Shown: positions 1 through 18,838 of the stretch, one piece after another
Position numbering within the stretch: the stretch's first letter is position 1
How the letters are laid out: each line of letters opens with the position of its first letter
Virus record (IMG/VR): IMGVR_UViG_3300037743_000091
Reading direction: 5' to 3' (one strand)
Length of the DNA: 18,838 nucleotides
DNA from: a virus
Taxonomy: Duplodnaviria > Heunggongvirae > Uroviricota > Caudoviricetes
Notes under the pieces: generated by a model
Seen by the model: only the letters and a program-made list of their open reading frames with translations
The model's database searches: none
What the model was told of the DNA's origin: nothing
Position numbers and translations under genes: made by a program

Positions 1-98
1 GTGACCCTCAGATCTCCTCCGTGGAGAAGGTGGACTGATTCCACCAGCCTCGGCATTCAGCCGTGAGGGCGTCGGATCAAATCCGGCCCGGGGCACAA
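1..98 (+). ncRNA. tRNA-like structure (atypical, possibly 5'-truncated by window edge)
   Basis: T-arm-like GUCGG-AUCAAAU-CCGGC (71-87) is followed directly by CCGGGGC-A-CAA. GCCUCGG (47-53) can pair with CCGGGGC (88-94) as a 7-bp acceptor stem. Upstream hairpins are UCUCC/GGAGA (13-27) and GGUGGA/UCCACC (29-45). No canonical anticodon loop. Confidence 0.35.
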
Positions 99-107
99 GC
101 CAGTGGA

Positions 108-222
108 CGCATTGGTGAAGGAACCCCCGGAGTAGCTACCGGGTGATGGCAGGTTCCAGCCGCTAGGCGGACAGCTCTCGCGCAGCGAGGGTGACCCGGT
201 TCGACTCCGGGAGCGGTGCGCA
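108..222 (+). ncRNA. tRNA-like structure with extra arms
   Basis: Canonical T arm CCCGG-UUCGACU-CCGGG (195-211). Acceptor-like CGCAUUG (108-114)/CGGUGCG (214-220). D-like stem GGAACC/GGUUCC (120-157) encloses an inserted hairpin. Further hairpins at 160-170 and 175-191. Anticodon not assignable. Confidence 0.45.
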
Positions 223-251
223 GTATCTCTCCTCAACAGAAAGGCACCACC

Positions 252-401
252 ATGGCCAAGGCCACGCTCAAGGAAGTCCGTGAGTTCTTCGAGGTGGGCG
301 GCGCGCCCAAGATCTCGATGCAGGAACTCAAGGACCTCAAGAACTCCGGCGGTTACGACGAGATCGCCGAGGGTATCGGCGACGGCACCCTGACCTACTG
401 A
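252..401 (+). CDS. small hypothetical phage protein (49 aa, MAKATLKEVREFF...GIGDGTLTY)
   Basis: RBS AGAAAGG precedes ATG 252, with strong GC3 codon bias. The ORF track start (216) overlaps the tRNA-like fold and lacks an RBS. Confidence 0.8.
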   Translation: MAKATLKEVREFFEVGGAPKISMQELKDLKNSGGYDEIAEGIGDGTLTY

Positions 402-408
402 TCCTCTT

Positions 409-443
409 CTCGGCTGGCCGTACGCGAGGTACGGCCAGCCGAG
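409..443 (+). terminator. 15-bp GC-rich hairpin (terminator or stabiliser)
   Basis: CTCGGCTGGCCGTAC / GTACGGCCAGCCGAG perfect inverted repeat just after stop 401. No U-tract. Confidence 0.55.
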
Positions 444-481
444 CCCCGTCAGCACAACCGTTAATCCCGAAGGAGCGAAGT

Positions 482-736
482 ATGAGCGTCATGTCGGCCG
501 TTGTCCCGGAGCAGAACATCATGACCACGGCTCGCAAGGTTATGCCCGGAGACATCCTCCTGAACAAGAACGGTAAGCCCCTGGTCCTGATCACCCGCGC
601 CGAGACGCTGCACTCTGGGCGCAAGCGGACCCGGCTGTTCGGGGAGTGGCTGGTCACGGTGCCGAAGGGTTACCCGACTGTGTTCGAGCGGGTCCTTCCG
701 TCCGACACGCGCGCAATGGTTCGGCGGTCCGCATGA
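482..736 (+). CDS. hypothetical protein (84 aa)
   Basis: RBS GAAGGAG, ATG 482, phage-like codon usage. ATGA overlap with the next gene. Confidence 0.75.
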   Translation: MSVMSAVVPEQNIMTTARKVMPGDILLNKNGKPLVLITRAETLHSGRKRTRLFGEWLVTVPKGYPTVFERVLPSDTRAMVRRSA

Positions 737-1002
737 TGCGTTCCCTTCGGGCCCGTCGTTGGGTTCTCTTCCTCGTGGTAGTGGCGATCTTTACGGGTCT
801 GGCATGGCTCGTGTACCTCTCGGTTCAGGACCAGCAGCGTTGGACGGCCTGGTGTATCGACATGGGCGGCCACGTCAAGACGGAAACCAGTACGTACGAG
901 ACCGTGGCGTACGTGGACGGACAGGCGGTTTCCCAGACCCACAAGGAGTACACGCACTTCTGCCTCTCGGGAACCGGGGGAATCATCGATATCCGGCAGT
1001 GA
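733..1002 (+). CDS. putative membrane protein (89 aa, N-terminal TM helix, Cys pair)
   Basis: ATG 733 overlaps the upstream stop (ATGA). Basic N-terminus (RSLRARR) followed by hydrophobic WVLFLVVVAIFTGLAWLVYLSV. Confidence 0.75.
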   Translation: MMRSLRARRWVLFLVVVAIFTGLAWLVYLSVQDQQRWTAWCIDMGGHVKTETSTYETVAYVDGQAVSQTHKEYTHFCLSGTGGIIDIRQ

Positions 1003-1032
1003 GGCCCATGCCCTTCCCCTGAAATACATTCG

Positions 1033-1080
1033 AAGAAGTCCCGACTATCGCAGCTAAGCGGTAGTCGGGACTTCTTTGTT
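1033..1080 (+). terminator. intrinsic terminator
   Basis: 19-bp stem 1033-1051/1058-1076 followed by a T-rich tail (CTTCTTTGTTTT). Confidence 0.8.
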
Positions 1081-1092
1081 TTGGATTAGTGG

Positions 1093-1157
1093 TAATCTCC
1101 CGGAAGAAGTGCATGTCGCTGGCGGTCGGGCCGGACCTCTGTTAGCGGAGGTATCCG
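1093..1157 (+). promoter_or_regulatory. late-gene 5' UTR element, copy 1 (with -10-like TAATCT at 1093-1098)
   Basis: ATGTCGCTGGCGGTCGGGCCGGACCTCTG (1113-1141) matches 4273-4301 at 27/29 nt. ACCUCU can pair with the SD GGAGGU. Confidence 0.7.
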
Positions 1158-3023
1158 ATGTTCAAGCACATGGGTGGGAGCCGATTCCCGCTCGCTACCG
1201 ATTACGAGGACCAGTCCCCGGACGAGCTGATTTTCCCGGAAGATCTGAACACTCTTTCCGATGAGGAAGTAACGAATCTTCTGTCCGCTGCTACCGAAGC
1301 GTTCCGGGATATCTACGGTGACGGTTCTGGTCTGACCGAAGAGCAGGTCGAAGCGCTGGCAGGTCTCAAGGACAACATTGAGCGCGTTCGCACCGAGGAA
1401 ACTGCTCGTGAGCAGAAGGCCGCAGAGCGTGCTCAGGAAGCCGCAGACTACGCCGCTGCTGCGGGTATCAACGTGGACGAGGACACGAGCGACTCGGGCA
1501 CGTTCGAGGCCGGGACCGGGGATGTGGCTCCCGAGGGCACCGCTACGGGTGACGAAACGGGAACCGACGTCGAGGACGCCCCGGGGGATACCGGTGCTCC
1601 TGCGGACAACGCGGGTGACGCCCTGACCGCTGGCGCCACTCCGACCGATCGGCGCGTCTCGCTTCGTAACCTCCGGCGTCCGCGTCAGGCGCGTCAGCCG
1701 CGTCAGGAGCGCCCGGTGGATAAGTACGGTAACCGCGACGCTCGGGACATCCTCAAGGCCGCTCCGAACGTTCCTGGGCTGGTCTCGGGTCAGGGTGTGG
1801 ATATCCCTACCCTGGCTACGGCCATGGATACCCGGATTCGCTCGTTCCCGCTGGCGAACTACCAGTCCGCTGCGAAGCGCGGAACCCGCCTTCGTGAGCA
1901 GCACAATCTGGCCGTGATCCAGAAGCCGACCGACTCGCGGCTCACTATCACGTCGAACGACCCCCAGCACGTCAACGATGTTCTGGAGTACGCGCGCAAC
2001 GAAAAGGCGCTCGAAGGTGGCTCGCTGGTCGCGGCCGGTGGTTGGTGTGCTCCCTCGGAGACCATCTACGACCTGTGCGAACTGGAGTCGCGCGACGGTC
2101 TCCTGTCGCTGCCGGAAATCACCATTACCCGTGGTGGTCTCCAGTACACGCAAGGGCCGGACTTCTCGACGATCTTCAACAACTCGGGCTTCTGCTTCAC
2201 CGAAGCGGATGACATCGAGGGGGACTACGACGGCGAGGGTGGCCCCAAGCCGTGTTACCGGGCGGAGTGCCCTGGATTCCTGGACGACCGTCTGGGCGTG
2301 TGCGGCGTCTGCGTCGAGTCAGGCATTCTCCAGTCGCGCGGGTTCCCGGAGCTTCTGGCTCGGTCGATCCGTGGTGTTCTCGTGGCCCACGACCACCGGA
2401 TCTCGGCTCGCCTCATCAACGAGATGATCAACGGATCGCCGAACCCGAACGGTCACGACGGTTCGACGGCGGTCACGATGCCCTCCCCGCAGGTCGGCGC
2501 TACGGCTCCGATTCTGACGGCGATCGAACTCCAGGCCGAGCACATGCGGTACCTGAACCGTATGAGCCGTACGGCGACGCTGGAAGCGATCTTCCCGTAC
2601 TGGGTGCGCGGCGTGATCCGTGCCGACCTCTCGCGCCGTCTCGGTGTGGACCTGCTCAGCGTCTCGGATGCCCAGATCGCCGCGTGGTTCACGCAGCGCG
2701 GTATCGCTCCGCAGTACGTGTACGACTGGCAGGACATCGCCACCACTCCGGCCTCCGGCTTCACGGAGTACCCGACCACGGTGGACTTCCTGCTGTACCC
2801 GGCGGGTACGTGGATGCGCGGTTCGGCCGACATCATCACGCTGGACAACATCTATGACTCGGTGAACCTGGGCGTTAACGACTTCATCGCCCTCTTCACG
2901 GAGGAAGGTCTCATGACGATCAAGATGTGCCACGACTCGCGCGTGGTCACTGTGAGCATCTGCCCTGACGGTGCCACCGGGGCGGGCGTGGATATCGCCT
3001 GTGACGGAACTGCCGCTGAGTGA
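1158..3023 (+). CDS. major capsid protein (cluster-B-like 'hexamer' type) with acidic N-terminal scaffold-like region
   Basis: 621 aa, RBS GGAGG. Motif LVAAGGWCAPSETIYDLC is recalled from actinophage cluster-B-type capsids. Acidic coiled-coil N-terminus. First gene of the structural module. Confidence 0.85.
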   Translation: MFKHMGGSRFPLATDYEDQSPDELIFPEDLNTLSDEEVTNLLSAATEAFRDIYGDGSGLTEEQVEALAGLKDNIERVRTEETAREQKAAERAQEAADYAAAAGINVDEDTSDSGTFEAGTGDVAPEGTATGDETGTDVEDAPGDTGAPADNAGDALTAGATPTDRRVSLRNLRRPRQARQPRQERPVDKYGNRDARDILKAAPNVPGLVSGQGVDIPTLATAMDTRIRSFPLANYQSAAKRGTRLREQHNLAVIQKPTDSRLTITSNDPQHVNDVLEYARNEKALEGGSLVAAGGWCAPSETIYDLCELESRDGLLSLPEITITRGGLQYTQGPDFSTIFNNSGFCFTEADDIEGDYDGEGGPKPCYRAECPGFLDDRLGVCGVCVESGILQSRGFPELLARSIRGVLVAHDHRISARLINEMINGSPNPNGHDGSTAVTMPSPQVGATAPILTAIELQAEHMRYLNRMSRTATLEAIFPYWVRGVIRADLSRRLGVDLLSVSDAQIAAWFTQRGIAPQYVYDWQDIATTPASGFTEYPTTVDFLLYPAGTWMRGSADIITLDNIYDSVNLGVNDFIALFTEEGLMTIKMCHDSRVVTVSICPDGATGAGVDIACDGTAAE

Positions 3024-3024
3024 T

Positions 3025-3068
3025 CTGAATTAGGGTGGCTCGGCTTCGGTCGAGCCACCCTAATTCAG
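3025..3068 (+). other. 20-bp hairpin with C(UUCG)G loop between the two capsid genes
   Basis: CTGAATTAGGGTGGCTCGGC-TTCG-GTCGAGCCACCCTAATTCAG, with no downstream U-tract. Confidence 0.75.
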
Positions 3069-3091
3069 GTCCCCTATCAAGGAGGGCCGTT

Positions 3092-3925
3092 ATGGCTTTT
3101 GCACCCGCGACGGTAGTCGATCCGATCGCGCGTTCGGCGCTGCCGTACGGGCTGTTCTCGGCCCTCGCCCCGCGTCCTGCCGGGGATCTTCGCTGGACGA
3201 ATGGTGTTGTCTGGGAACCCCTGACCTGTGATCCTGCCTCTGGTATTGGTGATCCGGAGTGTGAGGAACCCGAGGATCAAACAGTTGCTATCGGGCTGCC
3301 TAAGCAATTCCCCCCGGGGGCTGGTGTTGATGACGCCTCTTCCTTCGCGGTTTATGGGTCCTACGTCTGTACGCCTACTGGGCACACGGTCGAATGGGCC
3401 CGGGATCGCGCGACGGAACACCTGCTCGCCCGCGAGGAAGCTCGCGTTGAACAGGCGCTCTGGACCGGGGACCTGGGCAATGAGCCAAACTTCTCGACGG
3501 GGACACTCCAGACGGGGGCAGCCGTTCCGATCGCGGTAGCTATCGCGATGGCGGAGCAGGACATCGCTGAGAACTACGGGTCTCTCGGAGTCATCCACAT
3601 GTCTCGTGGAATCGCTCAGCGCGCCTTGTCGGAACGGGCCCTGGTCACGGTAGGAACTCGGCTGTTCACGATGCTGGGAACTCCTGTGATCGCGGGTGCG
3701 GGATATCCGGAGGCGTCACCCATCGATGGAACCCCTGGTCTCTACATCGTGGCTTCGCCCGCGTTGATGCTGTACCGCTCGGAGATCTTCTACCCGTCCG
3801 ATCGTCCCGGTGATCTACTCGACCGTGGGCAGAACAACCTGCACGCCGTGGCCGAACGGAACTACTTGCTCGGATTCGATGAATGCCCTGGGATCTACGT
3901 ATATGAAGTGGAGGAGCTGGTCTGA
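3092..3925 (+). CDS. second capsid protein (cluster-B-like 'pentamer' type), 277 aa
   Basis: RBS AAGGAGG then ATG 3092. N-terminus MAFAPATVVDPIARSALPYGLFS and its position after the major capsid gene match my recollection of cluster-B-type pentamer proteins. Confidence 0.65.
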   Translation: MAFAPATVVDPIARSALPYGLFSALAPRPAGDLRWTNGVVWEPLTCDPASGIGDPECEEPEDQTVAIGLPKQFPPGAGVDDASSFAVYGSYVCTPTGHTVEWARDRATEHLLAREEARVEQALWTGDLGNEPNFSTGTLQTGAAVPIAVAIAMAEQDIAENYGSLGVIHMSRGIAQRALSERALVTVGTRLFTMLGTPVIAGAGYPEASPIDGTPGLYIVASPALMLYRSEIFYPSDRPGDLLDRGQNNLHAVAERNYLLGFDECPGIYVYEVEELV

Positions 3926-4245
3926 TGCCGATGGATCGGTTTATGCGTGTGATCCGGGATCGGAAGAGCACCGCCGAGGACGTCCAGGCGTTCGCTGAGG
4001 CGCTGAGGGTGCTTGACCCGGTAGAAGTTCCCCCGGAACCCGTGAACGAGCCGGAGACGGCCGTACAGGAGACAGAGACGGTGCAGGAGGCCACGCCGGT
4101 CCAGGAACCCGAGCAGGAGCCCGCGCCCGAGCCGGAACAGGTGAAGGTCGAGAAGCCGAAGCGGACCCGTAAGCGCAAGCCGCCGGAGAAGAAGGATTCT
4201 CCCCCGGAACAAGAGAATGACGTCGTGGATATGCTGCTCGGGTAG
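3925..4245 (+). CDS. hypothetical Pro/Glu-rich protein (106 aa)
   Basis: TGATG coupling to the upstream gene. Low-complexity PEPE/QE tract and a basic KPKRTRKRK patch. Confidence 0.7.
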   Translation: MPMDRFMRVIRDRKSTAEDVQAFAEALRVLDPVEVPPEPVNEPETAVQETETVQEATPVQEPEQEPAPEPEQVKVEKPKRTRKRKPPEKKDSPPEQENDVVDMLLG

Positions 4246-4258
4246 CTATTCACATGAA

Positions 4259-4317
4259 TAACCTGTAGCAGGATGTCGCTGGCGGACGGGCCGGGCCTCT
4301 GACAAAGAGGACACATC
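4259..4317 (+). promoter_or_regulatory. late-gene 5' UTR element, copy 2 (with -10-like TAACCT at 4259-4264)
   Basis: ATGTCGCTGGCGGACGGGCCGGGCCTCTG (4273-4301). CCUCU can pair with the SD-containing AGAGG. Confidence 0.7.
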
Positions 4318-5010
4318 ATGACCAAGTGTTTTATCCCCGTCTTGGGCAAGCGCATCCGCGTTACGGCATTGGACGAATGCGGAAATCTGCCCGCCTCTGG
4401 CAACCCTTCGTCTGTTGTCGAGACTGACGGATTTATTTCTCTCACGCTCACTTCGGAAATCGAAGAGGGCACCGAAATCATTACGCGCAAGGCCGATGGC
4501 TCACTGTGCGTGAACGAACGGACCTCCGATTCCTTCAAGCGGTTCACACTGGAAATGGAATTCTGTGGTGTGGACCCGGACCTGCTTTCTCTCGTAACCA
4601 ACGCCGAGCCGTACCAGGACTGGGACGACGAAAATGCTGGTATCACCATTGCCGAGGGGACTGTAGACAAGAAGTTCGCCCTGGAACTCTGGACCGGGCT
4701 GTCTGGTCGTGCCTGTGAACCTGGTGACGAGGAAGCCAGTGGGTACATGCTGCTGCCGTTCGTCAACGCCGGTGTTCTGGGCGATGTCGAGGTGACTGGT
4801 GAGGATGCCATCACGTTCAGCCTCACGGGGGCATACACGCGCGGTGGCAACGCGTGGGGTACCGGCCCGTACGAGGTGCTGATGAACATGGGTTCCCCGG
4901 ACGTCCTGCCGACCGCGCTCGACCCGTTGGACCACCTCCTGCTGGTCGAAACAGGAGTCGCTCCCCCGCCGTCCGCGTGCGGTTTCGTACCGTTCATTCC
5001 TGCTGAGTAA
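4318..5010 (+). CDS. major tail protein
   Basis: 230 aa. N-terminus GKRIRVTALDECG and the motifs DGFISLTLT, EEGTEII, FCGVDP and FALELW are typical of cluster-B-like tail tube proteins. Synteny agrees. Confidence 0.85.
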   Translation: MTKCFIPVLGKRIRVTALDECGNLPASGNPSSVVETDGFISLTLTSEIEEGTEIITRKADGSLCVNERTSDSFKRFTLEMEFCGVDPDLLSLVTNAEPYQDWDDENAGITIAEGTVDKKFALELWTGLSGRACEPGDEEASGYMLLPFVNAGVLGDVEVTGEDAITFSLTGAYTRGGNAWGTGPYEVLMNMGSPDVLPTALDPLDHLLLVETGVAPPPSACGFVPFIPAE

Positions 5011-5020
5011 ACTATTCACA

Positions 5021-5072
5021 CGAGAGCCAGACCGGCATACTTTTAGATGCCCAGGAGCCGGTCTGGCTCTCG
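5021..5072 (+). terminator. 16-bp hairpin after major tail gene
   Basis: CGAGAGCCAGACCGGC (5021-5036) / GCCGGTCTGGCTCTCG (5057-5072). No U-tract, so possibly a stabiliser or attenuator. Confidence 0.55.
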
Positions 5073-5098
5073 CCTAAGTGCCACAGGAGGCACCGCTC

Positions 5099-5827
5099 AT
5101 GGCGACATTGAATGACCTTCTGGCACTACTGCCGGATAATACGAGCGGCGATATCAGCGCGGCCGACATGCGTTCCATCGTGACGGATATCTGGAGGCGC
5201 ACGGACGGTACGGACCCGATCGATGGGCTGCTGTTCGATACGAATCCCCCAGTACCCGCGCACACGCCAGGTCACATGCATTGGAACGCCTCCGAGGGAA
5301 TCCCGGAGGTGATGACCAACATCACCGGCGTCATTCTCCAACTGGGGCACGAACTGTTTGCCGAGGTGCGGAACAACTCGGGTGCGGCGATCCCGAACGG
5401 CCGCGCGGTGCGGATCACAGGCGGGATCGGTCCCCGTCCCACGATCGCACTAGACAACGGGGAGGGCGGCATCCTTGGGCTGACTACTCACGAGATCGCG
5501 AACAACTCCAACGGGAAGGTCACGCTGTTCGGGTTGATTCGCGGCGTGAACACGTCGGCGTTCTCCGAAGGGGGCGTGCTCTACTCCTCGTCCACGGGGA
5601 CGCTGACCGCCTCGATCACGTCCTCGTTCGTCGGGTACGTCACGGACTCCCACGTGAGTGACGGCACGATCCTTGCCTCACGTCTGCGGACCGACGCGGC
5701 AGCAGGAACCACGGCTCAGCGGCCCACCACGAGGGCTCCGGGCTTCCGGTACTTCGACAACGACCTGGGGTTCCCGATCTGGTGGAACGGTGCGGACTGG
5801 GTTGACTCCTCAGGTTCGGTGGTGTGA
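5099..5827 (+). CDS. putative minor virion structural protein (242 aa)
   Basis: RBS AGGAGG before ATG 5099. N-terminal LPDNTSGDISAADMR and C-terminal GTTAQRPT...YFDNDLGFPIWWNG..WVD motifs recur in phage structural proteins. Confidence 0.7.
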   Translation: MATLNDLLALLPDNTSGDISAADMRSIVTDIWRRTDGTDPIDGLLFDTNPPVPAHTPGHMHWNASEGIPEVMTNITGVILQLGHELFAEVRNNSGAAIPNGRAVRITGGIGPRPTIALDNGEGGILGLTTHEIANNSNGKVTLFGLIRGVNTSAFSEGGVLYSSSTGTLTASITSSFVGYVTDSHVSDGTILASRLRTDAAAGTTAQRPTTRAPGFRYFDNDLGFPIWWNGADWVDSSGSVV

Positions 5828-6735
5828 TGCCCGCCTTTTCTGCCGCGTTTAGTTCCGCCTTCGATGCTGTGATCCTTACTGAGTCGACTGGTGAGGCTCC
5901 CTGCTCGTGGCCGATTAATCACAGTGCGTGCGGAGGAGTTCCGTGCGAAGCGCTGACATCCCTGCCCGCCTCGGGACAAGCGGCGTTCGAGGAAATGGCC
6001 TCAACGTATCTGTGGAACTGGACTAACCAGCAATACAGTCTGTGTGATGTCGTTTTGCGTCCGTGTAAGCAAGGCTGCTGGGAGAGCGGAGTTTCTACCT
6101 TCTGGGGATTCGGAGGTCCGGCAGCTCAAATCGCCGGACAAGGAAATCTTGGAGGACGCGCACCGTTTACTCCGGTGCTTATCAATGGCCAGTTCTTCAA
6201 TATCGGGTGCGGTCAGTGCGGGGACTCGTGTGGGTGCGGGGGATCTAATGCTCTTCGCCTTCCTGGCCCCGTGTCCTCCGTGAGTGAGGTTCAGATCAAC
6301 GGGGAGGTCCTTGACTCGAACTCGTACCGCGTAGACAACAATCGTCTCCTTGTACGCACGGACGGGAACCGCTGGCCTACCTGCCAGGACATGGACGCGC
6401 CCCTGGGTTCGGAGAACACGTGGTCCGTCACGTATCAGCAGGGTAAGCCGGTCCCTGTCGGGGGTCAGATCGCTGCCGGTCTCCTCGCGTGTGAACTCGC
6501 GAAGGCAGCGTGCGGGGACAAGTCCTGTGGCCTGCCCCAGCGTGTCCAGTCGATCACCCGGCAGGGTGTGACGGTAGCGGTGCTCGACGCGTTCGACGAT
6601 ATCGATACGGGCCACACGGGTATCTGGTTGATTGACTCGTGGGTGGCCTCGGTGACGAAGCGCCCGCGCCGATGGCGAGTGCTCTCCCCAGATCGTCGTC
6701 AACCTACGGTGGGCCGAGTTCAGACCTGGCCGTAA
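5827..6735 (+). CDS. head-to-tail adaptor
   Basis: TGATG coupling. Cys-rich, with LPGPV..V..V.I.G, YRVDN..LLVR.DG..WP.CQD, LACELAKA and SITRQGV motifs typical of actinophage adaptors. Confidence 0.75.
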   Translation: MPAFSAAFSSAFDAVILTESTGEAPCSWPINHSACGGVPCEALTSLPASGQAAFEEMASTYLWNWTNQQYSLCDVVLRPCKQGCWESGVSTFWGFGGPAAQIAGQGNLGGRAPFTPVLINGQFFNIGCGQCGDSCGCGGSNALRLPGPVSSVSEVQINGEVLDSNSYRVDNNRLLVRTDGNRWPTCQDMDAPLGSENTWSVTYQQGKPVPVGGQIAAGLLACELAKAACGDKSCGLPQRVQSITRQGVTVAVLDAFDDIDTGHTGIWLIDSWVASVTKRPRRWRVLSPDRRQPTVGRVQTWP

Positions 6736-6757
6736 TACGGGGAGATAAGCTCCTTTC

Positions 6758-7297
6758 ATGGCTACTCTTCCCGATGTTCTGAGCCCGACCATGGAAAACC
6801 TCTTGGCGTGCGCCAACGGTGCGTTGATCGAGGCCGACGTTCCTGTTGGTAAGGCGTTCCTGAATCCGGGACTTGAGATTCCGTGGGATAACTGCTGCGA
6901 AGATCAGGGACAACTGTGGGTTCGTGTACTCCAGATGTACCCTTCCAGGTCATTTCCTGCTCCGGACCAGACCGCCGCATCGTGTAATCCAATGTTCTGG
7001 ACGGCTCAACTCGGCGTAGGAACTCTCCGGTGTGCGCACACCGTGAACGACCACAACGAGTTCCCCACGCAGTGCGAGATGACCAGCGATGCTCTCCAGA
7101 TGACGCGGGATGCCGCGCTCCTCGAAACAGCGATCCGATGCTGTTGGGCTCCGCCGATGGAGAAATTCTTGATTGAGCGGTGGGTTCCCCTCAGCACCGA
7201 GGGTGGCTGTATGGGTGGGGAGTGGACAGTCTTCGTCGCGCTCCCGTCGTGCTCTTGCCCCAGTGACCCGCCCGCCCCTGTTCCCGTGGAGTGCTGA
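6758..7297 (+). CDS. putative tail terminator / head-tail connector
   Basis: 179 aa. WDNCC..GQLWVR and EGGCMGGEW motifs. Lies between the adaptor and the tail genes. Confidence 0.6.
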   Translation: MATLPDVLSPTMENLLACANGALIEADVPVGKAFLNPGLEIPWDNCCEDQGQLWVRVLQMYPSRSFPAPDQTAASCNPMFWTAQLGVGTLRCAHTVNDHNEFPTQCEMTSDALQMTRDAALLETAIRCCWAPPMEKFLIERWVPLSTEGGCMGGEWTVFVALPSCSCPSDPPAPVPVEC

Positions 7298-7298
7298 C

Positions 7299-7721
7299 AT
7301 GGCTCGCACCCGAGTTCGAGTTCGTATTGATCATCTGGCAATCCGGAGAGTAGTTAACGAGCCCGGTGGGGAAGTGGATCTTGCTGTGCGCCGTATGGCG
7401 GGGAAGGTTCGTGACCGGGCCAAGCAAAACCTGACCAGGGACGGCTCAGTAGATACAGGACGTCTACGGAATTCCGTGGTTTCCCAACGCCTCCCGTCAG
7501 GCCGCAACTCAGTCGTCTATGAAGTGGGTACGGACGTCTTCTACGGAATCTTCCTGGAACGGGGTACCCGAGATCATGGGCCGCGACGCGCCCGAGTACT
7601 CCGATTCAAGCCGAAGGGTTCTTCCAGCTTCGTCTTCGCAAGACGTGTTCGAGGCATTCGGGCTACTCGTTGGTTGAGTCGAGCATTGCGCTCACTCACG
7701 ATCAACGACGTAGTTCGTTGA
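7299..7721 (+). CDS. HK97 gp10-like tail-completion protein (140 aa)
   Basis: ATG 7299, 1 nt after the upstream stop. Basic protein with VDTGRLRNS and YGIFLERGT motifs. Confidence 0.75.
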   Translation: MARTRVRVRIDHLAIRRVVNEPGGEVDLAVRRMAGKVRDRAKQNLTRDGSVDTGRLRNSVVSQRLPSGRNSVVYEVGTDVFYGIFLERGTRDHGPRRARVLRFKPKGSSSFVFARRVRGIRATRWLSRALRSLTINDVVR

Positions 7722-7740
7722 ACCAGGTAGTCTCTCATCT

Positions 7741-8049
7741 ATGGCTGAAACTCTCTCCTTTACTACGGCTACCCGTAACAAGAAGCCCATTCCGTTCGTG
7801 TTGGACGGGACGACGTACGAGTTCACTCCGCCGAAGCAAACGGCGATCTTCCTGGAACTGATGAACGGTGGAAACGGAGCCGCCATCACGAAGAAGGCGT
7901 TCGACTGGTTGAGTGACGGTCTCCCGGAAGAGCAGAACGATAAGCTGGTCGAGCGGCTTCGTGATCCTAACGACGACTTCGACTTGCCCGACCTCCGGAA
8001 GATCCTCGAAAAGCTCCAGGAAGCGGCTGCTGGGGGCCCTACTACGTGA
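7741..8049 (+). CDS. tail assembly chaperone
   Basis: 102 aa, two genes upstream of the tape measure gene. KPIPFVLDGTTYEFTPPK pattern. Confidence 0.7.
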   Translation: MAETLSFTTATRNKKPIPFVLDGTTYEFTPPKQTAIFLELMNGGNGAAITKKAFDWLSDGLPEEQNDKLVERLRDPNDDFDLPDLRKILEKLQEAAAGGPTT

Positions 8050-8363
8050 CGTTCCGACTCGTTGATCTCGCCAATAATCATTGGCGTACGTTCGACGGGT
8101 GGGCTGCGTCACGGAACGTAGAGCCGATGGAACTCCCCATCGATCGCTTTTTGAACCTCGTCTACCACTGGGCAATTCGAAACGCTCAAAGTGAGAACGA
8201 TGTTAGTAAGTTTGATAGAAGATTGTGGGTTCCTCCCAAGGGCGTGGAACCCCCGGAGGAGTCCCCGTGGTCAGCACAGAACGAGACGAGCGCGTTTCAG
8301 GCTCTCAAGAAGGCCCTGAACGCAGACGGTAAGGCTCCTGGTCAACAGGTGGCTACGGGGTAA
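8046..8363 (+). CDS. second tail assembly chaperone-like protein
   Basis: GTGA overlap with the previous gene, and immediately before the tape measure gene. Confidence 0.6.
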   Translation: MTFRLVDLANNHWRTFDGWAASRNVEPMELPIDRFLNLVYHWAIRNAQSENDVSKFDRRLWVPPKGVEPPEESPWSAQNETSAFQALKKALNADGKAPGQQVATG

Positions 8364-8421
8364 TCTGGTAGAGGTACGCCCGGATCGCGCGACCCAGGAA
8401 GTAGAGGAGGTGTGATCCGGG

Positions 8422-10725
8422 ATGGTTAGCCTCGGTGAAGCCGTGGTCGAAGTCGGGGCTGACGGTGGGCAGTTTACTCAGGATGTACGCGGGTTCCTCC
8501 AGGACTCTCGGAGTCAGTTCGCCCGAGGCGGGGACGCCGCCGGATCTGATTTCGGGGGAGGTCTTAGCAAGGGGGTCAAGGCTCCTCTTGCTGGAGTTGC
8601 GGCAATCGCCGGAACGGCTTTCGCTGCTGCTGGCGTAGCTGCTGGAGCCGCGTTCATCGGCGGTCTTCGCGAAGCAATGAGCCAGGAAGACGTCAACGCC
8701 CGACTGGAAGCGGCCCTCGGAGCGACCCCGGAACAGGGAGAGAAGTTCGGGAAGCTGACGGCCGACCTGTACAAGGACGCCTTTGGTGAGTCTCTTGGAG
8801 AGGTGTCTACCGCTGTTGAGAACGTCGCTGCGGCTTTCCCGAAGCTGGGTGAGGAGGCTGGTAAGGGGTTACAGGAAGCTACTGAACACGCTCTGAACTT
8901 CTCCAAGATCTTCGGAACAGACGTCGAAAGCGCGGTGTCGGCCGCCTCCGTCACGATGTCTTCCGGTCTCGCTTCGGATGCGGAAGAAGCATTCGACCTC
9001 ATGACTGCCGCATCCCAGCGAGTCGCCCCGAAATTCCGTGATGACCTTCTTGAGTCGGCTACTGAATACGGGACGTTCTTCAACACCTTGGGGATCGATG
9101 GTCCCCAGGCTTTCGGGCTGCTGGCTAATGGTGCTGAACTAGGCCAATTCGGTATCGACAAGGTTGGCGACGCGATCAAGGAGCTGACCATCCGTGCTAC
9201 GGACGGTTCGACCACGACGGTGGACGCCTTCGATGCTATCGGTTTGAACGCCGCGAACATGGCTACCAAGATCGCTCAAGGCGGCGAGGGGGCTAACGAA
9301 GCATTCGGACAGATCGTTAAGGGTCTTCAAGGTATTGAAGACCCGGCGGAGCAGGCGCAGACAGCCATCGGACTGTTCGGCACTCCCCTTGAAGATTTGA
9401 ACGTTGCGCAGATTCCCCAATTCCTGGACGCCCTGTCTAGTGGTGAGGATGGACTAGAAAATTTCGACGGGGCAGTCACCCGTGCCGGGGACACCTTGAA
9501 TGACACTGCGCAAACACGGCTAACTGCGTTTACCCGGGGTATTCAACAAGGATTCGTTGAACTCATCGGTGGACAGGTGCTTCCGGTGTTCGATCAGTTT
9601 ATTCAATCTCTTTCCACGGGTAACGCGTCTATGAGTGGACTATCCTCCACTCTCACTAACGCTCAACCGTTTATTACCGGCGTGTCCGACGCATTCATGT
9701 CCGCTTGGGAAGCTGTTCAAGGATTCTTGGTTCCGGCTCTGACCAACGTGAAGGAAGTATTTGAGCGAGACGTACTCCCTGCGATTAATGAATTCCTCCC
9801 GGTAATTCAACCTGTCGTTGAGTTCTTGGTTAAGGATTTCGTTAACGCCATCGGTTCCGCTTTTACTCTGATTGCTGATGTTGTAGCCGCTATCTTGAAG
9901 ATCTTTTCAGGTCTTCTCACCTTCCTTACCGGCGTATTCACCGGAGATTGGGAAAAGGCGTGGGAGGGTGTTAAGAAGATCTTTGAGGGTGTGTGGGATG
10001 TCGTGCTTGCGGTATTCAACTTCGTTATTAATAGAATCACTGGGCAATTCCGGTCTCAGGTATCCCAGATTCCGGGGATCTGGAGTAACGCGTGGAACTC
10101 CCTTGGTCGCATCGTTTCTAACGCTCTGAGCAATGCCCGAAACGCTGTGATTCAGCGAGTGGTTAATATCCTCTCTGTTGTCCGGTCCCTCCCTGGGCGC
10201 ATTAAGTCTGCTCTGGGTAATCTGGGTTCTCTTTTGTACAGTGCGGGACAACAAGCGATACAGGGACTCATTAACGGAGTCAGGTCGTACTTCGGGAACC
10301 TGGCGTCGGCCGCAGCGGGCGCAGCTCAGACGATCCGTAACTACTTCCCGTTCTCCCCTGCTAAGGAGGGTCCGCTCTCCGGTACGGGAAGCCCTGAACA
10401 TTCGGGAGAGGCTATTGCCCAGATGCTGGCGAGTGGGATCGAGAGGAACGTCAACCTTCCCGCCCAGGCTGCTTCGAATGCCCTTGCCCCGCTCTCCCCT
10501 ACGGGTAGTGCCCTGTCCCCGTTGACGCGGGCACCCTCCGGATCACCTGCTCCTCCGGTGAGCGCCGGGGCGCAGCCCGCTACGTCGCCTGCCTCGATAC
10601 AGGTAAATCAAAACTACTTCGGCCCGACGACGAGCGGCGGACGGTTGCGCGAGATCGACTGGACGATCCGTTACGCGGTAGCAGCTAGGCAAGAGACCGG
10701 AGCTGGGGAGGCGTTCGCGGGATGA
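8422..10725 (+). CDS. tape measure protein
   Basis: 767 aa, Ala/Gly-rich and helical. Contains the phage minor-tail core (EYGTFF..LGIDG, DKVGDAIKEL), GDWEKAWEGVKKIF-type repeats and a PFSPAKEGPLSG motif. RBS GAGGAGG. Confidence 0.95.
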   Translation: MVSLGEAVVEVGADGGQFTQDVRGFLQDSRSQFARGGDAAGSDFGGGLSKGVKAPLAGVAAIAGTAFAAAGVAAGAAFIGGLREAMSQEDVNARLEAALGATPEQGEKFGKLTADLYKDAFGESLGEVSTAVENVAAAFPKLGEEAGKGLQEATEHALNFSKIFGTDVESAVSAASVTMSSGLASDAEEAFDLMTAASQRVAPKFRDDLLESATEYGTFFNTLGIDGPQAFGLLANGAELGQFGIDKVGDAIKELTIRATDGSTTTVDAFDAIGLNAANMATKIAQGGEGANEAFGQIVKGLQGIEDPAEQAQTAIGLFGTPLEDLNVAQIPQFLDALSSGEDGLENFDGAVTRAGDTLNDTAQTRLTAFTRGIQQGFVELIGGQVLPVFDQFIQSLSTGNASMSGLSSTLTNAQPFITGVSDAFMSAWEAVQGFLVPALTNVKEVFERDVLPAINEFLPVIQPVVEFLVKDFVNAIGSAFTLIADVVAAILKIFSGLLTFLTGVFTGDWEKAWEGVKKIFEGVWDVVLAVFNFVINRITGQFRSQVSQIPGIWSNAWNSLGRIVSNALSNARNAVIQRVVNILSVVRSLPGRIKSALGNLGSLLYSAGQQAIQGLINGVRSYFGNLASAAAGAAQTIRNYFPFSPAKEGPLSGTGSPEHSGEAIAQMLASGIERNVNLPAQAASNALAPLSPTGSALSPLTRAPSGSPAPPVSAGAQPATSPASIQVNQNYFGPTTSGGRLREIDWTIRYAVAARQETGAGEAFAG

Positions 10726-11654
10726 CCGGAAACAGCGGACAGTGGCGATTGGCGTTCTGGCAAGGGGATTCAGATGGACCCCCCGACTTGCTGCCAAGTT
10801 ATCTCGACTTCGATGCCCTCGGGTGCCTGAACGCTCCGCCTACTGGTCTCGGTAATCCTCCCCTCCGCCCTGGAGATCGGGCCAAGGTTCAACGCGACGG
10901 CACGTCGATGTACGGAGACTGGTACGAGTCACGCGCGGTGTCGTTCACGGTGACCTTCCAGAACGACGGATGCCCTGGATGCCCTGGAGTACGTCAGAGG
11001 GTTGCTCAAGTCATGCGTTCGTGGAATCGAAACTGTTCGGACGCTCGACTCCTCATCATCGCGGACTGCACTCCTGAAACCGATACGTTCCCGGAGGATG
11101 TTCTTCCTGATCCGGACGACCGTGCGACCCTCGGTCCGTACCTGCTCACTGGGCGTCCTCGTGAAGCTCAAATCCGTTGGGAGCGTTCGGATATCGGAGT
11201 AGGTCATATCGACTTCCGTTTTGATTCCGTGGACCATCGGATCGGAATTGTGCAGCCCAATATAAATGGGTCTATTACCTCGGAGACTTGTGTAACTCTG
11301 GATACGGCCAACGACACTGACTCATTTATCAATGCTGGAGACCTTCCTGCCTGTCTTGATATCACGTACGAAGGCGAGTTGACCGGGCCGGTAGTTCTGA
11401 CCTTTACTGATATCGGTGTAGGGACAATTACATTTAATGGGACTATCTCTTCCGGAGAAACGGTAACCCTAAATACCTGTGACAACCTCGCGGTATCCAC
11501 AATATTCGGGTCTCGGGATGCCCAGGAATACTCCGGTATGCCCAACAGAACTATCGCTCCGGGGTTCAACGGTACGGTAGAGCTATCCACTGGAGATGTG
11601 AATGATGATGGTTCTGTGACAGTGTGCTGGTCTCAAGACGTGATTGGAATTTGA
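10722..11654 (+). CDS. distal tail (Dit)-like minor tail protein, paralog A
   Basis: Directly after TMP (ATGA overlap). QRDGTSMYGDWYESR, CPGCP and RFDSVDHR motifs. Confidence 0.7.
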   Translation: MTGNSGQWRLAFWQGDSDGPPDLLPSYLDFDALGCLNAPPTGLGNPPLRPGDRAKVQRDGTSMYGDWYESRAVSFTVTFQNDGCPGCPGVRQRVAQVMRSWNRNCSDARLLIIADCTPETDTFPEDVLPDPDDRATLGPYLLTGRPREAQIRWERSDIGVGHIDFRFDSVDHRIGIVQPNINGSITSETCVTLDTANDTDSFINAGDLPACLDITYEGELTGPVVLTFTDIGVGTITFNGTISSGETVTLNTCDNLAVSTIFGSRDAQEYSGMPNRTIAPGFNGTVELSTGDVNDDGSVTVCWSQDVIGI

Positions 11655-11655
11655 G

Positions 11656-12624
11656 ATGCCTGCGAGTTCCGGAGCATGGACTGCTGTTATCTGGCGCACC
11701 GATCAATCCGTGTTGTCTAATCCGGTGGTTCTCGACGGTGGGGACGCCCCTCAAAATCTTTCATGGATGGGAGGTTCCCCTGAACCGGATGGATGTCTCA
11801 CGGTACCCCCGGAAGGTATGGGACTTCCGGGACTGCGTGTGGGGGACGTTGTTCCAGCAGAACGAGACGGCGTGCGTATGACCGCAGACTGGTACGAACC
11901 GCGCACGGTAACCCTCACGGTAGAGATCAAGGCAGATACTTGCCCGACTTGCCCGACGATTCGGGAGAAGGTTCGAGGACTTGAGCGAAAGCTAGTTCGT
12001 TTCATTCCGTTTGCTCAGGCAGACGTGACGAACTGGTACCACTACCTGTTGCTGTTTCCGCCGTGCTACGACGAGGAGAACGTATGCACGCAAGACCAGG
12101 ACTGGTCCGGACCGTACATGCTCTTCGGGCGCGCCCGCGTCGTGGGCGTCGAGTGGAGGCCGTCTAACGAGGCGCGGGCCCTGGTGATCCTTCGATTTGA
12201 TGCCGAGGACCACCGGCTCATGCTTCCCTGTATTGATGAGGAAAACCCGTACCACTGGGTACCCTCGCAGTGCGTCGAGGTGTCCGGTCCGACCGATATC
12301 ACTATCAGGGAATCCCAGTGCGCTCACTTGTCGTTCGAGATCACCGGAGAATTCAGCGACGATACTGAAATAGAAGTGACCTTTGGAAGTGAGTCTTTCT
12401 CCTATGTCCTGCTCAATGGAGTACCCGCTGGACAGACGTGGGATTTGGACGGTCTCAACAAATCCTTGACTCGCTCTGGTATCGACGAGACAAATACTCT
12501 GGATTTCTTGGAAAGTCCCGGACCCGTGGGTCCGGGGACTGTTACTGTGACCGTCACTCCTGGCGATGTCGGAGATACAGGAACGGTAACGGTGTGCTGG
12601 GAAGACTCGGTAGTAGGAGCGTGA
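11656..12624 (+). CDS. distal tail (Dit)-like minor tail protein, paralog B (322 aa)
   Basis: ATG 11656, 1 nt after the upstream stop. ERDGVRMTADWYEPR, CPTCP and RFDAEDHR motifs, colinear with paralog A. Confidence 0.7.
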   Translation: MPASSGAWTAVIWRTDQSVLSNPVVLDGGDAPQNLSWMGGSPEPDGCLTVPPEGMGLPGLRVGDVVPAERDGVRMTADWYEPRTVTLTVEIKADTCPTCPTIREKVRGLERKLVRFIPFAQADVTNWYHYLLLFPPCYDEENVCTQDQDWSGPYMLFGRARVVGVEWRPSNEARALVILRFDAEDHRLMLPCIDEENPYHWVPSQCVEVSGPTDITIRESQCAHLSFEITGEFSDDTEIEVTFGSESFSYVLLNGVPAGQTWDLDGLNKSLTRSGIDETNTLDFLESPGPVGPGTVTVTVTPGDVGDTGTVTVCWEDSVVGA

Positions 12625-12627
12625 ACC

Positions 12628-13914
12628 ATGGTATGTGAATGCGCGCAGAACTGGCGTCTAGAACTCGTGTTCTGGGGAACCGGTGAGACCCTGGCTGTCA
12701 TCATTCCGGAGTCCTTCGAGTTTCAGTCGCTCTATCAGGAACACGGGAACGCCTCCGTTCGATTCAAGATGAGCGGCGTCTCTCCCCCTCAATCCCAAGT
12801 TCGGACGGCTGGTTGGTTCCGGTCCAATGTGCTTTCTACTCTGTTCGACTCCTACCCTGGAGATTGCGGGATAGTTATTCAACGAGTGGCGGGCCCTGGG
12901 GCTACCTGGGAAGTACCACACGTGATGTTTGCCGGGACTATCGAGACCCTGACCGCCTCAGCTAACGGGGACATCGCGGCCGGACTGGTTGAGGTCACTG
13001 AATATTTGGAACGCAGAGTCATTCGGAACACTGCTGTATTTACAGCGATCGACCAGACGTCCATCGCGGCCTCCCTCGTAAACTACTCTCTGTATGGCAA
13101 TTTCTCCGACCCTCCCGGGGGTCCTGCTATCGATACAGAGTGGAACGCTAGTGAGAACTTGCGCATTGAAGGTGTAGCTGCCGGAGGCACTGGGATCAAC
13201 CGTGATCGAACGTATGAGGCTAGTGAACGCCCCACGATCTGGGAACTCTTGAAGAACCTCATGCAGATTAGCAATGGGCCGGAATACCGGCTCAATGTCG
13301 TCCGGGACAGTAACGGTAACTGGACCACTTTCATGAATTTCTACGATCAGGGGGAGGCCCCGGAAACAGCAATCACAGTGCATTGGGCAGAGGTAGAAGA
13401 CGCTCAGTTGGTCCTAGAGCGCCGCGAACGAACCACCTTGGTTGAGGTCTTCGGACGAAACGACAACCTCGTTACGCGTACCTTGGATGACGCGGACCCG
13501 GACCTCGCGTTCCTCCGTACTCGACACGTGCGCCACGACGCTACGCAGACGTACGACGTTCGGGGCACCTCGGCCTTGGAGGACTGGGGAGACGGGTTCA
13601 TTCTTGACCACTACGACCCGGCTACTTTTCTCCGGCTAACGTTTGCTGGTCTTGAGTACTCCGAGTCTCTGAACATCGATCACCTGATTCCCGGTAATCG
13701 TCTGGACGTGAGAATCGATGAGGACCAAATTCCCTGGGAGTTTGTCGCCGGTCCAAGTATCCCGGCATCACTGAGCCCCGCCGTGGCGGCCGATGACCTG
13801 CGATTTGGAACCATATCTGTCTCGGTTCCTAATTCCGGCCCTGAACAGGTGGTCGCAGAAGTCATTACGAGTAAAACGCTACTTCCGATCGTTTATGGGG
13901 AGGCGAGTCCCTGA
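12628..13914 (+). CDS. minor tail protein (baseplate hub / ReqiPepy6 gp37-like)
   Basis: 428 aa following the Dit-like genes. Contains YLERRVIR, RDRTYEASE and LKNLMQISNGPEY motifs. Confidence 0.7.
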   Translation: MVCECAQNWRLELVFWGTGETLAVIIPESFEFQSLYQEHGNASVRFKMSGVSPPQSQVRTAGWFRSNVLSTLFDSYPGDCGIVIQRVAGPGATWEVPHVMFAGTIETLTASANGDIAAGLVEVTEYLERRVIRNTAVFTAIDQTSIAASLVNYSLYGNFSDPPGGPAIDTEWNASENLRIEGVAAGGTGINRDRTYEASERPTIWELLKNLMQISNGPEYRLNVVRDSNGNWTTFMNFYDQGEAPETAITVHWAEVEDAQLVLERRERTTLVEVFGRNDNLVTRTLDDADPDLAFLRTRHVRHDATQTYDVRGTSALEDWGDGFILDHYDPATFLRLTFAGLEYSESLNIDHLIPGNRLDVRIDEDQIPWEFVAGPSIPASLSPAVAADDLRFGTISVSVPNSGPEQVVAEVITSKTLLPIVYGEASP

Positions 13915-14420
13915 TGGTCCGTAACGTTAATCCTCGACGATTCAATATCGCGGAAATTCTTCAGGATCACGAGAACCGTATTACTCAACTTGAGCACGAG
14001 TTGTTTCGTCGCGGTCAATGGGCTCCCTATAGCCCTGCCCTTACCAATGTCACGGTTGGTAACGGCACCCTGACTGCCCGTTGGTGCCGGGTACGGGATT
14101 TCGTACAGGTGAAACTCATCTTCCAGTTCGGGTCTACCTCGGCATTTACTGGAACCATAGGCTTCGGTACCCCGGTGGATGGGTTCTCTACTTCGGGTTT
14201 CGTCTATCCCATGGGAACAGCAATTGCCAGACCGTCTGGAGCTACTGGTTCTAACGTGTTCAAGGGATTCACTACCAACGACGGTTCTGGGGCTATTACC
14301 GAAATACGGATTGTAGCCGCTAACGGAACTAATGCCGGTGGTTGGAACGCCTCCACACCATTCGTGTGGTCAGATGGCGCAATTCTCGGAATTGACGCCA
14401 CGTATGAGGCGGGCGCATGA
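13914..14420 (+). CDS. minor tail / small fibre-like protein
   Basis: TGATG coupling. N-terminal coiled coil, then WAPYSPALTNVTVGNGTLTARW.RV.D.V beta-rich domain typical of phage tail-tip proteins. Confidence 0.7.
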   Translation: MVRNVNPRRFNIAEILQDHENRITQLEHELFRRGQWAPYSPALTNVTVGNGTLTARWCRVRDFVQVKLIFQFGSTSAFTGTIGFGTPVDGFSTSGFVYPMGTAIARPSGATGSNVFKGFTTNDGSGAITEIRIVAANGTNAGGWNASTPFVWSDGAILGIDATYEAGA

Positions 14421-14746
14421 GTGTAGACATTCCATCGCTCGGTCAGACCATCATTAATGTGCTGACCGGGGGGATCGGGCTGGCTTTGGCCATACTGGCT
14501 CGTATGCTCTGGCTCCGGATCGACCGGCTCCTACACCAGACGGAGAACGAACACGAGGACGCCGAGTACCCTAACCTGCGTGAAGAACTGACTTCCGCTC
14601 GAAAGACGACCGAAGATATCTTCGAGGCTATCGGCGAAATGCGTAGTGACAACGTTGCCGCTCGACGGGAACTCGAAGGGTGCCGCGAGGACATCCGGAG
14701 CGTGTCCGCCCGGCTCGACCACCACATCAACGAACCCTGCCCGTAA
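14417..14746 (+). CDS. membrane protein (DUF2746-like; possibly lysis-associated)
   Basis: ATGA overlap. One TM helix (IINVLTGGIGLALAILARMLWL), then a TENEH...NLREEL coiled coil. Last gene of the late operon. Confidence 0.6.
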   Translation: MSVDIPSLGQTIINVLTGGIGLALAILARMLWLRIDRLLHQTENEHEDAEYPNLREELTSARKTTEDIFEAIGEMRSDNVAARRELEGCREDIRSVSARLDHHINEPCP

Positions 14747-14748
14747 CG

Positions 14749-14780
14749 CAAAAGGACCAGCCTTCGGGCTGGTCCTTTTG
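14749..14780. terminator. bidirectional intrinsic terminator between convergent arms
   Basis: CAAAAGGACCAGCC-TTCG-GGCTGGTCCTTTTG, giving U-tracts on both strands, between stops 14746 (+) and 14792 (-). Confidence 0.9.
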
Positions 14781-14791
14781 TGTACTAATGG

Positions 14792-15109
14792 CTAGTAGTA
14801 CACCTCCACGTAGGCGTCCGGGTACCGCGCGCAGGCGTTCGTAATATCTGTCAGGAACTCGATGGTAGAGACCACGGTCCCCCAGTTGTTCGGAGGCTCC
14901 ATGGCTCGGTACTTCTCCATGTCGTGGATGATCTTCCCGCACGCCTCATGGGCCGCACTGCGAAGTGCGCTCGCCTTGGCCCCGTGGTACTCGCGCAGGT
15001 CGAGGCCAGCTTCCTGCCACATACACGCCGTGTTCGAGGTATGGTTGCGGGACCAGATTTCCACGGGTTCTCCGCCCGTGTGCACCATGAGGCTGACGTC
15101 ATAGGACAT
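14792..15109 (-). CDS. conserved hypothetical phage protein (105 aa)
   Basis: RBS GGAGGAG. The MSYDVSL...N.T.N...MW..AG.DL...PNNWG...FL...C..YP pattern is common in phage accessory regions. Confidence 0.8.
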   Translation of the reverse strand: MSYDVSLMVHTGGEPVEIWSRNHTSNTACMWQEAGLDLREYHGAKASALRSAAHEACGKIIHDMEKYRAMEPPNNWGTVVSTIEFLTDITNACARYPDAYVEVYY

Positions 15110-15112
15110 GAG

Positions 15113-15250
15113 TTACTCCTCCCTCTTGGGTCGTCCGGTACAGCGCGGGTTCCCTTCGCAGGTGCAGTCGTACCCGCCACCAACGATGGGAGGGCACCGC
15201 CCGCAGCAGTGCTCCGGACGGGGCCCTCCCTCGACCTCCAGATCCGGCAT
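15113..15250 (-). CDS. Cys-rich microprotein (45 aa), translationally coupled to rsr
   Basis: ATG overlaps the rsr stop (TGATG at 15250). Sequence MPDLEVEGGPRPEHCCGRCPPIVGGGYDCTCEGNPRCTGRPKREE. It fills the intergenic gap exactly. Too short for the ORF track. Confidence 0.7.
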   Translation of the reverse strand: MPDLEVEGGPRPEHCCGRCPPIVGGGYDCTCEGNPRCTGRPKREE

Positions 15251-16947
15251 CAGACCTTCCCGGCGATGAAGTCCGAGATGATGCGCGGCGCTGAGGAATC
15301 GAACCCTACGACGTCGAGCGCGTTCTGATCCTGGGGGTCCGCGATCGTGAAGCCCGTGGAGGTCATACCCACCACGATCAGCTTCGCGTCCGCGATCCCG
15401 CAGGACTTGCGGTACTGGCGCAGGGCCTCCATCGGCTGGACCTTACCGGCGTACGTCTCCGAGTCCGTGTAGATCACGAAGGCGTCGTACTTGCGCCCCT
15501 GACCCTCGGCCCAGAGCATCGGCAGGGCGCAGTCCGTTGCACCCATGCGGAGGTTCCGGACAGTCCGCAGGTTGTCGTCCAGGCGACGCTGAGGCGACAG
15601 CGTGATCTCCTCGATGCCATCCCGACCTCCCCAGGCAGAACGCTGTGAGTGAGCGGACCAACCCGTCGAGGTGAATGCCACGGTGTCCGTGGTGTTCGGG
15701 TCCGCCGCGAGAGTCGCGATTGCCATGGCGGCAGAACCCTCACGCGCGCTGACGTTCGAGTTCATGATGTTGTACATCCCCATCGAACCCGAGATGTCCA
15801 GAGCGATGCACACGCGCTTCCCCGTGGGCTCGACGTTCTGGAACGCGAGACGGAACGCCTTGTCCAGTGCGTCCACGATCGGCTGCCGAGGCGTCCACGT
15901 GAGCGAGCCACGGAAGCCTCCCCCCTCGGAGTACGTCTTGAGGGCCAGGAGGACGTTGAACGGGTGTACCCGAGCACGCTGCACGTTCTCCGGATCGGCC
16001 AGGGTACGCACAACCTCACCCTGAACCTTGGCACCGGTCACACCCTGTGTGAACACGTCCAGGGCCGTCATACGCCCGAGGTTCCGCATCATCGCCGTGT
16101 ACGGCAGACGCTTGCCCATGATGAGAGCACGCCACACACCCGGGTCCTTGAGGGAGTCCGTGGGCAGCATCTCCCACGACAGGTCCAGCGCCTCCTTCGG
16201 GTCGAGTTCACCCGACTTGACGCGCTCGAACTGCCCGAGGATGCGAGCAGCCCCGACGTTCTCCGGCGTCGGACCGTTGACCGCGTAGTTGAGCACCTGG
16301 TTCAGCGTGCCGTCCCCCGCCTTCGGGTGCCCGAGGCGCAGAACGTCCCGGTGAACCCAACCGCCCCGCCGCCGGTACTTGAGCACCTGGTAGGCGAGCT
16401 TGTCCACGTCCTGGGCGAGGTACCAGTTCGAGAGCATGGCGCGCAGGCCCCGGCTGCCCTTCGTGTATGCCGAGATGTAGTCGGTGAACTCGAACATGTG
16501 CGTACCCGTACGCACGAACTCCCGGAAGCGCTCCTTGATCGCCTCGCCCACGGGGTGAACCGCGTTGCGCTTGATCGGCGAACCGTTCGGCCGGACACGA
16601 CCGGTGTCCTGAACCTGCGGCTCCGGAATCCGGCTCTTGAGGAGAGCGAGGGCGAAGAGCACCGTGGAGTGACGCGGAGCCGCGTTCGTCACGTTCACGT
16701 CCGCAAGCACCCGGAAGTAACCCTCGGGGTCCTTGTCCGCGTACTCCGTGAGGAACTGGACGCTGTCACGCATGTGCGTGCGCTGATCGACGTAGTAGGT
16801 ACCACCTTCCGCGCCGAGGATCAGGAACCGGCGGAGCCGGTTCGCGTCGCTGACGCCGTAGACGTATCCACCTGCGTTGTTCTCGATCTGGCGGGAATCG
16901 GCACGCTCGGTCTGCGTCGGGATGCCCTGCATGTCGCGGTACTTCAT
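15250..16947 (-). CDS. rsr: Ro60 / TROVE-domain RNA-binding protein (Rsr) with C-terminal vWA domain
   Basis: 565 aa. N-terminal NNAGGYVY...RLRRFLILGAEGGTYY, RTGTHMFEF, YQVLKYRRRGGWVHRDVLRLGHP, LPYTAMMRNLGRMT and RVHPFNVL. vWA MIDAS ALDISGSM, GATDCALPM, VIYTDSET, TIADP..LDVVGFD. RBS AAGGAGA. Confidence 0.97.
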   Translation of the reverse strand: MKYRDMQGIPTQTERADSRQIENNAGGYVYGVSDANRLRRFLILGAEGGTYYVDQRTHMRDSVQFLTEYADKDPEGYFRVLADVNVTNAAPRHSTVLFALALLKSRIPEPQVQDTGRVRPNGSPIKRNAVHPVGEAIKERFREFVRTGTHMFEFTDYISAYTKGSRGLRAMLSNWYLAQDVDKLAYQVLKYRRRGGWVHRDVLRLGHPKAGDGTLNQVLNYAVNGPTPENVGAARILGQFERVKSGELDPKEALDLSWEMLPTDSLKDPGVWRALIMGKRLPYTAMMRNLGRMTALDVFTQGVTGAKVQGEVVRTLADPENVQRARVHPFNVLLALKTYSEGGGFRGSLTWTPRQPIVDALDKAFRLAFQNVEPTGKRVCIALDISGSMGMYNIMNSNVSAREGSAAMAIATLAADPNTTDTVAFTSTGWSAHSQRSAWGGRDGIEEITLSPQRRLDDNLRTVRNLRMGATDCALPMLWAEGQGRKYDAFVIYTDSETYAGKVQPMEALRQYRKSCGIADAKLIVVGMTSTGFTIADPQDQNALDVVGFDSSAPRIISDFIAGKV

Positions 16948-16967
16948 GGTGTTTCTCCTTCCATCGG

Positions 16968-17008
16968 AAAAAGCGAGTGGCCCCGTCTCCGAAGAAACGG
17001 GGCCACTC
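16968..17008 (-). terminator. intrinsic terminator between Y RNA array and rsr
   Basis: Minus strand GAGUGGCCCCGUUUC-UUCG-GAGACGGGGCCACUC-GC-UUUUU, ending about 20 nt before the rsr ATG. Confidence 0.8.
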
Positions 17009-17015
17009 TCTGGGG

Positions 17016-17085
17016 TCAGCGGATAAGTAATGATGTTCGGGTGTGTTCACCATAAGAAGATAACCGAACATCAGCGACCCGCTGA
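17016..17085 (-). ncRNA. short Y RNA-like unit Y7 (70 nt; Lys-CUU-like loop)
   Basis: UCAGCGG-GUCG...UUAU-CCGCUGA terminal helix. Inner stem UGAUGUUCGG/CCGAACAUCA. UAUC-UUCUUAU-GGUG hairpin. Confidence 0.8.
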
Positions 17086-17094
17086 TACAAGTGA

Positions 17095-17165
17095 GTGGCA
17101 GATAAAGGAAACTGGAATCGGGGGAATCATTAGCATTGATAACCGAATCCAGGGCGACCCGCCAC
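17095..17165 (-). ncRNA. short Y RNA-like unit Y6 (71 nt; Ser-GCU-like loop)
   Basis: GUGGCGG-GUCG...UUAU-CUGCCAC. Inner stem CUGGAUUCGG/CCGAUUCCAG. AUCA-AUGCUAA-UGAU hairpin. Confidence 0.8.
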
Positions 17166-17180
17166 AGTATTTAATTGTTG

Positions 17181-17320
17181 AGCGTGGCAGATAAATGATC
17201 AGGATTCGGGGTTGGACGGCTGCTCTGCCACTTGAGCTATACCCCAGGTAACTGGGGCAAGAGGAATCGAACCTCTAACATGCTGTTTTTGATAACCGAA
17301 GCCTTTCGACCCGCCACGCT
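17181..17320 (-). ncRNA. YrlA-type Y RNA unit Y5 (140 nt; permuted tRNA module, CAA-like heptamer)
   Basis: AGCGUGGCGG-GUCG...UUAU-CUGCCACGCU. T arm AGAGG-UUCGAUU-CCUCU. Loop-closed acceptor UGCCCCAG-UUAC-CUGGGGUA. D arm GCUC-AAGUGGCA-GAGC. Confidence 0.9.
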
Positions 17321-17333
17321 ATGAAATTGTGAA

Positions 17334-17402
17334 ACGGCAGATAAGAGAATTGAAATCGGGATGATCGTTTCAGGTGATAACCGACCTCAGGCGACCCGCC
17401 GT
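17334..17402 (-). ncRNA. short Y RNA-like unit Y4 (69 nt; Phe-GAA-like loop)
   Basis: ACGGCGG-GUCG...UUAU-CUGCCGU. Inner stem UGAGGUCGG/CCGAUUUCA. Loop contains CUGAAAC. Confidence 0.8.
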
Positions 17403-17418
17403 ATGTTGAGTTGTTAGG

Positions 17419-17491
17419 TGTGGTAGATAAGTGAGTGGAATCGGGGGAGTTCTTTTGCGAAAAGATAACCGAATCCGTTCGACCCACCACA
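17419..17491 (-). ncRNA. short Y RNA-like unit Y3 (73 nt; Ala-CGC-like loop)
   Basis: UGUGGUGG-GUCG...UUAU-CUACCACA. Inner stem GGAUUCGG/CCGAUUCC. UCUU-UUCGCAA-AAGA hairpin. Confidence 0.8.
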
Positions 17492-17504
17492 GTACTAAGT
17501 GGGA

Positions 17505-17644
17505 GTGGCAGATAAATTGGGTGTGCATCGGATATATACCAGTGCGCTAACCGAGCTGCGCTACCTCCCGCTGTTGCCGGGAGGAGAGGATTTGAACCTC
17601 TGACCCCTGGTTCCTGAGATAACCGATACGTGACGACCCGCCAC
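17505..17644 (-). ncRNA. YrlA-type Y RNA unit Y2 (140 nt; permuted tRNA-Pro-like body, CAG heptamer)
   Basis: GUGGCGG-GUCG...UUAU-CUGCCAC. T arm AGAGG-UUCAAAU-CCUCU. Acceptor CCUCCCG/CGGGAGG closed by a loop. D arm GCGC-AGCUCGGUUA-GCGC. Anticodon stem CUGGU/ACCAG. Confidence 0.9.
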
Positions 17645-17758
17645 AATGTGAAGTTGTTGGTCCTGCTGGTAGAACGGGCTGACCTATCATCACAAGTCGC
17701 TGAGCGAGAGTGACAGGAATCAGCAGCCGGTACGGTTCACCCGTAGCGTTCAAGTAGT

Positions 17759-17897
17759 CCTGACAGATAAAGAGTGAGCATCGGGTTTAAGCGCTCTAAC
17801 CAGTTGAGCTACCCCCGCCGTGTGAGCCGGGGGACGGGGCTCGAACCCGCAACCTCTCCATTACAAGTGGGTAACCGATCCTCAGCGACCCGTCAGG
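17759..17897 (-). ncRNA. YrlA-type Y RNA unit Y1 (139 nt; permuted tRNA-Thr(UGU)-like module)
   Basis: CCUGACGG-GUCG...UUAU-CUGUCAGG. CCA-CUUGUAA-UGG anticodon hairpin. T arm GCGGG-UUCGAGC-CCCGU. Acceptor CCCCCG/CGGGGG. D arm GCUC-AACUGGUUA-GAGC. Confidence 0.9.
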
Positions 17898-17924
17898 GTG
17901 TCTTGCTGTCGTGCTGATGTTGCA

Positions 17925-17953
17925 ACTGTACCACGTCCCTCGGGGTCGCGCTA
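17925..17953 (-). promoter_or_regulatory. putative sigma70/HrdB-type promoter for the Y RNA array
   Basis: Extended -10 TG-G-TACAGT (17933-17925), 17-bp spacer, weak -35 TAGCGC (17953-17948). Predicted TSS about 17918, 20 nt before Y1. Confidence 0.5.
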
Positions 17954-17957
17954 CCTC

Positions 17958-18197
17958 TTAGCTCTTGGGGTAGGTGTCGATGTACTCGCCGTCCTTGACA
18001 TACGCCTCCTCGTCGGCGTCCCAATCCCCGTTAAGCTCGATTCCAGGGCTTCCACCTGCTCCCCAGCCCTGGCACTGAGCACAGAGAGAAGGACCACCTT
18101 CCTTATAGGCCTCCTCCACGGCCTCCTCCAGGCTGTCAGCCTGTACGGTGATCTGAGTTGAGGCGACCGTATTCAGAGTGATTTTGTATTCCGGCAT
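17958..18197 (-). CDS. hypothetical phage protein (79 aa, CxxC)
   Basis: RBS AGGAGGA. The Y.I.L.T..S..ITVQADSLEEAVEEA and LCAQC motifs are typical of small actinophage proteins. Confidence 0.8.
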   Translation of the reverse strand: MPEYKITLNTVASTQITVQADSLEEAVEEAYKEGGPSLCAQCQGWGAGGSPGIELNGDWDADEEAYVKDGEYIDTYPKS

Positions 18198-18223
18198 CGT
18201 TCCTCCTGAGGGGTGATTACCTG

Positions 18224-18496
18224 TTAGTAGTTGCGGGTGACATCGATGGGGACGAAGGCCAGCGGGATCTGCTCGACCCCCACCGACTCGCTGGTCGTCT
18301 TCTTTCGTACAGCCTCCGCGATGCTCCTACTGCTGTTGCATTGGGGAACCCCGTAGCGCTCTCCGGGGTACTTGTAAAAGCACACTTCACCAGCGGCGTT
18401 CACAGCCCACCAGTAATCCCGAAGGACTGTAACGGTAGAACCGCTTCGAGGTTCGGTGACGTACTCCTTGGGCTTCCATTCCGGTCCATACTCCAT
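18224..18496 (-). CDS. hypothetical phage protein (90 aa, MEYGPEWKPKEY...)
   Basis: The ORF-track upstream extension runs through the tRNAs. The first ATG outside the tRNA is 18496. No separate RBS. Confidence 0.6.
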   Translation of the reverse strand: MEYGPEWKPKEYVTEPRSGSTVTVLRDYWWAVNAAGEVCFYKYPGERYGVPQCNSSRSIAEAVRKKTTSESVGVEQIPLAFVPIDVTRNY

Positions 18497-18497
18497 G

Positions 18498-18571
18498 TGA
18501 CCCCGGTGGGATTCGAACCCACACTGTCCGCTACTTGAAGGCGGCGCCTCTGCCAGTTGGGCTACGGGGCC
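18498..18571 (-). tRNA. tRNA-Leu(CAA), short variable loop, CCA not encoded
   Basis: GGCCCCG/CGGGGUC acceptor, A73. D arm GCC-CAACUGGCAGA-GGC. Anticodon loop UUCAAGU (G37) with a C31.A39 mismatch. T arm GUGGG-UUCGAAU-CCCAC. Resembles the actinobacterial short-arm tRNA-Leu(CAA). Confidence 0.9.
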
Positions 18572-18574
18572 TCG

Positions 18575-18680
18575 TGGTTCCGGCAGGGTTCGAACCTGCA
18601 CTGATACGCGGGTGTGGACGCCGCGCTGCCTCTACCTCGGCCTACTTCCTAGGATTTCGACCTTGTTGGGCTACGGAACC
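18575..18680 (-). tRNA. atypical Leu-scaffold tRNA-like RNA (106 nt) with D-loop insertion and 9-nt anticodon loop
   Basis: Perfect acceptor GGUUCCG/CGGAACC with A73. T arm GCAGG-UUCGAAC-CCUGC. D stem GCC/GGC with a 38-nt loop. 6-bp stem GCGCGG/CCGCGU with loop CGUCCACAC. Confidence 0.7.
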
Positions 18681-18685
18681 TGAGC

Positions 18686-18715
18686 CGTGACCCGGCGCTC
18701 TCACGCCGGGTCACG
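18686..18715 (-). terminator. 12-bp hairpin between SPFH gene and tRNAs
   Basis: CGTGACCCGGCG / CGCCGGGTCACG. No U-tract, so possibly a processing or stabilising element. Confidence 0.5.
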
Positions 18716-18724
18716 ACGGGGGTA

Positions 18725-18838
18725 TTACTTCGGCTGGACGAACGGCGTCGAGCCCTCGGGGACCACATACACAGTCCCCTTCTTGTACGCCTCGATCTGA
18801 CGAAGGCGGATCAGCTCTTCTGTCAGGGAGTCGGAAAT
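18725..18838 (-). CDS. C-terminal fragment of probable SPFH/band-7 membrane protein (partial)
   Basis: Open frame from the window end, ISDSLTEELIRLRQIEAYKKGTVYVVPEGSTPFVQPK*, resembles phage band-7 C-termini. Only 37 aa visible. Confidence 0.55.
   Translation of the reverse strand: MSDSLTEELIRLRQIEAYKKGTVYVVPEGSTPFVQPK

What the first reader, a model, noticed from the sequence alone, without database searches (positions are those of the whole stretch)
15250..17897. Phage-encoded Ro60 with a seven-gene Y RNA array of two architectures
Seen: seven units immediately upstream of rsr, all with terminal helix-GG-GUCG ... UUAU-C(U/C)-helix. This can form a bulged-C helix like the Ro60-binding site. 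Terminal and inner stems differ in sequence but keep pairing, which amounts to covariation within the array. Three units (~140 nt) carry a T arm, loop-closed acceptor and D arm; four (~70 nt) do not. Known: bacterial Rsr binds Y RNAs (D. radiodurans Yrn1 tethers PNPase; Salmonella rsr-yrlBA-rtcBA responds to tRNA damage via RtcR), YrlA RNAs mimic tRNA, and some phages encode Ro60/YrlA, usually with one or two Y RNAs per locus. Inference: an expanded, diversified Ro60 RNP repertoire. The short class may not match current YrlA models.
Basis: partly seen in the sequence, partly recalled or inferred. Interest (0 to 1): 0.85.

Follow-up and report, generated by a model that had tools for sequence, protein, structure and literature searches.

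The report
Phage Ro60 with seven Y RNAs
An uncultured phage carries a gene for the ring-shaped RNA-binding protein Ro60, preceded by seven small partner-RNA (Y RNA) genes, three of them tRNA mimics and four minimal hairpins; multi-RNA arrays like this proved common beside Ro60 genes in phages and bacteria, although the papers I could read describe only one to three per locus.

Summary
On the minus strand, rsr (15250-16947) encodes a full-length Ro60 with TROVE and Ro60-vWA domains. It is preceded by exactly seven units (17016-17896), followed by an intrinsic terminator. All seven share one handle: a 9-10 bp terminal helix, a bulged C, a G-U pair, an internal loop and a second helix ending in GGUUAUC/CCCGA.

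Three units (134-140 nt) carry a T arm, a loop-closed acceptor stem and a D arm, which is the YrlA design. Four units (69-71 nt) carry only a small apical hairpin. Rfam's YrlA model scores the long units far below its threshold and misses the short ones.

A covariance model built only from the four short window units finds the same RNA upstream of rsr in related phages. Broader models find arrays on the rsr strand in 73 of 80 phage loci (mostly 2-6 units, up to 10) and in 76 of 80 bacterial loci (1-6 units).

So this is a real, large Y RNA array, but arrays are the norm rather than a peculiarity of this phage. This scan has noted similar phage Ro60/Y-RNA arrays on other DNA before.

The parts
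15250..16947 (-). rsr: Ro60 orthologue, 565 aa (TROVE ring plus vWA domain)
   Evidence: Pfam vWA_Ro60 E 5e-56 and TROVE E 6e-38. PHROG 850 RNA-binding protein, E 4e-66. Matches PDB 2NVO Rsr at E 1e-92 over residues 11-565.
16955..16962 (-). Shine-Dalgarno-like GGAAGGAG, 7 nt before the rsr ATG
   Evidence: Read directly from the sequence.
16968..17008 (-). Intrinsic terminator between the array and rsr: 15-bp stem, 4-nt loop, then a U run
   Evidence: Terminator scan. The same element occupies the same place in relatives L122, L123, L124 and L147.
17016..17085 (-). U7, short Y RNA (70 nt); apical loop UUCUUAU
   Evidence: R3 73.3 bits, E 1e-16. The MFE fold shows both handle helices, z -5.6.
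17095..17165 (-). U6, short Y RNA (71 nt); apical loop AUGCUAA
   Evidence: R3 57.8 bits. Fold z -4.0.
17184..17317 (-). U5, long YrlA-type Y RNA (134 nt): handle plus T arm, 7-bp closed acceptor stem and D arm
   Evidence: R2 108.4 bits. Rfam YrlA 29.7 bits. Fold z -2.9.
17334..17402 (-). U4, short Y RNA (69 nt)
   Evidence: R3 62.5 bits. Fold z -1.8.
17420..17490 (-). U3, short Y RNA (71 nt); carries the full GUCGAACG form of the GNCGAAN0-1G motif
   Evidence: R3 71 bits. Fold z -2.8.
17505..17644 (-). U2, long YrlA-type Y RNA (140 nt) with a perfect 7-bp closed acceptor stem
   Evidence: R2 101.4 bits. Rfam YrlA 27.1 bits. Fold z -3.2.
17645..17759 (-). 115-nt spacer between U1 and U2; not a unit
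   Evidence: No model hit at E<=10. Fold z -0.8.
17760..17896 (-). U1, long YrlA-type Y RNA (137 nt); the only unit matched end to end by Rfam YrlA
   Evidence: Rfam YrlA 34 bits, model positions 1-114. R2 105.6 bits. Its handle is closest to the first unit of L124 and L123.
17925..17953 (-). Possible promoter (TAGCGC, 17 nt, TACAGT) just after the stop codon of the upstream ORF; weak and inferred
   Evidence: Read from the sequence. The consensus scan found no sigma-70-type site. Relatives have TTGCGC-N17-TA(A/G)GTT just before their first unit.

Best explanation
This is a phage Ro60/Y-RNA module. Seven Y RNA genes lie head to tail upstream of rsr. They are most likely transcribed as one precursor that ends at the terminator before rsr, then cut in the short spacers into separate RNAs of about 70 nt and about 135 nt.

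Each RNA carries the same handle:
- a terminal helix whose last four pairs are GGGU/AUCY;
- a bulged C followed by a G-U pair;
- an internal loop;
- a second helix closed by GG/CC and flanked by UUAUC and CCC.

This handle corresponds to the GNCG(AA) bulged helix that Ro60 recognises in known Y RNAs, so each RNA should sit on the outer face of the phage Ro60 ring.

The apical ends differ. Three units display a permuted tRNA body (T arm, closed acceptor stem, D arm). Four display only a small hairpin.

By analogy with D. radiodurans, Salmonella and Thermus phage phiLo, these variable ends would act as adaptors or gates. [quoted passage not shown] One protein would then be given several specificities during infection.

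Shown here: the genes, the shared covarying structure, and the conserved linkage to rsr. Inferred: transcription, processing, Ro60 binding and the partners.
For: Protein: a full-length Ro60 orthologue.

Within the window:
- There are exactly seven units with one motif pair, far above chance.
- 95% of handle cells are paired, and 10 of 19 pairs are compensated among the seven copies.
- The MFE folds give the handle, with z from -1.8 to -5.6.

Independent comparative support:
- Model R1, built only from the four short window units, finds short units just upstream of rsr in five other phage contigs (E 2.5e-11 to 1.5e-3).
- On these 13 short units, 89% of cells are paired against about 40% when partners are slid, and 12 of 19 pairs are compensated.
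- On 134 distinct phage units, 91.7% of cells are paired and 17 of 19 pairs are compensated. The pair next to the bulged C switches between C-G (71) and U-A (62).
- The long units give the YrlA architecture by RNAalifold on an unguided MAFFT alignment.

Linkage:
- All 145 R3 hits lie on the rsr strand, and 251 of 252 R2 hits at E<=0.1 do. Most lie within 1 kb upstream of the gene.
- The same holds in bacterial loci.

Precedent:
- In M. smegmatis, YrlA and YrlB lie upstream of rsr, come from one precursor and are bound by Rsr. The GNCGAAN0-1G motif is described there (PMC4201824).
- Thermus phage phiLo Ro60 binds two upstream Yrl RNAs and forms ternary complexes with host PNPase (PMC12135203).
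Against: - There are no expression, processing or binding data for this phage.
- Only U3 and U5 carry the full GNCGAA motif. The other five have GUCG followed by C or U.
- None of the seven units reaches Rfam's YrlA gathering score.
- The terminator before rsr leaves it unclear how rsr itself is transcribed.
- No convincing promoter was found.
- The covariation counts on model-made alignments lean towards the model's structure.
- My first unit boundaries in the relatives were chosen by requiring end pairing.
Confidence: 0.78

Rival explanations
1. The array is mainly a cis-acting leader of the rsr mRNA. The repeated handles would be Ro60 binding sites through which the protein feeds back on termination or read-through at the hairpin before its own gene. 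They would not be free-standing trans-acting RNAs.
For: The array sits directly upstream of rsr on the same strand, with a strong terminator in between and no separate rsr promoter detected. This layout is conserved in the closest relatives.
Against: - In other phages the units lie downstream of rsr or scattered in tRNA arrays (Sixama L001; L141, L152). A leader could not act from there.
- My strict detector found a terminator in only 17 of 72 phage loci.
- In M. smegmatis and phage phiLo the upstream RNAs are discrete species bound by Ro60 (PMC4201824, PMC12135203).
- The two roles are not mutually exclusive.
Confidence: 0.08
2. The units act without Ro60, as tRNA-like and anticodon-loop-like decoys or processing punctuation. 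Examples would be RNase P or RNase E cleavage sites, or baits for host tRNA-targeting nucleases. On this view their linkage to rsr reflects only shared regulation.
For: - U1, U2 and U5 have T arms and 6-7 bp closed acceptor stems, which are RNase P-type substrates.
- Four units have 7-nt loops of the form Y-U-NNN-A-W.
- Phage tRNA genes lie just upstream.
Against: The most conserved part of every unit is not the tRNA-like part. It is the handle, which matches the known Ro60-binding motif and is present in units with no tRNA feature at all. Hits of the handle model on the rsr strand close to the gene in about 150 loci argue for a direct partnership.
Confidence: 0.08
3. The units are decaying remnants of tandem tRNA genes or selfish repeats with no function.
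For: The long units contain tRNA-derived arms. A junction of two real tRNA genes in the window (18547-18599) gives a partial R2 hit of 28 bits.
Against: - The copies are diverged (52-82% handle identity) yet keep pairing through compensatory changes.
- The first unit has a positional counterpart in relatives whose Ro60 is only about 55% identical.
- The short units have no tRNA features.
Confidence: 0.03

Closest known systems
YrlA and YrlB of Mycobacterium smegmatis and Salmonella Typhimurium (Chen et al. 2013; Chen et al. 2014, PMC4201824; Rfam RF02553)
   Same: - The RNAs are encoded upstream of rsr on the same strand.
- The handle carries the GNCG(AA) motif.
- The long RNA is about 135-147 nt, with a T arm, a closed acceptor stem (7 bp in M. 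smegmatis) and a D arm.
- A second, different RNA lies between YrlA and rsr.
- In M. smegmatis both RNAs come from one precursor.
- U1's linker (UUACCCACUUGUAAUGGAG) closely resembles the M. smegmatis YrlA 5' probe region.
   Different: - There are seven genes instead of two, with three YrlA-type units rather than one.
- The short units (about 70 nt) lack even the T arm reported for M. smegmatis YrlB.
- All seven units fall below Rfam's YrlA cut-off, and the short ones are not detected at all.
Mycobacteriophage YrlA (ET08 and other cluster C phages; Chen et al. 2014)
   Same: A phage-encoded Ro60 has a YrlA-type RNA just upstream. My long-unit model hits phage Catera at L282 3630-3775 with 87.5 bits.
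   Different: In the text I could read, the paper reports YrlA-related sequences in 22 phages. I find that Catera also has two short units flanking that YrlA (3532-3606 and 3808-3879). None of them is annotated in the GenBank record. The window has more than twice as many units.
Thermus phage phiLo Ro60 with Yrl1 and Yrl2 (PMC12135203, NAR 2025)
   Same: A phage Ro60 has Y RNA-like genes upstream. They were identified by a stem-bulge-stem shape and a CGAA motif. Binding and ternary complexes with host PNPase were shown in vitro.
   Different: phiLo has two RNAs rather than seven. Its Ro60 was not among the tblastn matches to this protein. I could not compare its RNAs directly.
Deinococcus radiodurans Rsr with Yrn1 and Yrn2 (the RYPER complex with PNPase)
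   Same: The Ro60 orthologue is the closest solved structure (2NVO, E 1e-92). Several small RNAs are encoded upstream of rsr. The Y RNA acts as a tether between Ro60 and an exoribonuclease.
   Different: The Yrn1 tRNA-like module has a different arm order (PMC4201824). No PNPase link has been shown for this phage.
Metazoan Y RNAs (hY1, hY3, hY4, hY5)
   Same: They have the same stem / bulged-C / stem plus loop design, about 70-110 nt long, with several paralogues per genome binding one Ro60. From memory, hY RNAs also have GGGUUAU after the upper stem and a C-run before its 3' strand, as here (GGUUAUC ... CCCCCGA). This resemblance was not tested.
   Different: They are dispersed Pol III genes, not a tandem array, and they have no tRNA-like module.

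Membership tests
Ro60 / Rsr (TROVE family) | TROVE (HEAT-repeat ring) domain | tested here: met
   Pfam PF05731, E 6e-38, 131.5 bits against a cut-off of 23.
Ro60 / Rsr (TROVE family) | C-terminal Ro60-type vWA domain | tested here: met
   Pfam PF25045, E 5e-56, covering profile positions 1-165 of 165.
Ro60 / Rsr (TROVE family) | Full-length similarity to structurally characterised Ro60 proteins | tested here: met
   2NVO (Rsr) E 1e-92 over residues 11-565. 1YVP (Xenopus Ro60) E 6e-85. 9NEN (human RO60) E 1e-81.
Y RNA (bacterial/phage, in the sense of Chen et al. 2014) | 5' and 3' ends pair into a long stem that holds a bulged helix with the GNCGAAN0-1G motif on the 5' strand | tested here: met
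   The stem with a bulged C is present in all 7 units. GUCG is present in 7 of 7. The full GUCGAA(N)G form is present only in U3 and U5, though it is the rule in relatives.
Y RNA (bacterial/phage, in the sense of Chen et al. 2014) | Encoded within about 4 kb of the Ro60 gene on the same strand | tested here: met
   All seven units lie 69-950 nt upstream of the rsr start on the same strand.
Y RNA (bacterial/phage, in the sense of Chen et al. 2014) | Expressed as a discrete small RNA and bound by Ro60 | not testable with these tools
No RNA-protein prediction tool was offered.
YrlA (Rfam RF02553) | Reaches the family's curated gathering score (69 bits) | tested here: not met
   U1 34 bits, U5 29.7, U2 27.1. 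The short units give no hit at E<=10. The Rfam seed is largely proteobacterial in character, and even phage Sixama's YrlA scores only 46.8.
YrlA (Rfam RF02553) | tRNA-like module in the order T arm, closed acceptor stem, D arm, inserted in the Ro60-binding stem | tested here: met
   Met for U1, U2 and U5. RNAalifold on 13 long units gives a T arm of 5 bp with a GGUUCRA loop, an acceptor stem of 7 bp, a D arm and both handle helices, with 20 of 30 pairs compensated. Not met for U3, U4, U6 and U7.
YrlA (Rfam RF02553) | Recognised by tRNA enzymes (RNase P cleavage, CCA addition, D and pseudouridine modification) | not testable with these tools
   This requires experiment. U2 and U5 have the 7-bp acceptor stem that the authors link to RNase P cleavage in M. 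smegmatis.

The most novel reading that the evidence does not exclude
The Ro60 handle acts as a universal socket, and the array is a library of interchangeable heads that mimic different parts of tRNA. The long units present the elbow and acceptor end. The small apical hairpins present anticodon-stem-loop look-alikes with a different triplet in each unit: UGU, CGC, GCU and CUU in U1, U3, U6 and U7.

The phage Ro60 particle would then bait, sense or block host enzymes that read anticodon loops, such as anticodon nucleases of anti-phage defence or tRNA-modifying enzymes.

The Y-U-NNN-R-N loop is enriched in short units (20% of phage units and 55% of bacterial units, against 2-4% in shuffles). 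The idea that it is read as an anticodon is pure inference.
Probability: 0.1. Interest if true: 0.85.

Novelty: new variant of a known kind. Interest (0 to 1): 0.55.

Why it matters
The role of Ro60 and Y RNAs in bacteria and phages is still poorly understood. The working model is that the Y RNA is an adaptor that decides what the Ro60 ring does.

A locus where one Ro60 is served by seven RNAs with one constant handle and different heads is a natural experiment for that model. Each head can be tested for its own protein partner.

The wider results are also practical:
- Multi-unit arrays are the rule beside rsr in 73 of 80 phage loci and 76 of 80 bacterial loci.
- A conserved short class escapes the only Rfam model.
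- Well-studied cultured phages (Catera, FuzzBuster, Sixama, Comrade) carry unannotated units at defined coordinates, so the predictions can be tested in existing laboratory systems.

Tried and rejected
- **Simple finder.** A regex plus end-pairing finder for units gave as many hits on the wrong strand as on the right one (212 against 196). I abandoned it for covariance models.
- **MAFFT alignments of mixed units.** Alignments of all units (A1, A7) misplace the 3' strand of the inner helix by one column in some rows, so RNAalifold recovered only the terminal helix there. I did not type a long structure string for A7. Instead I used model-made alignments and a separate long-unit alignment.
- **Model R1.** R1 (four short window units) does not align the long units properly. 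R3, built from 13 short units, does.
- **An eighth unit.** The 115-nt U1-U2 spacer is not a degenerate unit: it gives no model hit and folds at z -0.8.
- **Nucleotide search of cultured phages.** The search with the array found only short tRNA-like matches. No close relative of this phage is in that collection; the best Ro60 identity is 45%.
- **Whole genome.** No whole genome is held for the window.
- **Reviews.** Two reviews on bacterial Y RNAs (PMC10870794, PMC6047535) and the supplementary tables of Chen et al. 2014 were not available. I therefore cannot exclude that larger arrays are mentioned there.
- **Promoter.** The sigma-70-type promoter scan found nothing upstream of the array.
Full report
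**What is in the window.** The window is phage DNA. The plus strand carries a major head protein, head-tail adaptor, major tail protein, tape measure and minor tail proteins. A minus-strand block converges on this structural module. In order it holds:
- a tRNA-like gene and tRNA-Leu(CAA);
- two small ORFs;
- the non-coding stretch 17016-17896;
- a terminator;
- a 565-codon ORF at 16947-15250;
- two further small ORFs.

No whole genome is held for the window. No close relative is in the cultured-phage collection, where the best Ro60 identity is 45%, to Gordonia phages.

**The protein.** The ORF is a full-length Ro60 orthologue.
- Pfam vWA_Ro60 scores E 5e-56 and TROVE scores E 6e-38.
- PHROG 850 matches.
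- It gives end-to-end matches to the solved D. radiodurans Rsr (2NVO, E 1e-92), Xenopus Ro60 and human RO60.

**The seven units.** The 5' motif GGGTCG-N5-11-CGGTTA occurs exactly seven times, all on the rsr strand between 17061 and 17891, against 0.03 expected. The matching 3' motif CCGA-N8-16-TTATC occurs seven times in the same stretch.

Each unit folds, in its own MFE structure, into the same elements (z -1.8 to -5.6):
- a terminal helix of 9-10 pairs, made of five variable pairs plus GGGU/AUCY;
- an unpaired C, then a G-U pair;
- an asymmetric internal loop;
- a second helix of 7-10 pairs, closed by CGG/CCG and flanked by UUAUC on the 5' side and a C-run on the 3' side.

Under that structure, 126 of 133 cells among the seven copies are standard pairs. 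Ten of the 19 pairs change on both sides while staying paired.

The copies are old rather than recent duplicates. Handle identity is 52-82%.

A full-model scan of the whole window finds these seven units and nothing else. The next hit has E 2.9. The 115-nt gap between U1 and U2 is not a degenerate unit.

**Two architectures.** U1, U2 and U5 (137, 140 and 134 nt) insert three elements into the apical loop:
- a T arm with a GGUUCRA loop;
- a 6-7 bp stem closed by a loop, in the position of an acceptor stem;
- a D arm.

This is the permuted tRNA body of YrlA. Rfam's YrlA model matches them at 34 bits (U1, end to end), 29.7 and 27.1 bits, well below its 69-bit cut-off. U3, U4, U6 and U7 (69-71 nt) have only a small apical hairpin and give no Rfam hit even at E<=10.

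**Comparative evidence.** Searching IMG/VR with the protein, and with a DNA pattern taken from the handle, brought in phage contigs with the same layout of array, terminator and rsr:
- L122, with ten units by eye and a Ro60 57% identical;
- L123, with six units;
- L124 (the same contig as L002), with five;
- L147 (the same contig as L016), with six;
- L144 (the same contig as L079), with three.

Model R1 was built only from the four short window units. It finds short units at the expected places in all five relatives (E 2.5e-11 to 1.5e-3). This test is independent of my own boundary picking.

On those 13 short units, 89% of cells are paired against 32-46% when the partners are slid. Twelve of 19 pairs are compensated.

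Thirteen long units were aligned by MAFFT without structural guidance. RNAalifold recovers both handle helices, the T arm, the acceptor stem and part of the D arm, with 20 of 30 pairs compensated.

On 134 distinct phage units aligned to the broader short-class model R3, 91.7% of cells are paired and 17 of 19 pairs are compensated. The pair beside the bulged C alternates between C-G (71) and U-A (62). The pair after the bulge alternates between G-U and G-C. These model-made alignments lean towards the model's structure, so the slid controls and the unguided alignment matter most.

**How common this is.** I scanned 80 IMG/VR Ro60 loci with R2 (long-unit model) and R3.
- All 145 R3 hits and 251 of the 252 R2 hits at E<=0.1 are on the rsr strand. 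Most lie within 1 kb upstream of the gene.
- After merging, 73 of 80 loci have at least one unit.
- The number of upstream units per locus is 4 in 21 loci, 2 in 16, 3 in 14, 5 in 9, 6 in 4 and 9 in one.
- These are lower bounds, and the loci are not de-replicated.

Eighty bacterial and MAG rsr loci (Nocardia, Propionibacteriales, Verrucomicrobiota, Gemmatimonadota, Alphaproteobacteria and others) behave the same way. Of these, 76 have hits, with 1-6 units each, and all hits are on the rsr strand.

Cultured, annotated phages also carry unannotated units:
- Mycobacterium phage Catera has a YrlA-type unit flanked by two short ones.
- Microbacterium phage FuzzBuster has one long and two short units.
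- Gordonia phage Cashline has two long units.
- Streptomyces phage Comrade has three.
- Gordonia phage Sixama has four, interleaved with its tRNA array.

Seven units is therefore at the upper end of a continuous distribution. The closest clade (window, L122-L124) is the most expanded.

**What is known.** Chen et al. 2014 (PMC4201824) made the following points:
- They reported YrlA-like RNAs near rsr in 254 bacteria and 22 phages.
- They defined the GNCGAAN0-1G motif.
- In M. smegmatis they showed YrlA (147 nt, 7-bp acceptor stem, cut by RNase P, CCA added) and a second RNA, YrlB. Both lie upstream of rsr, both come from one precursor, and both are bound by Rsr.

Thermus phage phiLo Ro60 binds two upstream Yrl RNAs and forms ternary complexes with host PNPase (PMC12135203). 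A Listeria phage study suspected that three abundant RNAs upstream of an Rsr-like gene are Y RNAs (PMC12282133).

I found no description of arrays of five to ten units, or of the short class as a family. However, two reviews and the 2014 supplementary tables were not available to me.

Within this scan, many earlier notes on other DNA describe phage Ro60 genes with arrays of handle-bearing RNAs. Those are unchecked AI notes and I did not use them as evidence.

**Mechanism.**

Shown:
- seven genes with one covarying handle and two kinds of head;
- conserved linkage to rsr.

Inferred:
- One transcript starts near a weak promoter-like site (17953-17925) and ends at the terminator 17008-16968, which would make the RNAs in excess over rsr mRNA.
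- The transcript is cut in the short spacers. The spacers have a median length of about 15-23 nt across arrays. The pentamer ACAAC occurs in 45 of 128 short spacers, and it or ACAAU occurs in four window spacers.
- The handle binds the outer face of Ro60.

**Rivals.** Three rival readings are less likely:
- a purely cis-acting autoregulatory leader;
- Ro60-independent tRNA decoys;
- decaying tRNA genes.

The reasons are that the handle is the most conserved part and matches the known Ro60 site, that units occur away from the rsr 5' end in some phages, and that pairing is maintained by compensation.

In the window, U1, U3, U6 and U7 have apical hairpins with 7-nt loops of the form Y-U-NNN-A-W: CUUGUAA, UUCGCAA, AUGCUAA and UUCUUAU. 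U2, U4 and U5 do not.

Among distinct short units elsewhere, such loops (U at position 2, purine at position 6, T-loops excluded) occur in 15 of 75 phage units and 33 of 60 bacterial units, against 2-4% after shuffling. The bacterial consensus is C-U-N-N-N-A-A. The loop signature is real. That it is read as an anticodon is untested.

**Verdict.** This is a large member of a widespread but under-described kind of locus, not a singular oddity.

Novelty is moderate. It rests on the array size, on the unmodelled short class, and on the general finding that arrays are the norm.

Expression and binding remain to be shown.

Noticed in passing
window 18575-18680 (-): A tRNA-like gene lies directly 5' of tRNA-Leu(CAA) (18497-18571). 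Rfam tRNA scores it at 32.3 bits, but ARAGORN does not call it. It has a normal acceptor stem and T arm, an insertion of about 33 nt forming a hairpin in the D region, and an oversized (9-11 nt) anticodon-type loop. Its fold has z -2.8.
   Followed up: partly
window spacers 17086-17094, 17166-17183, 17318-17333, 17403-17419, 17491-17504; loci L122-L124: Spacers between units are short and share an ACAAC(U) motif. It occurs in 45 of 128 short spacers across the phage arrays. In the window, ACAAC or ACAAU occurs in four spacers. This is a candidate processing signal.
   Followed up: partly
window 17040-17060 (U7), 17118-17138 (U6), 17446-17466 (U3), 17855-17870 (U1): The apical hairpins have 7-nt loops shaped like anticodon loops (Y-U-NNN-A-W), with a different middle triplet in each unit. 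The same signature is enriched in short units of other phages (20%) and bacteria (55%), against 2-4% in shuffles.
   Followed up: partly
L282 3532-3606, 3630-3775, 3808-3879; L286 3660-3791, 3808-3875, 3887-3950; L001 3670-3735, 6652-6781, 6860-6990, 7070-7147; L284 2031-2155, 3051-3121, 3142-3275: The cultured phages Catera, FuzzBuster, Sixama and Comrade carry Y RNA-like units in stretches that their GenBank records leave unannotated. In Sixama the units are interleaved with the tRNA array downstream of the Ro gene.
   Followed up: yes
window 18547-18599 (-): The junction of the two tandem tRNA genes (T arm and acceptor 3' strand of one, acceptor 5' strand and D arm of the next) gives a partial hit to the long-unit model (28 bits, model positions 44-98). 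This illustrates how the permuted tRNA body of YrlA-type RNAs could arise from a tRNA-tRNA junction.
   Followed up: no
L122 2743-2875, 2896-2994, 3009-3117, 3131-3252; L147 2670-2768, 2910-2999; L123 3094-3210: Some units in related arrays carry heads that are neither tRNA-like nor minimal: extra hairpins, or a lone T arm, at 90-133 nt. The heads are therefore more diverse than two classes.
   Followed up: no
window 15113-15253 (-): A 46-codon Cys-rich ORF lies immediately downstream of rsr and overlaps its stop codon. It has no Pfam or PHROG match.
   Followed up: no

What the first reader, a model, noticed from the sequence alone, without database searches (positions are those of the whole stretch)
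17052..17867. Each Y RNA displays a different tRNA anticodon loop: candidate Ro60-bound anticodon-decoy library
Seen: within 3 nt of the conserved UCGG-UUA(U/C)C motif, every unit has a heptamer obeying anticodon-loop rules (U33, purine 37). Y1 CUUGUAA = Thr UGU (17861-17867). Y2 CUCAGGA = Leu CAG with G37 (17612-17618). Y3 UUCGCAA = Ala CGC (17455-17461). Y4 CUGAAAC = Phe GAA (17367-17373). Y5 AUCAAAA = Leu CAA (17287-17293). Y6 AUGCUAA = Ser GCU (17130-17136). Y7 UUCUUAU = Lys CUU (17052-17058). In Y1, Y3, Y6 and Y7 the heptamer is closed by a 3-4 bp stem. In Y2 and Y5 it sits at the anticodon position of the permuted tRNA. Y4 is imperfectly closed. All seven triplets differ. Known: described YrlA RNAs replace the anticodon loop with the Ro-binding domain; hosts use anticodon nucleases (PrrC, VapC, PARIS AriB) against phage; Rsr loci are linked to tRNA damage and repair. 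Inference: these RNAs cannot be aminoacylated and may be Ro60-stabilised baits that titrate or sense host anticodon nucleases or tRNA-modifying enzymes, or recruit Ro60/PNPase to them. I know of no description of such a system. The register was chosen by eye, so chance matches need testing.
Basis: partly seen in the sequence, partly recalled or inferred. Interest (0 to 1): 0.95.

Follow-up and report, generated by a model that had tools for sequence, protein, structure and literature searches.

The report
Anticodon-arm mimics in phage Y RNAs
A phage carries seven small Ro60-partner RNAs in a row, and several of them (like many relatives in other actinobacterial phages) display a genuine-looking tRNA anticodon stem-loop, a feature that published bacterial Y RNAs are said to lack; what the loops are for is still untested.

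Summary
The seven heptamers are at the stated coordinates, on the minus strand, in seven Y RNA-like units upstream of a phage rsr (Ro60) gene. The by-eye rule is too loose to mean anything in this window alone: all seven match by chance with P about 0.10, and "all triplets differ" has P about 0.71.

Wider evidence rescues part of the claim. I fixed the register from the T loop instead of by eye. In 64 distinct long Y units from viral contigs, 50 then show U33 plus R37, against 10.1 ± 2.8 in shuffles. Closed loops read C32-U33-NNN-R37-A38, avoid A34, and have G37 only after G36, like real tRNAs from the same contigs. The Y stem is inserted into the 5' strand of a covarying anticodon stem.

Three orthologous arrays (Rsr 64-71% identical) support Y1, Y2, Y3 and Y6. 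Y5 is weak. Y4 has a conserved 9-nt loop. Y7 has a pyrimidine-rich, YrlB-like loop.

In Y1 and Y6 the triplet changes between phages while the scaffold stays fixed. Chen et al. 2014 saw this hairpin but called it a variable arm.

The Ro60-bound decoy idea remains plausible and untested. This is a new variant of YrlA/YrlB.

The parts
15250..16947 (-). rsr gene, a Ro60 ortholog of 565 aa
   Evidence: Pfam vWA_Ro60 5.4e-56 and TROVE 6.4e-38. PHROG 850 RNA-binding protein 4.2e-66. 353 phage records hold a homolog; the best are Gordonia phages at 45% identity.
16972..17011 (-). Terminator-like G+C-rich hairpin followed by a U run, between Y7 and the rsr start
   Evidence: Read directly from the sequence. 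The same hairpin and position are kept in L001, L383, L384 and L385.
17015..17085 (-). Y7, a short unit. Apical 5-bp stem UUAUC/GGUGA closes the 7-nt loop UUCUUAU (17052-17058).
   Evidence: Fold z = -5.5; CM R1 76.9 bits. Orthologs have UUCUUUU, UUCUUCU and UUCUUAU, so position 37 is not kept as a purine. This is a pyrimidine-rich, YrlB-like loop.
17094..17165 (-). Y6, a short unit. Stem AUCA/UGAU closes the 7-nt loop AUGCUAA (17130-17136). Anticodon-arm-like.
   Evidence: Fold z = -4.3. In orthologs the stem is invariant and the loop reads CUCACAU, CUUCCUA or CUUUCAC. U33 is kept in 4 of 4 and R37 in 3 of 4.
17183..17317 (-). Y5, a long unit with a permuted tRNA-like domain (T arm, closed acceptor hairpin, D arm). 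The heptamer AUCAAAA (17287-17293) precedes the anticodon-stem 3' strand ACAGC.
   Evidence: Rfam YrlA 29.7 bits, below the cutoff. The T-anchored register gives this heptamer. Its U33 belongs to the fixed UUAUC motif, and orthologs shift the register, so support is weak.
17333..17402 (-). Y4, a short unit.
   Evidence: Fold (z = -1.4). The loop ACCUGAAAY is conserved in L383 and L384. It is not a closed 7-nt loop.
17419..17490 (-). Y3, a short unit. Hairpin UCUU[UUCGCAA]AAGA (17455-17461). Anticodon-arm-like by orthology.
   Evidence: The minimum-free-energy fold gives 6 bp and a triloop. The L383 ortholog is a clean 5 bp plus 7 nt, UCUUU[CUGCUAA]AAAGA.
17504..17644 (-). Y2, a long unit with a tRNA-like domain. 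The heptamer CUCAGGA (17612-17618) sits at tRNA positions 32-38, with the Y stem entering at 31/32.
   Evidence: Rfam YrlA 27.1 bits; T-anchored register. The 39-43 strand ACCAG pairs with CUGGU after the D arm. L384 carries a compensatory U28-A42 to C28-G42 change. CUCAGGR is kept in 3 of 4 orthologs.
17645..17758 (-). 114-nt spacer between Y1 and Y2, of unknown nature
   Evidence: The fold is not better than shuffles (z = -1.2). Relatives have only about 20 nt here.
17759..17897 (-). Y1, a long unit and a complete tRNA mimic. It has the anticodon hairpin CCA[CUUGUAA]UGG (loop 17861-17867), variable loop AGGUU, T arm, closed acceptor hairpin and D arm. The Y stem enters between positions 28 and 29.
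   Evidence: Rfam YrlA 34 bits, with the hairpin aligned as a 16-nt insertion against the family consensus. T-anchored register. Nucleotides 27-28 (CU) pair with 42-43 (AG). In orthologs the only substitutions in the first 47 columns fall at positions 34-35, UGU to GCU.
18497..18571 (-). tRNA-Leu(CAA), just upstream on the same strand and probably in the same transcript
   Evidence: ARAGORN; Rfam tRNA 48.9 bits.
18575..18680 (-). Aberrant tRNA-like gene with large insertions in the D and anticodon regions
   Evidence: Rfam tRNA 32.3 bits, with insertions of 33 and 11 nt. A similar element lies upstream of the L384 array.

Best explanation
**What it is.** The locus is a phage rsr cassette. A run of tRNA-like genes and seven Y RNAs ends at a terminator-like hairpin just before rsr.

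**Shared base of each unit.** Each unit forms a basal helix (5' GGGUCG paired with 3' UUAUCY) of the kind that binds Ro60. Above it is a covarying upper stem closed by UCGG/CCGA, then the conserved UUAYC.

**The apical module differs between units.**
- Y1 is a whole tRNA mimic that keeps a true anticodon arm: a composite 5-bp stem, a 7-nt loop C32-U33-NNN-A37-A38, and a class-I variable loop. The Y stem branches from the 5' strand of the anticodon stem.
- Y2 and Y5 are tRNA mimics whose anticodon loop is opened at 31/32 by the Y stem.
- Y3 and Y6 are reduced to an anticodon-arm-like hairpin alone.
- Y4 and Y7 carry constant, non-anticodon loops, like YrlB.

**Shown here.** The anatomy, its statistical reality across actinophage Y RNAs, the tRNA-like co-variation of positions 36 and 37, and turnover of the triplet on an otherwise fixed scaffold.

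**Inferred, not shown.**
- The RNAs are cut from one precursor and held by phage Ro60.
- The RNP presents tRNA anticodon stem-loops to proteins that read anticodon loops, such as anticodon nucleases of host defence or toxin-antitoxin systems, or tRNA-modifying enzymes. The RNAs would act as decoys or adaptors in the phage-host conflict over tRNAs.

**My odds.** About 0.9 for the structural reading. About 0.3-0.35 for the protein-directed decoy or adaptor function.
For: **Array and gene.**

**Family-wide register test on 64 distinct long viral units.**
- U33 plus R37 occurs in 50 of 64, against shuffles of 10.1 ± 2.8 (maximum 20 in 2000). Shifting the register gives only 2-16.
- Among loops closed by at least 3 bp, 36 of 37 obey the rule. 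C32 is in 28 of 37, A38 in 28 of 37 and A34 in 0 of 37.

**tRNA-like co-variation.**
- G37 occurs only after G36, 12 of 12 (Fisher 5e-8).
- 237 ordinary tRNAs from the same contigs give the same profile.

**Anticodon stem.**
- The unpaired part of strand 39-43 pairs with nucleotides 27 onward, just after the D arm, in 25 of 35 units. Pair types differ: CU:AG, CG:CG, CC:GG, GC:GC.
- A compensatory 28:42 change is seen in the Y2 ortholog.

**Short units.** 17 of 52 have a closed 7-nt loop with U2 and R6, against 3.7 ± 1.8 in shuffles.

**Orthologous arrays.** The triplet changes on fixed scaffolds in Y1 and Y6.

**Non-cognate bodies.** Class-II anticodons (Leu CAG, CAA and GAG; Ser GCU and UGA; Tyr GUA) sit on bodies with class-I variable loops of 4-5 nt. 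The same Y1 body carries UGU or GCU. Both argue against a decoding role.

**Independent recognition.** ARAGORN and GenBank annotators call such units tRNA-Thr(tgt), tRNA-Arg(tct) and tRNA-Ser(tga) next to Ro genes.

**Cultured phages.** The same loops occur in Rizal (CUGAUAU, AUUGCAA, CUGUCAC) and in Cashline, Sixama and GMA2.

**Context from papers.**
- A phage Ro60-like protein counters a defence system (PMC11482910).
- Actinobacterial hosts carry many anticodon nucleases, and phage tRNAs appear to evade them (PMC10264068).
- M. smegmatis Y RNAs are processed from one precursor upstream of rsr (PMC4201824).
Against: - No expression, Ro60-binding, modification or cleavage data could be obtained.
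- Triplet turnover is also what neutral drift at unconstrained loop positions would give. Other unconstrained parts of Y1, such as the acceptor hairpin, vary as much.
- About two thirds of short units across the family have no anticodon-like loop. Some long units have no anticodon arm at all. The arm is therefore not essential to Y RNA function.
- Within-array triplet diversity is no greater than random.
- No RNA-repair or tRNA-enzyme gene lies in the window.
- The related units are not fully independent, so the shuffle statistics overstate significance somewhat.
Confidence: 0.45

Rival explanations
1. **Inherited scaffold without anticodon-specific function.** The Y RNAs descend from tRNAs. 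The anticodon arm persists because a U-turn heptaloop is a stable folding module, or is a substrate for housekeeping tRNA enzymes that help the RNA mature. The triplet drifts neutrally and has no target.
For: - The triplet varies where other unconstrained positions also vary.
- Many units have lost the arm or replaced it with other loops.
- Within-array diversity is random.
Against: - G37 occurs only after G36 (12 of 12) across different triplets, and A34 is avoided. Both imply selection on the triplet and position 37 together, not only on the U-turn.
- Short units keep only the anticodon-like hairpin after losing the whole tRNA body, which is hard to explain by inertia.
Confidence: 0.3
2. **RNA-directed guide.** The pre-stacked anticodon-like loop pairs with complementary tRNA anticodons (anticodon-anticodon kissing) or with short sites in other RNAs. 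This brings them to Ro60 and its nuclease partner for decay or protection.
For: - Hypervariable loops sit on invariant stems in Y1 and Y6, a pattern typical of specificity loops.
- Y RNAs tether Ro60 to PNPase for degradation of structured RNA (PMC4201824 abstract).
- From general knowledge: complementary anticodons form unusually stable complexes.
Against: - The co-variation of positions 36 and 37 and the C32/A38 preference mirror recognition rules of tRNA enzymes, which three-base pairing does not need.
- No complementary pairs were seen among the window's triplets by inspection.
- Three to five base pairs give little specificity.
Confidence: 0.12
3. [quoted passage not shown]
For: - M. smegmatis YrlA is cut by RNase P and gains CCA in vivo (PMC4201824).
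- Y1 has every tRNA element.
- ARAGORN calls several units tRNAs.
Against: - The same Y1 body carries UGU or GCU.
- Leu, Ser and Tyr anticodons sit on class-I bodies.
- One unit has the stop-reading triplet UUA.
- A Ro60-bound helix would project from the anticodon stem.
- Short units have no acceptor at all.
Confidence: 0.05
4. **Pure coincidence.** The heptamers are chance matches to a loose pattern in variable apical loops.
For: - In the window alone the rule is met by chance in 57-91% of shuffles per unit, with P(all 7) = 0.10.
- Y4, Y5 and Y7 fail in orthologs.
Against: Family-wide enrichment in a register fixed by the T loop, stem covariation, agreement with the real-tRNA profile, and enrichment in short units.
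Confidence: 0.03

Closest known systems
YrlA, the bacterial tRNA-like Y RNA (Rfam RF02553; Chen et al. 2014, PMC4201824; Wang et al. 2018, bioRxiv 10.1101/312249)
   Same: - Encoded next to rsr on the same strand.
- Basal Ro-type helix with a GNCG(AA)-like 5' motif, and the conserved YUAY (here UUAY).
- Permuted order of T arm, closed acceptor hairpin and D arm.
- A stem-loop upstream of the T arm was already noted, and called V.
   Different: - Matches reach only 27-34 bits against a cutoff of 69.
- The published model treats the Y stem as the anticodon stem and states that YrlA lacks the anticodon loop.
- Here the hairpin upstream of T has the full anticodon-arm signature and is followed by a class-I variable loop.
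- Units come in arrays of 4-8 rather than one or two.
[quoted passage not shown] 2014)
   Same: Y7, and loosely Y4, are long hairpins with a Ro-type base and a small constant loop. Y7's loop, UUCUUNU, is pyrimidine-rich.
   Different: Y3 and Y6 instead carry 7-nt loops with U33 and R37 and a changeable triplet.
Phage-encoded tRNAs proposed or shown to evade tRNA-targeting defences (PMC10264068; PMC11555353)
   Same: Phage RNAs with authentic anticodon arms, found in tRNA-rich actinophage gene clusters whose hosts carry anticodon nucleases.
   Different: Those are ordinary, chargeable tRNAs that replace depleted host tRNAs. These units have a closed acceptor, non-cognate bodies and a Ro60-binding helix.
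Anticodon-arm mimics in regulatory RNAs, such as the E. coli thrS operator that binds ThrRS and the tRNA-Lys-like element of HIV-1 (from general knowledge, not checked here)
   Same: A hairpin copies a tRNA anticodon stem-loop in order to engage a protein that reads anticodons.
   Different: Those are single, fixed mimics of one tRNA in an mRNA or genome. Here there are many different triplets on small RNAs tied to Ro60.
Circularly permuted tRNA genes of Cyanidioschyzon merolae (from general knowledge)
   Same: The 3' half of the tRNA is encoded before the 5' half.
   Different: Those mature into normal tRNAs through a circular intermediate. Here the ends form a Ro-type helix and the acceptor is closed by a loop.

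Membership tests
YrlA (RF02553) | Score at or above Rfam's gathering cutoff of 69 bits | tested here: not met
   Y1 scores 34.0, Y5 29.7 and Y2 27.1 bits. No unit passes at the gathering threshold.
YrlA (RF02553) | Encoded close to rsr on the same strand | tested here: met
   The array at 17015-17897 lies directly upstream of rsr at 15250-16947, both on the minus strand.
YrlA (RF02553) | Permuted tRNA-like domain: T arm, closed acceptor hairpin, D arm | tested here: met
   Y1, Y2 and Y5 align to model positions 23-85 with T and D arms. D arms were found at the expected place. Y3, Y4, Y6 and Y7 lack this domain.
YrlA (RF02553) | 5' GNCGAA(N)G motif and conserved YUAY | tested here: met
   GGGUCGAA is present in Y3 and Y5, and GGGUCG in all seven. 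UUAY follows the upper stem in all seven. The motifs are defined in PMC4201824.
YrlA (RF02553) | Bound by Rsr in vivo | not testable with these tools
   This needs immunoprecipitation.
YrlB-type short Y RNA | Long hairpin with a Ro-type base and a small pyrimidine-rich loop | tested here: met
   Y7 has the loop UUCUUAU, with U or C at the sixth position in orthologs. Y3 and Y6 do not fit, because their loops are variable and anticodon-like.
tRNA | Anticodon arm: 5-bp stem and 7-nt loop with U33 and R37 | tested here: met
   Y1 has 3 + 2 bp and the loop CUUGUAA. Y2 has a 5-bp stem formed across the junction. The family profile matches real tRNAs.
tRNA | Free acceptor ends with a 3' CCA site, and a body cognate with the anticodon | tested here: not met
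   The acceptor is closed by a loop and the gene order is permuted. Leu, Ser and Tyr triplets sit on class-I bodies. One body carries two different triplets. Possible processing by RNase P was not testable.
   Only sequence-level mimicry could be shown.

The most novel reading that the evidence does not exclude
Actinobacterial phages carry arrays of Ro60-held anticodon stem-loops whose triplets turn over quickly between related phages. The arrays would be a changeable panel of baits or sensors for host enzymes that cut or modify specific tRNA anticodon loops, making Ro60-Y RNA particles a counter-defence device. This would also give bacterial and phage Ro60 a concrete molecular job.
Probability: 0.25. 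Interest if true: 0.9.

Novelty: new variant of a known kind. Interest (0 to 1): 0.7.

Why it matters
**An open question.** The function of bacterial and phage Ro60-Y RNA particles is still unclear. The published view is that the tRNA-like Y RNA lacks an anticodon loop.

**What changes.** In a large phage family the tRNA mimic includes an authentic anticodon arm. Some Y RNAs are reduced to that arm alone, and the triplet changes between close relatives. This points to anticodon-reading proteins as the partners to look for.

**It is directly testable.** The same loops occur in cultured phages of the laboratory strain M. smegmatis (Rizal/Bxz1 group) and of Gordonia terrae.

**A practical point.** tRNA finders and GenBank records label some of these Y RNAs as tRNA genes. 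This inflates phage tRNA counts and skews anticodon-usage studies.

Tried and rejected
**Searches that found nothing or too little.**
- Rfam at gathering score found no Y RNA in the window.
- Megablast against phages found nothing.
- Protein-pattern scans with Rsr gave one viral locus, none in genomes, and the same contig plus two distant ones in metagenomes.
- The motif scan of bacterial genomes gave almost only chance hits.

- My covariance model of short units (R1) scores long units poorly. I found long units by motif plus T-loop instead.
- RF02553 searches in 151 Actinomycetota and 151 Gammaproteobacteria returned mostly ordinary tRNAs and one true YrlA. Whether bacterial "V" hairpins share the signature is therefore still open.
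- No claim here rests on the unpublished genome G050 listed.

**Ideas tested and dropped.**
- A test for excess triplet diversity within arrays was null.
- The spacer at 17645-17758 does not fold better than shuffles.
- A T-loop reading of the short-unit loops was rejected, because none has the UUCRA consensus.
- A YUNR antisense-loop reading was considered weaker, because position 35 shows no purine preference.

Full report
**Setting**

- The window is phage-like. It holds a tape-measure gene (PhageMin_Tail), minor tail genes, and a 565-aa Ro60 ortholog at 15250-16947 on the minus strand with TROVE and vWA_Ro60 domains.
- No whole genome is held for the window.
- Ro60 homologs occur in 353 phage records, nearly all from actinobacterial hosts. 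The best are Gordonia phages at 45% identity.
- Upstream of rsr on the same strand lie seven tandem units. Each has a 5' GGGUCG, an inner UCGGUUAYC and a 3' UUAUCY.
- Three units (Y1, Y2, Y5) give sub-threshold matches to Rfam YrlA, at 34, 27 and 30 bits against a cutoff of 69. Four units (Y3, Y4, Y6, Y7) are 70-nt hairpins.
- A terminator-like hairpin separates Y7 from rsr.
- A tRNA-Leu(CAA) and an aberrant tRNA-like gene lie just upstream of the array.

**Checking the observation**

- The rule is weak on its own. With the motif fixed and the next 20 nt shuffled, a unit meets "NUNNNRN within offsets -3 to +2" in 57-91% of trials. All seven match in 10% of trials. Seven random triplets differ 71% of the time.
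- The window by itself therefore proves nothing.

**An independent register**

- I collected relatives by scanning viral contigs for the two conserved motifs. I then ran a second scan for the motif followed, at a distance, by a T loop.
- In long units I fixed the register from the T loop: T stem 5 nt, variable loop 4 or 5 nt, anticodon-stem 3' strand 5 nt, then 7 nt. The choice of 4 or 5 was made only by stem pairing.
- Among 64 distinct long units, 50 have U33 and R37. Shuffles give 10.1 ± 2.8, with a maximum of 20 in 2000. Shifted registers give 2-16.
- For the 37 loops closed by at least 3 bp:
  - 36 obey the rule.
  - C32 occurs in 28, A38 in 28, and A34 in none.
- G37 occurs only after G36, 12 of 12 (Fisher 5e-8).
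- Ordinary tRNAs from the same contigs (n = 237) show the same profile: C32 62%, U33 97%, A34 6%, R37 99%, A38 65%, and G37 mostly after G36.
- The 4-5 nt between the hairpin and the T stem read like a class-I variable loop (AGGUC, AGGUU, GGGUC).

**Where the Y stem enters**

- The part of strand 39-43 that is not paired locally pairs with the nucleotides right after the D arm and position 26. This holds in 25 of 35 units, with different pair types: CU:AG, CG:CG, CC:GG, GC:GC.
- The Ro-type helix is therefore an insertion into the 5' strand of a real anticodon stem. It enters at 26/27, 27/28, 28/29 (as in Y1) or 31/32 (as in Y2 and Y5, which opens the loop).

**Short units**

- Of 52 short units found with a covariance model, 17 have a 7-nt loop closed by at least 3 bp with U2 and R6. 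Shuffles give 3.7 ± 1.8, with a maximum of 10 in 2000.
- The rest carry loops of 3-18 nt.
- A subset of short Y RNAs is therefore an anticodon-arm-like hairpin on a Ro-type stem. It is not a general rule.

**Orthologous arrays**

A protein search gave Rsr relatives at 71, 70 and 64% identity. Their contigs carry syntenic arrays, L383 to L385. Unit by unit:

| Unit | Window | Orthologs | Reading |
|---|---|---|---|
| Y1 | CUUGUAA | CUUGUAA in one, CUGCUAA in two | In the first 47 columns the only substitutions besides one G/A change are at positions 34 and 35. L001, a more distant relative, has CUUGAAU. |
| Y2 | CUCAGGA | CUCAGGG in two, ACACAGG in one | Kept in 3 of 4. L384 has a compensatory 28:42 change. 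|
| Y3 | UCUU[UUCGCAA]AAGA | L383: UCUUU[CUGCUAA]AAAGA | The ortholog is a clean 5 bp plus 7 nt. |
| Y4 | ACCUGAAAC | ACCUGAAAU | A conserved 9-nt loop, not an anticodon loop. |
| Y5 | AUCAAAA | CUAAACA, CUGAAAA, UCUGAAA | The register drifts. |
| Y6 | AUCA[AUGCUAA]UGAU | Loops CUCACAU, CUUCCUA, CUUUCAC | Stem invariant, U33 constant, and the other loop positions change. |
| Y7 | UUCUUAU | UUCUUUU, UUCUUCU, UUCUUAU | Triplet conserved, but position 37 is A, U or C. |

- Four of the seven claims stand, one is weak and two fail.
- Triplet diversity within arrays equals random expectation, 1 duplicate pair against 0.91 expected.

**Against a decoding role**

- Leu (CAG, CAA, GAG), Ser (GCU, UGA) and Tyr (GUA) triplets sit on bodies with 4-5-nt variable loops.
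- One Y1 body carries either UGU or GCU.
- One unit has UUA, which would read a stop codon.
- The acceptor is closed by a loop.

**What is already known**

- Chen et al. 2014 found YrlA next to rsr in 254 bacteria and 22 phages. They noted the GNCGAA motif and a conserved YUAY. [quoted passage not shown]
- The crystal-structure paper states that YrlA lacks the anticodon loop (10.1101/312249).
- I found no paper that describes anticodon-loop features or arrays of phage Y RNAs.
- Annotation has already stumbled on the feature:
  - prophiGD43A-5 lists a tRNA-Thr(tgt) and Magritte a tRNA-Arg(tct) beside their Ro genes, both on Y units.
  - ARAGORN calls about a dozen more in my loci.
- Cultured phages show the same loops:
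  - Rizal has three units with CUGAUAU, AUUGCAA and CUGUCAC.
  - Cashline, Sixama and GMA2 have them as well.
- One true gammaproteobacterial YrlA has a 14-nt insertion containing CUAAUAA at the same place. Bacterial YrlAs could not be surveyed properly.

**Mechanism**

- *Shown:* the architecture, its enrichment, stem covariation, tRNA-like identities at positions 36 and 37, and triplet turnover on a fixed scaffold.
- *Inferred from family knowledge:* co-transcription and processing from one precursor, and binding of the basal helix by Rsr.
- *Inferred from context:* the exposed anticodon arms engage proteins that read anticodon loops.
  - Actinobacterial hosts carry many anticodon nucleases, and phage tRNAs are proposed to evade them (PMC10264068).
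  - A phage Ro60-like protein counters a defence system (PMC11482910).
- I rank the readings as follows:
  - protein-directed decoy or adaptor, about 0.3-0.35;
  - inherited scaffold with a drifting triplet, about 0.3;
  - RNA-directed kissing guide, about 0.12;
  - working split tRNA, about 0.05.

**Verdict**

- The functional half is open.
- It is a new variant of the YrlA/YrlB kind. It is of clear interest to the Ro60 field and testable in laboratory phage-host pairs.

Noticed in passing
L378:2537-2615 (Mycobacterium phage prophiGD43A-5) and L379:2539-2615 (Microbacterium phage Magritte): GenBank lists tRNA-Thr(tgt) and tRNA-Arg(tct) directly beside the Ro-like gene. Both sit on Y RNA units, where the anticodon arm plus T arm fool tRNA finders. 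ARAGORN makes about a dozen such calls in the fetched viral loci.
   Followed up: partly
L383:2514-2613 and L384:2511-2611: The closest relatives have an eighth unit between the Y4 and Y5 orthologs. It carries only a T-arm-like hairpin after UUAUC. The window lacks it.
   Followed up: no
window 17645-17758 (minus strand): A 114-nt spacer lies between Y1 and Y2, where relatives have about 20 nt. It does not fold better than shuffles (z = -1.2) and its nature is unknown.
   Followed up: partly
L004:5449-5505 (Gordonia phage GMA2): A Pistol ribozyme match above Rfam's cutoff (56.8 bits against 34.5) lies inside the tRNA, Y RNA and tmRNA cluster, right after tRNA-Trp.
   Followed up: no
L002:4977-5398 and L004:4728-5139: Sixama and GMA2 encode a tmRNA just downstream of rsr. 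Their Y-like units are interspersed among tRNA genes rather than forming one array.
   Followed up: no
window 16972-17011, with the same place in L001, L383, L384 and L385: A strong terminator-like hairpin between the last Y unit and the rsr ribosome-binding site is conserved across relatives. This suggests rsr is expressed by read-through or from a regulated step.
   Followed up: partly
window 18575-18680 (minus strand) and L384:1855-1960: An aberrant tRNA-like gene with large insertions (Rfam tRNA 32.3 bits) sits next to tRNA-Leu(CAA). A similar element precedes the array in a relative, so it is conserved rather than decayed.
   Followed up: no
L383:539-1579, L384:773-1813 and L385:1174-2214: In the three closest relatives a Band_7 (PF01145) gene lies upstream of the Y array. 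The window has small unknown genes there instead.
   Followed up: no
L333:525 (viral contig, long Y unit): One anticodon-like loop reads CUUUAAC. Its triplet UUA would pair with the UAA stop codon.
   Followed up: no
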